In this document: positions 1 through 64,000 of the stretch, piece after piece | Layout of the letters: each line of letters starts with the position of its first letter | How positions within the stretch are numbered: position 1 is the first letter of the stretch | Source: a virus | Virus record (IMG/VR): IMGVR_UViG_3300032164_000004 | Coordinates: 12,685-76,684 of that record | Direction: 5' to 3' (one strand) | Length of the DNA: 64,000 nucleotides | Position numbers and translations under genes: made by a program | Notes under the pieces: generated by a model | The model's input: only the letters and a program-made list of their open reading frames with translations | Told to the model about the DNA's origin: nothing | Database searches by the model: none

Positions 1-107
1 TAGGTGACATTTATGTTAAACCAGCTAGAAGTATTAATTTTATCCAACTTAATTTCTGCGCCGTGCGTACCGGTGTGGCATTTGAAGAAATAGTTGGAAA
101 ATTTTAA
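1..107 (+). CDS. gp18: tail sheath protein, C-terminal end (partial)
   Basis: Frame from nt 3 reads GDIYVKPARSINFIQLNFCAVRTGVAFEEIVGKF*, a typical T4-like sheath C-terminus; directly upstream of tail tube. Confidence 0.9.
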   Translation, partial: GDIYVKPARSINFIQLNFCAVRTGVAFEEIVGKF

Positions 108-131
108 GTTAGAGATATAGGAGAAAATACA

Positions 132-674
132 ATGCCATTTAATCTTACTGAATTTAGATCGAATCTAGTTGGAAGCGGCACCAGACCAAATTTATTCCAA
201 ATCGAATTGCAATTTCCACCTGCTGCTATCGATAACGAAGCCGCTAGGTTAGTTACATTTTTAGCTGAAGCATCAAGTTTACCAGCGGACTATGTTGGTG
301 TTATTCCGGTTGCATATTTCGGCCGTGAATTAAAATATCCTGGAGATAGACGATTTGAACCTTGGTATATTCAAGTTATTAATGATGAGAATTTCAAAAT
401 TCGTGATGCCTTTGAACGGTGGATGAATACATTAAATCAACATGTGGCAAATCTGAGAAGTCCTGCCGCAGCAATTCCTAGAGGATATTGTGTTGATGCG
501 GTGGTTAAACAGTATGCGAAGATTGGTGGAGAACCAATCAAAGAATATACTATGACCGGTGCATGGCCGTCGAATGTTAGTTCCATAGATTTAGCGTGGG
601 AATCGGTCGATACATTAGAGCGTTTTATGGTTACTTTCCAGTACCAATGGTGGACAAGCAATACTACCACATAA
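132..674 (+). CDS. gp19: tail tube protein
   Basis: RPNLF, YFGRELKYPGDRRFEPW and FQYQWW motifs; synteny. Confidence 0.93.
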   Translation: MPFNLTEFRSNLVGSGTRPNLFQIELQFPPAAIDNEAARLVTFLAEASSLPADYVGVIPVAYFGRELKYPGDRRFEPWYIQVINDENFKIRDAFERWMNTLNQHVANLRSPAAAIPRGYCVDAVVKQYAKIGGEPIKEYTMTGAWPSNVSSIDLAWESVDTLERFMVTFQYQWWTSNTTT

Positions 675-692
675 TTGAAATATTGTTTTAAT

Positions 693-724
693 TGGGGGTC
701 GGATGCTTAGGCGTTCGGTCCCCC
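693..724 (+). terminator. GC-rich hairpin between gp19 and gp20
   Basis: GGGGGTCGGATGC-TTAG-GCGTTCGGTCCCC pairs with several G-U; no U-tract. Confidence 0.45.
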
Positions 725-738
725 ACATACATATTAAT

Positions 739-3441
739 ATGGCCACAAAACAAAAACCTAAAACAAACAGACGTCCTGTGACGAAGAAGAATGATACTAA
801 AGGTCAAATCATAAATGAACAGTTTGTTAATGTTATAGAAAACCAAGTACAAAATGGGGAAATAACTTTATCAGAGGCTTTTCAATTATTTGGTTTTCAA
901 TTAGGTAAAAAAGATAAAGGAAAAGAAATTAATCCTTCGTTTGCTATGCCTGCAAATGAGGATGGTGCTCTTACCCTCCAAACAGGTGCAATCTATGGCA
1001 CATACGTTGACATGGATGGTACTGCAAAAAACGAAGTAGAATTAATTACTAGATATAGAGAAGCCGCATTACATCCTGAATGTGATTCGGCTATTGAAGA
1101 TATTGTAAATGAATCTATTGTATGTGAGGAAGATGAACAAGTAATAGAAATAAACCTAGAAGAATTTCCATTACGTGGTTATAGTCCAGAATTCGGCCAA
1201 TACGTGAAAGCTGAATTTGATAATGTTTTAGACCTTTTAAACTTTAGAGATGAAGGGCACAACATATTCAAACGTTGGTATATTGATGGAAGATTATTTT
1301 ACCATACTATTATAGATAATGAAGCTCCAGCAGAAGGTATTAAAGAATTACGTTATTTGGATCCTAGAAGAATACGAAAGATTCGGGAACAAAAGAAAAG
1401 GTTAAATGAGTTTGGTGTTGAAGTTGTGGATAGAATTGATGAATATTATGTTTATAATGAGCGAGGAATAAACAACGCAAATGCGACCGCTGTTATAGGA
1501 GTCCGAATATCAGAGGATTCCATTGTTTATTCCCATTCAGGATTAGTAGAATCCGGTAAAACACATATAATTTTAAGTCATCTACATAAAGCTTTAAAAC
1601 CATTAAATCAACTTCGCCATATCGAAGATGCGGTGGTAATTTACAGATTAAGCCGGGCGCCGGAACGTAGGATATTTTACATTGATGTTGGTAATTTACC
1701 TAAGATAAAAGCCGAACAATACCTTAGAGATATTATGTTAAAGTATCGGAATAAGTTGGTGTATGATTCCAATACTGGTGAATTAAGAGACGATAAGAAA
1801 TTCTTATCGATGATGGAAGACTATTGGCTCCCCCGTCGCGAAGGTTGCATTTGCCTAGACGAGAAGATAAGTCTTTTAGATGGTAGATCTTGCGAGCTAT
1901 CAAAATTAATCAAAGAACATAATTCTGGAATTCAAAATTATACGCTAAGTGTGAGTTCAGATGGTACCATAGTACCTGGTAAAATTTCATGGGCTGGTAT
2001 AACTAGGAGAAATTCGGAAGTAATGAAAATTACTTTAGATAATGATGAAAGTGTTACCTCTACTTTAGACCATAAATTTATCTTGAGAACAGGTGAAAAA
2101 ATTGAGGCAAAAGACTTAAAAGTTGGTGATTCTTTAATGCCTCTATACACTAGATTGCATCACGTTTCTCCAAATAGAAAGAGTGGAGAATATTTACAGA
2201 TATTTGATAATAAATCCGAAAAATGGAAATTCACACATACATTGGTATCCGATTATTTTAATCGTAAAAAAGAAATTAATGAAGTTGTGCACCACGATAA
2301 TCTCAATAGATTTGATAATAGTCCAAAAAATCTCACTTTGATGGATAAAAAGAAACATTGGGCATTACACTCCACAATGGGTACCAAATCCTGGGAGAAT
2401 GGAAATCGAGAGGAACATTGTAAGAATCTTTCTATTGCCGGTAAAGAATTTTTTGAAACTGAAGAGGGATTAAAAAGACGCCAAGAAATCTCCGACAACA
2501 ATAGAGTAAATCCAAATATAGTGAACGGTTTTACTAATGGTCGAGAAAAAATAAAAGCTTTAAGAGAACAGGATAAATTAAATCTTTCTAAAGAAGAATA
2601 TCTTGCTAAATGGTCTCCTGGTCTTAAAAAGATGTTAGAAAATAATTTACGTATAAAGGAAAACAATTTACAAGTAAAAGCCGCACATAATCATAAAGTT
2701 AAATCTATTGAGTTTTTAACCGAACGAATGGACGTTGGAACTTTAACAATTGATGCTAATGAGGAGTATCACGATTATCATAATTTCGCCCTTTCATGCG
2801 GCATATTTGTAATGAATTCGAAAGGCACAGAAATAGGTACTCTTCCTGGTGGTGAAAATCTGGGAGAAATTACCGACGTTGAGTATTTTGAACAAAAATT
2901 ATATAGGGCTTTAAATGTACCTATATCTAGAATTAAGAGTGAGGGCGGATTTAATCTTGGTCGTTCGGCTGAAATTTCTAGAGATGAAGTCAAATTTTAT
3001 AAGTTTGTTGTCCGTTTAAGAAAGAGATTTACTCAATTATTTTTCCAAATATTAAAGACTCAACTTATACTAAAAGGTATAATCCAAGTTGATGAATGGG
3101 AGAATTTAAAGAGGGGTATAAAATTTAAGTTTGCTCAATCATCTTATTATTCGGAACTAAAAGCAGGAGAAATACTTAGAGAACGTGTTGCTACCTTAAC
3201 AGAAATGAATCCTTTTGTTGGTACGTATTATTCTATAAATTGGATAAGAAAGAACGTATTAAAACAAACTGAAGATGATATTGTTGAAATAGACCAACAA
3301 ATAAAAGGAGAACAAGAAATTATGGCTAATACGTTGGCAACCCAAGCATTAGCACAGCAAATCGCCGGAGCTAGTATGATGGCATTAACACCACAGGCGC
3401 AGGGACCCAATTTCCCCAAATCAAAGCAAGAAGAACCTTAA
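739..3441 (+). CDS. gp20: portal vertex protein containing an intein
   Basis: WYIDGRLFYH, YRLSRAPERRIFYIDVGNLPK, EDYWLPRREG|SKGTEIGTLPGGENLGE; ATG 739 preferred over 703. Confidence 0.95.
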   Translation: MATKQKPKTNRRPVTKKNDTKGQIINEQFVNVIENQVQNGEITLSEAFQLFGFQLGKKDKGKEINPSFAMPANEDGALTLQTGAIYGTYVDMDGTAKNEVELITRYREAALHPECDSAIEDIVNESIVCEEDEQVIEINLEEFPLRGYSPEFGQYVKAEFDNVLDLLNFRDEGHNIFKRWYIDGRLFYHTIIDNEAPAEGIKELRYLDPRRIRKIREQKKRLNEFGVEVVDRIDEYYVYNERGINNANATAVIGVRISEDSIVYSHSGLVESGKTHIILSHLHKALKPLNQLRHIEDAVVIYRLSRAPERRIFYIDVGNLPKIKAEQYLRDIMLKYRNKLVYDSNTGELRDDKKFLSMMEDYWLPRREGCICLDEKISLLDGRSCELSKLIKEHNSGIQNYTLSVSSDGTIVPGKISWAGITRRNSEVMKITLDNDESVTSTLDHKFILRTGEKIEAKDLKVGDSLMPLYTRLHHVSPNRKSGEYLQIFDNKSEKWKFTHTLVSDYFNRKKEINEVVHHDNLNRFDNSPKNLTLMDKKKHWALHSTMGTKSWENGNREEHCKNLSIAGKEFFETEEGLKRRQEISDNNRVNPNIVNGFTNGREKIKALREQDKLNLSKEEYLAKWSPGLKKMLENNLRIKENNLQVKAAHNHKVKSIEFLTERMDVGTLTIDANEEYHDYHNFALSCGIFVMNSKGTEIGTLPGGENLGEITDVEYFEQKLYRALNVPISRIKSEGGFNLGRSAEISRDEVKFYKFVVRLRKRFTQLFFQILKTQLILKGIIQVDEWENLKRGIKFKFAQSSYYSELKAGEILRERVATLTEMNPFVGTYYSINWIRKNVLKQTEDDIVEIDQQIKGEQEIMANTLATQALAQQIAGASMMALTPQAQGPNFPKSKQEEP
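1846..2817 (+). mobile_element. intein (324 aa) with HNH endonuclease domain, in portal
   Basis: Begins CICLDEKI; block B TLDHKFI; HNH-like VVHHDNLNRFDNSPKNL; ends HNFALSCGIFVMN followed by Ser+1; removing it restores the conserved portal motif. Confidence 0.92.
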
Positions 3442-3453
3442 AGGAGTTATGAA

Positions 3454-3891
3454 ATGAAACCTATGGTTGATTTTTTTAAATCTGTAGAAGAAAGCAGTAT
3501 CGAAGGATGTAATTCGTCTTTACAAAATTTACTTGGAGAAAAAATTCAAGTAAAAATGGCAGAATCATATTTTAATATCGCAAGTACCTGGTTAACCGGT
3601 ACAGATGAAGAACCTACGGAAGTGGTTGAAGATATTGAAGAGGATGAATCTTCTGACGAAATGGTTGAAAGTGTTATTGCAACTCTCGCGGATATAGTTG
3701 AAGGTAATGAAGATGCTATTGTAACCTTCACCAATAACACTTCAACATTTGTAACTCCTAATGTAGCTACCAAATTATTGGAAGTTTGGTTGAGTTTAAA
3801 TGAAGAAAATAGAGCAATATTTATAGATAGACTGGCAGAAGGTCATAATTCTTTTAATACGATGGTGGAGTTTTCATTAAAAGATAAGTAG
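3454..3891 (+). CDS. acidic prohead core-like protein (gp67 position)
   Basis: Acidic ORF with RBS AAGGAG between portal and protease. Confidence 0.5.
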   Translation: MKPMVDFFKSVEESSIEGCNSSLQNLLGEKIQVKMAESYFNIASTWLTGTDEEPTEVVEDIEEDESSDEMVESVIATLADIVEGNEDAIVTFTNNTSTFVTPNVATKLLEVWLSLNEENRAIFIDRLAEGHNSFNTMVEFSLKDK

Positions 3892-3899
3892 AGGCAAAT

Positions 3900-4466
3900 A
3901 TGGTAGATCCTAGAATTTTAGACTATATTGATGCTAGGCAAAATACAAATGCCTATGATTTAATGAAGGACCGTCTAAGTCTTATTATTACAGATAGGCT
4001 CCAAGATAAACGGATGGAACTTGCCGCTAGTATATTTAATCGGGAAATTGACGAAGAAGCGGAAGATTTACAAGAAAAGCGAAGCGTTGGTAGGATTAAT
4101 AGTTCTATACCTGGGGTTTCTATGTATGGAATGTCCGCTCCATTTGGTAGAAACGTTCAACGTTATTTATCGCCTAAAAGTTTTATGACTCGTTTGGCTT
4201 ACAAATACGGATTTAGACATTCCCATACGAAACACGTTGAAGGTGGTTCAAAAAAGCATACATTCAGTCATCCGAATGGTAGTCAATTAAGTATTCATTC
4301 TGGAGGAGCAAGCGGAACTTATTGGGCGCACCATTCTAAATCTGGCTCTAGATGGTCCCATTTGGGTAGTGGTAATACTCATTCAGGATTAAGTAAACAT
4401 TTTAAAAAATCCTTTAAATTAAAACCACAAAGATTTCACGAAGAATTGGAGGTTATAAAAGAATAA
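3900..4466 (+). CDS. prohead core-like protein (gp67/gp68 position)
   Basis: Synteny; translationally coupled to gp21. Confidence 0.45.
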   Translation: MVDPRILDYIDARQNTNAYDLMKDRLSLIITDRLQDKRMELAASIFNREIDEEAEDLQEKRSVGRINSSIPGVSMYGMSAPFGRNVQRYLSPKSFMTRLAYKYGFRHSHTKHVEGGSKKHTFSHPNGSQLSIHSGGASGTYWAHHSKSGSRWSHLGSGNTHSGLSKHFKKSFKLKPQRFHEELEVIKE

Positions 4467-5140
4467 TGTTACTTATAACTGAAACTACTGATACGGTTGA
4501 TTATTTAGTAGAAGGAGTAGAACCTTCATCTAAGAGACATTTCATTCAAGGAATTTTTCTACAAGCTAATGTTAAGAATCGTAATGGTCGTATATATCCG
4601 ACAGATATATTAGCAAAAGAAGTAGATCGCTACACATCCAATTATATCTTACAAGATAGAGCTTTAGGTGAATTAGGGCATCCAGATGGTCCTAGAATTA
4701 ATTTAGACCGAGTTTCACATAAAATTACAGAATTGAAACGTGATGGTAATAATTATGTAGGTAAAGCTATGATTTTAGATACACCAAATGGACGAACAGT
4801 AAAAGGTCTTATAGAAGGTAATGTTAAATTTGGCGTATCAAGTAGGGGAATGGGAACTTTAAAAATGGTTAATGGTGTAAATTATGTAAATGAAGATTTT
4901 ATGTTGGCTACTGCTGCGGATATAGTTTCAGATCCTTCAGCGCCTCACGCCTTTGTGAATGGAATAATGGAAGGTGTTGAATGGGTATGGAATAATGGAA
5001 TTTTTGAAGAACGTCATTTAGAAACTGAGAAAACCCGCTTAGATACAGCAGCAAGAAAAGGTCTTATGTCCGAACGATATCAAACGGCTATACTAGAGTC
5101 ATTTGCTCGGCTTATGAAAGGACTTGTTTCTAAATCATAA
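4466..5140 (+). CDS. gp21: prohead protease
   Basis: IQGIFLQANVKNRNGRIYP, ALGELGHP, GVSSRGMG, DIVSDPSAP. Confidence 0.95.
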   Translation: MLLITETTDTVDYLVEGVEPSSKRHFIQGIFLQANVKNRNGRIYPTDILAKEVDRYTSNYILQDRALGELGHPDGPRINLDRVSHKITELKRDGNNYVGKAMILDTPNGRTVKGLIEGNVKFGVSSRGMGTLKMVNGVNYVNEDFMLATAADIVSDPSAPHAFVNGIMEGVEWVWNNGIFEERHLETEKTRLDTAARKGLMSERYQTAILESFARLMKGLVSKS

Positions 5141-5188
5141 AAATGATAAATAATTTAGTAAATATTAAATGGATTAAGGAGAATATCG

Positions 5189-6406
5189 ATGAGAAAAACG
5201 CTTGAAAAAAAGATCCTAGAGATCATGAGTACAAAGCGCAAAAATTTGAAAGAGGATGTAAGTGGAAATCCTCAAGGAGATGCCGTTAAACCAGCGTGGG
5301 ATGACCTAGGACCCGCTATTATAGATCCAAAAGGTACTCTACCGGATTATGGTAAAAGTATTAAACCTGGACAAGCATCATTGCCAGCACAACCAGTAGC
5401 TTGTGGACCAGAATCATGTCAGGATGATACTATTCCTTTTAAACCCGCCGATTTAAAGGAAACCGAAGATAAAGATGAGGATGATGAGGATGATAAGGAT
5501 GAAGATCCGGATGATAAGGATGAAAAGGCGAAAGAAGTGAAGGAAGATTTAACGGCGGATCAAGAAAATGCTCGCCAAAAATCTAAATTGAGTTTAGGCG
5601 AACCCATGGGGAAACTTAACGATAAGAAGAAAAAAGATGAGGATGAAGAAGAGGATGAAGACGGAGATGATGGTGTTGATAAGAAGGAAGTAAAAGAAGA
5701 TATCAACGCTCTATTCGTCGGAGAAAATATCTCCGAAGCTTTCAAGCAAAAAGTCGCCCTGATTTATGAAGCATCCGTTAATCTTCGGGTTAAGGCTCTT
5801 GTAGAAAAGAGAATATCGGAATTAGAGGAATATTATACTCAAACATTTGAAACTGGTATGAATGATATCCGAGAATCTTTAACTACTAAAGTAGATTCTT
5901 ATTTAAATTTTGTTGTAGAACAGTGGATGGAAGAAAATAAGTTAGCCATCGAAATGGGTTTAAGAACCGAATTAGTTGAAGAATTTATGTCAAAGTTGAA
6001 GAACCTTTTCAATGAGCATTATATTGAAATTCCGGAAGATAAGGTAGATGTACTCGGTGGTTTAGCTGAAAGAGTACAGGAACTTCAAGATAAATTAGAT
6101 GAACAAATTACCGCTAATATAGCCCTAAAGGAAGAAGTTGATATTCACGGGAAAGAAAAAATCCTAAGAGAAGCATCAATTGGTTTATCAACATCTCAAG
6201 CGGATAAGTTAAAACAGTTGGCTGAAGGTTTAGAATTTAAGGGAACGGATAATTATAGAGAAAGTCTTAAAACCTTAAGAGAATCCTACCATGTAAAGCC
6301 AGCTAAAGGAGCAATTAATCTTACAGAAGAAAAAGATCCTAAAGGTATACCACCAATCGGAGAAATGTCTTCAATTATGAATGCTCTGAGGTTGTCGAGT
6401 AAATAA
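5189..6406 (+). CDS. gp22: prohead core scaffold protein
   Basis: Acidic coiled coil; VDSYLNFVVEQWMEENKLAIEMGLRTE motif; synteny. Confidence 0.9.
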   Translation: MRKTLEKKILEIMSTKRKNLKEDVSGNPQGDAVKPAWDDLGPAIIDPKGTLPDYGKSIKPGQASLPAQPVACGPESCQDDTIPFKPADLKETEDKDEDDEDDKDEDPDDKDEKAKEVKEDLTADQENARQKSKLSLGEPMGKLNDKKKKDEDEEEDEDGDDGVDKKEVKEDINALFVGENISEAFKQKVALIYEASVNLRVKALVEKRISELEEYYTQTFETGMNDIRESLTTKVDSYLNFVVEQWMEENKLAIEMGLRTELVEEFMSKLKNLFNEHYIEIPEDKVDVLGGLAERVQELQDKLDEQITANIALKEEVDIHGKEKILREASIGLSTSQADKLKQLAEGLEFKGTDNYRESLKTLRESYHVKPAKGAINLTEEKDPKGIPPIGEMSSIMNALRLSSK

Positions 6407-6424
6407 CGTCTAGGATATGGAAAT

Positions 6425-6432
6425 TATAAATA
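6425..6432 (+). promoter_or_regulatory. T4-type late promoter TATAAATA
   Basis: Exact gp55 -10 consensus upstream of gp23. Confidence 0.8.
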
Positions 6433-6458
6433 TTAATGATATTTAAGGAGAACTATAG

Positions 6459-7796
6459 ATGAAACCAATGAATTTAACTGAAGCAGTAGAAAAGTGGCAA
6501 GAGGTTCTAAACTACGAAGAAATTCCGGCCATTAAAGATAAATGGAAGAGAAAAGTAACGGCTCAACTGTTAGAAAATCAACAAGCGGCATTACGGGATT
6601 CACATGAAGCCCTAATGGCTATTCAAGAAGCCGCACCAACAAACGCTACTGGAGCTAATGTTGCTAATTGGGATCCTATTTTAATCAGCTTAGTTAGACG
6701 TTCGATGCCTAACTTAGTTGCTTATGATATTTGCGGTGTTCAACCGATGAGTGGTCCGACTGGTTTAATTTTTGCTTTAAGAAGCAGATATGCTGGACAA
6801 ACTGGAGTCGAAGCATTATTTAATGAAGCTGATACCAATTTCTCTGGAACTAACGCTTCAGGGACAGGATCAGGATATACAGCACAAGTGGGTACAGATC
6901 CAGTTGGTTCAGGATTCTCACCTCCTGGTACACCGTTAGCAACAGGTTATGCAACGGGTCATTCAATGATTACTACATTAGCTGAAGCTTTAGGTGATGG
7001 TGTATCAGGAAATAACTTCGCTGAGATGGCATTCAGCATTGAAAAGGTCACTGTAACAGCAGGAAGCAGAGCCTTAAAAGCTGAATACACAATTGAAATC
7101 GCGCAAGATTTAAAGGCAGTTCATGGGTTGGATGCGGAAAGTGAATTAGCAAACATCCTATCGGCAGAAATCTTAACAGAAATCAACCGAGAAGTTGTAA
7201 GAAATCTGTATTACATTGCAAAGACTGGTTGCGCAGCGGGTCAAACATCAGCAGTTGGTGTATTTGATCTTGACTTAGATAGCAACGGACGTTGGTCAGT
7301 TGAGAAGTTCAAAGGACTTCTGTTCCAATTAGAACGCGAAGCCAACGTAATCGCAAAGCAAACACGTAGAGGCCGTGGTAATATTGTTATATGTTCTTCG
7401 GATGTAGCGAGTGCATTAACAATGGCCGGCGTGTTAGACTACGCTCCAGCAATGTCAACTAATTTGACTGTTGATGACACCGGAAATACTTTCTGTGGTG
7501 TGTTAAATGGACGTATTAGAGTCTATATCGACCCTTACTTTATTAGCGCCGGAACATCGGAACTAGCAATGACAGGATACAGAGGAGTGAGTCCTTACGA
7601 TGCAGGGTTCTTCTATTGCCCTTATATACCTCTTCAAATGGTAAGAGCGGTAGATCCTCAATCGTTCCAACCAAAGATCGGGTTCAAGACGCGGTATGGT
7701 AAAGTTGAGAATCCGTTCTATTCAAACGCAAATGGCTCTTTAACAGCCAATACAAATCCATATTACAGATTATTCCAAGTTAAAAACTTAATGTAA
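6459..7796 (+). CDS. gp23: major capsid protein
   Basis: DPILISLVRRSMPNLVAYDICGVQPMSGPTGLIFALR, FQPKIGFKTRYG. Confidence 0.98.
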   Translation: MKPMNLTEAVEKWQEVLNYEEIPAIKDKWKRKVTAQLLENQQAALRDSHEALMAIQEAAPTNATGANVANWDPILISLVRRSMPNLVAYDICGVQPMSGPTGLIFALRSRYAGQTGVEALFNEADTNFSGTNASGTGSGYTAQVGTDPVGSGFSPPGTPLATGYATGHSMITTLAEALGDGVSGNNFAEMAFSIEKVTVTAGSRALKAEYTIEIAQDLKAVHGLDAESELANILSAEILTEINREVVRNLYYIAKTGCAAGQTSAVGVFDLDLDSNGRWSVEKFKGLLFQLEREANVIAKQTRRGRGNIVICSSDVASALTMAGVLDYAPAMSTNLTVDDTGNTFCGVLNGRIRVYIDPYFISAGTSELAMTGYRGVSPYDAGFFYCPYIPLQMVRAVDPQSFQPKIGFKTRYGKVENPFYSNANGSLTANTNPYYRLFQVKNLM

Positions 7797-7810
7797 TCAG
7801 TGAGTTAGAG

Positions 7811-7845
7811 AAAATAGGAGAGTTGATCTAAACTCTCCTATTTTT
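7811..7845 (+). terminator. intrinsic terminator after gp23
   Basis: AAAATAGGAGAGTT-GATCTA-AACTCTCCTATTTTT. Confidence 0.8.
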
Positions 7846-8094
7846 AGGTTTATTCGTTTACCATTTGTAAGGTTCTTAAAAGGTTCATCATTTAGTACAT
7901 AATCTCTTTATAGTTTAATTCACTGATAAATTTCTTACCATTTGTAATGTTACTTACGTTATCGCTGGGTAAAGTAAAATAAATTAATATTTACAATATT
8001 CTAAGTTATTTCCAATATTGTAAGTCATTGAAAACACTATATTAAATTCTTTTAACATTTGAAGCCCCACGTATTCAATCGACTAAATATTAGT

Positions 8095-9432
8095 ATGAGC
8101 GAACGAAGAACTAATGATGAATTTATAGCCGAGTCAAAAAATCTTTATCCTAACCGATATGATTATACACTAACCAATTATATTAAGAATAACCAAAAAG
8201 TCCAAATAAAATGTATTGAACATAATCATCTATTTGAACAAACACCAGCAAACCACAAATATTTTGAAGGTTGTCCTATATGTTTCGCAGCAAACCAAAG
8301 AGAAAAATTTGTAAAATCTACTTCCGGTTTCATAAAAGATAGTATAAAGAAACATGGTAATATATACGATTATTCCAAAACCGATTATCAGGATATTTTA
8401 CATAAAGTCTTAATTACCTGTAAGAAACACGGAGATTTTGAGCAACATCCCACCAATCATCTAAAAGGTTGTGGTTGTCCTAAATGTGGAATAGAAAAAC
8501 TTCCTGGATCTTATTCGTGGGGTTTTTTTACCAAAAATCCAGATAAAAAATATATCAAAGCCCTCCTATATAATATCAAATTCAATGATATCTATAAAAT
8601 CGGTATAACTACAAAATCCATTAAAACACGATATACCGGCCTCAAAATCCCCTATACCATCCTATGGGAAAAGGAGATGCCTTTATGTGATGCTTGGGCT
8701 ACCGAACAATTATTACTCCAAATATACAAAGATTATCAAATAGATCCTCAGATTAAATTTGGTGGTAAAGGTGAATGCTTATCTATAGATATACCAAAAG
8801 AATCTGTAATACACATATTTTTCGATGAATGGACCAATAAAAAGGACATAGTATTATCCCGATTTAATATCAAAAACCATTTACAGTGTATTAAAATTCC
8901 TGCCAGAAAATGTGAAGTAAAGCAAGTGCTTTCTAAAGAAGCCAACGACTTTTTAAGACAGACCCATATCCAAGGTTCTTCAAATTCATCCATTTCTTTG
9001 GGTCTGTATAATTCCAATAAATTAGTATCCATTATGACATTTGGAAAACCTAGATTTTCTAAAACTGCGGACTGGGAACTTATCCGATATTCAACAGAAT
9101 TGGATACTATAGTTCAAGGTGGGGCTTCTAAATTATTTAAAACCTTTATAACTCAATATAATCCAAAAAATATAGTATCATATTCGGATAAACGCTGGAA
9201 TATAGGAGAAATATATCACATCTTAGGATTTAAATATACGCACACCTCTTCTCCAAATTATTGGTATACTAAAGAAGATAGTACTATATCCCGCGTTCAA
9301 GCACAGAAACACAAATTACCAAAATTATTGGATAATTTCGATCCTAAACAAACCGAATATCAAAATATGATGAATAATGGATTTCAAAAGATTGTAGATA
9401 ATGGTAATGATGTGTATTTGTGGTCCTCATAA
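8095..9432 (+). CDS. putative homing endonuclease (Zn-ribbon repeats plus Hef-like C-terminal domain)
   Basis: CKKHGDFEQHPTNHLKGCGCPKC repeats, YKIGIT, ARKCEVK...HIQG...WELIRY...SYSDKRW. Confidence 0.7.
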   Translation: MSERRTNDEFIAESKNLYPNRYDYTLTNYIKNNQKVQIKCIEHNHLFEQTPANHKYFEGCPICFAANQREKFVKSTSGFIKDSIKKHGNIYDYSKTDYQDILHKVLITCKKHGDFEQHPTNHLKGCGCPKCGIEKLPGSYSWGFFTKNPDKKYIKALLYNIKFNDIYKIGITTKSIKTRYTGLKIPYTILWEKEMPLCDAWATEQLLLQIYKDYQIDPQIKFGGKGECLSIDIPKESVIHIFFDEWTNKKDIVLSRFNIKNHLQCIKIPARKCEVKQVLSKEANDFLRQTHIQGSSNSSISLGLYNSNKLVSIMTFGKPRFSKTADWELIRYSTELDTIVQGGASKLFKTFITQYNPKNIVSYSDKRWNIGEIYHILGFKYTHTSSPNYWYTKEDSTISRVQAQKHKLPKLLDNFDPKQTEYQNMMNNGFQKIVDNGNDVYLWSS

Positions 9433-9440
9433 ATACCATT

Positions 9441-9998
9441 ATGGCAGCCACAACTTACGAAAATATCGGCGCTTGGAATAAACAACCAGACAATGTAAAT
9501 TTTTTACATACCGTCAAATTTAAATTTGCAATACGTAAAATACCTCATTGCAATTATTTCTTAAAGGGTGCTAGATTACCCGCTATAACTTTAGGTACCG
9601 CTATACAACCAACACCATTCCAAGATCTACCAGTTCCTGGTATTAATATGAATTGGGATGAATTGGAAATCAGATTTTTGGTTGATGAAGATATGAAAAA
9701 TTACCTTGAGATTGTTGAATGGATGCGAGGTCTTGGATTAGTTAAAAATTTTGATAAGTACGCCACATTAAAAACGGAAAATACCGACCTTAATTCTAAA
9801 TGGGGTGGAATTTGGTCAGATGCTATATTACATGTTTTAACTAATCAAGCCAATGCAAATGTTAATTTTATATTTAGGGATGCTTATCCAGTCTTTTTAA
9901 GTCCTATTGAATTTTTAAGTGATGACCAAGAAGCGACGCCGGCGGAAGCTATCGTACAATTTAAATATGCATACTACGATTGGGAGTATGTAACCTAA
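9441..9998 (+). CDS. gp3: tail completion/sheath stabiliser
   Basis: NFL..KFKF..KIPHCNYF...LPAITLG; FLVDEDMKNYLEIVEWM; late promoter CATAAATA at 9428-9435. Confidence 0.8.
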   Translation: MAATTYENIGAWNKQPDNVNFLHTVKFKFAIRKIPHCNYFLKGARLPAITLGTAIQPTPFQDLPVPGINMNWDELEIRFLVDEDMKNYLEIVEWMRGLGLVKNFDKYATLKTENTDLNSKWGGIWSDAILHVLTNQANANVNFIFRDAYPVFLSPIEFLSDDQEATPAEAIVQFKYAYYDWEYVT

Positions 9999-10444
9999 TG
10001 AAAACCTTTAAAGAATTTATAACAGAAAATTATAGAGACCCGGATAGTATAAAGGGATGGATGAACCCTAAAGGTGAAGTACATTTATTAGATTCTGGAA
10101 CAGAACATGGTTTAAATTTACCCACAAAATTAAATTCTCTTCCTAAAATAAAAAGTCCAGAATATTATACGAAATCTGAAATAGGTTCTAATTTAGCATT
10201 ATCTAAAGGATATGCAAGATTTGGAAAAGAAGGTGTAGGTGATAATTATGTTCATTTTGACCATACCACAGATGATGGTAAAAAATCAGCATATCATGCC
10301 TTAAAATATTTAAATCCTAATAATATACATCCTTCTCCACACATAAACATACAAAAATCGAAAGAATTGCATTCCGACAAAAATAATCGTGAAGAATTAA
10401 AAACCAATAAAAGATCTGAAGCCTTAACATTTATTTTAAAATAA
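9998..10444 (+). CDS. probable internal head protein
   Basis: N-terminus MKTFKEFITE resembles the T4 capsid-targeting sequence. Confidence 0.5.
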   Translation: MKTFKEFITENYRDPDSIKGWMNPKGEVHLLDSGTEHGLNLPTKLNSLPKIKSPEYYTKSEIGSNLALSKGYARFGKEGVGDNYVHFDHTTDDGKKSAYHALKYLNPNNIHPSPHINIQKSKELHSDKNNREELKTNKRSEALTFILK

Positions 10445-10484
10445 GTATCATAATCACCCTCGATAAATATTATTGCGGGTGATT

Positions 10485-10928
10485 ATGAGTGAAAATATTC
10501 GTTTGTCTCTTGACCAGATGCATGAACAAGCTGACAAAGATCTAAAATTAGATAAAAGCCAACTCCTTATAGAATCAATTAAAACTCCAACATTATTCTC
10601 TAAATGGAGTAAAATGTTGTCCGTTGAACGATTGATTTTGTATAAAATTATTTCCGAACTTGAAGCTAAAGAATTGGATACCTTCGAGTATTATAGAGGT
10701 AAATCTGATCCTGAAGTTTATAAAGAACGTCCATTTGGTCATAAAGTTTTAAAATGTGATATGGACAAATATATCAAAGCTGATCCGGAAATATCCAAAT
10801 TAAAACAAAGATTAGCCTTACAGAAAGAAAAAGTGGATACCATTGAGAGAACTTTAAAAGCTATCAATGACAGGCAATGGATTATTCGTAATGCTAATGA
10901 AAGTAATAGGTTTGAAGCAGGTTCATAA
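10485..10928 (+). CDS. uvsY: recombination mediator UvsY
   Basis: EYYRGKSDPEVYKERPF..KVLK, YIKADPEI; upstream of uvsW. Confidence 0.85.
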   Translation: MSENIRLSLDQMHEQADKDLKLDKSQLLIESIKTPTLFSKWSKMLSVERLILYKIISELEAKELDTFEYYRGKSDPEVYKERPFGHKVLKCDMDKYIKADPEISKLKQRLALQKEKVDTIERTLKAINDRQWIIRNANESNRFEAGS

Positions 10929-10929
10929 A

Positions 10930-12447
10930 ATGTGTGATATAATATTACGAACAGTCGATGCAGTTTACCTTCAAGTGTTTTCTGAAGATATGGGCATTAT
11001 AATGGAATTATCCGAATTTTTCACGTTCAATGTACCTGGTGCAAGGTTTATGCCGGCGTTTAGGAATAAAATGTGGGATGGAAAAATTAGATTATTTGAT
11101 TTTAGAAGCAGAAGAATATATACCGGTCTTCTTCCATATATTCGAAAATTTGCCACCGAACGAAATTATTCTGTAGACGAAACCCAAATTGCAAATAACG
11201 TAGATAAAGAAGTAGATATCGAATTTGGAGAAACATTCTTTAAAGATTTAAAACCTTATGCTAAAGATGCTGGTGTATTAAAACCTATTGAAGCAACCGA
11301 TTATCAAATAAATGCTTTTATCCACGCCATCAATAATGAACGTTGCATACTTTTATCACCTACCGCATCCGGTAAATCTTTAATCATATATGGATTATTA
11401 AGATATTATCAACCTTTATTCCAAGTTAATAAATTATTGGTAATTGTTCCTACAACATCTTTAGTAGAACAGATGTATACTGATTTTGAAGATTATTCTC
11501 ATAAGGATACTGAATGGAGAATTGAAAAGAATTGTCATAGGATATATTCGGGTAAAGATAAAGAAACGGATTTACCTATTGTTATAACCACTTGGCAATC
11601 TATCTACAAATTACCCAAATCTTGGTTCGATCAATTTACCGTTGTTGTTGGTGATGAAGCCCATAATTTTCAGGCTAAATCTTTAACTGCAATTATGACC
11701 AAAATGAACAACGCACCATTCCGTTTTGGTACGACCGGGACAATACAAGATACAAAAACTCACCGTTTGGTATTAGAAGGACTTTTTGGTGAGGTATTTA
11801 AAGTTACCACTACAGATGAATTAATACGTTCAGGTCAAATTTCAAATATTGATATTAAGTGTTTAATATTAGAATACGACCAGGAAATTTGTAAACTGAT
11901 GAAAAATGCCACATATAGACAGGAGATAGAATACCTAATAAGTCATAATAGACGTAATAGGTTTATATCCAATTTGGTTTTAAGTTTAGAGAGGAATACT
12001 CTCGTATTGTTTAGGGAAGTTGAAAATCATGGAGTTATTCTCCATGAATTAATAAAGAACCGAGTTAAAGATGATCGAAAAGTATTTTTTATTCACGGGA
12101 AAACAGACACCGATATTCGAGAAGATGTTCGAAGAATTGTTGAAACGCAAACCGACGCTATCATTGTTGCATCATATGGCGTTTTTTCATCAGGTGTTAA
12201 CGTTCGTAATATTTTTAATATTATATTTGCTTCTCCTTCCAAAAGTCGCATTAGGAATTTACAATCTATTGGTAGGGGTTTAAGAAAAAGCGAAACTAAA
12301 AACCATTTAACATTGTATGATATAGCAGATAACCTTAAATATAAAGGTCATAAAAATTTAACATTAAACCATTTTTTGTATAGGATTAAACTTTATGATG
12401 AGGAGAAGTTTAATTATAAGTTATTTCCGATAAAATTAAGGACTTAA
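10930..12447 (+). CDS. uvsW: SF2 helicase UvsW
   Basis: WDGKIRLF, SPTASGKS, GDEAH, LQSIGRGLR. Confidence 0.95.
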   Translation: MCDIILRTVDAVYLQVFSEDMGIIMELSEFFTFNVPGARFMPAFRNKMWDGKIRLFDFRSRRIYTGLLPYIRKFATERNYSVDETQIANNVDKEVDIEFGETFFKDLKPYAKDAGVLKPIEATDYQINAFIHAINNERCILLSPTASGKSLIIYGLLRYYQPLFQVNKLLVIVPTTSLVEQMYTDFEDYSHKDTEWRIEKNCHRIYSGKDKETDLPIVITTWQSIYKLPKSWFDQFTVVVGDEAHNFQAKSLTAIMTKMNNAPFRFGTTGTIQDTKTHRLVLEGLFGEVFKVTTTDELIRSGQISNIDIKCLILEYDQEICKLMKNATYRQEIEYLISHNRRNRFISNLVLSLERNTLVLFREVENHGVILHELIKNRVKDDRKVFFIHGKTDTDIREDVRRIVETQTDAIIVASYGVFSSGVNVRNIFNIIFASPSKSRIRNLQSIGRGLRKSETKNHLTLYDIADNLKYKGHKNLTLNHFLYRIKLYDEEKFNYKLFPIKLRT

Positions 12448-12451
12448 ACTG

Positions 12452-12769
12452 ATGTTTAATAAATTAAAGACCATTATACTACTGACAATAATTTCGGTAG
12501 TTGTGTTTTATGCCCAAACTCGTATTGTAGATCAACAAGTCACAAAATTACCTCCATCCCAATTAAATGTAAAAGTGATGTTAGTAAAAAGTGCGGCTTG
12601 TGTTGCTAGCGGAACTTCACCTGATGGTATGAAATGGGATTGTAATGGTTTGTTCCTCTATCGTTTTAGAATGTCGGATGGAACCATGGTTGGACCATTT
12701 TTTGCCATATTAGCAGACAAAAATTTTATACAAGATGCTAAATGGACAACTACTTTTTCTATTAAATAA
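12452..12769 (+). CDS. hypothetical secreted/membrane protein
   Basis: N-terminal hydrophobic signal-like segment. Confidence 0.5.
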   Translation: MFNKLKTIILLTIISVVVFYAQTRIVDQQVTKLPPSQLNVKVMLVKSAACVASGTSPDGMKWDCNGLFLYRFRMSDGTMVGPFFAILADKNFIQDAKWTTTFSIK

Positions 12770-12821
12770 GGATTGAAATACCACTTGAAAAAACATTTTC
12801 AATGTGTTATAATATAATTAT

Positions 12822-13322
12822 ATGAATACTATTTTTAATCCAGATTGGTGTAAATCATTACGATTATCTACAGGTGAATATTTGGTCAGCGTTATGCCGG
12901 ATACAAACACCGTAGATAATATTTTAGGTAAATGTATAGTTTTACTTAGACCTATTAGAGTTAATGTGATTCCATCTAATGATGGTGGAATTCAAGTTCA
13001 GTTCTTAAAGTATAATCCTCATACTAATGATAATTATATTTTTATTCCTATCAATCAAATCTTATCTATAAGCAGTACTAATTCCGAAATTAAAGACCTT
13101 TATTTAAAGGCTTTCAAAGAGCTTATGGAATATGAAAATTCTCAAGGAACAATACAAGAACAGGCTAAAAAGAAATACGAACAATTAGGTGAGGAAAAGG
13201 AAAAGGAAAAGGAAAAGGAAGATAAAAAAGAAGAGGAACCCAAAAAGAATCAAAAGATCATTAAAAAAGGTAAAAAGAATATCACTAAAAAGGCTACCAG
13301 TGATGATGATTATATTATGTAA
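12822..13322 (+). CDS. hypothetical protein (conserved post-uvsW position)
   Basis: KSLRLSTGEYLVS start; sigma70-like promoter immediately upstream. Confidence 0.55.
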   Translation: MNTIFNPDWCKSLRLSTGEYLVSVMPDTNTVDNILGKCIVLLRPIRVNVIPSNDGGIQVQFLKYNPHTNDNYIFIPINQILSISSTNSEIKDLYLKAFKELMEYENSQGTIQEQAKKKYEQLGEEKEKEKEKEDKKEEEPKKNQKIIKKGKKNITKKATSDDDYIM

Positions 13323-13324
13323 TA

Positions 13325-13554
13325 TGATTTTACTTGGAACCTTGGAACCTTGGAACCTTGGAACCTTGGAACCTTGGAACCTTGGAACCTTGGAACCTTG
13401 GAACCTTGGAACCTTGGAACCTTGGAACCTTGGAACCTTGGATGATTCTATTTACACTTTTGATTTTACTTGGAACCTTGGATGATTCTATTTACACTTT
13501 TGATTTTACTTGGAACTTTGGATGATTCTATTTACACTTTTGATTTTACTTGGA
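13325..13554. repeat. nested tandem repeat: 13x CTTGGAAC then about 3x 40-bp unit
   Basis: 8-mer array 13333-13436; 40-bp unit GATGATTCTATTTACACTTTTGATTTTACTTGGAACCTTG at 13441, 13481 and 13521 (last partial). Confidence 0.95.
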
Positions 13555-13605
13555 CCCCTATACGCTCTCTAGAGTACCTGGTTCTCTCTAAATGAATACA
13601 TTTAT

Positions 13606-13634
13606 ATTATACCAGAAACGAGAGTGTTTGTCAA
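13606..13634 (-). promoter_or_regulatory. consensus sigma70 promoter facing into the repeat array
   Basis: Minus strand TTGACA-17 nt-TATAAT with TG extension. Confidence 0.75.
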
Positions 13635-13856
13635 GTGCTAAAATGATGATTCCGAGATAAGTTGTTGAAAACAAACGAAAAATAAATTTTATGTCAAGTT
13701 TCTTAACATAAAAACGATAGGATTTTGATGTTTTAATTGTGAGTGTGAGTAGTTGTACGGTTTTGAATTAAATACGATTTTTGTGGTCTGTAAGTTGATG
13801 GAAACAAAAGACTTAAAAAATAGGATTTTTACGAAAATTAAAGTGGGGTAAGCTTA

Positions 13857-13885
13857 TTGACAACGCGCTAGTAACGTGTTATAAT
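13857..13885 (+). promoter_or_regulatory. sigma70 early promoter
   Basis: TTGACA-17-TATAAT with TG extension. Confidence 0.8.
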
Positions 13886-13905
13886 ACAATAGAGGCATAT
13901 AATAT

Positions 13906-14934
13906 ATGTTCGAATCTGAATCTAAAAAATTAGGAATGCAACATTTTATCAACCATATAGCTTTAGTCATAGATGCGAGTGCATCTATGCAACATTTAAG
14001 TAATAATGTGGTTAAAGTATTTGATCGTGAATTGGATAATCTTAAACGTAGATCTGTTGAGTTGGATCAAGAGACAAGGATTTCCATTTATTTATTTAAT
14101 AGTAATTATACCTGTTTAGTTTTTGATATGGATGTAATGCGGATGAAGTCTTTAAAGGAATATTATCATCCTACTGGTTCTACAGCATTAATTAGAACTA
14201 CGGTAAAAGCTATTGAGGATATGAGGGTATTACCTGAATTGTATGGGGATCATGCTTTTTTGGTTTATGTTATTACCGATGGGGAAGAGAATGCGAGTAA
14301 AATGCATCCTTGTACTCTAATAGATGCTATTAAAAATATGTCTGATAACTGGACAATAGTGTGTTTGGTTCCGAATCAAAATGGTGTTTACGAAGCAAAA
14401 AAGTTTGGATTTCCAATAGATAATATTCAAATTTGGGATACTTCTGTAAAAGGACTTGAAAAAGCTGGTAAAAGTTTTACAAATGCAATGGATAATTATA
14501 TGCATTTGCGTAGTCAAGGAATCCGTTCGACAAAATCATTTTTTAAAACGGATCTAACTTCAGTTACCACCAACGACCTTAAAATGGGACTTATTAAATT
14601 AAATGTTTCACATATTAAAACTTATCATTTAGATCGACCATGTGGAAGTAGAGAGTTTGTTATTAGAGAAACAGGATATTCTTATGTAAAGGGTATGGTA
14701 TTTTACCAGTTAACAAAAGCCGAAACCATTCAAGCCAATAAGGAAATTATTATACGCGATAAGATGAGTGGTGATTATTATGGTGGGGAAAATGCTCGAC
14801 GTTTATTATGTTTACCTTTTGAGGAAATTAGAGTTCACCCAGGTCAACACGGTAATTTTGATGTATTCATACAAAGTACTGCGGTAAATAGGAAATTACA
14901 ATCTAATACGGATGTTATTTTAAAAATTAGTTAA
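13906..14934 (+). CDS. vWA domain protein
   Basis: MIDAS motifs IALVIDASASM, GSTAL, VITDGEEN. Confidence 0.85.
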   Translation: MFESESKKLGMQHFINHIALVIDASASMQHLSNNVVKVFDRELDNLKRRSVELDQETRISIYLFNSNYTCLVFDMDVMRMKSLKEYYHPTGSTALIRTTVKAIEDMRVLPELYGDHAFLVYVITDGEENASKMHPCTLIDAIKNMSDNWTIVCLVPNQNGVYEAKKFGFPIDNIQIWDTSVKGLEKAGKSFTNAMDNYMHLRSQGIRSTKSFFKTDLTSVTTNDLKMGLIKLNVSHIKTYHLDRPCGSREFVIRETGYSYVKGMVFYQLTKAETIQANKEIIIRDKMSGDYYGGENARRLLCLPFEEIRVHPGQHGNFDVFIQSTAVNRKLQSNTDVILKIS

Positions 14935-14965
14935 TTTCGGAAGGATCTATCTGGTATAATAGTAG

Positions 14966-15514
14966 ATGGCGAAAACAAAACATTATGTTGATAATAATAA
15001 GTTGTTGGCTGAGTTAATAGCTTATCAGAAATCTATTAGGAAGGCTAAAAGAGAAGGATTAGAAAAACCTCGTGTTCCTGAATACGTGGGCGAATGTCTC
15101 CTTAAGATTGCAGAACATTTAAGTTTTCGTCCTAATTTTTATAATTATTCGTATATAGGTGATATGATTGGTGATGGTATAGAAAATTGTCTCTTATATA
15201 TAGATAATTTTAATCCTGAAAAAAGTAAAAATCCTTTTGCGTATTTTACTCAAATTATTTGGTATGCCTTCATCCGTAGAATTCTTAAGGAGAAAAAGCA
15301 ATTATATTTAAAGTATAAGAGCATTGAAAAATCTCCAGAATTTTCGGAATATTTTAATCAAGCCCATGATATCGGCGTCTATAAAAATACATATGTGGAA
15401 TTCTTAAAAAAAAATATGGTTGAAATTATATCTGAATTTGAGGATAAGAAAAAAAATAAAAAGAAAAAATCTGTAAATTTGGAAAAGTTTTTTGGTGGGG
15501 TTGTAGATGGGTAA
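14966..15514 (+). CDS. gp55: late transcription sigma factor
   Basis: HYVDN, LSFRPNF.NY, KSKNPFAYFTQIIWYAFIRRI.KEKKQ. Confidence 0.95.
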   Translation: MAKTKHYVDNNKLLAELIAYQKSIRKAKREGLEKPRVPEYVGECLLKIAEHLSFRPNFYNYSYIGDMIGDGIENCLLYIDNFNPEKSKNPFAYFTQIIWYAFIRRILKEKKQLYLKYKSIEKSPEFSEYFNQAHDIGVYKNTYVEFLKKNMVEIISEFEDKKKNKKKKSVNLEKFFGGVVDG

Positions 15515-16565
15515 AGTCGTACTTTTAACCGATACGCATATTGGAGCAAGATCGGATAGTTTAGTTTTTGATAATTACTTTCAAAAATTTTTTAATGATA
15601 TCCTATTTCCTACCTTAAAACGAGAAAAGATAAAAACCATATTTCATCTTGGGGATGTATTTGATAGGCGTAAATATATCAATTTTAATATATTAAATAG
15701 GTTTAGAAATAACTTTTTACATCCGTTGGAAAATATGGGAGTAAATATGTTTGTGTTGAGTGGTAATCATGATGTATTTTTCCGAAATACTAATGATGTG
15801 AATTCGATTCAAGAAATAATGGGTGGGTGGGATAATATAACAGTTATCAACGAACCTAAGGAAATGATTTTTGATGGATTAAAATTATTATTACTACCAT
15901 GGATTACTAATGATAATTTAGAAGAAACCAATAAATTAATATCAAATACTTCTGCACGGGTATTATTTGGACATTTACAGATTCATGGATTTCAGATGTA
16001 TGGTGGTATAAATTGTGAAGATGGTTTAGATGGAAGTATGTTTCATCAATTTGACATGGTAATTTCCGGACATTTCCACCACAAGAGTTCTAACGATAAC
16101 ATACATTATCTAGGTGCTCCATATGAGATGACTTTTGCTGATATGAATGATCCGAGAGGTTTTCATATTTTAGATACTAAAACATTATCGATGGAGTTTA
16201 TTGAAAATCCTTATAGAATGTTTCATAGGGTGGTTTATGATGATAGAGGAAAAACTATAGATGAGATTTTGAATTCTATAGAACCAACTAAGTATTCGGA
16301 AACATATATTAAGGTAATAGTTAATTATAAAAGTAATCCATTTTTCTTTGATAAGTTTATTGATATGCTTTATGGAGTATCGCCGGCAGAAATAAAAATT
16401 ATTGAGGATTTTAATGTTGATGTTGATAGTGGAGAAACATCGACTGAGGATACTTTAAGTATACTTTTCGAATATGTGGATTCTATGGAATTAGTAATGG
16501 ATAAAACAAAATTGAAAGAAATTCTTAGAGGAATATACTTAGAAGCAACAAATGAACAGGAATAG
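15507..16565 (+). CDS. gp47: recombination endonuclease, Mre11-like
   Basis: DTHIG, LGDVFDRR, GNHD, SGHFH. Confidence 0.95.
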   Translation: MGKVVLLTDTHIGARSDSLVFDNYFQKFFNDILFPTLKREKIKTIFHLGDVFDRRKYINFNILNRFRNNFLHPLENMGVNMFVLSGNHDVFFRNTNDVNSIQEIMGGWDNITVINEPKEMIFDGLKLLLLPWITNDNLEETNKLISNTSARVLFGHLQIHGFQMYGGINCEDGLDGSMFHQFDMVISGHFHHKSSNDNIHYLGAPYEMTFADMNDPRGFHILDTKTLSMEFIENPYRMFHRVVYDDRGKTIDEILNSIEPTKYSETYIKVIVNYKSNPFFFDKFIDMLYGVSPAEIKIIEDFNVDVDSGETSTEDTLSILFEYVDSMELVMDKTKLKEILRGIYLEATNEQE

Positions 16566-16582
16566 ATATTTGAGTTCGTTAT

Positions 16583-18301
16583 ATGATATTTTTTCAAAAA
16601 ATTAAATGGTCTAATTTTTTATCTACTGGGAATCAACCTATCGAGATTGATTTAAATAAGCATTCTACTACCTTAATCTTAGGTGAAAATGGATCTGGAA
16701 AAAGCACATTATTATGTGCTTTAACCTTTGTATTATTTGGTAAACCATTTAGAAATATTAATAAACCTCAATTAGTTAATTCATTAAATCAGTCTGATTG
16801 TTTGGTTGAGATCTATTTTATAATTGGTAAAAATGAATATTTTATTAGGAGGGGTTTAAAACCTAGTATCTTTGAAATTTATATCAATGAAAAATTAGTA
16901 AATCAAGATTCTAGGATTAAAGATTATCAGGTTTATTTAGAAGAAAATATTTTAAAATTGAATTATAGGAGTTTTTGTCAAGTAGTGGTTTTAGGTAGTT
17001 CTACGTTCGTACCATTTATGCAACTGAAGGCATCCGATAGGAGATTTATTATTGAGGATTTGTTGGATATACAAATATTTTCTTACATGAATGGTATATT
17101 AAAACAAAAAATAATAGAATTAAGAGAACAATTTACTAAACTTGATAATGATATTTCCTTAATTGATGATAAAATTAAGTTACGGCGTCAATATGTGGAA
17201 GAATTACGGACTAATAATAAAGAACGTATCTCAGTTTGTAATTCTAGTATGAAGGATAATAAACTAGACAAGGTTGTAAAACTTAAAGAAATAAAGGTCT
17301 TAGAAAAGGAAATAGAAAAATTAACCGTAAAGTGTGCTAATGAAGATTCTATTAGGGCTATAATTAGGAAATTAGAATTATTGGAAGACCAATTAACATC
17401 TTCTGCAAAGAAATTAGAAAAAGAGTTAATTTTTTTTGGAGATACTGAAGTATGTCCTACATGTAAACAGAATATTAATGATATGTTTAAGGTAGATATA
17501 ATAACCGAAAAAAAATTAAAATTAAAAGAAGTTAATTTGGCATTAGTTAAATTGGATAAGGATTTACAAAATAAGAGAAATATTTTAGATTTAATATGTG
17601 ATATTTTAGGTCGAATTGTTGATAAGAAAAAAGATATATCTAAAATAAATTCGTCCATTATAGCGATTGAATCCTATATGGAAAAAATTCAAAATGAAAT
17701 AAAGGAATTATTATCTAAGAAAACTATTTCCGATAAGGATAAGAAGGAATTAAAGTTATTAGAAGCTGAACGAGAAGAATGTGTTAATGTTAAGGATAGG
17801 TTTTTTGAGGATAAACATTATTATGATCTAGTAGCACAGATGTTAAAGGATAGTGGTATAAAGACTCGGATCATAAGTCGTTATTTGCCTATTATTAATA
17901 AATCTGTAAATAAGTATTTGAATCTTTTGGATTTCTTTGTTAATTTCACATTAGATGAAAATTTTAAGGAAATTATAAAGAGTCGAGGACGTGATGAATT
18001 TTCTTATGAATCTTTTTCGGAAGGTGAGAAATTACGGATAGATTTGAGTTTGTTGTTTACGTGGCGCGATATCTCAAAGATGAAAAATAGTGCAAATACC
18101 AATTTATTGATATTAGATGAAATTTTTGATTCTTCATTGGATACCAATGGTACTGAAGATTTTTTAAAATTAATAGGCCAACTGAATACTAATATTAATA
18201 TTTTTATTATAAGTCATAAAGGAGATACGTTGCAAGATAAATTCCAAAATACCATTCGTTTTGTGAAGGTTAAGAATTTTTCTTTGTTAAAAAAGGAGTA
18301 A
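16583..18301 (+). CDS. gp46: recombination ATPase, Rad50-like
   Basis: GENGSGKST, CPTC hook, FSEGEK, ILDEIFDSSLD. Confidence 0.95.
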   Translation: MIFFQKIKWSNFLSTGNQPIEIDLNKHSTTLILGENGSGKSTLLCALTFVLFGKPFRNINKPQLVNSLNQSDCLVEIYFIIGKNEYFIRRGLKPSIFEIYINEKLVNQDSRIKDYQVYLEENILKLNYRSFCQVVVLGSSTFVPFMQLKASDRRFIIEDLLDIQIFSYMNGILKQKIIELREQFTKLDNDISLIDDKIKLRRQYVEELRTNNKERISVCNSSMKDNKLDKVVKLKEIKVLEKEIEKLTVKCANEDSIRAIIRKLELLEDQLTSSAKKLEKELIFFGDTEVCPTCKQNINDMFKVDIITEKKLKLKEVNLALVKLDKDLQNKRNILDLICDILGRIVDKKKDISKINSSIIAIESYMEKIQNEIKELLSKKTISDKDKKELKLLEAEREECVNVKDRFFEDKHYYDLVAQMLKDSGIKTRIISRYLPIINKSVNKYLNLLDFFVNFTLDENFKEIIKSRGRDEFSYESFSEGEKLRIDLSLLFTWRDISKMKNSANTNLLILDEIFDSSLDTNGTEDFLKLIGQLNTNINIFIISHKGDTLQDKFQNTIRFVKVKNFSLLKKE

Positions 18302-18305
18302 AATA

Positions 18306-18578
18306 ATGTTGAATATTAAAGATGAATGTGATATAATAGTAAAAGATGTATTGCGATATACTGCGGAGGTATTGAGAAATTTGATTGTTTCTGAAAAAAC
18401 AGATGAGGAAAATGAAGTATTATCGATTTTATCTAAACAATGTGATGCGGTAGTAGGTATGTTAGATAGGTTGAAATATGTTGAGGGTGAGTATGAATAT
18501 AGAAAGCGATTTAATCCAAACATGCGCTTTTATCGGTCTAAATTTAGAGTCTTTCCAAACCGCAATAAAAAAAATTAA
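18306..18578 (+). CDS. hypothetical protein
   Basis: ORF with RBS AAGGAG. Confidence 0.5.
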   Translation: MLNIKDECDIIVKDVLRYTAEVLRNLIVSEKTDEENEVLSILSKQCDAVVGMLDRLKYVEGEYEYRKRFNPNMRFYRSKFRVFPNRNKKN

Positions 18579-18900
18579 GACAGATAAGATAACTTTAGAT
18601 TATAGGGATAATTGTAATCCAAATAATCCAACACGAAATTATTGTTACGTTATTTCGGAATGTATTTTCCATTTCTTAGCACCTAAAGGGTCTTTTGCTT
18701 ACCGAACTAATGTTCCAGACGATGAGTTGAATCATTATTACGTTGTTTGGCCTAATGGATTTATATGTGATTTAGCTCAAGGCCATTTGAAGAAATTTAA
18801 CGCATCTATTTATGATAACGGTAAGAAATGTGTGTTTAGACATCCCTCACCGTCGGTGGATGCAAAAAGGTTAGCAAAATTATTAGATATTGAGGATTAA
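18478..18900 (+). CDS. hypothetical protein
   Basis: ORF with NYCYVISE and HYYV motifs; start uncertain. Confidence 0.45.
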   Translation: MLRVSMNIESDLIQTCAFIGLNLESFQTAIKKIKTDKITLDYRDNCNPNNPTRNYCYVISECIFHFLAPKGSFAYRTNVPDDELNHYYVVWPNGFICDLAQGHLKKFNASIYDNGKKCVFRHPSPSVDAKRLAKLLDIED

Positions 18901-19108
18901 TATGAAGGTAGAGATTACTATTACAGGTACGGGGGAATATAATGATGAATATACTATTCCTGCTTTTATTGCTGAAGTGGTCGATTTTATGAAAGATAGC
19001 GGATTTTCTAGGGAATCATTCGCTCAAAGTGGAGTATTCCAACCAGAAGATGATGAAGTGAATTGGATGGGTGTATTCGAATTTGAGTATTTAAATGGCT
19101 ATAATTAA
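18890..19108 (+). CDS. hypothetical protein
   Basis: Short ORF in operon. Confidence 0.4.
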   Translation: MRINMKVEITITGTGEYNDEYTIPAFIAEVVDFMKDSGFSRESFAQSGVFQPEDDEVNWMGVFEFEYLNGYN

Positions 19109-20000
19109 ATCATTATCGTTTAATGATGTTATGTTGGTTCCTAAAAGGAATTCAGTAAGTAGCCGTGCGGAAATTGATTTAAGTAGTAATATTGGAACTC
19201 TGGAGTTGGGTGTTCCAATTATTGCATCTAATATGTCATCCGTTTGTGGACCTAAAATGTGCGTTGCTATGCATAATGTTGGTGCATTAGGTATATTACA
19301 TCGGATGTGTACTATCGATGAACAGATGGAGATGATGTGTGAAATACCAAATGATGTTAATTTTGGTATATCTTTTGGAATTGGTAAAGAATGGATAAAT
19401 CGTATTCGGCTTATTGAAAGATTTAATAATAAGAGTAGAACTATTATTGCCTGTTTGGATGTAGCCCACGCTCATTCTGATAAAGTAATGGATATTATTG
19501 ACGAATATTATAGGAAATTTCCTTATAATTTAATTATAGGGAATATAGCTACAGTCAGAGCCGCATGTGATATTTATAGTATTATTCCAAAAGATAGAAT
19601 AATGTCAACGGCTTTAAAGTGCGGAATCGGCGGAGGTTGTTTTACTTCGGATACAAATATTTTTACTATTACTGGTAATAAACGTATAATGGATATAGTT
19701 ATTGGAGATTTTGTATTATCTCATTCTGGTAAATTTGAAATGGTAATTGATACGTTAAGAAGGTCAGAAACCGAATGTTTATATAATATAAACCAAACTA
19801 AATGTACAAAAAACCACGAATTTTTTGTGTTACATAAAAAATATGAACATATCATAACGGACAATAATTTAGAAGATTTTGCGGAATGGGTTTCGGCCGA
19901 AAAATTAAATGATGATTACCTATTGATTGAAAGGTGTGAAAATTATAAATATGGTATGGGAGATGAATCTCTTATACCTTATGGAAAAAATAAAAGTTGA
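19095..20000 (+). CDS. IMPDH/GMP reductase N-terminal part fused to N-intein
   Basis: LSFNDVMLVPK, PIIASNM, LDVAHAHS, GNIAT, KCGIGGG then CFTSDT (N-intein from 19638). Confidence 0.9.
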   Translation: MAIIKSLSFNDVMLVPKRNSVSSRAEIDLSSNIGTLELGVPIIASNMSSVCGPKMCVAMHNVGALGILHRMCTIDEQMEMMCEIPNDVNFGISFGIGKEWINRIRLIERFNNKSRTIIACLDVAHAHSDKVMDIIDEYYRKFPYNLIIGNIATVRAACDIYSIIPKDRIMSTALKCGIGGGCFTSDTNIFTITGNKRIMDIVIGDFVLSHSGKFEMVIDTLRRSETECLYNINQTKCTKNHEFFVLHKKYEHIITDNNLEDFAEWVSAEKLNDDYLLIERCENYKYGMGDESLIPYGKNKS

Positions 20001-20751
20001 ATGTGCTTGCGGTAATTTAAAATTAATAGGAAAGTATTATTTTTCACATTATTATAAAAATAAATCTTTTGTTTGTGGATCATGTCGTCAAAAAGGAACA
20101 AATAATTCATTTTATGGAAAAACGCATTCTGAGGAATTAAAGAATAGATTAAGCACTGAACGACGAATTTCAAATCTAGGAAAAAATAACCCATTTTACG
20201 GAAGAACACATTCTGAAGAAACAAAAAAAATTTTATCGGACAAGAATAAAGAAAACCAAAAAGGAATATTAAATCCTTTTTATGGTAAAAAACATACGGT
20301 CGAATCTCGATTGAGGATGAGTGAATCTCAAAAAAATTATTATAAAAACCATCCTGAAGCTAGAGAGGCTCAACGTATTCGTATATTAAAACGTATAGGT
20401 CAAAATAAATATTGTATTACGAAAATAGAAAAAATAATTCGTAGTAAATTGGAATTATTAGGTGTAAATTTTAAGTATAATTTTATTTTGGATGGTAGGT
20501 TTCAATATGATTTTTTGATATATCCAAATATAATTTTAGAAGTACAGGGAGATTATTGGCATGGTAATCCTAAAATATACGGGAAAAATAAACGCCCATT
20601 AAATGAAAGACAATTATTTAAAATTAAACGAGATAAATTGAAGAAGAAATATTCTGTAGAAAAAGGATATAAAATATTTTATATTTGGGAATCCGATATT
20701 AATAAAGGTATATTTGAAGAAATGGATTTATGCTTACAAAATTTAAATTAG
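19927..20751 (+). CDS. free-standing homing endonuclease (NUMOD3 repeats plus Vsr/DUF559-like nuclease)
   Basis: Three NPFYGK(T/K)H(S/T)EE-like repeats; YDF...ILEVQGDYWHG...RD...GYKIFYIWE. Confidence 0.85.
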   Translation: MKGVKIINMVWEMNLLYLMEKIKVECACGNLKLIGKYYFSHYYKNKSFVCGSCRQKGTNNSFYGKTHSEELKNRLSTERRISNLGKNNPFYGRTHSEETKKILSDKNKENQKGILNPFYGKKHTVESRLRMSESQKNYYKNHPEAREAQRIRILKRIGQNKYCITKIEKIIRSKLELLGVNFKYNFILDGRFQYDFLIYPNIILEVQGDYWHGNPKIYGKNKRPLNERQLFKIKRDKLKKKYSVEKGYKIFYIWESDINKGIFEEMDLCLQNLN

Positions 20752-21359
20752 TTCCGATTACAAAAATAGAAAAAAAAGAATATGTTGGAGATGTTTTTGA
20801 TTTAACGGTAAATAATTCTCATTCATATTGTGCTAATAATAAAATAGTACATAATTCTTTATGTACAACCCGTATTAAAACTGGTTGCGGAATACCAACA
20901 TTTCAGTCGATTATGGATATATCCGGATATATGCGTACAGTTGGTGATCCTGTAGGTATTATCGCCGATGGCGGCATTAAATATTCTGGAGATGTGGTGA
21001 AGTGTTTAGCTGCTGGTGCGAGTGCGGTAATGGTTGGTAAATTATTTGCTGGTACGGATGAATCTCCTGGTTCGGTTATTAAAGCTGGTGATGGCGGACT
21101 TTATAAGATTTATAGAGGTAGTGCCTCATATGGTGATAAGAAACTTAGGGGTGAAGAAACAAATAATATTGAAGGTGAAGAAACGTTGGTACCGTATTCA
21201 TATGAAAATGTATCGGATATTATAAAAGATTTAAAGGATGGTTGTCGTTCTGGTTTCTCATACTGTGGCGCTTATAATATAACCGAGTTGCAGGAAAGAG
21301 CTGAATTCACCGAAATTACTAACAGTGGCTACATAGAATCAACACCTCATGGGAGATAA
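20730..21359 (+). CDS. C-intein (42 aa) fused to IMPDH/GMP reductase C-terminal part
   Basis: MLTKFKL...[21 protein letters not shown]|[29 protein letters not shown]. Confidence 0.9.
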
Positions 21360-21525
21360 TTATGAAATTTAAAGCTGAATTTGTTGTTAGTCCTTCTGGA
21401 ACGTGGAAGATTTTGGTAGTTCCAGAAGATGAGTGCGCTAAAGGTTTAATAACGTTAGTTGATCCATTACAAATACGAGTTTCTAAACTCGGAGCAATGA
21501 TAGAAATTAGCGTGTTGGGTTATTA

Positions 21526-23133
21526 ATGTTAAATTATTGGACTAAAAATAATTTTATTATCGATGATCCTAAAATTAATCCAACATTTTATGAAATCCTT
21601 TCTATGAATGGGGTTCAATTAACTGAGTGGATTGATTTTATGCGTTCGGAAGTTTTACGTATATGGGATGAAGTTGATATACCACCACTTTCAGGAGCTT
21701 CCGAAGAAGAAATGATACAGGATTTTAGAGAAATGCAAGGTTTTCCTGTTTCTAAATTTCAAAGAACGGATGAATTAGATGGGCTGGATAATGTTATTTT
21801 GAATACGACATTAGGGTTGGGTTCGTGTGTTAATCAATGGTTTCCAACCATGATGAAATCAAAAATAAATTATAATACATCTATTAAAAATGGTGATAAA
21901 TTTAATGGATATTCTGTGTATGATCTTTTTAAAGATCCTAGATTTAGACGTAGAATGCAATTAGGATGCCGAAGGCATTTTAGACGTGATAGCTTTTATC
22001 GATATTCTATAAGCATCGAAAAAGAAACCGCCATGGGAATAGTACCATGTAAAACCGGATTAGATTGGATGAAAATTTTTCATAGTAATCCTAATATTTT
22101 TGAAGGTTATGATTTTTGGTTAAGTGAGGTTGATGTTACTAATGTAAAAGGATCTGGTTATACCGAAGTAAATCTTAATAAGTTTTTGTGGTTATCTAAA
22201 GATGAGGTGATATCTTCTTGGAAAGAAGGTTATTTAAATGATGCTTGTAGGATAGCTAATTTACCAAAGAAGTTGGATAACAACAAACAATATCACATTA
22301 GGTTCTTTAAAAAAGTAGATCGTTTATTTCCATTGGGTTTTACGGCGTTTAAGATTGGATATATTCAAGTCGCGGTAAATTTCCCTCCATTAACAGCGAA
22401 ATATCTTTATGAAAAATATACAGACCATATTAAAAAACAGAATCATATTATTTTATATGACCCTTCTTCAGGTTGGGGCGGACGTATTATTGGGGCTATG
22501 TCTGTTAGGGATCGCAATATTCATTATGTTGGCACAGATCCTAACACAGATAATGTTGTGGATAAATCGAGTAGCCGCTATGAATTGGTAGCCAATTTTT
22601 TTAATAATGCCGTACTTTCAAATAGTTTGAGGAGTTTTTGGGGCGAAACAGGACACACATTTGAAGTTTTTCAAGAATGTGCGGAAGATATTCATAATAA
22701 TCGGGATTTTAAAAAGTATAAAGGTAAATTGGATTTAGTGTTTACTAGTCCGCCGTATTTTAATAGAGAAGGATATTCAGAAGATAAGTCCCAATCGTTG
22801 TCGAAATATCCACAATATGATTCTTGGAGAGATAATTTTTTATATCCAACATTAAAAACTTGTGTTGAATATTTAAAGAAGGATAGATATTTACTTTGGA
22901 ATATTGCAGATATTAAAGTTGGTAGTTTATATTATCCTTTAGAAGAAGATTCTAAGAAAATTCTTTTAGATTTAGGTATGGAATTTATTGGTATTGAGAA
23001 GATGTGTTTGATGTCCATGCCTGGTTCCAATCGTATTGGTGATGATGGTAAACCAACAGCAAAGAATTTTTGTAAAGTAGAAGGTAAGTGGAGAAAATAT
23101 GAACCAATCTTTGTCTTTAGAAAACCAAAATGA
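21526..23133 (+). CDS. DNA amino-methyltransferase (N6-A/N4-C)
   Basis: YDPSSGWGGR (SAM binding) and FTSPPYF (catalytic) motifs. Confidence 0.8.
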   Translation: MLNYWTKNNFIIDDPKINPTFYEILSMNGVQLTEWIDFMRSEVLRIWDEVDIPPLSGASEEEMIQDFREMQGFPVSKFQRTDELDGLDNVILNTTLGLGSCVNQWFPTMMKSKINYNTSIKNGDKFNGYSVYDLFKDPRFRRRMQLGCRRHFRRDSFYRYSISIEKETAMGIVPCKTGLDWMKIFHSNPNIFEGYDFWLSEVDVTNVKGSGYTEVNLNKFLWLSKDEVISSWKEGYLNDACRIANLPKKLDNNKQYHIRFFKKVDRLFPLGFTAFKIGYIQVAVNFPPLTAKYLYEKYTDHIKKQNHIILYDPSSGWGGRIIGAMSVRDRNIHYVGTDPNTDNVVDKSSSRYELVANFFNNAVLSNSLRSFWGETGHTFEVFQECAEDIHNNRDFKKYKGKLDLVFTSPPYFNREGYSEDKSQSLSKYPQYDSWRDNFLYPTLKTCVEYLKKDRYLLWNIADIKVGSLYYPLEEDSKKILLDLGMEFIGIEKMCLMSMPGSNRIGDDGKPTAKNFCKVEGKWRKYEPIFVFRKPK

Positions 23134-23368
23134 TATTATAGATTCTATAGTAGATGAAGTTAAAATGGAAATGAAACGAGCCGTAGGTTTACACGGACCG
23201 ATGCGCGGACCACACGAAGGATATGCTGTTCTTCTTGAAGAGGTAGACGAAGTGTGGGATTTAGTTAAGGGTTATCCTAAAAGAGCTACTAAGGCTAAAA
23301 TGAGAAATGAAATGGTCCAAGTAGCTGCAATGGCTCTTAGATTCATTTATGATGTTTGTGATAATTAG
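23099..23368 (+). CDS. MazG-like all-alpha NTP pyrophosphatase
   Basis: HEGYAVLLEEVDEVW...EMVQVAAMA. Confidence 0.55.
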   Translation: MNQSLSLENQNDIIDSIVDEVKMEMKRAVGLHGPMRGPHEGYAVLLEEVDEVWDLVKGYPKRATKAKMRNEMVQVAAMALRFIYDVCDN

Positions 23369-23371
23369 AAA

Positions 23372-23986
23372 ATGGCTAATATTGGTTATGAAGTGGAATT
23401 TTGTCATGATTTAGATAGAAAAGCCATAATAAAAGAATTAAAGTCTTTATTTCCTAAAGAAAAATGGTGTTCGTATAAACAGAGATATCTTTCTAGGATG
23501 AAAGAGGACGCCAAGTATATGTTCACATTAGATTATGATTGGAGTATAGATGTTGATTTTGATAATCAACATCCATATGAGATTATAACTCCAGTTTGGC
23601 CTAAAACTACAAGTGTTTTAAATTTAATGAAGATTTTGGAATGGATTGAAGATAGCGGCGGAACAACTAATAAAACAACCTCTTTACATGTTAATATTGA
23701 TGTTCCTTTAATGAATAAAATTGATCCTATATCGTTGGTTGAATTAGTAAAAGAATATAAGTGGCTTAGGAAATTTAAAAGAATTAATAATATATTTTGT
23801 CTTCCTAATTATAAGAATTTACCGGATATTGATTTAGAGGAGAAATTTCTCGCTATTAGTTTTCGTAATTTTCCTAAGTACTTGGAATTTAGAATGATAG
23901 GAGGTAAAGATTATCATTTAAGAAATTTGGATATAATCGACGCTATTAATGCGTTTGTCGAGGCTATATTAAAGTCTAGACGGTAG
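23372..23986 (+). CDS. putative amidoligase (COOH-NH2 ligase family)
   Basis: IGYEVEF, EIITPV, SLHVN, YLEFRMIGG. Confidence 0.7.
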   Translation: MANIGYEVEFCHDLDRKAIIKELKSLFPKEKWCSYKQRYLSRMKEDAKYMFTLDYDWSIDVDFDNQHPYEIITPVWPKTTSVLNLMKILEWIEDSGGTTNKTTSLHVNIDVPLMNKIDPISLVELVKEYKWLRKFKRINNIFCLPNYKNLPDIDLEEKFLAISFRNFPKYLEFRMIGGKDYHLRNLDIIDAINAFVEAILKSRR

Positions 23987-24032
23987 TTGCTATTAATGAT
24001 AAATTGTGTTATAATAGAATATGAGGTGAATT

Positions 24033-24389
24033 ATGAGTAAAAAGGTTGAAATGGAAAAGCGGTCCTACCTAACGAGAGTGGCAGAAGATACGTTTTCTTC
24101 ATGTCTTAAGATTCTGGAAGCTAAAAATCACGATTATTCTAAGGGTGATGATGAATTTAGGAATTTTAAAATGATTGGGGTTTTGACGGACCGTATTAGT
24201 GTGGAAGATGGTATCTTAGTCCGTATAAGTGATAAGATTGCTAGAATAGCCAATCTTATGGATGGTACACAAGGACGAGTATTAGATGAAAAATTGGAAG
24301 ATACTATTAGGGATGCTATAAATTATTTGGTTATTTTATTAGCATATTTATCATCAGTAAGATTATTTGAAAGAGGAGAGAAAATATGA
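24033..24389 (+). CDS. nucleotide modification-associated domain protein (DUF1599/Nmad1-like)
   Basis: KNHDY, VRISDKIARI, DTIRDAINY. Confidence 0.7.
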   Translation: MSKKVEMEKRSYLTRVAEDTFSSCLKILEAKNHDYSKGDDEFRNFKMIGVLTDRISVEDGILVRISDKIARIANLMDGTQGRVLDEKLEDTIRDAINYLVILLAYLSSVRLFERGEKI

Positions 24390-25072
24390 AGTTGACACCC
24401 GATGCTGTTGTTATTTTAAAGAATTTTGCAGTTATTAACCAGAGTATGTTGTTTAAGAAAGGTAGTACGTTGAGTACTATTTCAGGACAAAAAAATACTT
24501 TGGCATTTGCAAAAGTGAAAGATAAGTTTCCCAAGGAATTTGCCATATATGATTTAAATACATTATTGAGCATATTAAGTTTGTATTCTGATCCTAATAT
24601 CGAAATCAAAGACAACCATCTTGAGATTTCTGGTGGGGAAACAAAATCATCCGTTAAGTTTTATTTTTCGGATCCATCTATGATTGTTCTTCCACCGGAA
24701 GATATTTCTAAGATGGAAAAGGTTATTAAATCTGCTGAAATTAATTTTAAATTTACCGAAGATGTTTTTCAAGCTATTCTAAAGGCTTCTGCTGTTTTAG
24801 GATCTCCTGAAATTGCCATAGAAAGTGATGGAAAAACTATTGATTTAGTTGCTCAGGATGTAAAGAATAGTACTTCGAATAGTTATTCGGTTAATGTTGG
24901 TGAAGGTAATGGTACCACATTTAAGATGATATTTAAGACCGATGCTTTAAAAATGCTTAAAGGATCTTATGATGTTAGTGTATCATCTGCTGGTATTTCT
25001 CATTTTAAGAATACTGAAATAGATTTGCAGTATTATATTTCGTTGGAAGCAACTTCGGTTTATATTACTTAG
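24386..25072 (+). CDS. gp45: sliding clamp
   Basis: ILKNFAVINQS, FAIYDLN..LS, YYISLE. Confidence 0.92.
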   Translation: MKLTPDAVVILKNFAVINQSMLFKKGSTLSTISGQKNTLAFAKVKDKFPKEFAIYDLNTLLSILSLYSDPNIEIKDNHLEISGGETKSSVKFYFSDPSMIVLPPEDISKMEKVIKSAEINFKFTEDVFQAILKASAVLGSPEIAIESDGKTIDLVAQDVKNSTSNSYSVNVGEGNGTTFKMIFKTDALKMLKGSYDVSVSSAGISHFKNTEIDLQYYISLEATSVYIT

Positions 25073-25083
25073 TTAATCCAAAT

Positions 25084-25160
25084 GGGGATGTTGACAAGTG
25101 GTTTAAGTCGCCGGCCCTTCAAGCCGGTTATCGTGGGTTCGAATCCCATCATCCCTACCA
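25084..25160 (+). tRNA. tRNA-Glu(UUC)
   Basis: Cloverleaf; anticodon arm CCGGC-CCTTCAA-GCCGG; CCA encoded. Confidence 0.9.
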
Positions 25161-25179
25161 TTTAAATCAAAAGGATATT

Positions 25180-25635
25180 ATGAGTTTAATTATTGATCCG
25201 GGTACGTTATCCGAAAATAAAATTACTTCAAAGATGTTAAGGGGATTACCAATTCCTCCGCCATCTGTTGTTGTTGTTAAGTCCTTGAATAAAAAGCAAA
25301 CAGATCCAGGATCACCGAAAAAAATCAGTAAGAAACTACACTGTATACATTGTGGAAGATTACGTGATGTTAAATTATCGACGGTAGCATTAAATTTGGA
25401 TGGTAAAGTTTCGATGATTTATCTTAGGGTGAAGAAGTTAAAGCGGTCTTTGAGAGAACGAAAAAAGATGAATATTCCGCCTTATTTCGTGGGTACGTGC
25501 GGAATATGTTTGGCAAATACTTATTATAAACTTAATCGAAATAATAAGTTTGAAGTGGAACAAAATTATAATGAAGAGGTGACAAATGCGTCCTCAGGTT
25601 TTATGGGTGGAGAAGTACCGGCCAACCAAGATTGA
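25180..25635 (+). CDS. hypothetical Zn-finger protein
   Basis: CIHC...CGIC. Confidence 0.5.
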   Translation: MSLIIDPGTLSENKITSKMLRGLPIPPPSVVVVKSLNKKQTDPGSPKKISKKLHCIHCGRLRDVKLSTVALNLDGKVSMIYLRVKKLKRSLRERKKMNIPPYFVGTCGICLANTYYKLNRNNKFEVEQNYNEEVTNASSGFMGGEVPANQD

Positions 25636-26530
25636 AGATTGTATTCTTCCTGAATCAATCAAAAAAACTTTCAGAGACATTGTAGCCAGTGGCGATCTCC
25701 CGACAAATTTTTTATTTAGTGGAGGTGCCGGCGTAGGTAAAACTACCGTTGCTCGCGCCTTAGCTAATGAATTGGGATTAGATTGTATGGTAGTTAATGC
25801 TAGTCAAGATGGTAATATCGACACTTTGAGAACTAAAATCCAACAGTTTGCTAGTACGGTTTCTCTTGTTGGCGGTAGGAAGATTCTTATTTTAGATGAA
25901 GCGGATTATTTAAATCCTAATTCTACACAACCCGCTTTACGTGGGTTTATGGAAGAATTTGCTCGCAATACGAGTTTTATTTTGACTTGTAATTTTAAGA
26001 ATCGAATCATTACTCCAATTTCTGGTTCTAGATGTTCGGTTATTGAGTTTCGTATACCTTTTGCGGATCGCCCGAAGTTGGCTGGTCAGTTTATGAAACG
26101 GGTAAAGTATATTTTAGCTCAAGAGAAGGTTGAATATACTGAAGCTGTTGTGGTCGAATTGATTAAGAAATTCTTTCCTGATTTTAGGCGAGTATTAAAT
26201 GAGTTACAGAGATATTCTGTTGGTGGTAAAATTGATGAGGGTTTGTTATCACAAATAAGTGATATAGCTCTTAGTGAATTGATTAAATCCTTAAGGGAAA
26301 AGAATTTTGATAAGGTAAGAAAGTGGGTTGCTCAAAACGTAGATAATGATCCTACTAGAATATTTAGGTCTTTGTATGATTCTTTGTATAGTGAGCTTAT
26401 TGAAGCATCTATACCACCGGCCATATTAATTTTAGCGGATTATCAATATAAAGCCGCGTTCGTGGCCGATATTGAGATAAATCTAGTGGCAGCATTGATT
26501 CAAATAATGGTGGAATGTGAATTTAAATGA
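25586..26530 (+). CDS. gp44: clamp loader large subunit
   Basis: LWVEKYRP, GGAGVGKTT, ILDEADYL. Confidence 0.95.
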   Translation: MRPQVLWVEKYRPTKIEDCILPESIKKTFRDIVASGDLPTNFLFSGGAGVGKTTVARALANELGLDCMVVNASQDGNIDTLRTKIQQFASTVSLVGGRKILILDEADYLNPNSTQPALRGFMEEFARNTSFILTCNFKNRIITPISGSRCSVIEFRIPFADRPKLAGQFMKRVKYILAQEKVEYTEAVVVELIKKFFPDFRRVLNELQRYSVGGKIDEGLLSQISDIALSELIKSLREKNFDKVRKWVAQNVDNDPTRIFRSLYDSLYSELIEASIPPAILILADYQYKAAFVADIEINLVAALIQIMVECEFK

Positions 26531-26721
26531 TAAATGATAAATGTTCTCGTTGCGGTAGACGAACTAATTATTTAATGGGATTAAATGAGTGTATGCGTTG
26601 TTACCAAGCATATTCTCATTTAACTCCACCGGAGGGATTAAAGATATATAAATATTTTATAGATACTATAGCAGAAAGTAATCCTATGGTTCAAAGTGTT
26701 GAATGGGTGGAAAAATTATAA
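26527..26721 (+). CDS. hypothetical small Cys-rich protein
   Basis: CSRC...CMRC. Confidence 0.4.
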   Translation: MINDKCSRCGRRTNYLMGLNECMRCYQAYSHLTPPEGLKIYKYFIDTIAESNPMVQSVEWVEKL

Positions 26722-26775
26722 TTAATTGAAAGTGGGAGGTAAATTGAGAGTTACCTATATTATGAAAAATTATGA

Positions 26776-27357
26776 ATGTTTGATAACGAACTTGAAAACA
26801 TATTTTATTCGTATGCGTTAGATGATAACAAGGTATTTGAACGGTTAACCTCAGGAAGTTTTTCCTTCAGAATATTAATTGCCCAACTAATGTCGGACCT
26901 AGTTGCGTCTGACAAGATCCGTGAAATGATAGTCGCAAAATACATGGGTCTAAAACATAATTCTACTAATAAAGGACATGATGCGATTGATCGGTTTGGT
27001 CGGTCTTGGGAAATAAAAACCGAACAGCGGAATGTTCTAAAATATAAGTTAGATGGAAAGAGTAAATGGCATAAAACTACCGATAAAAATTTGGATACTT
27101 ATAGAGATCAAAATATTTTACAGGCCGGTTTTATTGGGGGTAAGTTAGTTTATATAGTTTCGTTTTCTATCGATGAATCTGGAGTTTTAGATAGAATGAA
27201 ACGCGGAGCGAAGTCGGTAAATTATAGTTATATTAGTTGGGAGAAATTAACATCGTTGCAATTATTTTATTTAAATGATAAATATTTAAATGAGGATATC
27301 ATTATTCCTGGTCTAATTTATTTATTAGAGGATTTAGGTGAAGGTAAATGGATCTAA
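26776..27357 (+). CDS. putative PD-(D/E)XK nuclease inserted between gp44 and gp62
   Basis: GHDAID...WEIKT. Confidence 0.5.
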   Translation: MFDNELENIFYSYALDDNKVFERLTSGSFSFRILIAQLMSDLVASDKIREMIVAKYMGLKHNSTNKGHDAIDRFGRSWEIKTEQRNVLKYKLDGKSKWHKTTDKNLDTYRDQNILQAGFIGGKLVYIVSFSIDESGVLDRMKRGAKSVNYSYISWEKLTSLQLFYLNDKYLNEDIIIPGLIYLLEDLGEGKWI

Positions 27358-27758
27358 CAGCATATTTAAAGTCGTTGAATTCCCAAAAATTACATCTAAT
27401 GGATGATCCTGATACAGAAATTGAAGCTGAAAAGGATTATAGACCATACATAGTTAATAGATGTTTTAGTAATTTTCCTGATACTTTGTTACATGCTCAG
27501 GAGATGAATTTACATCCATTTTTAGATAATAGGATGCAATATGATTATCTGTTTTATGCGGTAAGAAAGCGATCTAGATTTAGTCCGTGGCATAAAGCTA
27601 TTAAACCAGAAGATTTGGATTTAGTTAAAGAATATTATGGTTTTAATAATACTAAAGCTAAAGAAGCTTTAAAGATATTGACCGATGATGAATTAGATGC
27701 AATAAGACTGGTTATGAATAAAGGTGGTTTAAAAAGAAAAATTAAGGAGGATGTATGA
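27348..27758 (+). CDS. gp62: clamp loader small subunit
   Basis: PYIVNRCFS.FPDT, QYDYL...RKRSRFSPW, VKEYYG. Confidence 0.92.
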   Translation: MDLTAYLKSLNSQKLHLMDDPDTEIEAEKDYRPYIVNRCFSNFPDTLLHAQEMNLHPFLDNRMQYDYLFYAVRKRSRFSPWHKAIKPEDLDLVKEYYGFNNTKAKEALKILTDDELDAIRLVMNKGGLKRKIKEDV

Positions 27759-28156
27759 GTGGTACTGAAAATATGATTGAGGTTTTACTAGAACATCCGG
27801 ATGATTTTTTAAAGGTACGGGAAACTTTGACGCGAATTGGAATTGCAAGTCGTAAAGAAAAAAAATTATTCCAAAGTTGTCATATTTTACATAAACAGGG
27901 ACATTATTATATTGTCCATTTTAAAGAATTATTCGTTTTGGATGGAAAAACGGCCGATTTTTCTGAAGATGATCGGGGGCGAAGAAACGCTATAATTAAA
28001 TTATTAATGGAATGGGGATTAATTATTTTGAAGAATCCTATTGAAGGACCATTTACTTCTTTGTCGCAAGTGAAGGTTATTTCATTTAAAGAAAAGAATG
28101 AATGGATGTTGATACAAAAGTATAATATTGGAAAAACTAAAAGAGTTGTGTCCTAG
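27755..28156 (+). CDS. regA: translational repressor RegA
   Basis: DDFLKVRETLTRIGIASRK...QSCHILHKQG.YYIVHFKELF. Confidence 0.97.
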   Translation: MSGTENMIEVLLEHPDDFLKVRETLTRIGIASRKEKKLFQSCHILHKQGHYYIVHFKELFVLDGKTADFSEDDRGRRNAIIKLLMEWGLIILKNPIEGPFTSLSQVKVISFKEKNEWMLIQKYNIGKTKRVVS

Positions 28157-28179
28157 ATATGATTGTGCTATAATTAACT

Positions 28180-28947
28180 ATGCGCGATAAACGCAAAGAA
28201 TATAATAAACGGAAACGATCTGGTTATAATCGATGGTTTACCAGAACCGCATTACATGTTAACCCAGATCAAGATTTAGATTATTATGAGGATTATGATA
28301 ATGTTTATAATCCTCATAATTCTCACGGTGGTACTTCATGGTTTCAGATTAGATTTAAAAGATGGTTAAACGCTCAAATTGGCCGTCATTGGGATGACGT
28401 ATATTCTGATATTTCCAAAATTTTTGAACACAGAACACGTAATTGGGTCGATTTCAAAAAATCTATACGTTGGTTGGTAAGAACCGATACTCATGTTAAT
28501 GATGATGGTTCGATATCAATTAACAAGCATCGTTGGTATGATAATCTATGTAACCAACTTTATGTTCATCCTATAACGGGTATTTTATGTTATAATGGTG
28601 GATATAATAGACACCATTGGTTGGAAATTTACGATGATGAGAAGGAGATTAATTTGATAAAGATTTCTCCTTCATTTGAATATGAAAAAATTGATGGTCA
28701 ATGGTATTCTATGGAATATAGGATTAATGACCCGAATGAAATTATCGGAGAGGTTATTATAAATGATAGGGTTGTTAATGTTATGGCCGGATCTAGACCG
28801 TTTTTTAGATCAAGACCATTAATTAAAAAGTATCAATTAGGACATGATGCGATTAAATGTTTACGTAAAGAACATTTTGTAAAAGGATTAAATAAGAAAT
28901 ATATCGAAAGGACTAGAAGAGAAACTCCTGTGGTGGATTTATTATGA
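28180..28947 (+). CDS. hypothetical protein
   Basis: GRHWDDVYSDI and LYVHPITGIL motifs; TATAAT 5 nt upstream of ATG. Confidence 0.6.
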   Translation: MRDKRKEYNKRKRSGYNRWFTRTALHVNPDQDLDYYEDYDNVYNPHNSHGGTSWFQIRFKRWLNAQIGRHWDDVYSDISKIFEHRTRNWVDFKKSIRWLVRTDTHVNDDGSISINKHRWYDNLCNQLYVHPITGILCYNGGYNRHHWLEIYDDEKEINLIKISPSFEYEKIDGQWYSMEYRINDPNEIIGEVIINDRVVNVMAGSRPFFRSRPLIKKYQLGHDAIKCLRKEHFVKGLNKKYIERTRRETPVVDLL

Positions 28948-29159
28948 TGTATAAAGAAGATGCTAAGGATATATTTGATTCGTTTGTTCGCTTAGGTAAG
29001 ACGGATGAAGAAATATTGGACTTTTTTAAAGTTAATTATGGTTTGATACCGAGAGAAACATTTAGGTATGTTTTAGAAAGATTGGAACAAAAGAAACAAA
29101 CGCAAACCCAGTTTTTAGCTGAAGAACCCTTTGATAGATTTATTCCGAGGGAGCTTTAA
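28944..29159 (+). CDS. hypothetical protein
   Basis: Coupled ORF. Confidence 0.4.
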   Translation: MMYKEDAKDIFDSFVRLGKTDEEILDFFKVNYGLIPRETFRYVLERLEQKKQTQTQFLAEEPFDRFIPREL

Positions 29160-29215
29160 TCCCCCAAGGACAAGAATACGATTCTAACTTACAATCTCTA
29201 AAAAAATGAGGATAT

Positions 29216-30130
29216 ATGATTGAACCTGTGATAGTACGTGGGCATATTGGTATTATTGTTGCCAGATTTCAAACTCCGGAATTAACTGAAGGTCATAAAG
29301 CACTTATAGAATTTGTTGAATCGAGACACGATAAAGTGGTTATCATTTTAGGATTAACAACTGGAAATCCTACAATGAAAAATCCTCTAGATTTTGCAAT
29401 TAGATCTAATATGATCCAAAAATCATATCCACTTATAATGGTTTTACCTATTAGAGATTGTAGATTGGATGTGGAGTGGTCTAAAAATTTAGATTTACTT
29501 TTAGATAGTGTATTTCCTACTGAAACTAAAGTTTTATATGGTAGTCGGGATAGTTTCATCGAAAATTATTATGGTAAGATTCCAACTGTTTCCTTAAATG
29601 AATATGGTTATAATATTTCAGCTTCCGCTTTACGAGAAGCTTCTTCACATAAGGTAGAAAATACCCCAGACTTTAGAAAAGGTATGTGTTATTCTATAGC
29701 TAATAGATTTAAAAATCCGTATCTTTGTGTTGATGTTGCCATAACACACCCCACAGATCATAGTGTGTTGTTATGTCAAAAACCAGGAGAAGAAATTTGT
29801 GGGCGGAGATTTGTTGGTGGATTTGTTGATGTTAATGATGATACATTAGAAGATGCGGTTATCAGGGAATGTAAGGAAGAAGTTGGATTAGATGTACGTG
29901 ATGTTGAATATATAAGTAATTTTACTGTTAGAGATTGGAGATATGTAGAGACTGAGGTTGGTATTAAAACTGTGTTATTTGAGGCGGAAGCTGTAAATGC
30001 ATATAATTTGGCTATGGATGATATATCTAACGCAAAATGGTTTGAAATTAATCCAATGTTATATAGTCTGATGGTACCAGAACACGAATCATTAATGAGA
30101 GCTTTTTTAGAGAGAGAATATTATGGATGA
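29216..30130 (+). CDS. natV: bifunctional NMN adenylyltransferase/Nudix hydrolase (NadM-Nudix)
   Basis: ARFQ...GH, YGSRDSF, ISAS; Nudix box GGFVD...EDAVIRECKEEVG. Confidence 0.88.
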   Translation: MIEPVIVRGHIGIIVARFQTPELTEGHKALIEFVESRHDKVVIILGLTTGNPTMKNPLDFAIRSNMIQKSYPLIMVLPIRDCRLDVEWSKNLDLLLDSVFPTETKVLYGSRDSFIENYYGKIPTVSLNEYGYNISASALREASSHKVENTPDFRKGMCYSIANRFKNPYLCVDVAITHPTDHSVLLCQKPGEEICGRRFVGGFVDVNDDTLEDAVIRECKEEVGLDVRDVEYISNFTVRDWRYVETEVGIKTVLFEAEAVNAYNLAMDDISNAKWFEINPMLYSLMVPEHESLMRAFLEREYYG

Positions 30131-31505
30131 TAATATTTGTTTGATGACTGATAGTTATAAGTTTTCACATTGGAAACAATATCCGCCAGGAACACAGACG
30201 GTTTATAGTTATTTGGAGAGTCGTGGTGGAATGTTTGATCGAACGGTTTTCTTCGGATTACAATATTATTTAAAGAAGTATTTGCAAGGTGTCGTAGTTA
30301 CTCCAGTTAAGGTAATGGAAGCCAAAACGTTTGTCCATCAACATTTAGGACAAGATACATTTAATACTGAAGGTTGGTTGTATATAGCTAATGAACTTGG
30401 TGGAAACCTTCCTGTAGAGATATGTGCTGTACCCGAAGGGTATAAGCCACAGACTAATAATGTTTTAATGACCATAAGGAATACGGATCTTAGGTGTTTT
30501 TGGTTGCCGAATTATTTAGAAACATTATTGTTGAAGGTGTGGTATCCTACAACTATTGCCACTCTTTCATATAATCTGAAAGAAATATTGGAAGAATTTG
30601 CTGGTATTTGTGGTTATGATAGTGATATAGTTAATTTTCAAATGCATGATTTTGGATATCGTGGAGTATCATCGGAAGAGAGTGCTGGATTAGGGGCTGC
30701 TGCCCATCTTTTAAATTTTAAGGGAACGGATACTGTTGCAGGTATTAGAATGTTGCAAGAGTATTATTGTTGCGATTATATGCCAGCGTTTAGTGTTCCT
30801 GCGATGGAACATTCTACCGTTACATCATGGGGACAAGATAGAGAGTTGGATGCATATGAAAATGCTATGGATTCTTATCCTACAGGTATATTATCTATAG
30901 TTGCTGATTCTTATGATATTGTAAATGCCTGTTTAAATATTTTTGGAAAAAAACTTAAGGATAAAATTTTAGAACGTGATGGTAAAATTGTTATTCGTCC
31001 TGATTCTGATGATACTATACCAACTTTGATTAAGGTTTTTAATATATTATTTGATAAGTTCGGATATATGGAAAATAGCAGAGGATATAAAGTATTACCT
31101 CCTGTTTTGGGTGTTCTCCAAGGAGATGGTATAGATTATCATATTATTAGACAAATTTTAAATGCTATGGTAGTAAATGGTATTTCCACTGAAAATATTG
31201 TATTCGGTTCGGGCGGAGCATTATTACAGAAGGTAAACAGAGATACTTTAAAGTTTGCATTTAAGGCTTCTGCCATCCAAATTGATGGTAAATGGAATGG
31301 TGTTTTTAAGACTTCGCCTGGTAAAGAATCGAAGAAAGGTATTTTATCTTTGATTAGAGATCGGAATGTATATAGGACGATGTGTTATGGAGAACCCACT
31401 ATGAGTTTTGGTAATAAGTTACGTAAAGTTTTTGAGAACGGAGAGATGTATAAAACGTTTACATATGAGGATATTAAGAATAATGTGGAAAGGTGGGATT
31501 GTTAA
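30123..31505 (+). CDS. nadV: nicotinamide phosphoribosyltransferase
   Basis: TDSYKFSH..QYP, HDFGYRG, SVPAMEHS, IRPDS, QGDG, FGSGGALLQ. Confidence 0.95.
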   Translation: MDDNICLMTDSYKFSHWKQYPPGTQTVYSYLESRGGMFDRTVFFGLQYYLKKYLQGVVVTPVKVMEAKTFVHQHLGQDTFNTEGWLYIANELGGNLPVEICAVPEGYKPQTNNVLMTIRNTDLRCFWLPNYLETLLLKVWYPTTIATLSYNLKEILEEFAGICGYDSDIVNFQMHDFGYRGVSSEESAGLGAAAHLLNFKGTDTVAGIRMLQEYYCCDYMPAFSVPAMEHSTVTSWGQDRELDAYENAMDSYPTGILSIVADSYDIVNACLNIFGKKLKDKILERDGKIVIRPDSDDTIPTLIKVFNILFDKFGYMENSRGYKVLPPVLGVLQGDGIDYHIIRQILNAMVVNGISTENIVFGSGGALLQKVNRDTLKFAFKASAIQIDGKWNGVFKTSPGKESKKGILSLIRDRNVYRTMCYGEPTMSFGNKLRKVFENGEMYKTFTYEDIKNNVERWDC

Positions 31506-32017
31506 TGATTCCTTCATGGGATAGATATTTTTTCAATATTATAGATGAGATAGCGACTAGAAGTAAAGATCCTAATACTCAAGTTGGTACGGTTATTGTT
31601 GATCTGGATAATTGTATTAGGGCAACAGGGTACAATAGTCTTCCGAGAAAGGTAAGAGATAATCCTTGTGTGGTTCCTGAGAGATTTATACGTCCTGAAA
31701 AATATTTTTGGATGGAACACGCGGAACGTAACGCGATTTATGCATCTGCAAGAATTGGTGTACCATTAAAAGGATGTAGAATTTATTTAAATGTATACCC
31801 ATGTATGGATTGTGCGAGAGCCGTGATTCAAGCCGGATTGACTGAAGTTATCATTAACCTGAATAAATATTCAAAATGGTATTCACCTCAATATACTAAG
31901 GATAATGGTAAAGTCCATATGATGTTAACGGAAGGTTTAGTAGATATTAGTTTTTGGGATGAAGCACTAGATATGCGGAGAAATTGTCTTATTCCTCCTA
32001 TATTGGATGTCAATTAA
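31505..32017 (+). CDS. cd: dCMP deaminase
   Basis: RSKDPNTQVG, HAERNA, PCMDC. Confidence 0.9.
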   Translation: MIPSWDRYFFNIIDEIATRSKDPNTQVGTVIVDLDNCIRATGYNSLPRKVRDNPCVVPERFIRPEKYFWMEHAERNAIYASARIGVPLKGCRIYLNVYPCMDCARAVIQAGLTEVIINLNKYSKWYSPQYTKDNGKVHMMLTEGLVDISFWDEALDMRRNCLIPPILDVN

Positions 32018-32020
32018 TAA

Positions 32021-32049
32021 TTGACTTTTTATGTTCGATGTAGTATAAT
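32021..32049 (+). promoter_or_regulatory. sigma70 promoter
   Basis: TTGACT-17-TATAAT. Confidence 0.7.
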
Positions 32050-32069
32050 TATTATGTGAGATAAAATAT

Positions 32070-33068
32070 ATGAGTCAATTTGAAGTTAAGGTTGTACCAA
32101 TTAAATTGGAGAAGCATCCTAATGCGGATAGCTTATCTTTGGTTCGTGTGTTTGATGCATATGTTTGTTGTGTCCGAACTGATGATTGGAAAGATAAAGC
32201 ATTAGGTGTTTTTGTTCCACCAGATTCTATTGTACCGGATACAGAAGATTACGCATTTTTGGCTGGTCATAGACGTATTAAAGCCCATAAGTTTCGTGGT
32301 ATAATGTCTCAAGGATTACTTGTTTCAGCACCCGAAGGTTCTAAAGAAGGTGATGATGTTGCCGAACGTTTGGGTATCGAACATTATGAACCTGAATTAC
32401 ATGTTTTAAAAACAATGCCGGGAAATATGGAAAGTCCGCCACCTATTACTGGTTGTGGTAGTAAATATGATATTGAGAGTTGGTTTAAATACCGTAGTAT
32501 TTTTGATTCATACCCAAATATACAAGTAAGTATTACAGAAAAGATACATGGTGCAAATGCCCGTTATACTTTTCAACAAGGTAGGATGTGGGCGGCATCT
32601 AGAGCATTTTACAGGAAGTTTAATTTAAGTGATAGTTTTTGGAGAGTAACAGAGAAAAATCCTTGGATTGAAGCTTATTGTAGATTAAGTGAAAATGCCG
32701 TAATTTATGGGGAATTATATGGTGCCGTACAAAAGTTTACGTATGGTGCTACTTCTGATAATCCTCTTTCTTTTAGGATGTTTGATATGTGGGAAAATGG
32801 GAAGTTTCAAGATTGGTCTAGAGAATTGATAGAGAGCGGATTAGTGAATGATAATCCTAATCCTAATTCTCGTATTGTTCCGATATTATATACAGGTGCT
32901 TATTCACATGATGTTGTTGAGCGATTGATGGATGGACCATCTACTATTCCTGGTGCTAAGAATATCCGAGAAGGTATTGTTATTAAACCTTTGAAAGAGA
33001 TTTGGAATGATGAAATTGGTAGGTTGATTTTAAAAGCTGTATCTCCAGTTTATTTGGAGAAATCTTGA
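32070..33068 (+). CDS. RNA ligase, DRB0094/Rnl5 family
   Basis: N-terminal OB fold HPNADSL, RGIMSQGLL; motif I TEKIHGAN; REGIVIK; ILKAVS. Confidence 0.88.
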   Translation: MSQFEVKVVPIKLEKHPNADSLSLVRVFDAYVCCVRTDDWKDKALGVFVPPDSIVPDTEDYAFLAGHRRIKAHKFRGIMSQGLLVSAPEGSKEGDDVAERLGIEHYEPELHVLKTMPGNMESPPPITGCGSKYDIESWFKYRSIFDSYPNIQVSITEKIHGANARYTFQQGRMWAASRAFYRKFNLSDSFWRVTEKNPWIEAYCRLSENAVIYGELYGAVQKFTYGATSDNPLSFRMFDMWENGKFQDWSRELIESGLVNDNPNPNSRIVPILYTGAYSHDVVERLMDGPSTIPGAKNIREGIVIKPLKEIWNDEIGRLILKAVSPVYLEKS

Positions 33069-33074
33069 TGATTT

Positions 33075-33180
33075 GTGGTGGCGTGTTGGACGTGTTGGGG
33101 ATGAGCATCTCATCGCCAGAGTGGTTCGAATCCACAATAGGTCTGGTTTGACCAACCGAGTTCGAGTCTCGGTCCACCAC
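33075..33180 (+). ncRNA. tRNA-like RNA with two T-loop hairpins
   Basis: GTGGTGG/CCACCAC terminal stem; GTGG-TTCGAAT-CCAC; CCGAG-TTCGAGT-CTCGG; no canonical cloverleaf. Confidence 0.6.
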
Positions 33181-33196
33181 TTTAATTTATAGCTAA

Positions 33197-33388
33197 ATGG
33201 AGGTTTTTATGGATCTAAATGAAAGAATTGTAGTGTTTACCGCATCGATTGAGTTGGGAATTCCAGAAAGTGTTGTATCTTATAAGGATTTATTAAATTA
33301 TTTCTATCAGGAATTAGAAAAACTACATATAAATGGAGTTGATGATAATATTTTTTTGGATGATGTTAAGGTTGATAGATGGTTTTAA
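33197..33388 (+). CDS. hypothetical protein
   Basis: Short ORF; RBS GGAGG before internal ATG. Confidence 0.45.
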   Translation: MEVFMDLNERIVVFTASIELGIPESVVSYKDLLNYFYQELEKLHINGVDDNIFLDDVKVDRWF

Positions 33389-33392
33389 TTTT

Positions 33393-33477
33393 GGAAAATT
33401 GGCAGAGTGGGAATGCTCCGGTTTGCTAAACCGAGGACAGGGTAACACCTGCGGATGTTCGAATCATTCATTTTCCG
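33393..33477 (+). tRNA. tRNA-Ser(GCU)
   Basis: GGAAAAT/ATTTTCC acceptor, long variable arm, anticodon GCT. Confidence 0.88.
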
Positions 33478-33479
33478 CC

Positions 33480-33576
33480 GGAGAGGTGGTAGAGTCCGGT
33501 TTATTACACAGGTCCTGAAAACCTGAGGCCGAGTGAACAACGAGGCCCGTGGGTCCGAATCCCACCCTCTCCGCCA
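33480..33576 (+). tRNA. tRNA-Ser(UGA)
   Basis: CAGGT-CCTGAAA-ACCTG, long variable arm, CCA. Confidence 0.88.
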
Positions 33577-33583
33577 AATAGTT

Positions 33584-33751
33584 ATGAAGATTATTTTTCC
33601 GAAAAAAGACGAGATTTTAGTTTGTAAAAAATGTAAAACTGCGGTTGATCTTGCAGGTGCATTTAGTGAAGATGGTGCGATTGACGATTATTGGTGTGAA
33701 GTGTGTATAGATTATGTTGATGTGAAAATTGCTCCTATAACTCAGAATTAA
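33584..33751 (+). CDS. small Zn-ribbon protein
   Basis: CKKC...CEVC; ATG after the tRNA. Confidence 0.45.
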   Translation: MKIIFPKKDEILVCKKCKTAVDLAGAFSEDGAIDDYWCEVCIDYVDVKIAPITQN

Positions 33752-33780
33752 GATAAGGCAACATACAATGTAAAAATTTT

Positions 33781-33856
33781 GTCCCTGTATCTCAACAGAC
33801 TTCTAATCTGTAGTCGAGTAGTTGGATCAACGGGAGTTCGAATCTCTCCAGGGATA
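33781..33856 (+). ncRNA. atypical tRNA-Arg(UCU)-like RNA lacking a D-arm
   Basis: Acceptor GTCCCTG/CAGGGAT; anticodon arm ACAGA-CTTCTAA-TCTGT only 7 nt after the acceptor; 20-nt insert before T-arm GGGAG-TTCGAAT-CTCTC. Confidence 0.7.
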
Positions 33857-33860
33857 CATT

Positions 33861-33936
33861 AGGGTCATAGTTTAATTGGCAAAACCTTGGACTTTGAATC
33901 CAAAGACTCTAGGTTCGAAACCTAGTGACCCTACCA
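33861..33936 (+). tRNA. tRNA-Gln(UUG)
   Basis: TTGGA-CTTTGAA-TCCAA, CCA. Confidence 0.9.
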
Positions 33937-33952
33937 ATATATAAGGAATAAT

Positions 33953-34234
33953 ATGGGAACATTAAATGCTTCGGCTGTTAGAACACAACTTTTAGATGTT
34001 AGAAATTTATCCATACGTTTGGCTGGTTTAAATAGTGTAAGTTCGGCGGAATATCGTGCCGGAAAATTTTTAGAATTTGTGGATGAAGCTATTTTAGCTC
34101 TTGGAAAAGTAGAAACGGAATTAGAGTTAATAGATTTAGAAGTTTCGGCTTCGGAGGCAGAAGCTGAAATTGTCCGTCAAACTAATAAGAGGAATTTTAT
34201 TTTAGCGCAAATTGAAGAAAAAAGGAATTTATAA
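33953..34234 (+). CDS. hypothetical coiled-coil protein
   Basis: ORF with RBS AAGGA. Confidence 0.5.
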   Translation: MGTLNASAVRTQLLDVRNLSIRLAGLNSVSSAEYRAGKFLEFVDEAILALGKVETELELIDLEVSASEAEAEIVRQTNKRNFILAQIEEKRNL

Positions 34235-34235
34235 T

Positions 34236-34628
34236 ATGTTTGTTGTGAAAACAAAACTCGGTTTTAGTAAAATTCATGGTATTGGTGTTTTTGCAGAAGA
34301 ATTTATTCATAGAGGTTCTGTGGTGCAAGTGTATGATACTATGTTAGATAAAGCGTATCCTAAGAGTATGGTAAGACATGCGAATCCTCTTTTTCAGGAA
34401 TTTATTAAGCAATATGCATATTTAGATGGAGATGTGTATATTTTACTTCTTGGAGATAATGCTAGATTTTTAAATCATTCTTTATATCCAAATTTGGTTG
34501 GTTTTGTTGGAGATAATAGAACAGATATGGCTCATAGAGATATCGATATTGGAGAAGAGTTGACGGTTAATTATTATGAATTTGATGATGAGGCGGTTTT
34601 AAAATTGGGAGCTTTTTCTAGTGGTTAA
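34236..34628 (+). CDS. SET domain protein (putative lysine methyltransferase)
   Basis: SKIHGIGVFA, RFLNHS..PN, GEELTVNY. Confidence 0.88.
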   Translation: MFVVKTKLGFSKIHGIGVFAEEFIHRGSVVQVYDTMLDKAYPKSMVRHANPLFQEFIKQYAYLDGDVYILLLGDNARFLNHSLYPNLVGFVGDNRTDMAHRDIDIGEELTVNYYEFDDEAVLKLGAFSSG

Positions 34629-34681
34629 GATAGTTGGTTGTCAACCAACAAACAGGGGTTCAATTCCCCTAGCTCCCGCCA
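34607..34681 (+). tRNA. tRNA-Asp(GUC)
   Basis: GTTGG-TTGTCAA-CCAAC, CCA; overlaps SET 3' end. Confidence 0.88.
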
Positions 34682-34800
34682 CGTATAACTTATTGAAAAC
34701 AAAAGACTTGTTTTGACATCTTTTTTAATTTTATTGATATTAGGATTTTGTAGTTTAATTAATAGTTGCTTTCACGTTGTAGCTGTGTTATAATATGATT

Positions 34801-35016
34801 ATGAGTACAAAAACAGTAATCAATTGTGGTGATGTTAAATATGAATTGACGCTTGGTCAAATAAAACGGATGTTGTATGCTGTTGAACATTTAGCTTTAT
34901 CCGAGACAAATAAACAATATGTTAAAGCTAAAAAGATGGCGATTAAATGTCTAACGGAACAGGGAAGAGCACCAGTTATTATCCCAGTTGGTGCTATTGT
35001 TGAGGCTGTTGCTTAA
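34801..35016 (+). CDS. hypothetical protein
   Basis: ATG 6 nt after TATAAT. Confidence 0.5.
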   Translation: MSTKTVINCGDVKYELTLGQIKRMLYAVEHLALSETNKQYVKAKKMAIKCLTEQGRAPVIIPVGAIVEAVA

Positions 35017-35029
35017 AATTGGGATTATG

Positions 35030-35103
35030 GGGCTTATAGCTCAATGGCAGAGCACATGCCTTTTAAGCATGTGATTTAGGTTCGATCCCTAGTAGGCCCA
35101 CCA
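35030..35103 (+). tRNA. tRNA-Lys(UUU)
   Basis: CATGC-CTTTTAA-GCATG, CCA. Confidence 0.92.
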
Positions 35104-35145
35104 AATAAAGTTTGTATCATTAGGTACAAGACTAAAGGAAAATAT

Positions 35146-35622
35146 ATGCTAAAGATTGAAACTGAACAATATGGACTACTTACTATTGAGTTTCGGCACA
35201 ATAGCGGTGATCCCGGTGTAACCCTTAAACGTAGATTGGCTGAGTATTATAGGAGTGTATCTAATCTCGAAGATCGTCGGCTTACTGGAGCCGAACACGA
35301 TGAAGTTAATTCGTTTATTGATGGTGTTTTGGATGTTGTTGATATATTGTATACTATGGATACCGTTCTTCTAGTTGATACCGGAAAACATAGATATACA
35401 GAATGTCAAATTAAGTTAGATGGTAGTTTTTATCCTGAAACCGACTCTGGTAGAACACCGGAACCCATATATAACACTTTTGGATATGCTTGGGTATTTC
35501 CTACAGATACTTTTGTTAAAGAAGATGGTAGGCTTCTTTCATTGAAAAGAGCTATGGATGAATTACCTGGAATTACACGTAAAACTCGCGCGGAAATTTG
35601 GTCGGGTTATTACAACAGATAA
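35146..35622 (+). CDS. hypothetical protein
   Basis: ORF with RBS, first gene of a coupled operon. Confidence 0.5.
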   Translation: MLKIETEQYGLLTIEFRHNSGDPGVTLKRRLAEYYRSVSNLEDRRLTGAEHDEVNSFIDGVLDVVDILYTMDTVLLVDTGKHRYTECQIKLDGSFYPETDSGRTPEPIYNTFGYAWVFPTDTFVKEDGRLLSLKRAMDELPGITRKTRAEIWSGYYNR

Positions 35623-36398
35623 TGTTACCAGAATTACATAAATCAATAAAAGATTTTGGAGGCGTGATCCTACTTCTTGGTGAAGTGGGATCACGCGCGT
35701 ACGGAACTAATACTGTCGATTCTGATTATGATGTTATGGGAGTTGGTTTCGGACCAATAGATTATTATATTGGGATGAATAATTTTCATAGTAGCGGTAC
35801 TTTTGAATTTCGAAAGAACGTGGACGGCATCTTAGAAGGAAGCATTTATGAAATCCGTAAATTTGTAAGGCTATGTACATCATTTAATCCTAATGTTATT
35901 CCTCTATTGTATATTAATCCGGATAATTATTTAATTAAACATGATTATGGTTTGGATTTATTATATAGAAAGGATTTGTTTCTTTCAAAATTAGTATATA
36001 GTACGTTTGTGGGATATGCTAAAGCACAAATGTCAAGAGCAGCACACGGAATTACTGGACGGTTGGGTTTAAGGAGAAAAGGTCTCATTGAGACATATGG
36101 TTATGATGTAAAAGCGGCGAGCCATACTATTAGACTTTTAAATATGGCGTGTGAAATTTTAACCGATGGTAAGGTTAATGTTTGTCGAACTGGTATAGAT
36201 GCTGATGAATTAATCGCTATTCGCAACGGTAAATATAATTGGGATGAATTTGTTCAATTGACGGAAGAAAAATTTGAAAATGTTGAAGTAATTTGGGAAC
36301 ATTCTCCTTTACCAGAAAAGCCCGATGAAGAACCCATTAATAAGTTAGTTACTAATTTAATATATGATGCGGTTATTACTCAATGGAAAAAAAATTAA
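35622..36398 (+). CDS. Pol-beta-superfamily nucleotidyltransferase (YcgL/RlaP-like)
   Basis: GSRAYGT...SDYD..G, NPNVI, YDVKAASHTIRLL. Confidence 0.85.
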   Translation: MLPELHKSIKDFGGVILLLGEVGSRAYGTNTVDSDYDVMGVGFGPIDYYIGMNNFHSSGTFEFRKNVDGILEGSIYEIRKFVRLCTSFNPNVIPLLYINPDNYLIKHDYGLDLLYRKDLFLSKLVYSTFVGYAKAQMSRAAHGITGRLGLRRKGLIETYGYDVKAASHTIRLLNMACEILTDGKVNVCRTGIDADELIAIRNGKYNWDEFVQLTEEKFENVEVIWEHSPLPEKPDEEPINKLVTNLIYDAVITQWKKN

Positions 36399-36604
36399 TT
36401 AAGTGTTTTTTAAAAGTATTTCCTAATTATTCTCCTAAAGAATTTTTAACTTTAGGTTCTGATACTTGCGAAGAATGGGATTCTATTACTGTTATAAGAT
36501 TAATTATAACTGTAGAAACTGAATTTGGAATCCGATTTACTTCCGATGAAATGGAAAAGATGGATTCTTTCCAATCATTTATGGAGGTTTTAACAAGTAG
36601 ATGA
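36383..36604 (+). CDS. acyl carrier protein
   Basis: 73 aa, acidic; WDSI phosphopantetheine site; VETEFGIRF. Confidence 0.8.
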   Translation: MEKKLIKCFLKVFPNYSPKEFLTLGSDTCEEWDSITVIRLIITVETEFGIRFTSDEMEKMDSFQSFMEVLTSR

Positions 36605-37593
36605 AAGGATTAATAACAGATTTAGATAATACGCTTTGGGGTGGAGAAGCTGGAGAACAACCAAGTTATTCACTCGATACTACCGGGATGTATTCACAAT
36701 ACCAGAGTTTTTTGAAACGATTACATCTTGAAGGTATACTTTTAGGAATAGCTAGTAGGAATAATCATAATCGTATTGTTCAGGTATTTGAACACAATAA
36801 ACATCATTTTTTACCTTTAGATTATTTTACTTTACGGCCGAGTTGGGGGCCTAAGTATAAAACTATTACCGAAATTTTAAATACTTGGAATATATTGGCG
36901 AGTGATGTGGTATTTGTGGATGATAATCCTTTTGAAATAGCACAGGTTGAATCTGTGCATAATATCAATACAATATTATTTGATCCTAATGATTTTTGGG
37001 GGGTTATTGAAAAATTACGAAAGTATTTCCCTAAAAAGGAAAAGATCTTATATGAGGATACTATTCGGGCTTCTAGTATAGAGCGAGGCGTTGAATTTGA
37101 AAGAGAGAAGAAGGAATTTGATAATGAGGATAAATTTTACGATAATTTAGACCAGCATATTACGGTTTCTTATGATGTGCGGTTTTGTGAACGCTCCTTC
37201 GAATTAGCTAATAAAACTAATCAGTTTAATATGGATGGTAAGAGATATACTTGGAAAGAATGGAATACATTAGAAGGAATAAGTTTTTCATTATCATATT
37301 CGGATAAATTTGGAGATTTAGGTAAAATTTTGGTTTGTAGGATAGATAGTTCCGGAACTATTCGTACTTTTTGTATGAGTTGTAGGGCAATTGGTCGTCG
37401 GATAGAATATTTTGCTTTACATTTAGCGTTTGTTATGTTTGACTATATTAAATTTCCTTATATAGCAACATTTTCTAATGCTCCATTTTATAAGTTTATG
37501 AGAACGGTATTGATTGGTGAGGAACGTTTCTTTAATAAAGGTGAATTATATTTACCAAAAATATTAGATAATTGGTGTACTGATGCTGCATAA
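36601..37593 (+). CDS. fkbH: FkbH-like HAD-IIIC protein (glyceryl-ACP synthase family)
   Basis: ITDLDNTLWGG, ASRNN, SWGPK, VFVDDNPFE, KTNQFN, DKFGDLG, MSCRAIGRRIE. Confidence 0.88.
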   Translation: MKGLITDLDNTLWGGEAGEQPSYSLDTTGMYSQYQSFLKRLHLEGILLGIASRNNHNRIVQVFEHNKHHFLPLDYFTLRPSWGPKYKTITEILNTWNILASDVVFVDDNPFEIAQVESVHNINTILFDPNDFWGVIEKLRKYFPKKEKILYEDTIRASSIERGVEFEREKKEFDNEDKFYDNLDQHITVSYDVRFCERSFELANKTNQFNMDGKRYTWKEWNTLEGISFSLSYSDKFGDLGKILVCRIDSSGTIRTFCMSCRAIGRRIEYFALHLAFVMFDYIKFPYIATFSNAPFYKFMRTVLIGEERFFNKGELYLPKILDNWCTDAA

Positions 37594-38053
37594 AGCTACA
37601 TTAGAGGAATTGTCCGAGATACAAAAAGGATTTAAATTGTATGTAGATGAAGGACATTTTACATATATTAGGCATGATTATATAGTTAGGTCTATTGAAG
37701 CTAAGGAAGTATTTTACGATAATGGAGTTATAGCTATTATTAGACAGATGAAACGTGCTGGAAGAATAGGAAATTTTAGATACGGCGCTGGAGCCTGGCA
37801 TATACATAAATTTTTGTCTTTGGATAAAAAGAATACTGTTGCTCCATTCGTTTTTATGAGAAATTTTTTGGATGAATATGTTAAATGCGGATTAGTATTT
37901 TGTACTGTACATATTTCAAATTTACTTTCAATTGGATTTTGTAAAGCTATAGGATTTAAAGTTGTTGGTGATATTAGTTGGTCGGATGGTACAATTCCTG
38001 GGGTTGTTCTCGCATTAAATAGATCTGAAGGGTTTATTAGCCAATTATGTTAG
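37583..38053 (+). CDS. GNAT-like acyltransferase
   Basis: TVHISN..SIGFCKAIGF C-terminal GNAT pattern. Confidence 0.6.
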   Translation: MLHKATLEELSEIQKGFKLYVDEGHFTYIRHDYIVRSIEAKEVFYDNGVIAIIRQMKRAGRIGNFRYGAGAWHIHKFLSLDKKNTVAPFVFMRNFLDEYVKCGLVFCTVHISNLLSIGFCKAIGFKVVGDISWSDGTIPGVVLALNRSEGFISQLC

Positions 38054-38490
38054 AGATACGTGGTAATATTTGGGATTATTGGGATAGTGGGGCGAATATT
38101 CTCGTTACTACCAACGGAACAGTAACTTCTAATAAATGTGCTGTTATGGGGAGAGGTATAGCTTTACAAGCTAGTAGAAAATTCCCACATTTAAAGAGTC
38201 GTTTAGGACAACAATTATTACATTATGGTAATCACGTTTTTCGTTTTTATGATTTGAAGATAGTAACATTTCCGGTTAAGTATAATTGGTATGAAAAGGC
38301 TGATTTGGATTTAATAGATCGAAGTGCTAGAGAATTAAAGACTTTGTTTCCTGAAGGTTCGAGCGGATTAGATCCTATTTATTTGGTTAGACCTGGTTGT
38401 ATGAATGGTAAATTAGATTGGGAAGATGTTAAACCGGTTTTAGAAAAATATTTAAATAATAATTTCATTATAGTTGAAAGGAATTTATAA
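38047..38490 (+). CDS. macrodomain protein (ADP-ribose binding/hydrolase)
   Basis: GNIWD, TTNG...VMGRGIA, FPVK, PGCMNGKLDW. Confidence 0.8.
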   Translation: MLEIRGNIWDYWDSGANILVTTNGTVTSNKCAVMGRGIALQASRKFPHLKSRLGQQLLHYGNHVFRFYDLKIVTFPVKYNWYEKADLDLIDRSARELKTLFPEGSSGLDPIYLVRPGCMNGKLDWEDVKPVLEKYLNNNFIIVERNL

Positions 38491-38832
38491 ATGCAAATGC
38501 AAGTGACCGAACAAGATATTGAGGATATGTTAAAGGCCAGTAATATCGGTGTTCAGATTATAGAAACTCAATTAAATGGTATTAAAGCCATGGTGGATAA
38601 TGTTAATAGTTTAGCACAAGTTGTTATTAGAATGGAACGCGCCACTCCGAACCCCAAAGAACAAGGAGCTTATGATTTTTTTACTGGATTAACAAAATTC
38701 TTAAATGGTCTTGGTGCTGAAAAGCAATTAGAAGGACAAAAATTGTTAACCACCGTAAAGCAGTTGGAAGAGGCTAAAAGTAGGATTAGTTCGAATATTA
38801 TTATACCTACTATGAATGAAAAAAATCTTTAA
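38491..38832 (+). CDS. hypothetical protein
   Basis: Coupled ORF. Confidence 0.5.
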   Translation: MQMQVTEQDIEDMLKASNIGVQIIETQLNGIKAMVDNVNSLAQVVIRMERATPNPKEQGAYDFFTGLTKFLNGLGAEKQLEGQKLLTTVKQLEEAKSRISSNIIIPTMNEKNL

Positions 38833-38838
38833 AAAGAT

Positions 38839-38867
38839 TTGACAATTCTTTTTTAGTGTGTTATACT
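38839..38867 (+). promoter_or_regulatory. sigma70 promoter for the Y-RNA-like/Ro60 locus
   Basis: TTGACA-17-TATACT with TG; late-type CATAAATA also at 38883-38890. Confidence 0.8.
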
Positions 38868-38894
38868 TGTATAGTAATAAGACATAAATAGTAA

Positions 38895-38964
38895 TGTGAT
38901 GGTGTTCTGTTCGGTTACTTCTTTTATTTAAAAAGCCAAAAAACCGGACTATTTGTTCCTCACA
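38895..38964 (+). ncRNA. structured repeat RNA copy 1 (candidate Y RNA)
   Basis: TGTGA-TGGTG..GTTCGGTTACTTC-loop-ACCGGACTATTTGTTCC-TCACA. Confidence 0.7.
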
Positions 38965-38986
38965 GTAATTAAATAGGAGAATATAG

Positions 38987-39883
38987 ATGCTAGAAAGTAA
39001 ACCGATCGTTCCTATACAACCTTCAGCGGGTGTGTATGGTCCGGAAAGTCTTCAATTGTTTAAACGTTTTAACCGAGATACATACCTCGGCGCGTTTGGT
39101 GTACAAGCTCCACCTTTTAATGTTTCTAAACCAGTGAAGAGATGGTTTGATACGGAAGTATTGTCGGTATGTGTAGAAAATGATAACGATCCTAATGTGG
39201 AATTAGTCCAATATTCGGTATTTGATCGTGATAAGATTAAGAAAATTAATATGACGGTTAATTCGGCATCGGAAATAAATCTACCGGGATTAGTTGTATA
39301 TCCAAAGTTTGTACCTGTTCCCACATTAGCGAAGCAATTTATTAATTTTGGTAGTTCTACGATTGTAAATTCTATCAATGTACTAAATATTTGTTCGTAT
39401 GAAGAAGCCGTTGTAGTTGCTGCAACTTTGGGTCTTTTAAAAGAATCAGTTTCAGAATCTCGATGGGAAACATTTGGTGAAATTTCGTGGAATGGTGAAA
39501 CTCGTAGACCTTGGTTAATTACATTTAAAGGATCAAAACTTCAGGCCGCGTTTTTGTTACAAAGAATATATAGTAATGGTGTAGGCGCGCCTGGTAAGTG
39601 GGATATGAGTTCTGTAGAACCTGTTTGGGTGAGTGATCTCCAGGTGTCTGGGGAACAAGTTCCAGTTGAAGTGCCAATTCCAGTCAGAGCATTAGCTAGT
39701 AATGAACGTATTAAAGTTACTCCATTTGCTGTACAGATTTATAGAACAGATGTTCCTAATCTGTTATTGGATGTACCTCTTGGGGGGTTAACACCGGAGC
39801 AAGCTTCTGCCGTATTAAAGATTAATGATATTGCGGTAAATGTACAAAAATTAGTTGATGTGGTTGTTCCAAGGCTTAATTAG
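38987..39883 (+). CDS. hypothetical protein
   Basis: RBS AGGAG; Pro/Val-rich; KRWFDT, NGVGAPGKWD. Confidence 0.65.
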   Translation: MLESKPIVPIQPSAGVYGPESLQLFKRFNRDTYLGAFGVQAPPFNVSKPVKRWFDTEVLSVCVENDNDPNVELVQYSVFDRDKIKKINMTVNSASEINLPGLVVYPKFVPVPTLAKQFINFGSSTIVNSINVLNICSYEEAVVVAATLGLLKESVSESRWETFGEISWNGETRRPWLITFKGSKLQAAFLLQRIYSNGVGAPGKWDMSSVEPVWVSDLQVSGEQVPVEVPIPVRALASNERIKVTPFAVQIYRTDVPNLLLDVPLGGLTPEQASAVLKINDIAVNVQKLVDVVVPRLN

Positions 39884-39888
39884 TTCAT

Positions 39889-39959
39889 AGCGGGTAAGTG
39901 GACGGGTGCCATGTAAGGCTCATAACCTTTACGAGGCCGTTCGACTCGGCAACCCGCTA
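39889..39959 (+). tRNA. tRNA-Met(CAU)
   Basis: AGCGGGT/ACCCGCT; AAGG-CTCATAA-CCTT; initiator vs elongator not resolved. Confidence 0.8.
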
Positions 39960-39966
39960 ATTTTAA

Positions 39967-40049
39967 ATACGTGGTGATTGTTCGATTACATCTAAGGAAC
40001 TATTCCCAAAAAATAGTTAAAAACAAAATCGGACTAATTGTTCCCGTAT
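39967..40049 (+). ncRNA. structured repeat RNA copy 2 (candidate Y RNA)
   Basis: ATACG-TGGTG..GTTCGATTACATC-loop-ATCGGACTAATTGTTCC-CGTAT. Confidence 0.7.
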
Positions 40050-40060
40050 GTAAATATAAT

Positions 40061-40132
40061 AAGTGTGTGGTGTACTGTTCGGTTACTTCTTTATATTAAA
40101 AGTAAAACACCGGACTATTTGTTCCTACATTT
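40061..40132 (+). ncRNA. structured repeat RNA copy 3 (candidate Y RNA)
   Basis: AAGTGTG-TGGTG..GTTCGGTTACTTC-loop-ACCGGACTATTTGTTCC-TACATTT. Confidence 0.7.
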
Positions 40133-40147
40133 AGATGATCGTAAGTA

Positions 40148-40211
40148 ATAACGTGGTGCGGATTCAGTTACTTCTTGACAATTAATATACTGGATTACTT
40201 ATTCCCGTTAT
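40148..40211 (+). ncRNA. structured repeat RNA copy 4 (candidate Y RNA)
   Basis: ATAACG-TGGTG..ATTCAGTTACTTC-loop-ACTGGATTACTTATTCC-CGTTAT. Confidence 0.7.
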
Positions 40212-40230
40212 ACGTGAATTTGAGGATATT

Positions 40231-41694
40231 ATGAAAATCAATAAAACCAAACGCAATAGAGTTCCGACACCAAGAACACATGGTGGATCGGTGGCGCACA
40301 AAATCAACTTTGAAAAACAATTGGAGCGTAGTGTTCTTTCTTGTTTCCTTTGGGAAGATCTTCATTATGAAGGTGGCGAAAGTGTAGCTGATCGTATTAA
40401 AAATTTGGTAGGTAAAGTTGATCCGCATTTTGTATATGACTTAGCTGTTCGAGCTAGAACGGAAATGCATCTCCGACATGTTCCTTTATTTTTATTGAGG
40501 GAGTTGGTTAGATATACGACAAACTCAATAGTCAAAAGGATTCATAGTGGTGATACTGAAGCTGCCAAATATAAGTTTGATAGTGATGAAATTGGTCCTA
40601 TAGTTCGGGAAGCATTGCCTCAGGTTATTTTACGTGCTGATGAATTAGCCGAATTTCTTTCATTATATTGGAAGGATAATAAACAACCTATTGCTGCGTC
40701 CGTTAAGAAAGGTTTAGCAAAAGCTTTTGATAATTTTAACGAATACCAGTTTGGTAAGTATAAAGGTAAAAAGGGTAACGTTAGTTTACGTGATGTAATG
40801 TTTTTGGTTCATGCTAAACCGGAAAATTATAATAAAGAAAGTTTGTATGCACAAATCGCGGATAATACTTTGGAAATCCCCGATACATGGGAAGTTGCTT
40901 TAAGTTCAGGTAAGGATAAGAAAGAAACTTGGATTCGTCTTATTGAAGAAGGTAAACTTGGTGGATTGGCTATTCTCAGAAATTTGAGAAATATGGAGAA
41001 TTCTGGTGTTCCGTTAAAAATTATATTATGGGCTATTCAAAATGGTAATTATGATCGAGTTTTACCTTTTAGATTTGTAGAAGCAAGAAAGTGTGTGACT
41101 AATCCTAAGATTACCGAAGTTTTAGATGAGGCTTTGCAGAACACATTAGAACCAGAATTATTTGGTTCTACTTTAATTGTTGTTGATAAGTCCGGATCTA
41201 TGTGTTCTTCTGTTTCTAATAAATCAAATACGACTAGATTGGATGCTGCTATTTCTTTAGCTATTATGGGTAAGGGTCTTTCTGAAAAGTGTACAGTTTA
41301 TGCAACAGCCGGAGATGATTTTCGTCGGATACATGCTACAGGATTAGTTATTGGTTTTGGATTTAAACTTGAAAATTCTATTAGAAATGCTAATATTGGT
41401 GGTGGCGGCATTTTCTTGGTTCAATGTTTGGAGCATATCGCAAAAGAAACCAAACAAGCTTATGACCGAGTTATTGTTATTACCGATGAACAGGATTGTG
41501 ATAAGAAGTTGAAACCGGAAGATGCTCCAAAACTAGGAATCAACAATTATGTTGTGAATATTTCAGTTGAGAGAAATGGTATTAGTTATAAGAATGGTTG
41601 GGAGCATATTGACGGATTTTCAGAAAATGTGTTTCGTTATATTGCGGCTTGTGAATTAGATTTTGGATTAAATCATGAAGAAAAATGGAATTAA
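40231..41694 (+). CDS. rsr: Ro60/Rsr TROVE-vWA RNA-binding protein
   Basis: THGG, RSVLSCFLWE..HYE, LRHVP, RADEL, EYQFGKY, TWEVALS, AILRNLRN, VLPFRF; vWA VVDKSGSM...ITDEQ. Confidence 0.92.
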   Translation: MKINKTKRNRVPTPRTHGGSVAHKINFEKQLERSVLSCFLWEDLHYEGGESVADRIKNLVGKVDPHFVYDLAVRARTEMHLRHVPLFLLRELVRYTTNSIVKRIHSGDTEAAKYKFDSDEIGPIVREALPQVILRADELAEFLSLYWKDNKQPIAASVKKGLAKAFDNFNEYQFGKYKGKKGNVSLRDVMFLVHAKPENYNKESLYAQIADNTLEIPDTWEVALSSGKDKKETWIRLIEEGKLGGLAILRNLRNMENSGVPLKIILWAIQNGNYDRVLPFRFVEARKCVTNPKITEVLDEALQNTLEPELFGSTLIVVDKSGSMCSSVSNKSNTTRLDAAISLAIMGKGLSEKCTVYATAGDDFRRIHATGLVIGFGFKLENSIRNANIGGGGIFLVQCLEHIAKETKQAYDRVIVITDEQDCDKKLKPEDAPKLGINNYVVNISVERNGISYKNGWEHIDGFSENVFRYIAACELDFGLNHEEKWN

Positions 41695-42037
41695 ACTAAC
41701 GTGGAATTTTGATATTTTTATAGATGGTGAAATTGGTTGCTCTTATATTTCCGATAATGATAGTCATTTAATTTTTTACGGTGATGAAGTAATAACAAAA
41801 AGTAAAACCATCACTATAATTTTTGATTATCCTTTAGATGGTAAATTTCCAATGGTTTTTAAATCTAGAAATGGATTTACCAGAGCTAAATTTTATGAGT
41901 GTGTTTATAGAGGTTATCAAAAAATATATAAATCCGAAGATAAGTATGGTGTTTGGGGTCATTGTATTGGTGATTTGTCTCTTGGTTGCGCTACAGAAAT
42001 TAGTCCTGGTAAATTTGAACTAGGTATAGATTCTTAA
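41675..42037 (+). CDS. hypothetical protein
   Basis: FDYPL, YGVWGHCIGDL motifs; coupled to Ro60. Confidence 0.55.
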   Translation: MKKNGIKLTWNFDIFIDGEIGCSYISDNDSHLIFYGDEVITKSKTITIIFDYPLDGKFPMVFKSRNGFTRAKFYECVYRGYQKIYKSEDKYGVWGHCIGDLSLGCATEISPGKFELGIDS

Positions 42038-42136
42038 TCCTTGTAGAGTTAGAGTCCTTCTAACTCCTTATAAATATTAGTGTTGCATTTGATCTCTGTT
42101 TGTGTTATTATAATAGTGTACAGTTAAGATTGATTG

Positions 42137-42213
42137 GGCCTCTTAACTCAATTGGTTAGAGTGCTATCCTTACAAGGTAGAAGTTGGAGGTTCAATCCCT
42201 CCAGAGGCCACCA
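42137..42213 (+). tRNA. tRNA-Val(UAC)
   Basis: CTATC-CTTACAA-GGTAG, CCA. Confidence 0.92.
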
Positions 42214-42256
42214 TTTATAATGAAAGAGAGAAATTTCTTCTTAAAACGAGGATGTA

Positions 42257-43267
42257 TTGCGTAAAGTAATGAGAAACAACATAACTTCACAACTTATTTC
42301 TAAGGTAAACGTTGAAGAAGAGTTGAAAAGTAGGATTATTGGTCAAAATGGTGCAATAGAAAAAATTGTGCCATTTATTGAAGTGTATAATAGTGGATTG
42401 TCTGTACCAAATCGGCCAGCAGCCAGTTTTTTTATTACCGGACCGACTGGTGTGGGTAAAACTAAGTTGGTCGAAACTTTGGCAGAAATTATACATCTTG
42501 ATAAGAAAAATGTTTTATTCATCGATTGCGGCGAATATCAAATGGAACATGAGGTAGCTAAATTGATTGGCGCTCCTCCTGGATATTTGGGACATAGGGA
42601 AACACAACCAGCAATTACTCAACAAAAGTTGAATGCCGTTAAAACGGATAAATCTAATTTAAGTATAGTATTGTTTGATGAGGTTGAAAAGGGTGCTGCT
42701 TCTTTGCACAGAATACTTTTAGGTATTTTGGATCGTGGTGTTTTGAGATTAGGTGATAGTGGAATTGTTAATTTTGATAATAGTATTATATTTTTTACTT
42801 CGAATATTGGATCACATCAAATGCAAAAAGCAATGGCTGGTGGATATGGATTTAATAGTGGAAGAGATACTACTAAACAAGTTGGTTTAAGTGAAATGAA
42901 GAAAAAGTTTCCTCCCGAATTTATTAATAGATTGGATGAAATACTATTTTTCAATTCTTTGACTGAAAAGGATATTGAAGGAATTTTAGACTTAGAATTA
43001 AACAATATTGTTGAACACATTAAAAAGAGATATAATGAAAATTTTGAGTTATTCCTAACGAAAAATGCTCGGATGATGTTGATTTCAGAGTCATTTTCGA
43101 ATGAGAGTGGGGCTAGAGAATTAAAGAGAGTGATACAAAAGAAAATTTTACAACCCATTGCCAAGCTTATTATTGGCGAAAAAGATGGTGAAAAGCAATT
43201 TTCTTTGGTAATTAGGGATAATGAGCTTGTGATACTCAGAGAAAAGGAACAGACAATGAGCGCCTGA
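42257..43267 (+). CDS. ClpA/B-family AAA+ ATPase, second (D2) domain only
   Basis: GPTGVGKT, KLIGAPPGYLG, LFDEVEK, FPPEFINRLD, GARELKR. Confidence 0.9.
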   Translation: MRKVMRNNITSQLISKVNVEEELKSRIIGQNGAIEKIVPFIEVYNSGLSVPNRPAASFFITGPTGVGKTKLVETLAEIIHLDKKNVLFIDCGEYQMEHEVAKLIGAPPGYLGHRETQPAITQQKLNAVKTDKSNLSIVLFDEVEKGAASLHRILLGILDRGVLRLGDSGIVNFDNSIIFFTSNIGSHQMQKAMAGGYGFNSGRDTTKQVGLSEMKKKFPPEFINRLDEILFFNSLTEKDIEGILDLELNNIVEHIKKRYNENFELFLTKNARMMLISESFSNESGARELKRVIQKKILQPIAKLIIGEKDGEKQFSLVIRDNELVILREKEQTMSA

Positions 43268-43336
43268 TGCTGAAGTAGTCGAAGCGGTGGGCTGCAAACC
43301 CACTCTTAGTGGGGGCGGGTCCCACCGGGCGCTCCA
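43260..43336 (+). tRNA. tRNA-Cys(GCA), atypical T-loop
   Basis: GTGGG-CTGCAAA-CCCAC; T-arm GTGGG-GGCGGGT-CCCAC; U73, CCA. Confidence 0.8.
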
Positions 43337-43342
43337 AGAATT

Positions 43343-43516
43343 ATGGAACAATTAAGTATACCTGTAAATTTACCGTGTGCGGTAAATATAAATGATGATG
43401 AAACTTATACCGCACAATGTTTATGTTTACCGATTTGTATTTGTGGTGAAACAAAAGAATTGGTAATAGAAGCATTGCGGGCTCATATCCATCAGCATTT
43501 GATGATAAATATTTAA
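43343..43516 (+). CDS. HicB-like small protein (57 aa, below ORF-track cutoff)
   Basis: MEQLSIPVNLPCAVNINDDETYTAQCLCLPICICGETKELVIEALRAHIHQHLMINI. Confidence 0.5.
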   Translation: MEQLSIPVNLPCAVNINDDETYTAQCLCLPICICGETKELVIEALRAHIHQHLMINI

Positions 43517-43518
43517 AT

Positions 43519-43607
43519 GTATGTTTGGCTGAGATAGATAAAAGCGCCAGGCTGTAACCCTGGTCTCCCTCGGGAGTACGGAGGGGCGGATCCTCCAGCA
43601 TACACCA
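43519..43607 (+). tRNA. tRNA-Tyr(GUA), atypical T-loop
   Basis: CCAGG-CTGTAAC-CCTGG, variable arm, T-arm GGAGG-GGCGGAT-CCTCC, CCA. Confidence 0.8.
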
Positions 43608-43650
43608 ACCATATTTTATTGAAAATAAAGAGGTTAAATAGTAGTTGTAT

Positions 43651-43727
43651 GGTGATTATAACTCAATTGGTTAGAGTGCCAGACCGTGACTCTGGAAATG
43701 TGGGTTCGAGCCCCACTATTCACCCCA
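43651..43727 (+). tRNA. tRNA-His(GUG)
   Basis: G-1, CCAGA-CCGTGAC-TCTGG, C73, CCA. Confidence 0.9.
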
Positions 43728-43734
43728 AAATTTT

Positions 43735-44148
43735 ATGAGGAAACTTATTCCTATAGATAAGAGATGTTTAGGATGTGGTAAGACATTAAACGTTCGTTCT
43801 TTAAAAGAAGAAAGGAAACGAAAATATTGTCACGTATCTTGTCAGAGGATGCACGATCATAATGATTATATTTTAAAGTGGAAATTGGGAAAGGTTTCTG
43901 GTAATAAAAAACCATGTGGTATTTCGGCATATGTAAAACGTTACCTATTTGATAAATATGATAATAAATGTGCGGAGTGTGGATGGAATCAAATAAATTT
44001 AATTACTAAAAGAATTCCATTAGAAATACACCACATTGATGGTAATTGGAAAAATACTAAGGAAAATAATTTAATACTTTTGTGTCCAAATTGCCATAGT
44101 TTAACATTTACGTTTGGTAGATTAAATTACGGTAATGGTAGAATTTAG
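43735..44148 (+). CDS. HNH endonuclease
   Basis: CAECG...LEIHHIDGN..N....NLILLCPNCH. Confidence 0.88.
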   Translation: MRKLIPIDKRCLGCGKTLNVRSLKEERKRKYCHVSCQRMHDHNDYILKWKLGKVSGNKKPCGISAYVKRYLFDKYDNKCAECGWNQINLITKRIPLEIHHIDGNWKNTKENNLILLCPNCHSLTFTFGRLNYGNGRI

Positions 44149-44278
44149 GATAAAAATATGGCATATAAGCACAAGTTAGTTATAGAAACATTATTCAATA
44201 TGATTTAGGACCAAGGTGTTTTAATGTTGCTGTTGTAACATCGAATGAAGAAGTGCTAGATATAAAATTAGGCGGTTC

Positions 44279-44354
44279 GCCGGCGTAGCTCAATTGGAAG
44301 AGCGCTTGCCTTGTAAGCAAGATGTTGGAGGTTCAAGTCCTCTCGCCGGCTCCA
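44279..44354 (+). tRNA. tRNA-Thr(UGU)
   Basis: CTTGC-CTTGTAA-GCAAG, CCA. Confidence 0.93.
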
Positions 44355-44527
44355 TTAGTTTAAATACTGGGTAGTAAATATCATGAAAAAACGAAATTGG
44401 ATATGTAAGAAATGTAAAGATGACCATTGCCACGTTTGTGGTAGAAAAATGGATTTTTATAATTTTGGAACTCAATATTTTAAGAGAAATTCTTGGCATT
44501 GGGTTTGTAAGGGTTGTTCAGAATAAA

Positions 44528-45052
44528 ATGAACACCTGGTTAATAGCTGATACGCATTTTGGACACAAGAATATTATCCGATATTGTGCTCGTCCATTTA
44601 CAGACGTACATCAAATGGAAGATATTATTATTCGAAATTGGAATAAAGTTGTAACTAATGAAGATATAGTATTTCATTTAGGTGATTTTGGTCTTTTTCT
44701 TCCTGGTGCTCTTACTTCCATTTATTATAGATTAAACGGATTTAAGAAATTTTTAATAAAAGGAAATCACGATAAGAGTACTCAACAACTTTATAAAATG
44801 GGTTGGGATGCTGTATTAAAGGAAGTTACTTTAAAGACTTCTAGTGGACATAAAGTTCTTTTAAGACATAAACCTTTGGATACTAAAATTCCTGAACATA
44901 TAGATTTTGTTATACACGGTCATTTACACGATAAGGAATGTATTATTCCACAACATTTGAATGTGTCTGTAGAAGCTATAAATTATACTCCTATTACATC
45001 GGATCACGCCATTAAACTTCTTTTAATGAAACAAAGAGTTGACAAAGTTTAG
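44528..45052 (+). CDS. calcineurin-like metallophosphoesterase
   Basis: ADTHFGH, HLGDF, GNHD, HGHLH. Confidence 0.9.
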   Translation: MNTWLIADTHFGHKNIIRYCARPFTDVHQMEDIIIRNWNKVVTNEDIVFHLGDFGLFLPGALTSIYYRLNGFKKFLIKGNHDKSTQQLYKMGWDAVLKEVTLKTSSGHKVLLRHKPLDTKIPEHIDFVIHGHLHDKECIIPQHLNVSVEAINYTPITSDHAIKLLLMKQRVDKV

Positions 45053-45220
45053 GAATCGTGCTATCATAAATTATGAGATACAAACACGTATTATCGTTAA
45101 TTGTTGAAACTCCAGATATGCAGAATAGTACATTAGCCGAAGATGTTCAAGGAATGTTGAATGTATTATGCCCTTTAACGTTTAAATGCGAACCACTCGA
45201 ATTGAATGAGGAAATGTATT

Positions 45221-46321
45221 ATGAAGCTACCGACTCTATATCATAAAAGTAAGAGTGGTTCAATTCGTCAATGGACGGTTTGGACTGAAGGTAATGTAAT
45301 TAAAACTGAACATGGTACGGTCGGTGGCCAAATGCAAATTGCCACTAGAAATGCGGAAGCTAAGAATGTTGGACGAGCAAATTCTACAACTTCTAATGAA
45401 CAAGCGGATGCTGAAGCCCAGTCTATGTGGACATATCAGAGAGACCGTAAGTATAGGGAATCTATTAAAGCCGCTCAAGAGGATGAATTAGCTCTTCCTA
45501 TGCTTGCACGAAGTAAGGTATTTAAACGCGAAGAAAAAAATAGGTATCCAGTTGATGTACAACCTAAGTTTGATGGGGTTAGGTGTTTGGCGTTTAAGGA
45601 AAATGGTGAAGTTAAGTTGACTTCCCGGAATGGAAAACCGTGGACTGTTCCTCATATTGCTAAGATTTTGGCGCCATATCTCCATGATGGTGATGTTTTA
45701 GATGGTGAGTTGTATGTTCACGGTATAGGATTTCAGACTATCACTAGTTGGGTGAAAAAGCTTCAACCAGATACCGCTAAAGTTTGTTACTATGTTTATG
45801 ATTGTCCTGAATTTAAGGGTGGTGATTTTAGGTGGCAAATTAGACAGGATAATAAAGATGAGATTTTACATGGAGTAAATTCTCCATATATTATAAATGT
45901 ACATTCGTATCATGCATGGAATGCTGATGAGGTTTTCAAATATGCCGCTGAATTTGTTTCCCAAGGTTTTGAGGGTGGTATAGTTCGTTTAACGGATGGA
46001 ATGTATCGTTATGGATACCGTTCTAACGATCTTTTGAAGGTAAAAGATTTTAAGGATGAGGAGTTTGAAGTTGTTGGTCATACGACAGGTGAATTGGGAA
46101 CTAAAGAAGCTAATGCAGTTATTTGGGAATGTAGGACTAAAGATGGTAAGAAATTTAAAGTGAGACCACGAGGTTCTATAACTGATAGAGAAACGATGGC
46201 TATTAGGGCTATTAGGCGAATAGGTCATTTATATAAAGTGAAGTTTTTTGAATATACCGATGATGGACTTCCGAGATTTCCTGTTGGTTTGGGATTTAGA
46301 GATACTATGGATATGTCATGA
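45221..46321 (+). CDS. ATP-dependent DNA ligase
   Basis: QPKFDGVR, LDGELY, FEGGIVR, LLKVK, PRFPV. Confidence 0.92.
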   Translation: MKLPTLYHKSKSGSIRQWTVWTEGNVIKTEHGTVGGQMQIATRNAEAKNVGRANSTTSNEQADAEAQSMWTYQRDRKYRESIKAAQEDELALPMLARSKVFKREEKNRYPVDVQPKFDGVRCLAFKENGEVKLTSRNGKPWTVPHIAKILAPYLHDGDVLDGELYVHGIGFQTITSWVKKLQPDTAKVCYYVYDCPEFKGGDFRWQIRQDNKDEILHGVNSPYIINVHSYHAWNADEVFKYAAEFVSQGFEGGIVRLTDGMYRYGYRSNDLLKVKDFKDEEFEVVGHTTGELGTKEANAVIWECRTKDGKKFKVRPRGSITDRETMAIRAIRRIGHLYKVKFFEYTDDGLPRFPVGLGFRDTMDMS

Positions 46322-46489
46322 CTTTAAATGAACAATATGAAATCGGAGATATGGGTATAGGCGCGTTTCGCGGGTCTGGCGGAAATATGTAAAAAGAGTC
46401 ATTTAGGTACATTTTGGATAACAAATGGTAAAATTTCTAAATTAAGTAGGGGTGAAATTCCTATAAATTGGTATAAAGGACGAAAATGT

Positions 46490-46561
46490 GCGAAATTAAC
46501 CTAATAGGTAAGGTGCTAGCCTTCCAAGCTAGTTATATCGGTTCGAGCCCGATATTTCGCT
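46490..46561 (+). tRNA. tRNA-Gly(UCC)
   Basis: GCGAAAT/ATTTCGC, CTAGC-CTTCCAA-GCTAG. Confidence 0.9.
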
Positions 46562-46591
46562 TTGTTTATATAAAATTTTTATCGGGGAATT

Positions 46592-47473
46592 ATGTTAGCA
46601 GATAAAATCATTAAACGAATCGAATTTTTAAAGCCTAAGATGGCCAAAAAAATACGCGAGTCGCTTTACCGAGTAGATATCCGAAGAATGGAAGAATATT
46701 TGATACCTTATGAAGAATATATGTTATCTATTGGCGAATCTTTAGATTATGGTGTGGATTGTTATTTGAAATTGTGTGATTCGATGTTGTATGAGCGGAT
46801 CCGGTTTATGCAAACCGGACACTATAGTAGTAATTCTTTTGGTGAGGTAAATGAAAGAGTTTATGATAATTCAATAGTTATGCGGGAGCATATGTTTGGA
46901 TTAGCTTTAGCTCAATTTTTGTGGAAAGAACAATATTCTAGATTTTGTTTTTTTGAGGAAAATTTGATAAAATATAGGGATTCTATTGATAGATATTTGG
47001 AAATTGGTGGCGGTCACGCCCTACATCTTAATCGGGCTATAGATACTTTATATTGCGGAACAAAATTTGATTTAGTGGATATTAGTTTAGAATCTATAAA
47101 ACTTTCTGAAGGGATAGTAAGATATCCTAAACTTCAATCTCATTTGATGGATATTCACGATTTTTTCCCAATGAAGGGTTATGATTGGATTAATATTGGG
47201 GAAGTTCTTGAACACGTAGAAGATCCTGTTAAATTGTTAAAAAAGGTAAGATCGTTGATGGCACCTGATGGTGATGTTTTTATTAGTGTGCCGGCAAATG
47301 CCCCAACTATAGATCATATTTTTCTATTTAATGATGCATCGGAAATACGTGATATGATAACGAGTGTGGGATTTGATATAGCGGATGAAATATTGGAATA
47401 TAGTGAGGATTTGCCTGCTAATGAATTAGAGGAAAATAAAATAGCATTAATGTATGCTGCTATATTAAGATAA
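46592..47473 (+). CDS. class I SAM-dependent methyltransferase
   Basis: YLEIGGGH, VDIS, GEVLEHVEDP. Confidence 0.85.
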   Translation: MLADKIIKRIEFLKPKMAKKIRESLYRVDIRRMEEYLIPYEEYMLSIGESLDYGVDCYLKLCDSMLYERIRFMQTGHYSSNSFGEVNERVYDNSIVMREHMFGLALAQFLWKEQYSRFCFFEENLIKYRDSIDRYLEIGGGHALHLNRAIDTLYCGTKFDLVDISLESIKLSEGIVRYPKLQSHLMDIHDFFPMKGYDWINIGEVLEHVEDPVKLLKKVRSLMAPDGDVFISVPANAPTIDHIFLFNDASEIRDMITSVGFDIADEILEYSEDLPANELEENKIALMYAAILR

Positions 47474-47662
47474 ATACCAATTAGATAAAGTAGTTGGAGA
47501 TAGGGGGTCGGATCCCGTAGAATCGACCCAGGCTCCACTAACAGCTTTATATGTTTTTCCATTTCTTAATGAGTAGACTTTAAAACCGTTTGGCGCGCCG
47601 GTTGCATTAGGAACACCTGTAGTTCTGATGCCAGACGTAATGCGATAAGTAGGTTGTGTCAT
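47465..47662 (-). CDS. small late-expressed hypothetical protein
   Basis: Only credible minus-strand ORF; CATAAATA late promoter 5 nt upstream of ATG. Confidence 0.55.
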   Translation of the reverse strand: MTQPTYRITSGIRTTGVPNATGAPNGFKVYSLRNGKTYKAVSGAWVDSTGSDPLSPTTLSNWYLS

Positions 47663-47672
47663 ATGAGTATTT

Positions 47673-47921
47673 ATGGGGATTGATATGTGTAAATTTTATG
47701 GACTTCGTAGAAAAGATATTAACCAGTTTTTAGTCGCTAGATCTATGTGTGATGGTTCTCCTATGTTTGCTTCTGATTATATGCAAAGTGGTTTACGTAT
47801 AGGAGTTAACTATTTTAATAGGGAAGTCTTAGCTGAGTGTGAAGCTGATTCAATACAAAAATTCTATAAATATCCTATTGAAGTTGTTGAGTTTGATATA
47901 GTAGAAGTTAAAAAGGTTTGA
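47673..47921 (+). CDS. hypothetical protein
   Basis: Short ORF. Confidence 0.4.
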   Translation: MGIDMCKFYGLRRKDINQFLVARSMCDGSPMFASDYMQSGLRIGVNYFNREVLAECEADSIQKFYKYPIEVVEFDIVEVKKV

Positions 47922-47924
47922 TAT

Positions 47925-47995
47925 TCTCGACTAGCTTAAAGGTAAAGCCCGCGGCTGTTAACCGCGTCATTGGGGTTCGATTCCCTGGTTGAGAG
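47925..47995 (+). tRNA. tRNA-Asn(GUU)
   Basis: CGCGG-CTGTTAA-CCGCG. Confidence 0.88.
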
Positions 47996-47999
47996 TTCC

Positions 48000-48039
48000 T
48001 GGGAACATTAATTGTGTTTATTTCCGATTAATGTTCCCA
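48000..48039. terminator. hairpin after tRNA-Asn
   Basis: TGGGAACATTAAT...ATTAATGTTCCCA 13-bp inverted repeat. Confidence 0.5.
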
Positions 48040-48239
48040 AAACATTCTTCTTGCAACCTACACATAAACATGCTATAATCATAGTATGAAAGTATTTTTT
48101 AGTTTAGCTTTAGATATGACAGCGGCAATTATTGCCGCTGGTACTATGGTTTTTATATTAAAAAGGCTAATGTTAAGGTTCGTAATTATTTAAAAAATCA
48201 AAAGGGAACTAATAGTTTTGGTCCCGGTGGGAAATATTA

Positions 48240-48473
48240 ATGAATATAGTATATGTACATTATGGTGATATTGGTGAAATTGCCGTATTTCTTTGTGATG
48301 GTAAAAAACTGTCTTTTCAAGGTGTATATGAAAATTTGGCAGCGTTTTATGTGCTTTGGAAAGAAAAGAATGTGAAAAAGAATTGGAATATTACTCCTAA
48401 ACTTAGTTTGGAGCAATGGATTCAATTAAAGATTGGACAAGTCTTGAATCCGATCTTTGGGCAGGTGGCGTAA
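48240..48473 (+). CDS. hypothetical protein
   Basis: Short ORF overlapping tRNA-Leu. Confidence 0.4.
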   Translation: MNIVYVHYGDIGEIAVFLCDGKKLSFQGVYENLAAFYVLWKEKNVKKNWNITPKLSLEQWIQLKIGQVLNPIFGQVA

Positions 48474-48546
48474 TTTGGCAGCCGCGCTAGCCTTAGAAGC
48501 TAGTGGGAGGAATCCCGTGAGAGTTCAAGTCTCTCCTTGCCCACCA
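48459..48546 (+). tRNA. tRNA-Leu(UAG)
   Basis: CTAGC-CTTAGAA-GCTAG, variable arm, CCA. Confidence 0.92.
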
Positions 48547-48553
48547 AAAAAAT

Positions 48554-48760
48554 ATGAAACACCTAAATAATGGATTAAACTTGGCGTTGGGTTTGTTGAT
48601 TTTACATAGATGTACTCCTGGTGATTTTTGTGTTCAACCCGAACACGATTTTGTGTTTGCTGGCCTAAATGCTATACCAAATACAGAAGAGAAATATGTA
48701 TTAGAAGGTCTGGGTTGGGAAGAAGATTTGTATTTTGAATGTTGGGTATATAGGATTTAA
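48554..48760 (+). CDS. hypothetical protein
   Basis: EHD...LEGLGW..D motif. Confidence 0.45.
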   Translation: MKHLNNGLNLALGLLILHRCTPGDFCVQPEHDFVFAGLNAIPNTEEKYVLEGLGWEEDLYFECWVYRI

Positions 48761-48764
48761 AAAG

Positions 48765-49376
48765 ATGAAAAAATTATTTACTTTTATTGTTTTAACGTTT
48801 GGATTGATGTTAACGCCAGCGTTTGCGGATATGGTTACTGTGAAGTATGTTGGCAGTCAAGGTGTTGTTTATAATAGTTATTGGACAGGTCCTTCATCAC
48901 TATTAGTGGATAATGATCCTGTAACAGGATTGTGTTTCGATTTTGAACACGGCATTCGTTTAAATGATATTTGGACAGCTAATGTGGTTTCAATGCACGA
49001 TTTGGCAACATATACTCCGGCTTATCATTATGGTGAAGTTAATTGGTTAGATAAGTATGAAAAGATTGCTTGGCTTGGGAACCAAATGTCATTGAATCCT
49101 TCTTCGCAATATGGACCAATTCAATGGGCTATTTGGAGTCAGTTGACACCAATAACTCCTAATGTGGCCACACAAAGTTGGATAACTGCCGCAAATGTAG
49201 CGCATACTAATGGTATTCCAACATATAATGTGGATTTTTTGTTTCCTGTAACAGAATGTAAGGGACAAGCATTTATGATTCCTTCGACGGTTCCGGAACC
49301 AAATAGTATCGTGCTGTTAAGTGCGGGATTAGTTTTAATTGCAATTGGAAGTATTAGGCGTAAGTTGACATCGTAA
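48765..49376 (+). CDS. PEP-CTERM sorting domain protein
   Basis: Signal peptide ending PAFA-D; QWAIW; C-terminal VPEP + TM helix + RRK. Confidence 0.88.
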   Translation: MKKLFTFIVLTFGLMLTPAFADMVTVKYVGSQGVVYNSYWTGPSSLLVDNDPVTGLCFDFEHGIRLNDIWTANVVSMHDLATYTPAYHYGEVNWLDKYEKIAWLGNQMSLNPSSQYGPIQWAIWSQLTPITPNVATQSWITAANVAHTNGIPTYNVDFLFPVTECKGQAFMIPSTVPEPNSIVLLSAGLVLIAIGSIRRKLTS

Positions 49377-49393
49377 TGAGTTTGATATATAAT
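49365..49393 (+). promoter_or_regulatory. consensus sigma70 promoter for the tRNA-Phe/Trp unit
   Basis: TTGACA-17-TATAAT. Confidence 0.8.
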
Positions 49394-49450
49394 AGTAGTA
49401 TGACAATTAATCTACATCTTTGGCGATTTACCATCTAGCTCTCCGAATGG

Positions 49451-49523
49451 GGCTAGATGGTGTAACTGGTGTGCATACCGGTCTGAAAAACCGAGGGTGA
49501 CAGTTCGATTCTGTCTCTGGCCA
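49451..49523 (+). tRNA. tRNA-Phe(GAA)
   Basis: GGCTAGA/TCTGGCC, CGGT-CTGAAAA-ACCG. Confidence 0.88.
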
Positions 49524-49531
49524 CCTTATGC

Positions 49532-49606
49532 GGGAGAGTAGTTTAATTGGCAGAATAATGGACTCCAAACCCATTGGTCCGAGATCGTGGCTCGGTTCTC
49601 CCGCCA
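49532..49606 (+). tRNA. tRNA-Trp(CCA), atypical T-loop
   Basis: ATGG(A)-CTCCAAA-(C)CCAT; T-arm CCGAG-ATCGTGG-CTCGG; CCA. Confidence 0.8.
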
Positions 49607-49627
49607 TTATATTAGGAAAATTAAATT

Positions 49628-49840
49628 ATGACTTGTTTAGAATATTTGAATGAAGAAATTTTAAAAGAAGGTTTTGGTTCAGTTAGATATACTGAAGAGG
49701 AATGTCAAGACCTGATTATAGAATCCCACCGTTATATTAGAGAAAACGCATTAAAACTTAACAGATTTAGGAGAAATTTAACTAAGTGGCAGTATTTTTG
49801 CCTTTACTTAGCTAATATTGATATTTGGAATTTAAAATGA
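49628..49840 (+). CDS. hypothetical protein
   Basis: Short ORF coupled to gp43A. Confidence 0.4.
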   Translation: MTCLEYLNEEILKEGFGSVRYTEEECQDLIIESHRYIRENALKLNRFRRNLTKWQYFCLYLANIDIWNLK

Positions 49841-51324
49841 GATTTTATACTAATGTACAAGTGAGTGGTGATAATATTTTGATTCGTGAAGTGGTAAATG
49901 GAAAAAGAAAAAAGCGTAAAGAACAATATAATCCTACACTTTACGTACCATCATCCAAGAAAACACAATTCAAAACTCTTAATGGAGATTATGTTGAACC
50001 AATAAAACCTGGGTCGATGTACGAAACGAGAGAGTGGATTAAGAGTTATGATAATGTTAGTGGGTTTGAAATTTTCGGACAAACAGCATATCAATACGCT
50101 TGGATAGCAGATGAGTTTCCAGAAGAAACCGTAGAATACGATATTAAGGATATTTGTACAGTATCTTTAGATATTGAATGTGAGAGTGAAAGAGGCTTTC
50201 CATCTCCTGAAACAGCAACCGAACGAATAAATGCTATCACTATTCGGGACATACAAAAGAAACAGACATATACTTTTGGATTGATTAAACCATATAGTAG
50301 TGATAATCCTGAAAGCGTATATTTCCAATGTTTTACGGAAGAAGATTTGTTGACCAAATTTATAGATATGTGGAATATAATTTCTCCAGATATTGTAACT
50401 GGTTGGTCAATTAGTTTCTTTGATATACCATATCTTGTTAATCGTATAAAAAAACTTTTAGGTGAAGATGAAGCGAAGCGTTTATCTCCATGGAATAGAT
50501 TGCGAGAAATCACTGTTGCGTTCATGAATAAGGATGTCCAAAGTTATGAAATATCGGGGATATCTATTATTGATTATTTGCGGATTTATAAGAAATATAC
50601 TTTTGCGTCTAGGGAGAATTATCAATTAGGTTATATTACGCAATTGGAATTAGGTAAGACTAAGGTAGACCATACCGAATATGATAGTATGAGCCTATTC
50701 TATAAGAACGATTGGCAAAAGTTTATTACATATAATATCGAGGATGCGTTACTTGTTGAGGAATTGGAGAAAAAATTAAAGTTAATTGATTTAACTTTAA
50801 TGGTAGCATACCAGGCGCATATCAACTATGAGGATGTTATATCTCAGGTAAGAACTTGGGATACGATCATTTATAATTATCTGAAACGTGATAATATAGT
50901 AATTCCTCAAAAGATTCATATGAGTAAAGATACTCAGTATGCTGGTGCATATGTTAAGGAACCAAAAGTTGGATTGCATAAATGGGTTGTTTCGTTTGAT
51001 ATAATTTCGCTTTATCCTTCCATTATAAAGTGCTTAAACATCGGTACAGAAACTAAAATTAATGATTTGTTTTGGGGTCCATGTGGGCCTGATATTTTGT
51101 TGGATAAAAAAGAATCATTTGAGTCATCATTGTCCACAGCCACCAATAGCAATTATACTCTTGCTGTTAATGGTGTGTATTATAAGAAAGATAGGATTAG
51201 TTTTTATTCCAAAATGATTGAGAAGCTATTTAATGATCGCGTCGAATATAGGAAAAAAGCAAAGGAAGCAAAATTAGAGATGAATAGGATTGATGAGGAA
51301 ATAAAATGTAGAGGAGTGAAATAA
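49837..51324 (+). CDS. gp43: family B DNA polymerase, N-terminal subunit (exonuclease plus palm motif A)
   Basis: MRFYTNV, SLDIEC, FFDIPYL, YNIED, SFDIISLYPSII; stops in the fingers domain. Confidence 0.93.
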   Translation: MRFYTNVQVSGDNILIREVVNGKRKKRKEQYNPTLYVPSSKKTQFKTLNGDYVEPIKPGSMYETREWIKSYDNVSGFEIFGQTAYQYAWIADEFPEETVEYDIKDICTVSLDIECESERGFPSPETATERINAITIRDIQKKQTYTFGLIKPYSSDNPESVYFQCFTEEDLLTKFIDMWNIISPDIVTGWSISFFDIPYLVNRIKKLLGEDEAKRLSPWNRLREITVAFMNKDVQSYEISGISIIDYLRIYKKYTFASRENYQLGYITQLELGKTKVDHTEYDSMSLFYKNDWQKFITYNIEDALLVEELEKKLKLIDLTLMVAYQAHINYEDVISQVRTWDTIIYNYLKRDNIVIPQKIHMSKDTQYAGAYVKEPKVGLHKWVVSFDIISLYPSIIKCLNIGTETKINDLFWGPCGPDILLDKKESFESSLSTATNSNYTLAVNGVYYKKDRISFYSKMIEKLFNDRVEYRKKAKEAKLEMNRIDEEIKCRGVK

Positions 51325-51354
51325 AACGAGGCCGTGGGAAAGGGTGGATAGCTT

Positions 51355-52446
51355 ATGGACTTGGTAAGTCTAACGGACAAAGAGTTAATTGATTATAAAG
51401 AACAGAAAAAACAAGAAAACCAAAGATATGAAATAAAACAACAGGCAACCAAGATCCAATTAAACTCGTTATATGGAGGGATGGGATCGCCATGGTTTCG
51501 GTACTTTGATGTACAAAATGCTGAAGCTGTTACGTTAACCGGGCAATTCATTATTCGATATATTGAGCGGGAAATGAATGCTTACCTAAATAGAGTTTTT
51601 AAGACTAAGGATAAAACATACGTTATTTATAGTGATACGGATAGCATCTATGTAACCTTAGATGAAATAGTAAGTAAAGTATTTCCAGATGAATTGGATA
51701 TAAAGAAGGTCGTATTATTTTTAGGTAAGGTTTGTATTGATAAACTCGAACCAGAATTAGATCGTTTATTTAAAGAGATCACGGAAAGATACTTGAATGG
51801 TATGCCTGGCCACTTGAAGATGAAGCGAGAAGTTATTGCTAATAAGGCTATTTGGACAGGTAAGAAACGTTATATTTTGAATGTATATGATAATGAAGGT
51901 GAGGTTTTAGAAAAACCTAAATTAAAAGTACAAGGTATTGAAATTAAAAAGTCCACTGTTCCAAAATTTTGTAAAGTTAAAATGGAAGAAGCTATAAACA
52001 TTATCATGAATGTTGGTGATAATGATGTTTTGATTAAGTTTATAGAACAGGCTAGAGAAGAGTTTAATGACCTTCCGGCTGAAGATGTTTCGTCTCCCAG
52101 GGGAGTAACTGGACTAGAAAAATATTCAAAAGCAGATAAATCGGTCCCCTTGCATACCAGAGGGGCATTGTTGTATAATAGTTATATAGATTCGCTCAAT
52201 TTATCTATGAAGTATCAAAAAATTATGGAGGGCGAGAAGATAAAGTATGTTTATCTAAAAGTTCCGAATCCGACGAAAGATAAAGTTATAGGATTTTTAA
52301 CCAAATTACCTCCTGAATTTAAATTGGATGAGTATGTGGATTATGATGTTCAGTTTGAGAAGAATTTTATCGAACCTTTAAATGCGATTCTGAAAGTTAT
52401 TGGTTGGGATTGGGAAAAGAAGTCTAGTTTGAGTCGGTTCTTTTGA
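51355..52446 (+). CDS. gp43: family B DNA polymerase, C-terminal subunit
   Basis: KIQLNSLYG, YSDTDS, KKRYILN. Confidence 0.93.
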   Translation: MDLVSLTDKELIDYKEQKKQENQRYEIKQQATKIQLNSLYGGMGSPWFRYFDVQNAEAVTLTGQFIIRYIEREMNAYLNRVFKTKDKTYVIYSDTDSIYVTLDEIVSKVFPDELDIKKVVLFLGKVCIDKLEPELDRLFKEITERYLNGMPGHLKMKREVIANKAIWTGKKRYILNVYDNEGEVLEKPKLKVQGIEIKKSTVPKFCKVKMEEAINIIMNVGDNDVLIKFIEQAREEFNDLPAEDVSSPRGVTGLEKYSKADKSVPLHTRGALLYNSYIDSLNLSMKYQKIMEGEKIKYVYLKVPNPTKDKVIGFLTKLPPEFKLDEYVDYDVQFEKNFIEPLNAILKVIGWDWEKKSSLSRFF

Positions 52447-52450
52447 TTAT

Positions 52451-53185
52451 ATGTCGTTTATTTTTGGAATTGATGATTTTGAGTATTATAAAATTATGGA
52501 TATATGTTTAGTTGAAAGGTGTTTATTGTGTGATAGTATGGGTAAAATGGAATGCGATGCTCATGGTGGATATATTAAAACTTATTCCGGATTTGATCTA
52601 TTTCCAGAACATCCGGATCCAAAAAGTATTTGTATAGAGGATATAGCTAATGCTTTATCCAAAATTTGTAGGTGGGGTGGGCATATAAGTGAATTTTATT
52701 CGGTCGCACAACATAGTATATTGGTGTCCAGATTATGTGAAGATGAAAATGCTTTAGTAGGTTTATTACATGATGCGTCTGAAGCTTATTATGGAGATAT
52801 GGTAAGACCTTTAAAATATTTACCTCAAATGCAGATATTTAGGGATTTTGAAAAGTCTTTATCTATCGCTATAGCCAAAGCGTTAGGTTTAGATACAATT
52901 GAAAAGAACGAAAATGTGGATGATGCTGACCAAATGATGTTGGCTTTAGAATCTTTGAGATTTAGACATAATGATTGTACGTGGCCATTAGATATTGTTA
53001 CTGAGCTTGAACCAAAGCTTAAAATGAGTAATATATCAAATTGGCTTAGAAATGGACTATTGGTGAATGTATTAAGTCCTAAGCACGCTAAAGATGAATT
53101 TTTATGGTATTATTACAAATTTACAGGAGATATATGGCAAGAAAAAGTAAAGAAAAAGATGATGGCTATTTCGGAGCAATGTTAG
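52451..53185 (+). CDS. HD-domain 5'-deoxynucleotidase-like protein
   Basis: IEDIANALS..CRWGGH, YSVAQHS, LLHDASEAY.GD. Confidence 0.85.
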   Translation: MSFIFGIDDFEYYKIMDICLVERCLLCDSMGKMECDAHGGYIKTYSGFDLFPEHPDPKSICIEDIANALSKICRWGGHISEFYSVAQHSILVSRLCEDENALVGLLHDASEAYYGDMVRPLKYLPQMQIFRDFEKSLSIAIAKALGLDTIEKNENVDDADQMMLALESLRFRHNDCTWPLDIVTELEPKLKMSNISNWLRNGLLVNVLSPKHAKDEFLWYYYKFTGDIWQEKVKKKMMAISEQC

Positions 53186-54210
53186 CGGAAACCAAAAATG
53201 AATATGCTTCTGTTGTAAAAGATGGTATTGTAGGTGATATTAAAAGTTATATTGATACTGGTAATTATGCGTTAAATGCTCTTTTATCTGGTAGTTTATA
53301 TGGTGGTATTCCTAATAATAAAATTATAACATTTGCTGGTGATCCATCAACGGGTAAAACGTGGTTTGTTTTGGGGATTGTTAAAAATTATTTAGAGCAA
53401 TTTAAGAATGCTGGAGTATTCTTTTTTGAATCTGAAGGAGCTTTAACTTCATCAATGATTTCTTCTAGAGGAATTGATACGAAACGAATGTTTATGTGTC
53501 CTGTCGAAACCATTGAAGATTTTAAAACACAGGCTTTACGGATTGTAAATAAGCAATTGGAGATTCCTGAAGCTGACCGAAGACCGATAATGATATGTCT
53601 TGATTCTCTCGGTATGTTATCATCTACAAAGGAAATGGAAGATACGGCATCCGGAAGTGATAAAGCAGACATGACAAAGGCGCGGTCAATTAAAGCCGCA
53701 CTTCGGACTTTAACATTACGTTGTGCTAAAGCTGAAATTCCGGTTTTGATAACTAACCACGTTTATAATGCTATTAGTTATATTCCAACAAAAACTATGG
53801 GTGGTGGTATGGGTATTGTATTTGCCGCTGCAATAGTTGTGTTTTTAAGTAAGTCAAAAATAAAGGATGAAGATAAAGCGGTTATAGGGACAACTATTAC
53901 TTGTGTTACGAATAAGAGTAGGTTAACTAGAGAATTCCAAAGATGTCAAGTTCAATTAATTTTTGAATCAGGATTAAGAAAATATTCTGGACTTTTAGAA
54001 TTGGGTGAGAAATATGGTGTTATTAAAAAAGATGGACATGGATGGTTATTTCCTAGTGGTGTTAAAGTTAAGTTAAAAGATTTGGAAGAGTCTCCTGATG
54101 TATATTTCACAGATGAAGTTTTAGCTGCTTTGGAACCATGCGCTATAGCCGAATATTGTTATGGTACAGGTGCACCTTCAGATGAAACGGAAGAGGTAGA
54201 AAATGAGTAA
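53134..54210 (+). CDS. uvsX: RecA-like recombinase UvsX
   Basis: DTGNYALNALLSGS, AGDPSTGKT, DSLGML, TNHVY. Confidence 0.95.
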   Translation: MARKSKEKDDGYFGAMLAETKNEYASVVKDGIVGDIKSYIDTGNYALNALLSGSLYGGIPNNKIITFAGDPSTGKTWFVLGIVKNYLEQFKNAGVFFFESEGALTSSMISSRGIDTKRMFMCPVETIEDFKTQALRIVNKQLEIPEADRRPIMICLDSLGMLSSTKEMEDTASGSDKADMTKARSIKAALRTLTLRCAKAEIPVLITNHVYNAISYIPTKTMGGGMGIVFAAAIVVFLSKSKIKDEDKAVIGTTITCVTNKSRLTREFQRCQVQLIFESGLRKYSGLLELGEKYGVIKKDGHGWLFPSGVKVKLKDLEESPDVYFTDEVLAALEPCAIAEYCYGTGAPSDETEEVENE

Positions 54211-54505
54211 ACCACTTTATGTTTTTGTAGATAAAGAGAATGAGGAATTTGCAGCCATCAAATTAAAGGATCCTAGATATGATGGTTTGATTTACCATTA
54301 TGGTAAAATTGGATTTAAACCCGAAGAAGAATTGGATAGAATGAAAATTATATTCGATTTTGAAGTTATAGAAAATCCTAAAAATTTAACGAATGATGAT
54401 TTTAATAATCAGGATTTTATAGATTTGTTGGGGGATATTATTATTGATATTCTTTCATCTTCGATAACGGAACAAAAAGAAATTTTAAGAGGAAACGTTA
54501 AGTAA
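54203..54505 (+). CDS. conserved protein at gp40 position
   Basis: Between uvsX and gp41; IYHYGKI..FDFEVI..LGDIIIDIL. Confidence 0.5.
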   Translation: MSKPLYVFVDKENEEFAAIKLKDPRYDGLIYHYGKIGFKPEEELDRMKIIFDFEVIENPKNLTNDDFNNQDFIDLLGDIIIDILSSSITEQKEILRGNVK

Positions 54506-54619
54506 TGTGGCATACGTTTTGTTATTTGTGTGGTACGGATATCTATATTGAGAAATATGATGATCTCCTCTGCGATTTGTGTTATGATAAGTTGGATGAT
54601 GAAGATGAAAAAATAAAAA

Positions 54620-56002
54620 ATGCCGATCTCGAAAACCATTTTACGAAATTTAATCCACGATGAAGATTATGCCAGAAAATCATTACCATTCTTAAAAGAT
54701 CTATACTTTGAAGATCCTTCGGAACGGGCGATCTTTTTAAGTATTAACGAATTTATTGTAAAATACAATACATTACCCTCAATTGAAGCTTTACAAATTG
54801 CCATAGCGCAACAAAAGATAACCGAATCACAAATCGGAAATATAGCCGAAATTCTTAATTCTTTGAAGGTTAGAGAAGAAAAGGATATTTCCGAATGGCT
54901 TATAGATGAAACGGAAAAGTTTTGTCAGGAGAGAGCCATCGATATTGCTTTGTATGAGGCAATAGAAATAAGTAATGGTGAATCTAAAACTAAGGATAAA
55001 GGTTCTATCCCTAAGATTTTAGCCGATGCTCTTGCAGTTAGTTTTGATCCTCATGTAGGCCACAATTATATAGAAGATTCGGAAAAACGATTCGAATTTT
55101 ATCATACAGTAGAAAAAAGAGTACCATTCGATTTAAAATATTTCAATACCATTACAAATGGTGGCTTGCCTTTGAAAACTTTAAATATTATTATGGGTGG
55201 TATTGGTGTGGGTAAAACGTTAGCTATGTGTCATATGGCTGCTGGTGCCATGAGTATGGGGTTTGATGTTTTGTACATCACACTTGAGATGTCCGAAGAA
55301 CGAATTGCGGAACGGATTGATGCTAATTTATTAGATGTGGAATTAGATTTATTGAAGGATTTACCAAAAGATGTTTATATGAAACGGATAAGTCGTATCC
55401 GAGAAAAGACTGTTGGTAAATTAATCATAAAGGAATATCCTACGGCTAGTGCTCATGTCGGGCATTTTCGGCATTTATTAAATGAGTTATTCTTAAAGAA
55501 GAATTTTAAACCTAAAATAATTTACGTAGATTATATAAATATTTGCGCCTCATCCAGAATGAAGATGGGTGGTTCGGTAAACACTTACAGTTTTATTAAA
55601 TCTGTAGCGGAAGAGTTGCGAGGATTGGCTGTAGAATTTGGTGTTCCTATCGTATCAGGAACTCAATTGACTAGATCAGGATTTACAAATTCGGATCCTG
55701 GAATGGAAGATACAGCGGAATCGTTTGGACTTCCGGCCACTGCCGATTTTGTTGTTGTAATAGTTCAGGATGAAAGTCTTGAGCAATTGGGTCAGATGAT
55801 GGTAAAACAAATTAAAAATCGTTATAGGGATAAAGCAAAAAATCGTAAGTTTATTATAGGTGTTGATAAGCCAAAAATGCGTATGTTTGATGTTGATCCC
55901 GCCGCACAAAATTTGGTTGATGGTGAATTAGATATGACAGAACCTAATAAAAAACGGTTTGATAAGAAGGAAAAATTTAAAGGTTTTAAGTTTGGAGAAT
56001 AA
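54620..56002 (+). CDS. gp41: replicative helicase
   Basis: GGIGVGKT, YITLEMSEE, IKEYPT, VDYINIC, ESFGLPATAD. Confidence 0.95.
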   Translation: MPISKTILRNLIHDEDYARKSLPFLKDLYFEDPSERAIFLSINEFIVKYNTLPSIEALQIAIAQQKITESQIGNIAEILNSLKVREEKDISEWLIDETEKFCQERAIDIALYEAIEISNGESKTKDKGSIPKILADALAVSFDPHVGHNYIEDSEKRFEFYHTVEKRVPFDLKYFNTITNGGLPLKTLNIIMGGIGVGKTLAMCHMAAGAMSMGFDVLYITLEMSEERIAERIDANLLDVELDLLKDLPKDVYMKRISRIREKTVGKLIIKEYPTASAHVGHFRHLLNELFLKKNFKPKIIYVDYINICASSRMKMGGSVNTYSFIKSVAEELRGLAVEFGVPIVSGTQLTRSGFTNSDPGMEDTAESFGLPATADFVVVIVQDESLEQLGQMMVKQIKNRYRDKAKNRKFIIGVDKPKMRMFDVDPAAQNLVDGELDMTEPNKKRFDKKEKFKGFKFGE

Positions 56003-56264
56003 TATGACCGAAACAGAATTACGAGAGCTTTTTGACAGAATAATGAAAACTTTGGATAAACTAATATCGGATGTAAATGAATTAAAGAAATGCCAAATTA
56101 CACATCACCATTACCATTATGGGTATCAGGTCCCAGACCATTACCATTATGGGTATCAGGTCCCAGAAATACAATATATACCAATTGTGCCATTGACGGC
56201 ACCACCTAATACACCAACAATATATCCTTATATAACTTGCTTTAACGCACAATCGCCTGTTTGA
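55959..56264 (+). CDS. hypothetical protein with internal duplication
   Basis: HYHYGYQVP occurs twice. Confidence 0.45.
   Translation: MIRRKNLKVLSLENNMTETELRELFDRIMKTLDKLISDVNELKKCQITHHHYHYGYQVPDHYHYGYQVPEIQYIPIVPLTAPPNTPTIYPYITCFNAQSPV
56108..56167. repeat. 30-bp tandem duplication
   Basis: CCATTACCATTATGGGTATCAGGTCCCAGA x2. Confidence 0.9.
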
Positions 56265-56320
56265 TTTTTCTTTGATAGTATGCTATACTAGTTAAGTAGA
56301 TTATGATTAGCGAATATTGT

Positions 56321-56404
56321 GGGCGAGTGGCGGAATTGGCAGACGCGACGGACTTAAAATCCGTTGGGAGATATCCCTTTAGGGTTCAAGTCCCTCCTTG
56401 CCTA
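56321..56404 (+). tRNA. tRNA-Leu(UAA)
   Basis: ACGGA-CTTAAAA-TCCGT, variable arm. Confidence 0.9.
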
Positions 56405-56418
56405 CAAAGGAAAATATA

Positions 56419-57243
56419 ATGCAAAAAGCTATTAAAATGGCAGTTCCACTTAACTATAGTGAAGAACAGATTACTCATGTGGTAGCTAAACGTGAGGTTT
56501 TTGATGTTTTAAATTTGAGTGAGGGGGATATATGGGTTACGGGTTCTTTTTGTAAAAATCCGATAAGTATACCTATCAGAGACATTGATTTCATTGTGTT
56601 CCGTGGTAGCGAACAAATAGCGAATTTAACACTTGAGCAAATAAAAGAAAAGTTGAAAATTGGGATAAATCCACCGGAGATTAGAATATTAAAGAACCTT
56701 AATATTATATCATTTGCTTTCCCTATTTACGATTCGGCGAACGGTCGAACGGATAGGTGGTGTCAAATTGACCTCATATTCGTTGATAATATATCCTACG
56801 CATCATGGTTTTATCTATCGACTAGAGATTCTAATTATAAAGGTGCACACAGGAATATTTTACTTTCTGTTATTGCGTCATTGATTAAATTAAATGTGGT
56901 TAAAAAATATGAAAATATTCCTGTTCGATGGAATAGATTATATTTAGAACCCGGTGGACTATATTGGGGCATACAGTCTATCGAGGGAAAAAGTGGAAAA
57001 CCTACGACAACAAGGACGACGTTGAAAAAAGAATTTATTAGTAATAAACTCGGAGAAGTTATCAAAGAGATTCTTGGGGAAAATGCTTCCAGTCATGATA
57101 CTGATTCTTTTGAACGAGTTTATAACTTTATAAAATCTCCCAAATTTCCATATAAAAAATATGTACCCATTATTTTGAAACGAGTAAAGGAAATTTATGA
57201 AAATGCGGAGATGATAATTCCTGAGGAAATAAAGAATGTTTAA
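56419..57243 (+). CDS. nucleotidyltransferase-like protein
   Basis: TGS...RDIDF, CQIDL, YKGAHRN. Confidence 0.65.
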   Translation: MQKAIKMAVPLNYSEEQITHVVAKREVFDVLNLSEGDIWVTGSFCKNPISIPIRDIDFIVFRGSEQIANLTLEQIKEKLKIGINPPEIRILKNLNIISFAFPIYDSANGRTDRWCQIDLIFVDNISYASWFYLSTRDSNYKGAHRNILLSVIASLIKLNVVKKYENIPVRWNRLYLEPGGLYWGIQSIEGKSGKPTTTRTTLKKEFISNKLGEVIKEILGENASSHDTDSFERVYNFIKSPKFPYKKYVPIILKRVKEIYENAEMIIPEEIKNV

Positions 57244-57640
57244 AGATTTAGACCATATAGGATATGTTGTAAGAAGTATTCTAGAAAGTGTAGTAGGTTT
57301 TTCGAAACATTTGGGTGTTATTTGGTCTAGAAAAGTTTATAGAGATATTCAACAGGAAGTTAATGTTACTTTTATTACACAAGGTATAGGAAAAACATTA
57401 ATAGAGTTGGTGGAACCTATTGGAAATGATTCTCCAGTTAAACGTTTTTTAGATAAAACTAGTGGAGGATTGCATCATCTTTGTTATACTGTAGACCGAT
57501 TAAACGAGTCATTGAATTTTTATAGAAACTGTGGTTGCTTAATAGTTAAAGAACCGGAATTCGCTAAAGCATTTAAAGGACGAAGAGTAGCTTGGATAAT
57601 GACACCTGAAATGCTTTTAATTGAATTATTGGAATTATAA
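57236..57640 (+). CDS. VOC/methylmalonyl-CoA epimerase-like protein
   Basis: DHIGYVV, IELVEP...SPV..FL...GGLHHLCY, LIELLE. Confidence 0.85.
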   Translation: MFKDLDHIGYVVRSILESVVGFSKHLGVIWSRKVYRDIQQEVNVTFITQGIGKTLIELVEPIGNDSPVKRFLDKTSGGLHHLCYTVDRLNESLNFYRNCGCLIVKEPEFAKAFKGRRVAWIMTPEMLLIELLEL

Positions 57641-57642
57641 TT

Positions 57643-58737
57643 ATGTTTATTGAACCTCATTTAAATCATATTGATAATCTTATATTTGAAGATCCAGAAA
57701 AATTATGTTCAATATTTTTTTATTTTATTCTAGGTGAGATTAAATATAAGGTTAAATGGGATGGTAATCCTTCGATCATATATGGTCATCACCTAGAAAA
57801 TGGTAAGTTTTTTGTCGCAACTAAAAATGGATTTAATTCTAAAAGTAATCCAAAACTGATTTATAAACCAGAAGATATTGAAAAACATTATCCTAAATCA
57901 TCTCCATATTTTAGATATATGATAGAAACCGCTTCGAATAAATTGCGGGCTTATGGTTCTCCAGGATCCGCAATGTATGTACATTGCGATTTACTTTTTG
58001 GAAATATGGAAATATTTAGAGATAATGATAAGAAATATATTGGATTTACTCCTAATTTATTAACCTATGGTATTAATGCGGAAAGCATTGAGGCAATTAA
58101 AATAATTCGGAGTGATTTAGGTATGGTAATTCATTCGGTGTACGATGTATTCGAAACTGGAGAAACATATACATTATATGAAATGCCTGAATATCATTTA
58201 AAATCTATTCAGGATATGTTTTTTCGGTGTAATACTTCTTCCAAAATTTATGTGGTGGATCATTCGGATTTGCAATTGAAATGGGACGCTACAAAACGTT
58301 GTGAGTTTTTTAAATATAATAATTACCTTAATGATATTTTAAATTCCGGACACTTTCAGAAATTATTGACATATGTTTCGGAGAATAAATTAACCAAACA
58401 TTTTATAAAATGTATGAATAGGTCTGATTCGGCGAACTATAAAATTTCGGGACCTAATTTCACTATACTTTTACGAGACCATGTTCCAAAGAAATATCAT
58501 AGTTCACTTTTTTCGGGAGCATTTTCAATTGGTTTTGATATGATGATTATTATTTTCGATTATTTGGAAAAATTGAAAGTTAAATTTTTAGAGGAAATTG
58601 AAGATCCGTTTGATGTATTTTATAATGGGATGAGAACAACACACGAAGGTTTAATATTGAATGATACCGGGATATATTATAAGTTAGTTAGTAGGAATAA
58701 TTTCACTAAACGATTAATGGAAAAATATCATGGATAA
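57643..58737 (+). CDS. DUF6267-like ligase-fold protein
   Basis: HLNHID, KWDGNPSI, FFVATK, FTPN, HEG..YKLVSR..F. Confidence 0.65.
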   Translation: MFIEPHLNHIDNLIFEDPEKLCSIFFYFILGEIKYKVKWDGNPSIIYGHHLENGKFFVATKNGFNSKSNPKLIYKPEDIEKHYPKSSPYFRYMIETASNKLRAYGSPGSAMYVHCDLLFGNMEIFRDNDKKYIGFTPNLLTYGINAESIEAIKIIRSDLGMVIHSVYDVFETGETYTLYEMPEYHLKSIQDMFFRCNTSSKIYVVDHSDLQLKWDATKRCEFFKYNNYLNDILNSGHFQKLLTYVSENKLTKHFIKCMNRSDSANYKISGPNFTILLRDHVPKKYHSSLFSGAFSIGFDMMIIIFDYLEKLKVKFLEEIEDPFDVFYNGMRTTHEGLILNDTGIYYKLVSRNNFTKRLMEKYHG

Positions 58738-59365
58738 GAGAAGAGTTATTTTTACATTTGGTAGGTTTCAACCACCAACATATGGACATATGGAATTATT
58801 TAAACATATGGGGGTTATTGCTCGTATTGATCCTATTGTAGTTTTTCCTAGTAGAGTGTGCGATGAAAAGAAAAATGATTTGAATAACAATCCTCTCTCA
58901 GTTGAAGAAAAAATATACTATTTACGAAACTCGGTTCCACCATATCCGGATTATGGTTCGTCGCCGGCGCTAGCTAAATGGATAAGTTGTCTTAATGTGC
59001 CGGAAGTTACTAATCCTTTCAATGCGGTAACTTATTTATCGGATACTTTACATTTTAATGATATTACTTTGGTGGTTGGTGGCGACCGTTTGATTGATCT
59101 CCAAAAAATTAAAAATTATATTAATCTTGAGGATAAAGAAAAGAGCTTAAATAAAACGCAATTTATCCACAATTTTCAAGTTGTGGGTTCACCAGATAGA
59201 AATTTTATTTCTGGTACTGTGATGAGGGATTTTGTTATGTCTGGTCTTTTTCAGTCTTTTGTGGGCGGATTACCACCAAATATGTCAGTTTCAAATGCAA
59301 TCGAACTATATAATATATTGGGGAATCGTTTAGGCCAAGAAAGTGAAATTTCTCTATGTCGGTGA
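58730..59365 (+). CDS. cytidyltransferase-like protein
   Basis: FTFGRFQPPTYGH, NPLS..EK, VVGGDR, ISGT.MR. Confidence 0.8.
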   Translation: MDKRRVIFTFGRFQPPTYGHMELFKHMGVIARIDPIVVFPSRVCDEKKNDLNNNPLSVEEKIYYLRNSVPPYPDYGSSPALAKWISCLNVPEVTNPFNAVTYLSDTLHFNDITLVVGGDRLIDLQKIKNYINLEDKEKSLNKTQFIHNFQVVGSPDRNFISGTVMRDFVMSGLFQSFVGGLPPNMSVSNAIELYNILGNRLGQESEISLCR

Positions 59366-59865
59366 CATTAAACGCGGTATTTGCAAAGTTGGCTCAGTTA
59401 GAAGAATCGAAAGTTCCGAGTCCGGATGAAAATATAACATTTTCGTATTTTCTATTGGATAGACCATCTTCTACTACTTTATACAAATGGGCTCAAGATA
59501 ATAATATAAAAAATGTTGAAGCTCCAGAAAAGATGCATTCTACGGTGGTTTATAGTAGAGTTCCATTTAAAGGTTATAACACATATCAGAATAATTTGAC
59601 GTTGAGTCCTACAACATATAGATTAGCGACATTAAATGGAGCGTTGGTTTTAATCTATAACCATCCTATAGTAAAACAACAAAATCGAATAGCTAGGAAT
59701 TGTGGAGCGCAGTCAGATTATCCGATTTTCATTCAGCACATTACTATTTCATATTCTCCTGGTCCCATTCAACGTTTTTTGTTCAATAAATTATTAATCC
59801 CAAGGTTTCCTATAACATTCACAAGAGAGTATTTAGAATCGATAACAGCAGATACAAATATATGA
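59356..59865 (+). CDS. acb1: anti-CBASS 2H phosphodiesterase (T4 gp57B-like)
   Basis: Two HxT motifs in T4-like context: EKMHSTVVYSRVP and GAQSDY...HITISY. Confidence 0.8.
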   Translation: MSVTLNAVFAKLAQLEESKVPSPDENITFSYFLLDRPSSTTLYKWAQDNNIKNVEAPEKMHSTVVYSRVPFKGYNTYQNNLTLSPTTYRLATLNGALVLIYNHPIVKQQNRIARNCGAQSDYPIFIQHITISYSPGPIQRFLFNKLLIPRFPITFTREYLESITADTNI

Positions 59866-60284
59866 ATACTAACAAGGTATTAGATGCATATTATTATTTA
59901 GAGATAAAAAGCCAATACCGTTTTGAAGAAAAGGTATTGAAAATGCTTTGGTTTGCAGATGTTTTAAGTTTAAGGAAATATGGTCGTAGTGTTAGTGGAT
60001 GTGATTTAGGTGGAGGTATTAAAGAACTTCCGGTTCGTGACGTTGAATTTGTGCGAGGAACTTATCGAGATTTTGGTAATTTATCTCGTTCAGATATGAT
60101 GATTATGGATTTTGTATTTTTGTATTTTGAAGGAATGACTGAAAAGGAATGTGATGATTTTGAAATCCCCAATTCCATTTCTTTAGAAGGTATTTTAGAA
60201 GGTTTACCATATGCTAAGGAATTAATGGAAGATATTAAAGAAAATATCGCATTAAAGGCATATTTTAGAAAAGTAGGTATATGA
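59862..60284 (+). CDS. Panacea (DUF4065/SocA-like) domain protein
   Basis: KVLKMLWFAD..SLRKYGRSVSG; LSRSD. Confidence 0.6.
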   Translation: MNTNKVLDAYYYLEIKSQYRFEEKVLKMLWFADVLSLRKYGRSVSGCDLGGGIKELPVRDVEFVRGTYRDFGNLSRSDMMIMDFVFLYFEGMTEKECDDFEIPNSISLEGILEGLPYAKELMEDIKENIALKAYFRKVGI

Positions 60285-62155
60285 GAATCCATTTTATCGT
60301 AACATCCAATAAAAAATTTAATTTTGGGTATTATCGAGCGGTGGTATCGGCACTCCACACCCAAACGGTTGATGGTGCCACTATCATTGAAACCGAAGGA
60401 TTACCGGATTCAAAATATATCCAATATTTACAAAAAAATCCAAGAGTTAAATTTGAACATTATGATTTACCGGAAAGTTTACTCAAATATGTCCCAGCTA
60501 TTCAAAAAGATTATATACAATGGAATATTCTTTATGAGCGTGGTGGTATTGTAGCTGATTTGGATACTATGTGGTTATTAGATATAACTGGTGATTTGGG
60601 AGATAAAGACATTTTAGTCCCTATGGATATATCGAAAATGGAAGATTGTGAACATCCATTTAATAATGCTATCATTATGGCTAAACCACAAAGTTTTATT
60701 GTTGGGGAGTTAATACATGAGTGTAAAAAACGTTTATTAAATCACCTTATTCCTATAAAATGGGGTGATACGGGACCAGCATTATTAACCAAAATTATCA
60801 AGGAAAATTTATCTAAAGTCCAAATTGGCGAATTTCGCGTTTATGGTGGTTTTGGTGGTCATGAAATTCTTAAATTTTATGATGGGACTATAAATGTTAG
60901 TCCAAAAACTAAAGTACTCCATTTATTTTCACAAGCATCTGGCGGCCGATTTGATGAAATATCGGAATGGGATATAAAGAAATGGCTTAAAGAACGCGGT
61001 CGCCATTATAAACCAATGTTTGATTATTTACAAACACATAAAGTTCGAAATATATTGGAAATAGGAACTTTTAATGGCGATAATGCCGTTGGGATGATTA
61101 AAACATCGCTTGCTCCTCAAAATGAAATTACATATTATGGTATAGATATATTCGAAAAATCGAATGAAAAAAAGACTCAGGATGAAGTTTTGAAAGGTTA
61201 TAATTCTCCTCCACCTATAGATGTTGTTAAATCTAACATAGTGCAAAATACTGGAGCTAATGTATGTTTATTTAAAGGAGATTCAACATATACATTACCT
61301 CAATGTGCTTTACCTATAATGGATTTTATTTATATTGATGGTGGACATAGCGTTGATACCATTCGAAAAGATTGGCAAAATGTTCAGAGGTTAATAGGTC
61401 CTGATACCGCAATTTTCTTTGATGATTATTTTATTGGCCGTGATGATATAGGATGTAAGTTTCTTGAAAATGAGATCGATAGGAGCAAATTCAATTGTGG
61501 AGTAATAGGTGAAGTAGATGATTATGGCGAATTTCGAGATGTACTTATGTTGGTACACAAACACGAACCTTTAGATAAAGAATATTATTTACGTTTAACA
61601 GAAGAGGAAGGTCCGTTTTCTAAAACTTTAGGTGAAGCTGTATTAAATTTTATAAATCCTACTAGTGTTGTTGATGTTGGATGTGGTACTGGGCTCTATT
61701 TAAAACCTTTTATTGAACGGGGCGGTATATATGTTAAAGGTATGGAAATAAATCCTATTGCCGTTGAAAATAGTGTTATTTCTAAAGATTTAATAATTAA
61801 AAAGGATATTTGTAATCTAGGAATCTTTGCTTTTAAAGGCGACACGGGTGGTGTGGGTTATGATGTTGCTATTTGTTTAGAGGTATTCGAGCATATAAAT
61901 GAGGTACACATACCTAAAGCATTATTAAATTTATGTGGTTTATCGGACCTTATAATATTTTCATCAGCGCAACCAGGTCAAGGTGGAAATGGTCACGTTT
62001 TTCTAAAACCTAAGTCTTTTTGGGAAGAAAAATTTAGTGAATTAGGATATTTTAAAGATTATGATTTGGAGATAGATATTTGGAATTATGTCAAAAAAAG
62101 GCGCCATATGGGTTGGTTTAGACAGAATTTTCAAGTATTTAGGTATAAAGAATGA
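60281..62155 (+). CDS. GT32-like DxD glycosyltransferase fused to two class I methyltransferase domains
   Basis: ILYERGGIVADLD, WGDTGP; LEIGTFNG...IYIDGGHS...FDDY; VDVGCGTG...CLEVFEHI...GQGGNGHV. Confidence 0.82.
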   Translation: MRIHFIVTSNKKFNFGYYRAVVSALHTQTVDGATIIETEGLPDSKYIQYLQKNPRVKFEHYDLPESLLKYVPAIQKDYIQWNILYERGGIVADLDTMWLLDITGDLGDKDILVPMDISKMEDCEHPFNNAIIMAKPQSFIVGELIHECKKRLLNHLIPIKWGDTGPALLTKIIKENLSKVQIGEFRVYGGFGGHEILKFYDGTINVSPKTKVLHLFSQASGGRFDEISEWDIKKWLKERGRHYKPMFDYLQTHKVRNILEIGTFNGDNAVGMIKTSLAPQNEITYYGIDIFEKSNEKKTQDEVLKGYNSPPPIDVVKSNIVQNTGANVCLFKGDSTYTLPQCALPIMDFIYIDGGHSVDTIRKDWQNVQRLIGPDTAIFFDDYFIGRDDIGCKFLENEIDRSKFNCGVIGEVDDYGEFRDVLMLVHKHEPLDKEYYLRLTEEEGPFSKTLGEAVLNFINPTSVVDVGCGTGLYLKPFIERGGIYVKGMEINPIAVENSVISKDLIIKKDICNLGIFAFKGDTGGVGYDVAICLEVFEHINEVHIPKALLNLCGLSDLIIFSSAQPGQGGNGHVFLKPKSFWEEKFSELGYFKDYDLEIDIWNYVKKRRHMGWFRQNFQVFRYKE

Positions 62156-62227
62156 TTCGTACAATCCGAATATTATAAATATAGATAGTATTGAAGTTCT
62201 GGATTTTCCGATTACTAAATATAGGAG

Positions 62228-62386
62228 ATGAGTATGATCGATTCTTTGCCATTATCTTTAATTGAGGCGGTAAAGAAGAAATTGAAAAAGGATAAGGATA
62301 AAGATAAATTACCTGAACCCGAACAAATCATAATTAATCCTCCTGTGCCCGACCCATACGGTCCTATATCGATGAGAAACCAGTAG
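62228..62386 (+). CDS. small late hypothetical protein
   Basis: MSMIDSLPLSLIEAVKKK...; late-type CTAAATA upstream. Confidence 0.45.
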   Translation: MSMIDSLPLSLIEAVKKKLKKDKDKDKLPEPEQIIINPPVPDPYGPISMRNQ

Positions 62387-62441
62387 TAAAAATAAGAACT
62401 AAATATTAAAGTAGAACAAATTAGTAAGGAAGAGTGTATCT

Positions 62442-64000
62442 ATGCCTTTATGGACAAAATCAAGACCGCCTGATTGGGCGCGTGATGCCATTGCAACCGA
62501 ATTCGGTTGGTGCGATCCTGTTACCAATGAAGTTTTAGTATCGATTAGCGACCTGATTGGCGCTGCCGTAGCATCTGTAAACGAAGTTTATCAAACCCGT
62601 AATATTAGACAACCTTTTTATACGGATTCAACTGGAGATTTTTACGATGTTGGGTCAGAAGTCCCGTATAAATTGGGAGATACTATTACGTTTAATGTTA
62701 AATATAGCGAACCAGTAACTATTACTGGATTTCCTTATTTGACTATATATTTTAATACTCAGGCTAGAAACATCCCATATGTTGATGGATCAGCCCACGC
62801 TAATGGTATTTTAACATTTCCATATGATGTTCAAGCTGGTGATGATTGTACATACGGTGAGGTTTACGCTGCTTCACCTATAGAATTAAATGGTGGAACA
62901 ATCAAAGAAACTCATGGTACGGTTACAAGTTGCATAATTGCTGGGACTAATACGGGATACACTACAGCACCTACTATTTTGTTTAGTGGCGGGGGAGCTA
63001 CAGTTCAAGCCCGAGCTTCATGTACTATTAATTCTGGTTCTATTAACACTGTAACTATTATTAATCCTGGTGTTGGTTATACTAGTACTCCAAGTGTTGC
63101 ATTAAGTGGTGGGAATGCCGCATTAATTGCGGTTGTAACTTATCAAAATGCATCCAGAGTTATTGCGGCTGCTCAAATGGATCAATTAAAGCTCATTTCA
63201 GTTGATTCTACGGTACCTACAGCATCGAGTGCTGCTCCACAACATGACGGTGCATCCGGTGATTCTATAGTAACCGATGATATCATTACATTGGCTGTAT
63301 CAACATCAAGTCCTGTTACTGTGGTTGGTGTACCTACTGTCGCATTGACCGTTGGTGTGGAAACAAGATCATTAGTATATGATCCATTAGATCCTGATGG
63401 TACTGACACTTTACTGATATTCCATTATACTGTTGTTTCCGCCGATTTAGCTTATGCTGGAGAAGTTGATGTAGCTTCTGTTATTGTATGTGGTTCTGGT
63501 GTGACCATAAAAGATTCTTATGGTAACCCAATGAATCTGGCAATTAGTCCTGATTCAACGTCAACATGGGAAGTAAATAGTGTTGGGGAATTTGATACGG
63601 TAACCATTGCCTCAAATGCTCACGGTACGCAACCAGTAACTGCTGACGTGATAACCGTTTCTGTAGCAACCACAAAGAACGCTGTTGTAGTTGGTATTCC
63701 AACATTAATTTTAAATATTAATAGTACATTAAGAACCGCTTCATATTCTGCTGGAGTATCTACGGCTACCAGTTTGAAGTTCTTATATACTGTTGTTGGT
63801 GGAGATGTAGCAACAGCAACACAATTCCACGTCGATACTCCAGTTGTATTAGGAACTGGTAAGACTATTAAAGATGCGGCTGGAGTTAGTTTCAGTCCGT
63901 TAACATTTACTCCGCCTACTACTACAGCATGGGCCGTAAATGATGTTGGTGCATTTGGTGCTGTAACAATTGCCTCAAGTGCTCATGCTACGCAACCGGT
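62442..64000 (+). CDS. long virion structural/adhesin-like protein (partial, runs off window)
   Basis: Open frame MPLWTKSRPPDW...; repeated F.Y(D/T)V..GD Ig-like units and GYTTAPTI.FSGGG; late promoter CTAAATA at about 62399. Confidence 0.75.
   Translation, partial: MPLWTKSRPPDWARDAIATEFGWCDPVTNEVLVSISDLIGAAVASVNEVYQTRNIRQPFYTDSTGDFYDVGSEVPYKLGDTITFNVKYSEPVTITGFPYLTIYFNTQARNIPYVDGSAHANGILTFPYDVQAGDDCTYGEVYAASPIELNGGTIKETHGTVTSCIIAGTNTGYTTAPTILFSGGGATVQARASCTINSGSINTVTIINPGVGYTSTPSVALSGGNAALIAVVTYQNASRVIAAAQMDQLKLISVDSTVPTASSAAPQHDGASGDSIVTDDIITLAVSTSSPVTVVGVPTVALTVGVETRSLVYDPLDPDGTDTLLIFHYTVVSADLAYAGEVDVASVIVCGSGVTIKDSYGNPMNLAISPDSTSTWEVNSVGEFDTVTIASNAHGTQPVTADVITVSVATTKNAVVVGIPTLILNINSTLRTASYSAGVSTATSLKFLYTVVGGDVATATQFHVDTPVVLGTGKTIKDAAGVSFSPLTFTPPTTTAWAVNDVGAFGAVTIASSAHATQP

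What the first reader, a model, noticed from the sequence alone, without database searches (positions are those of the whole stretch)
33781..33856. tRNA-Arg(UCU)-like RNA with the D-arm missing and a D-loop-like segment 3' of the anticodon arm
Seen: intact acceptor stem, anticodon arm (CT-TCT-AA) and T-arm, but only 7 nt (TATCTCA) where the D-arm should be. A 20-nt insert AGTCGAGTAGTTGGATCAAC containing a D-loop-like AGTTGGA follows the anticodon arm, and ATC(T)CA can pair with TGGAT in that insert. No canonical Arg tRNA occurs in the window, although most other amino acids have one. Inference: a topologically rewired tRNA that may rebuild the elbow differently (nuclease-resistant tRNA or decoy) rather than a decayed pseudogene.
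Basis: partly seen in the sequence, partly recalled or inferred. Interest (0 to 1): 0.72.

Follow-up and report, generated by a model that had tools for sequence, protein, structure and literature searches.

The report
Rewired phage arginine tRNA gene
This 76-base phage gene is very probably a working arginine tRNA (reading AGA/AGG) whose D-arm is split around the anticodon arm instead of forming its own hairpin, a non-cloverleaf layout that hundreds of phages (Felix O1 among them) share, that gene finders miss, and that I found described in no paper.

Summary
Window 33781-33856 (+) has an intact acceptor stem, UCU anticodon arm and T-arm. Seven bases stand where the D-arm should be, and a 20-base insert follows the anticodon arm. 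ARAGORN misses it; Rfam's tRNA model finds it only by deleting the D-arm.

It is not a decayed gene. I collected 90 distinct relatives from phage contigs, and BLAST found more in 269 GenBank phage records (Felix O1-like, phi92-like, T5-like Sugarland, jumbo coliphages), almost never annotated.

In all of them, 2-3 bases of the 5' linker pair with the bases just before a D-loop-like UA-R-Y-U-G-G-A in the insert. These pairs covary (22 stem versions). A 15:48-like pair covaries too.

So the chain order is changed: the D-stem encloses the anticodon arm and the D-loop follows it, probably keeping the L-shape.

All 90 carry Arg anticodons and A at the '20' place. Two Ile(UAU) members have U there. 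Canonical Arg tRNAs in the same clusters almost always carry other anticodons. AGA/AGG make up 55% of this phage's Arg codons.

Expression, charging and the 3D fold are untested. This scan found the same family before on other DNA. Why it is rewired is unknown.

The parts
33781..33787 (+). Acceptor stem, 5' strand (GTCCCTG)
   Evidence: Pairs 7/7 with 33849-33855 (G1-U72 is a wobble pair). All 7 pairs covary in the family and 98.7% of cells are paired.
33788..33790 (+). U8-like T, an A (invariant TA), then a T that faces T33819
   Evidence: T8 and A9 are invariant in the 16-sequence seed alignment and in the 90 rows printed. The third base faces an invariant T and is a standard pair in only 17% of members.
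33791..33793 (+). D-like stem, strand lying 5' of the anticodon arm (CTC)
   Evidence: Pairs with GAG at 33816-18. The three pairs are 100%, 99% and 62% paired across 90 relatives and all three covary, giving 22 stem versions. RNAalifold predicted this helix de novo.
33794..33794 (+). Single unpaired base between the D-like stem and the anticodon stem (position-26-like A)
   Evidence: The linker is 7 nt in 87 of 90 members and 8 nt in 3, and the alignment has one column here.
33795..33811 (+). Anticodon arm: 5-bp stem ACAGA/TCTGT and loop CTTCTAA, anticodon TCT at 33802-33804 (Arg, reads AGA/AGG)
   Evidence: All 5 stem pairs covary and 94% of cells are paired. The loop has U33 and A37. All 90 members carry Arg anticodons.
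33812..33815 (+). Connector AGTC (44/45-like plus two extra bases)
   Evidence: This segment is 3-5 nt in 82 of 90 members and usually starts with AG. Its role in base triples is my inference.
33816..33818 (+). D-like stem, strand lying 3' of the anticodon arm (GAG)
   Evidence: Partner of 33791-93.
33819..33826 (+). D-loop-like TAGTTGGA: A14-like 33820, G15-like 33821, G18 G19-like 33824-25, A20-like 33826
   Evidence: The motif TA-R-(N1-2)-GGA occurs in every member. That includes members found by a pattern that did not constrain the insert or by the model alone. A at the '20' place is the known ArgRS identity base (my knowledge). The two Ile(UAU) members have T there.
33827..33831 (+). Connector TCAAC ending in C48-like 33831
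   Evidence: The last base covaries with the R15-like base: A-U in 84 members and G-C in 4, the window being G-C. The base before it is A in 89 of 90.
33832..33848 (+). T-arm: stem GGGAG/CTCTC and loop TTCGAAT
   Evidence: Canonical T-loop. The stem is 99.8% paired and 3 of its 5 pairs covary.
33849..33856 (+). Acceptor stem 3' strand (CAGGGAT) and discriminator A; no encoded CCA
   Evidence: Most relatives encode CCA; this copy is followed by CATT and then tRNA-Gln at 33861.

Best explanation
The element is a functional phage tRNA-Arg(UCU) that decodes AGA/AGG, with a non-cloverleaf chain order. [quoted passage not shown] The D-arm hairpin is replaced by a helix made of two distant strands. 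One strand (CTC) lies directly 5' of the anticodon arm. The other (GAG) lies 3' of it and runs straight into a D-loop-like segment UAGUUGGA. The anticodon arm is therefore nested inside the D-like stem.

In canonical numbering the block 10-21 (one D-stem strand plus the D-loop) has moved behind the block 22-45. In an ordinary tRNA the D-stem already stacks on the anticodon stem. Residues 9/22, 45/10 and 21/46-48 already lie next to each other in the core. So the three new chain junctions need only short linkers, and the L-shape can be kept: U8 with A14, R15 with Y48, and G18 G19 with the T-loop. A at the '20' place stays exposed for arginyl-tRNA synthetase.

Shown: the layout, its conservation, the covarying helix and the covarying 15:48-like pair, the Arg-only anticodons with A20, and the non-redundancy with canonical tRNA-Arg genes. 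Inferred: the 3D fold, charging with arginine, and use on the ribosome.
For: (1) The Rfam tRNA model matches above its gathering score with only the D-arm missing.
(2) The leave-window-out model R2 gives 78.0 bits (E 7.5e-20) and flags no non-standard pair.
(3) I found 90 distinct relatives scoring 51 bits or more in 81 loci. Four divergent relatives score 41-44 bits; every other tRNA scores about 35 bits or less.
(4) The linker-insert helix is paired in 100%, 99% and 62% of cells. All three pairs change on both sides (CG, GC, AU, UA), giving 22 stem versions. RNAalifold predicts the same helix unprompted. Slid controls fall to 34-47% paired.
(5) The 15:48-like pair is A-U in 84 members and G-C in 4, including the window.
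(6) All 90 anticodons are Arg: about 38 UCU, 34 ACG, 10 UCG, 6 CCU and 1 GCG. Single contigs carry up to four rewired isoacceptors.
(7) In 35 loci that also hold canonical tRNA-Arg genes, the anticodons coincide in only 3. Permutation gives 9.9 +/- 2.4 (P 0.0024). In Felix O1-like clusters the rewired gene is the only UCU tRNA.
(8) The window's phage has 33% G+C and AGA plus AGG make up 55% of its Arg codons. No other tRNA-Arg lies in the contig.
(9) The two rewired Ile(UAU) members have U where the Arg members have A20.
(10) T5's canonical tRNA-Arg(UCU) shares the acceptor stem and T-arm almost base for base with the rewired copy in L008. So the two forms are homologous.
Against: There are no data on expression, processing, aminoacylation or decoding for any member. 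The 3D fold was not modelled. The single-sequence MFE of the window copy is a different fold, 3 kcal/mol better than the consensus structure (-20.6 against -17.6), though unmodified tRNA sequences often behave so. The D-like stem is short: 3 bp here, and only 2 sure pairs in 38% of members. This copy lacks an encoded CCA and starts with a G-U pair. Most members were collected with patterns that demanded the T-loop and TGGA, so conservation of those two motifs is partly by construction. Related sequences inflate the cell counts of covariation.
Confidence: 0.8

Rival explanations
1. Decayed tRNA-Arg pseudogene: a former cloverleaf gene that lost its D-arm by deletion and gained junk in the variable region.
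For: ARAGORN does not call it. The Rfam score is the lowest of the window's 17 tRNA matches. This copy encodes no CCA.
Against: The same layout recurs in 90 distinct sequences with compensatory changes in every helix, including the new one. The copy matches a model built without it at 78 bits with no broken pair. It is the only tRNA-Arg in a contig rich in AGA codons.
Confidence: 0.02
2. A stable tRNA-like RNA that is not used in translation. For example, it could be a decoy that soaks up a host tRNA nuclease or modification enzyme, or a regulator.
For: The architecture is odd and restricted to phages: about 75 of 109 distinct viral hits have it, against about 5 of 120 hits in cellular genomes, and 0 of 151 sampled Gammaproteobacteria. 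The window also encodes an RNA ligase. T5 is annotated with tRNA-like stable RNAs of unknown function.
Against: A decoy has no need to keep a 7-bp acceptor stem with CCA, a full anticodon loop, A20 and a full set of Arg isoacceptors. It has no reason to avoid the anticodons of the canonical tRNA-Arg genes next to it. The Ile members switching A20 to U fits charging by the cognate synthetase.
Confidence: 0.08
3. A working tRNA-Arg of the mitochondrial D-armless kind. The linker-insert pairs merely lengthen the anticodon stem, and the rest of the insert is a floppy loop with no D-loop/T-loop elbow. The shape would be a flexible boomerang or Y and not an L.
For: [quoted passage not shown] The nested helix here is formally similar. 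No 3D evidence is available.
Against: Unlike the mitochondrial case, the T-loop is fully canonical: TTCGAAT in 82 of 90 members. UA-R-..-GG-A is kept at a fixed distance after the helix, and the R covaries with the last base before the T-stem as a 15:48 pair would. These features have no reason to persist without a core.
Confidence: 0.08
4. One reading: the linker ATC(T)CA pairs with TGGAT of the insert, so the D-loop-like bases are buried in a helix.
For: The complementarity exists in the window copy. The single-sequence MFE uses AUC:GAU plus CAAC:GUUG.
Against: Across 16 gaplessly aligned relatives this helix is paired in 66% of cells and none of its 5 pairs shows a change on both sides. The MFE fold also destroys the anticodon stem, which covaries.
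Confidence: 0.02

Closest known systems
Canonical class I bacterial and phage tRNA-Arg (Rfam RF00005), e.g. phage T5 tRNA-Arg(UCU), AY543070 40773-40847
   Same: Both have a 7-bp acceptor stem, the anticodon loop CUUCUAA, the T-arm with loop TTCGAAT, U8, a D-loop-type A-R-Y-Y-G-G-A with A20, and a discriminator followed by CCA in most members. T5's acceptor stem and T-arm are nearly identical to those of the rewired copy in L008.
   Different: There is no D hairpin. One D-stem strand lies before the anticodon arm. The other strand and the D-loop lie after it, where the 4-5 nt variable loop should be. The anticodon arm is nested inside the D-like stem, making a three-way instead of a four-way junction.
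D-armless mitochondrial tRNA-Ser(AGY/GCU) (PMC9427863)
   Same: The D-arm hairpin is absent. Bases of the 5' connector pair with bases 3' of the anticodon arm, formally extending the anticodon stem.
   Different: The mitochondrial tRNA has a remodelled T-loop and no tertiary core or elbow. The phage tRNA keeps a canonical T-loop, a GG-containing D-loop-like segment and a covarying 15:48-like pair. It also lives in a bacterial cytoplasm and depends on standard bacterial enzymes.
Circularly permuted tRNA genes of red and green algae and some archaea (PMC3978253, PMC3218864)
   Same: Segments of a tRNA occur in a non-standard order in the gene.
   Different: In those genes the 3' half precedes the 5' half, and processing through a circular intermediate restores a normal cloverleaf. 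Here the ends are in their normal places, only an internal block is moved, and no known processing could restore the normal order. The mature RNA itself would be rewired.
Class II tRNAs and allo-tRNAs with long variable arms (PMC5389517)
   Same: Both have a long segment between the anticodon arm and the T-arm. Both include unusual tRNAs in phage tRNA clusters.
   Different: Those keep a D-arm, and their extra segment folds on itself as a hairpin. Here the D-arm is absent and the extra segment pairs with the 5' linker. RNAalifold predicts no hairpin inside the insert.

Membership tests
tRNA (Rfam RF00005) | Match to the covariance model above the gathering score | tested here: met
   38.6 bits against a gathering score of 29, E 1.7e-6, model positions 1-71.
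tRNA (Rfam RF00005) | 7-bp acceptor stem, 5-bp anticodon stem with a 7-nt loop (U33, purine 37), 5-bp T-stem with a TTCRANY-type loop | tested here: met
   Read directly from the sequence. All three helices covary in the family.
tRNA (Rfam RF00005) | D-arm hairpin between position 9 and position 26 (the cloverleaf's fourth arm) | tested here: not met
   Only 5 nt lie between A9 and the anticodon stem. The Rfam alignment deletes 15 D-arm positions.
tRNA (Rfam RF00005) | Aminoacylation and decoding on the ribosome | not testable with these tools
   Only indirect evidence: Arg anticodons with A20, anticodons complementary to those of canonical neighbours, and codon demand.
Rewired (D-strand-swapped) phage tRNA-Arg family defined here (models R1, R2) | Match to a model built without the window | tested here: met
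   R2 gives 78.0 bits, E 7.5e-20, full length 1-76, no non-standard pair.
Rewired (D-strand-swapped) phage tRNA-Arg family defined here (models R1, R2) | 7-nt linker whose bases 4-6 pair with the 3 nt just 5' of a UA-R-Y-U-G-G-A motif in the insert | tested here: met
   CTC at 33791-93 pairs with GAG at 33816-18, all three Watson-Crick, followed by TAGTTGGA.
Rewired (D-strand-swapped) phage tRNA-Arg family defined here (models R1, R2) | The R15-like base is complementary to the last base before the T-stem | tested here: met
   G33821 with C33831. The family has A-U in 84 members and G-C in 4.
Rewired (D-strand-swapped) phage tRNA-Arg family defined here (models R1, R2) | Arg anticodon together with A at the '20' place | tested here: met
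   TCT at 33802-04 and A33826. All 90 members have Arg anticodons.
Mitochondrial-type D-armless tRNA | Loss of the D-loop/T-loop elbow elements (non-canonical T-loop, no GG partner) | tested here: not met
   The T-loop TTCGAAT and the GG of TTGGA are both present and conserved.
Circularly permuted tRNA gene | The 3' half lies upstream of the 5' half, so the acceptor ends lie inside the gene | tested here: not met
   The acceptor strands are at the two ends of the element and pair 7/7.
Class II tRNA (long variable arm) | A D-arm is present and the variable segment forms its own conserved hairpin | tested here: not met
   There is no D-arm. RNAalifold finds no helix within columns 39-51. A GUUG/CAAC hairpin is possible in this copy but is not conserved in the alignments.

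The most novel reading that the evidence does not exclude
The rewiring is adaptive and not a frozen accident. By removing the D hairpin while keeping the L-shape, these phage tRNAs would escape host tRNA-directed nucleases, toxins or modification checkpoints that read the canonical D-arm or core. They would still be charged by host ArgRS (or IleRS) and used by the ribosome. That would make chain topology a new axis of the phage-host tRNA arms race, next to the anticodon-loop mutations already described (PMC10264068).
Probability: 0.2. Interest if true: 0.9.

Novelty: new variant of a known kind. Interest (0 to 1): 0.8.

Why it matters
The cloverleaf is treated as universal outside mitochondria. 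[quoted passage not shown]

If these RNAs work as tRNAs in a bacterial cytoplasm, then bacterial RNase P, the CCA-adding enzyme, ArgRS, EF-Tu and the ribosome all accept a tRNA whose core is threaded differently. That gives a natural experiment on which features of the tRNA core are topology and which are shape. It may also give a chassis for engineered tRNAs.

There is a practical side. The gene is unannotated in reference genomes of classic phages. In Felix O1 a called HNH gene start runs into it, and Sugarland lacks it entirely. Phage tRNA inventories and codon-usage studies therefore under-count Arg decoders.

The members in coliphages and Salmonella phages make the question directly testable at the bench.

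Tried and rejected
- Megablast and blastn of the neighbourhood against GenBank phages gave no close relative of this phage; only single tRNAs matched.
- An exact 24-nt word of the element found nothing in viral contigs.
- blastn of the element alone gave one weak hit. Relatives had to be found by degenerate patterns and by the covariance model.
- A self-contained hairpin in the insert (GUUG-GAU-CAAC) is possible here and in a few close relatives, but it is not conserved in the alignments. The only conserved pair in it is the 15:48-like one.
- The single-sequence MFE does not reproduce the consensus fold.
- 'Arg only' turned out to be partly an artefact of my TGGA-containing pattern. A scan on UAU loops found two rewired tRNA-Ile genes.
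- Nine literature searches found no description. Topics were: D-arm, D-armless, non-cloverleaf, permuted or rearranged tRNA, allo-tRNA, phage tRNA, Felix O1. The reviews PMC7609411 and PMC5389517 do not mention it.
- The context of the copy in an Aminobacter isolate genome (L184) stayed unresolved. Two neighbouring ORFs hit PHROGs of unknown function.
- A first attempt at a class-wide genome search failed for want of a genome handle and was repeated.

Full report
**What is there.** Window 33781-33856 (+) lies in the tRNA cluster of an AT-rich (33% G+C) uncultured phage. The contig is an IMG/VR record of 76.7 kb, estimated 42% complete. Genes for nicotinamide phosphoribosyltransferase, a cytidylyltransferase/Nudix protein and an RNA ligase lie just upstream. 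The element starts 29 nt after a small ORF and ends 4 nt before tRNA-Gln.

The sequence reads as follows: acceptor stem 7 bp; TA; five further linker bases; a perfect 5-bp anticodon stem with loop CTTCTAA; 20 nt; T-arm with loop TTCGAAT; acceptor strand; discriminator A; no CCA.

ARAGORN finds 16 tRNAs in the window, none for Arg, and skips this element. Rfam's tRNA model reaches 38.6 bits (gathering score 29) by deleting the D-arm and inserting 17 nt in the variable region.

**It is one of a large family.** A pattern that fixed only the UCU anticodon loop and the T-loop, with an over-long gap between them, gave 27 viral loci. Eight distinct sequences among them have exactly the window's layout.

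About 75 of the 109 distinct sequences have the layout. The same pattern on one genome per prokaryotic species also hit its limit. There only about 5 of 120 hits were of this kind, on MAG contigs and one Aminobacter isolate contig. The rest were ordinary tRNA-Ser genes or chance matches.

A covariance model (R1) built from 16 gaplessly aligned members separates the family cleanly. It finds 90 distinct hits of 51 bits or more in 81 loci and four divergent members at 41-44 bits. All ordinary tRNAs in the same 0.8 Mb score about 35 bits or less. A second model built without the window (R2) scores the window copy at 78.0 bits, E 7.5e-20. None of 151 sampled Gammaproteobacteria genomes matched at E 1e-6, while two positive-control genomes did.

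**Cultured phages carry it.** BLAST with one UCU-type member hits 269 GenBank phage records. These include Felix O1-like phages, phi92-like Justusliebigvirus, the T5-like Klebsiella phage Sugarland, KB57/Mydo-like phages and jumbo coliphages of 320-384 kb. An ACG-type member hits Streptomyces and Microbacterium phages and Xanthomonas phage XacN1.

In the rows shown, the feature under the match is 'none', 'tRNA-OTHER', 'tRNA', a protein CDS, or a wrong isotype (tRNA-Phe, tRNA-Val). It is never tRNA-Arg. Felix O1 itself has the gene at 25951-26029, unannotated, and the called start of an HNH gene (26003) lies inside it. Sugarland has it at 41900-41978. T5 has none.

**The structure.** On the gapless 16-sequence alignment, and again on the 90-sequence model alignment, three bases of the 5' linker pair with the three bases just before an invariant UA of the insert. 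The pairs are standard in 100%, 99% and 62% of the 90 sequences. Each occurs as CG, GC, AU and UA, and there are 22 different stem versions. In the window the helix is CTC/GAG, all Watson-Crick.

RNAalifold, given no structure, predicts exactly this helix together with the three classical ones. Sliding the 3' partners by 1-3 columns drops pairing from 93% to 34-47%.

After the helix comes U-A-R-Y-U-G-G-A. The R is complementary to the last base before the T-stem: A-U in 84 members, G-C in 4 including the window. That is the behaviour of the 15:48 Levitt pair.

**The fold, as inference.** The rest of this reading rests on the classical tRNA-Phe structure and is my inference, not a tool result. 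The strand before the anticodon arm takes the place of 22-25 and runs on through a 26-like base into the anticodon stem. The strand after it takes the place of 10-13 and runs on into A14, R15, G18, G19 and A20. The block 10-21 has thus been moved behind block 22-45.

The three new junctions (9 to 22, 45 to 10, 21 to 46-48) join residues that are already neighbours in the canonical core through the triples 9-12-23, 45-10-25 and 8-14-21. So an L-shape with a normal elbow is geometrically plausible. I could not model it.

**Is it used as a tRNA?** All evidence is indirect but consistent.
- All 90 members carry Arg anticodons: about 38 UCU, 34 ACG, 10 UCG, 6 CCU and 1 GCG.
- Single contigs hold up to four rewired isoacceptors, for example L094 with UCG, ACG, UCU and CCU.
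- 52 of the 81 loci hold five or more ordinary tRNA genes around the rewired one.
- Where canonical tRNA-Arg genes lie in the same locus, they share an anticodon with the rewired gene in 3 of 35 loci. Permutation gives 9.9 +/- 2.4, P 0.0024. Relatedness of loci is not corrected for.
- In Felix O1-like clusters the canonical Arg gene is ACG and the rewired one supplies UCU.
- In the window's phage, AGA is the commonest Arg codon (39%) and AGA plus AGG make up 55%. This is the only tRNA-Arg in the contig.
- The base after the GG is A in the Arg members. A20 is the major ArgRS identity element in E. coli (my knowledge; McClain and Foss 1988, Tamura et al. 1992).

My TGGA pattern could have forced that last result, so I scanned for UAU loops with an over-long gap. 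Among roughly 90 distinct hits, two are rewired tRNA-Ile(UAU) genes (R1 about 60 bits; ARAGORN misses them). Both have U at that place. The architecture is therefore not strictly Arg-specific, and the identity base changes with the anticodon, as expected for charged tRNAs.

**Origin.** T5's canonical tRNA-Arg(UCU) has the same 5' acceptor strand, the same 17-nt T-arm and a 3' acceptor strand differing by one base from the rewired copy in L008. It also resembles the Sugarland copy. In both T5 and Sugarland the gene sits a few kb downstream of the metallopeptidase gene, at the edge of the tRNA region. Canonical and rewired forms are thus homologous and have replaced each other within one phage family. 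The direction and mechanism are unknown.

**Weak points.**
- No expression, charging or structural data exist for any member.
- The new helix is short.
- The window copy's own MFE fold differs from the consensus and is 3 kcal/mol better.
- This copy lacks an encoded CCA, as do some other tRNAs of such phages. It would need 3' trimming and CCA addition (inference).
- Motif conservation is partly by ascertainment. The members found without those constraints show the same motifs.

**Why it is rewired.** I cannot tell. A neutral frozen accident spreading by horizontal transfer explains the data. So does selection to evade host factors that read the D-arm; I give that about 0.2. DNA-level selection by the homing endonucleases that often abut the gene is a third possibility.

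**Prior knowledge.** Nine full-text searches and two reviews of non-canonical tRNAs gave no description. The nearest published analogue is the extended anticodon stem of the D-armless human mt-tRNA-Ser(GCU), which lacks any core (PMC9427863).

Earlier follow-up reports of this same scan reached the same reading on other genomes. Those are AI notes, not independent evidence. I re-derived the structure here and tested two of their leads, both of which held: the Ile members and Felix O1.

**Verdict.** This is a real, conserved, very probably functional tRNA-Arg(UCU) with a non-cloverleaf chain order. It is a new variant of a known kind, of high interest, and directly testable in coliphages.

Noticed in passing
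L270:2654-2743(-), L266:3570-3664(+), L288:5527-5618(-) and about 80 further distinct sequences in L264-L380: Phage tRNA-Ile(UAU) genes of 90-95 nt with a D-arm plus a long, hairpin-forming variable arm (for example CCGC-CAGATTA-GCGG). They are class-II-like Ile tRNAs. ARAGORN calls them tRNA-Ile(tat).
   Followed up: partly
L309:8349-8424(+), L274:4144-4220(+): Two rewired (D-strand-swapped) tRNAs with anticodon UAU (Ile) and U instead of A at the '20' place. R1 scores them at about 60 bits and ARAGORN misses them. L309 also holds a canonical tRNA-Ile(GAU).
   Followed up: partly
L052:12711-12785(+), L184:6346-6420(+), L071:5533-5614(+): Rewired Arg-type members whose anticodon loops appear to have 8 nt (TCTTCTAC, ACTTCTAG, TGTTCTAA) on a 4-5 bp stem.
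   Followed up: no
L078:2260-2346(+): A rewired member with a duplicated anticodon loop (CTTCGAAACTTTCGAA), 87 nt. It is either damaged or carries a short insertion.
   Followed up: no
L208:2562-2649(-), L359:3937-4027(+): tRNA-Ile(UAU)-like genes with a normal D-arm and, in addition, a D-loop-like GATAATTGG in a 21-nt variable region. They may be an intermediate between the cloverleaf and the rewired form.
   Followed up: no
L009:5421-5508, L011:5405-5491, L020:4580-4671(-), L022:2155-2236(-): tRNAs with anticodon UCU, a normal D-arm and a long variable arm (82-92 nt) in viral contigs. Either Arg tRNAs of class II form or Ser/Leu-type bodies with an Arg anticodon.
   Followed up: no
Felix O1 NC_005282 25951-26029 (L385:2452-2530); Sugarland NC_042093 41900-41978 (L263:3001-3079): The rewired tRNA is unannotated in both reference genomes. 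In Felix O1 the HNH endonuclease CDS Felix01p088 is called from 26003, inside the tRNA. In Sugarland an HNH gene starts 12 nt after it.
   Followed up: partly
window 33857-33936: tRNA-Gln(UUG) starts 4 nt after the rewired tRNA's discriminator, so the two are probably cut from one precursor. The Gln gene encodes CCA and the Arg gene does not.
   Followed up: no
window 33533-33751 (+): A 72-aa ORF directly upstream with two Cys-x-x-Cys pairs (zinc-ribbon-like). It has no PHROG match.
   Followed up: no
window 29216-33068 (+): The genes upstream of the tRNA cluster match PHROGs for a cytidylyltransferase/Nudix fusion, nicotinamide phosphoribosyltransferase and an RNA ligase. That suggests NAD salvage and RNA repair next to the tRNAs.
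   Followed up: partly

Follow-up and report, generated by a model that had tools for sequence, protein, structure and literature searches.

The block at 35146-38832 of the window (the whole 64,000-nucleotide stretch of phage DNA analysed here) is probably a composite, in which a self-contained mobile cassette encoding an acyl carrier protein (ACP), an FkbH protein and a GNAT-fold acyltransferase has been inserted between the genes of an RlaP nucleotidyltransferase and a macrodomain protein. On this favoured reading the cassette would transfer a glyceryl group to an amine, and the two flanking genes would be a separate, old and conserved pair from an RNA-repair / ADP-ribose toolkit. Antibiotic assembly lines and bacterial surface polymers are the settings from which FkbH-ACP chemistry is known; to our knowledge it has not been described in phages, and the version in this phage has been pared down to a mobile cassette of three genes. 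The genes of the block, and one distant gene that is a candidate partner of the cassette, are the following:

35146..35622, + strand: unassigned ORF of 158 aa, without a match in Pfam, NCBIfam or PHROGs
35598..36398, + strand: RlaP nucleotidyltransferase (PF10127, E 3.5e-22), flanking the insertion site on its upstream side, outside the cassette
36383..36604, + strand: ACP of 73 aa, with weak but consistent matches to ACPs
36601..37593, + strand: short-form FkbH of 330 aa, above the TIGR01686 cut-off
37583..38053, + strand: GNAT-fold acyltransferase of 156 aa, recognized by fold and profile, a member of the carrier-linked "clade I"
38047..38490, + strand: DarG-type macrodomain protein (NCBIfam DarG, 4.4e-13), flanking the insertion site on its downstream side, outside the cassette
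38491..38832, + strand: unassigned ORF of 113 aa, with sub-threshold matches only (Pfam, NCBIfam, PHROGs)
21526..23133, + strand: N6_N4-methyltransferase-like (MT-like) protein of 535 aa with an SPPY motif, whose orthologues adjoin the cassette in loci L009 and L096

Layout and flanks of the cassette

The ORF coordinates confirm the chain of overlapping stop and start codons described in the initial annotation, which runs from the nucleotidyltransferase through the ACP with its WDS site, FkbH and the GNAT to the macrodomain gene, with overlaps of 16 nt (RlaP/ACP), 4 nt (ACP/FkbH, ATGA), 11 nt (FkbH/GNAT) and 7 nt (GNAT/macrodomain). The block also contains two ORFs beyond these five, of 158 and 113 aa. 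Such overlapping junctions are nothing special in this phage, being found in 35 of the 80 adjacent same-strand ORF pairs of the window (44%). Inside the block, neither promoter nor terminator signals exceeded chance level, and a sigma-70-like promoter lies at 38839-38867, after the 113-aa ORF. The block is located in an island where tRNA genes occur together with genes for an RNA ligase and Ro60.

Both flanking genes are common stand-alone phage genes, RlaP being present in 670 and the macrodomain in 124 phage records, all of which lack FkbH. RlaP, described as an enzyme that adds nucleotides to RNA 3' ends (bioRxiv 10.64898/2025.12.29.696909), is matched over its full length by PF10127 at 79.8 bits against a gathering score of 23, and also by phrog_388. 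The macrodomain protein matches the macro part of the DarG model alone (49 bits vs 250 for the full antitoxin), the PDB DarG macrodomains 5m3i and 5m31 (1.7e-6 for 5m3i) and phrog_335; lacking the C-terminal domain that binds DarT, it does not qualify as a DarG antitoxin proper. It is 49% identical to its homologue in the T4-like relative G001, where RlaP is followed by a 110-aa ORF and then, no cassette intervening, by the macrodomain gene; in a further T4-like relative, G002, the two genes are separated by about 110 nt, again without the cassette.

The initial annotation had counted the nucleotidyltransferase and the macrodomain protein among the members of the pathway, which is not borne out: because the two genes are neighbours in both G001 and G002, uninterrupted by the cassette, the five genes do not constitute one pathway. 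A single five-gene system, for example one for nucleotide- or ADP-ribose-linked glyceryl modification of RNA, tRNA or another polymer, would account for five consecutive overlapping junctions with no internal terminator and for a location among tRNA genes, RNA ligase and Ro60, but it is very improbable, being largely refuted by the synteny in these two relatives. It is further weakened by the high background of overlapping pairs, by the many RlaP and macrodomain records without FkbH, and by the location of the cassette in G001, where it sits between gp46 and an MT-like gene, some 25 kb away from RlaP and without neighbouring tRNA genes.

The carrier protein and its predicted loader

The ACP is matched by the PP-binding profile PF00550 at 18.4 bits, under the gathering score of 20.8, and by NCBIfam ACP models with E-values down to 4.8e-5, at no more than 23 bits vs cut-offs of at least 66. 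Its 62 PDB matches are nearly all ACPs, the best being 2lml, whose identical WDS site aligns with W32-D33-S34 and places the predicted phosphopantetheine attachment at Ser34. The ACPs that adjoin FkbH in loci L009 and L105 are 37% and 42% identical to it and carry WDS and WTS, respectively. An HMM built from phage ACPs matches the window protein at 2.6e-37, a circular result because this protein was among the seeds. No phosphopantetheinyl transferase (PPTase) was found in records G000 and G001 or in the complete genome G002, so a host enzyme would be required to activate the ACP.

FkbH scores 166.7 bits against TIGR01686 (cut-off 146.65), with an alignment that spans positions 4-285 of the 323 in the model, and retains every residue that is invariant across 48 homologues. 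It comprises a HAD-IIIC phosphatase half, with the motifs DxDxT (D7-L-D9-N-T11), S52, K85 and D107-D108 that are invariant or nearly so in the 48 sequences, and a Cys-bearing C-terminal half, in which S260-C261-R262-A263 is invariant in all 48. Work on OzmB and FkbH reportedly places the glyceryl thioester on a conserved Cys of the C-terminal half. An AF2 model (pLDDT 86) gives the N-terminal half a HAD fold, with BF1531 (3slr) and MDP-1 among the HAD phosphatases that it matches. The nearest homologues are bacterial (40% identity) and possess an N-terminal domain of about 225 aa that is missing from the phage protein. In the tree, the FkbH proteins of the window and L009 are sisters (SH-aLRT 69) within a clade of 100% support. 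The protein is therefore predicted, from family membership and conserved residues, to be a glyceryl-ACP synthase; FkbH together with ACP is known to convert 1,3-bisphosphoglycerate to glyceryl-ACP (PMC7489565). The view that ACP-FkbH is unusual for phages is upheld, since 50,697 phage records yielded two FkbH matches, both unannotated, and no match to the window GNAT by tblastn. Among 80 metagenomic loci with FkbH-like genes, a WDS-type ACP directly follows the FkbH-like gene in about half.

The GNAT and the MT-like module in related phages

The GNAT had no match in a Pfam search, and its fold is recognized from other evidence: the profile of its 61-sequence family matches PDB GNATs at 8.6e-8, an AF2 model (pLDDT 94.9) retrieves Ard1, Naa50 and RimI in Foldseek (E down to 3e-7, TM 0.6-0.73), and an ESM Atlas model gives a TM of 0.88. 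The protein belongs to a phage GNAT family, with identities of 55%, 34% and 35% to the GNATs of L009, L096 and L105.

The linkage proposed in the initial annotation is conserved in relatives, the records behind this comparison being all metagenomic. Locus L009 of G001 contains ACP, FkbH and GNAT genes in the same order as the window and with overlapping junctions (37, 39 and 55% identity, respectively), and in a fourth phage the L105 cluster consists of ACP, FkbH, a TylF/MycF-family (MycF/NovP-type) sugar O-methyltransferase, MT-like, PALP-like and GNAT genes. L096/L103 have the order PALP-like, GNAT, carrier protein, FabG-like SDR, AMP-ligase and MT-like, with a GT2 gene near the L096 cluster. 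The complete genome G002, in which FkbH was not found, encodes a carrier protein and a GNAT of the window clade, with an AMP-ligase and an SDR as the loader. The pairing of GNAT and carrier protein thus persists when the loader is swapped. These observations support the earlier proposal of the GNAT as the transferase of a thiotemplated ACP-FkbH unit, an activity predicted from the conserved trio and the GNAT-carrier link.

The window GNAT has LDKKNTVAPF and GFCKAIGF where carrier-less relatives have NGNGK/A and xFYxK, so that the glycines of the Q/RxxGxG/A pyrophosphate loop are absent and a Cys occupies the position of the catalytic Tyr. The loop glycines and the FY tyrosine are absent from all four carrier-linked GNATs and both kept in all eight carrier-less ones, which adjoin or are fused to MT-like or PLP-like proteins. 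The carrier-linked clade appears, from these motifs, to have switched its acyl donor from acyl-CoA to a carrier protein; in a sample of four vs eight, plain divergence could instead explain the loss.

The MT-like protein is 55-59% identical to the 569-aa orthologues adjoining the cassette in L009 and L096; outside their GNAT portions, the fusion proteins P0196 and P0181 (MT-like with GNAT) share 46-55% identity with it. In another fusion, P0226, a GNAT is joined to a PALP-like protein, and gp1 of Erythrobacter phage R6L fuses PALP-like and MT-like domains. Relatives occur on at least 589 IMG/VR contigs. Among 80 MT-like loci, a PALP-like gene lies within five ORFs in 28, nearly always directly upstream, and a GNAT is nearby in seven. 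The MT-like protein matches DNA methylases weakly in Pfam, with scores of 25.6-34 bits where the cut-off is 26.7, and a sequence-profile search detected no PDB relatives. Because the MT-like gene of the window is 13 kb from the cassette and no PALP-like gene was found in the window, the window cassette is tied to this module only by analogy with three relatives, by which the MT-like protein is a candidate distal partner and maker of the GNAT's acceptor.

Predicted working, alternatives and known systems

In the proposed pathway, a host phosphopantetheinyl transferase would activate the phage ACP, and FkbH, given its family membership and intact catalytic residues, would dephosphorylate 1,3-bisphosphoglycerate and load the glyceryl thioester onto the ACP. 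The GNAT, having lost its acyl-CoA-binding features, would then move the glyceryl group from the ACP to an amine, a step suggested by comparative genomics. The acceptor would most probably be made by the MT-like enzyme (21526-23133), with the PLP-like enzyme as its co-worker in relatives; the best guess for it is a nucleobase side chain in the phage DNA. As the kit sits in the MT-like module in related phages, the glycerate-derived group is probably put on a target that is possibly DNA-borne, and the comparative data point to the product of the conserved MT-like enzyme as that putative target. The amine acceptor is perhaps a DNA base: DNA has somewhat less than an even chance, a sugar or glycan is clearly less probable, and something else slightly less so again. 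PLP decarboxylases and GNATs of phages M6, ViI and PaMx11 work on DNA-appended amino acids (PMC8989533), and GNAT-like LuxI enzymes use acyl-ACP (PMC4234381). It is tentatively possible that the module represents a carrier-protein-dependent nucleic-acid hypermodification, the first of its kind, in which the MT-like enzyme, common among T4-like phages, would add an amine side chain to DNA bases and the ACP-fed GNAT would cap it, giving an anti-restriction decoration that can be diversified. The loaders would then be interchangeable, FkbH providing glyceryl and the AMP-ligase with the SDR a hydroxyacyl group.

An unlikely alternative that retains the cassette is N-acylation of an amino sugar or of a surface or virion glycan rather than a nucleic acid, the bacterial role of FkbH-ACP having moved into a phage. 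The neighbours of the 80 FkbH-like loci include MBOAT (12), ACPS (8), Antibiotic_NAT (6), polysaccharide deacetylase and sulfotransferases; bacterial FkbH-ACP pairs occur mostly with MBOAT, aminoglycoside-type N-acetyltransferases and NeuB clusters; and FkbH-like genes are found in NeuB (nonulosonic acid) clusters on viral contig L003 and metagenome locus L022. Cj1302, an FkbH-domain gene, belongs to the flagellar glycosylation locus of C. jejuni (PMC7099621), and the sugar O-methyltransferase of L105, the GT2 gene near L096 and the weakly PseH-like GNAT of L096 are in keeping with the same idea. However, NeuB, GT2, DegT-type and sugar-nucleotide genes were not found in the 76.7-kb record, and the recurrent partners of the GNAT family, fused or adjacent, are MT-like and PLP-like proteins, not sugar enzymes. 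Quite unlikely, too, is a GNAT that either acetylates from acetyl-CoA in the usual way or has the glyceryl group on the ACP as its substrate, with glyceryl-ACP then being passed to a host enzyme. Acyl-CoA is the donor for most GNATs, and the carrier-less relatives adjoining MT-like genes keep the CoA motifs; tetronate pathways moreover contain acetyltransferases that act on a glyceryl-derived hydroxyl (PMC7489565). Yet it is precisely the four carrier-linked members that have lost the CoA-loop glycines and the Tyr, and the GNAT-carrier pairing survives the loader swap. On the least probable reading, the cassette is a moron picked up recently from bacteria that does nothing for the phage, to which the bacterial affinity of FkbH and the variable slots of the cassette would lend themselves. 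Against this stand a GC content that agrees with the phage's, a GNAT that comes from a phage family, and the survival of the trio in different phages despite identities of only 37-55%, every catalytic residue being kept and the N-terminal domain having gone.

The favoured glyceryl-transfer cassette resembles the FK520 FkbH, tetronate Mad7/Mad8 and methoxymalonyl-ACP Mad14/Mad12 systems (PMC7489565) in having an FkbH of about 330 aa, with HAD and Cys halves, beside a small dedicated ACP, and in its predicted conversion of 1,3-bisphosphoglycerate to glyceryl-S-ACP. Unlike these polyketide systems, it lacks a PKS, a FabH-like enzyme and a dehydrogenase, has a small GNAT as partner and resides in a T4-like phage, and its FkbH is nearest to long-form bacterial FkbH-like proteins, not to those of PKS clusters. 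With bacterial surface-polymer cassettes (Cj1302, PMC7099621; metagenomic loci) it shares the FkbH subfamily and a WDS-type ACP outside any PKS; the bacterial forms have the extra N-terminal domain of about 225 aa and usually occur with MBOAT, MaoC, SDR, PPTase and sugar genes, whereas the phage FkbH is shortened and has a GNAT of a phage family as its partner.

Thymidine hypermodification, in which a 5-hmdU DNA kinase and an aGPT-Pplase amino-acid:DNA transferase operate (Lee et al., PMC8989533) and a GNAT acylates the freed amine, is similar in combining a base-modifying enzyme, a fold-type-II PLP enzyme and a GNAT in combinatorial gene sets (M6 gp52, ViI gp226, PaMx11 gp48). It differs in that here the first enzyme is MT-like, neither a 5-hmdU kinase nor an aGPT-Pplase was noticed near the cassettes, the predicted donor is a carrier protein rather than acetyl-CoA, and the DNA substrate is putative. 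With the L009 PALP-like protein and the window GNAT as tblastn queries, no homology to gp226, gp52 or gp48 was detected; the PALP-like protein matched only R6L, ZS04 and Mae-JY30, with no link to the proven decarboxylases of ViI or M6. LuxI-type acyl-homoserine-lactone synthases (PMC4234381, PMC8188788) provide a precedent for a GNAT-type fold with a carrier-protein donor and for CoA/ACP switching within a family, but they are unrelated in sequence to the window GNAT, use SAM as acceptor and transfer fatty acyl chains.

The ties of the GNAT family to the MT-like enzyme, present on so many viral contigs, and to the PLP-like enzyme offer a testable way into an unstudied phage modification system, and the module may represent a new family of DNA hypermodification, with relevance to restriction evasion and enzymatic DNA labelling. 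Carrier proteins of obscure role, as here, are also encoded by cyanophages P-HM1 and P-HM2 (ACP and ACPS) and Erythrobacter phage R6L (ACP) (PMC3037559, PMC5463345); FkbH or a carrier-linked GNAT has not been reported in these phages, and the window phage differs from the cyanophages in that no PPTase was found in its record. R6L carries both an ACP and the PALP-like/MT-like fusion.

The gene block and its flanks

The window spans positions 12685-76684 of an IMG/VR virus record of 76.7 kb, estimated to be about 42% complete. This record derives from a T4-like myovirus, with a portal protein that shares about 50% identity with the portals of cyanomyophages and of a Pelagibacter myophage. Nearly all genes of the window lie on the + strand, the GC content is about 33%, and 16 tRNA genes are present. 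In their midst lies the gene of a SET-domain protein (34212-34628; PF00856, E 5e-11).

Genes of the block at 35146-38832
35146-35622, +: ORF of 158 aa, assigned to no family
35598-36398, +: RlaP nucleotidyltransferase (PF10127, E 3.5e-22; phrog_388)
36383-36604, +: ACP of 73 aa with the site W32-D33-S34 (PP-binding, 18.4 bits; NCBIfam; PDB)
36601-37593, +: FkbH (TIGR01686, 166.7 bits against a cut-off of 146.65)
37583-38053, +: GNAT of 156 aa (Atlas model, family profile, AF2/Foldseek)
38047-38490, +: DarG-type macrodomain protein
38491-38832, +: unknown ORF of 113 aa

The open reading frames and their overlapping junctions (16, 4, 11 and 7 nt in gene order from RlaP to the macrodomain) match the initial annotation. 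Overlap is a generic trait of this phage, in which 35 of 80 neighbouring gene pairs overlap. Scans for promoters and terminators inside the block and for the T4 late-promoter motif revealed no signal exceeding chance. A near-consensus sigma-70-like promoter (TTGACA, 17 nt, TG-TATACT) is found at 38839-38867, 7 nt past the end of the block and ahead of the Ro60 region.

Two related T4-like phages establish that the block is composite. The first, G001 (a record of 97 kb, 53% complete), shares with the window a portal protein (58% identity), gp46 (50%) and a methyltransferase-like (MT-like) protein (55%), and encodes RlaP (42%) and the macrodomain protein (49%) side by side, with just a 110-aa ORF between them. 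The second, G002, is a complete genome of 179.7 kb, bounded by terminal repeats; it lacks FkbH altogether, and about 110 nt separate its DNA segments that match RlaP and the macrodomain gene. Both genes are also common as stand-alone phage genes, with RlaP present in 670 records and the window-type macrodomain in 124. This adjacency and the common stand-alone occurrence identify RlaP and the macrodomain as an ancestral pair, between the members of which ACP, FkbH and GNAT were inserted in the window phage. Thus, the earlier reading of five coupled genes as a single acyl-transfer pathway holds in essence for the middle three, and its scope was too wide with respect to RlaP and the macrodomain, which adjoin without the cassette in both relatives.

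RlaP has been shown to extend the 3' ends of damaged RNA by one or two nucleotides (bioRxiv 10.64898/2025.12.29.696909), and phage macrodomains have been tied to ADP-ribose processing and to RNA repair that depends on NAD (PMC7824862). RlaP and the DarG-type macrodomain are conserved as neighbours in three related phages (window 35598-36398/38047-38490; G001 C1:29023-30503; G002 C1:135889-136707), which suggests that the two work together in RNA repair or against ADP-ribosylation, a pairing so far undescribed as such.

The ACP-FkbH-GNAT cassette and carrier-linked GNATs

The PP-binding score of the window ACP is slightly under the gathering score, and its identity is further supported by NCBIfam ACP models (best 4.8e-5) and by 62 PDB matches, nearly all of them to ACPs. 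The 156-aa protein has no Pfam match and is identified as a GNAT by three lines of evidence, namely the Atlas model (TM 0.88), the family profile searched against the PDB (8.6e-8) and an AF2 model (pLDDT 94.9) with Foldseek matches to Ard1/Naa50/RimI (E 3e-7).

The same trio, in the same order and with overlapping junctions, occurs in G001 (locus L009), where it is located between gp46 and a conserved 569-aa MT-like gene, about 25 kb from RlaP. It consists of an ACP of 77 aa (37% identity to the window protein, GDWDS site), an FkbH of 340 aa (39%) and a GNAT of 158 aa (55%). Both FkbHs are short forms that lack the N-terminal domain of about 225 aa found in the closest bacterial relatives (about 578 aa, 40% identical), and both retain all residues invariant across 48 homologues. 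In a tree of 127 sequences, they are sisters (SH-aLRT 69) within a clade of 100% support, a topology compatible with a single capture and long retention since then.

Among 50,697 deposited phage genomes, FkbH matched only two unannotated faecal records, GNAT matched none, and a DNA-level search with the block gave no match; IMG/VR scans with either the FkbH or the GNAT alone as query, a metagenome scan with the GNAT alignment and a bacterial genome scan with the carrier-linked GNATs were likewise empty, and the wide GNAT alignment contains no stretch conserved enough for scanning. Scanning with an FkbH alignment of 12 sequences retrieved seven FkbH-like loci of viruses, all unrelated, and missed the true relative. 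Weak GNAT matches near bacterial FkbH genes (L022, L054; E ~1e-4) were dismissed as generic GNATs. Two viral contigs of 111-115 kb (L003, L004) exemplify another role of FkbH in viruses, of the glycan type: they encode a 1003-aa FkbH-like fusion protein and a PPTase in a nonulosonic-acid cluster with NeuB, UDP-GlcNAc 2-epimerase, PglD-like and DegT genes.

Two further phages link the GNAT to carrier proteins. In G002 (locus L096/L103), a GNAT of the window's clade (34% identity) is followed by a 100-aa carrier protein, a FabG-like SDR, an AMP-forming ligase and the MT-like gene, with a PALP-like (PLP-like enzyme) gene upstream. The assignment of this putative carrier protein comes solely from ESM Atlas look-alikes (carrier-domain clusters, with a feature score of 0.95 and TM values up to 0.82); a sequence search against the PDB gave no meaningful match, the single one (E 0.28) being an unrelated glutamate receptor. 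The fourth phage is represented by a contig of 175.7 kb (L105), on which an ACP (42% identity) is followed in turn by a short FkbH (36%), an O-methyltransferase of the MycF/NovP family (5240-5980; PDB E 6e-61), the MT-like gene, the PALP-like gene and a GNAT (35%). The GNAT is followed there by a 291-aa ORF (9130-10005) with the motif ...FENS...GYTTEK..., which we take to be reminiscent of GT10 fucosyltransferases. The GNAT thus accompanies a carrier protein whichever loader, FkbH or AMP-ligase, is present.

The GNAT alignment splits the family into carrier-linked and carrier-less members. The glycines of the Q/RxxGxG/A motif of GNATs bind the CoA pyrophosphate. All eight carrier-less GNATs, five of which directly adjoin MT-like genes (L130, L141, L150, L164, L166) and three of which are fused to other domains (P0196, P0181, P0226), retain these glycines and the motif-B tyrosine, whereas the four carrier-linked ones (window, L009, L103, L105) lack the glycines and have His or Cys at the tyrosine position. 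From this small sample (n=4 vs 8), we infer that the carrier-linked GNATs have exchanged CoA for a carrier protein as their source of acyl groups. On this reading, which is the new element here, phages would have adopted the known FkbH-ACP chemistry as the acyl supply of a GNAT that works without CoA.

The MT-like and PALP-like proteins and the candidate target

The GNAT family comprises 107 detectable homologues, some of which are fusion proteins. In BLAST comparisons, P0196 and P0181 share, outside their GNAT portions, 46-55% identity with the MT-like protein of the window (21526-23133) and its orthologue in G001, and P0226 combines a GNAT with a PALP-like domain 39% identical to the PALP-like protein of G001. 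Erythrobacter phage vB_EliS_R6L (KY006853, L102) encodes an 830-aa gp1, annotated as DNA modification methylase, with a PALP-like domain (396-623, 40% identity) and an MT-like C-terminal domain (654-781); this cultured phage additionally encodes an ACP (ORF 32) and would be a tractable model for the MT-like/PALP-like module. MT-like relatives are present in at least 589 IMG/VR contigs. Within the best 80 loci, a PALP-like gene, the commonest neighbour, lies within five ORFs in 28 (nearly always directly upstream), GNAT in 7 and a carrier system in 2. Together, the fusions and neighbourhood counts indicate that the MT-like, PALP-like and GNAT proteins are functionally linked, the carrier system being a rare add-on. 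The MT-like proteins (L103-L182) have 525-573 aa, an SPPY motif and a large N-terminal domain, and are usually encoded right after gp46. In the window, 13 kb separate this gene from the cassette downstream of it, and a PALP-like gene was not found.

The comparisons establish the gene identities, the mobility of the trio, the joint occurrence of GNAT and carrier protein, and the fusions; the mechanism built on them is predicted. By family knowledge (PMC7489565), FkbH would convert 1,3-bisphosphoglycerate to glyceryl-S-ACP. The ACP would have to be primed by a host PPTase, because none is encoded in the window's record, in G001 or in the complete G002. Comparison suggests that the GNAT would take glyceryl-ACP as a donor and acylate an amine. 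More speculatively, this amine could be the product of the MT-like enzyme on phage DNA, made with or without the PLP-like enzyme, which would parallel thymidine hypermodification, where PLP decarboxylases and a GNAT act on DNA-appended amino acids (PMC8989533). The MT-like protein matches the Pfam N6_N4 DNA methylase family (25.6-34 bits, SPPY motif). Several observations speak against DNA as the target: this assignment is weak, a PDB profile search gave no relative, tblastn links neither the PALP-like protein nor the GNAT to the proven hypermodification enzymes, and sugar-type neighbours are present near related cassettes. A glycan therefore stays a serious rival, given that bacterial FkbH-ACP pairs are found mostly with MBOAT, PPTase, MaoC, aminoglycoside-type N-acetyltransferases and NeuB clusters. 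In the phage record itself, searches for NeuB and GT2 genes gave neither. A tRNA or other RNA target was set aside because no tRNA genes lie close to the cassette in G001. The target of the cassette is attractive to test.

Interrupted genes

The portal gene of the window (703-3441) encodes 912 aa, compared with 544 aa in G001. Its homology is divided between residues ~56-381 and ~706-867, and the roughly 325 inserted aa that separate them probably represent an intein. An IMPDH/GMP-reductase-like gene (19095-21359) is seemingly split into ORFs 19095-20000 and 20730-21359, which match one 338-aa L009 protein (37% and 58% identity, respectively); the 274-aa ORF between them (19927-20751) may reflect an intein or homing-endonuclease insertion. 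In G002, an ORF of 366 aa that carries a DUF559 endonuclease domain splits the gp46-like recombination ATPase gene (L096, 698-3998).
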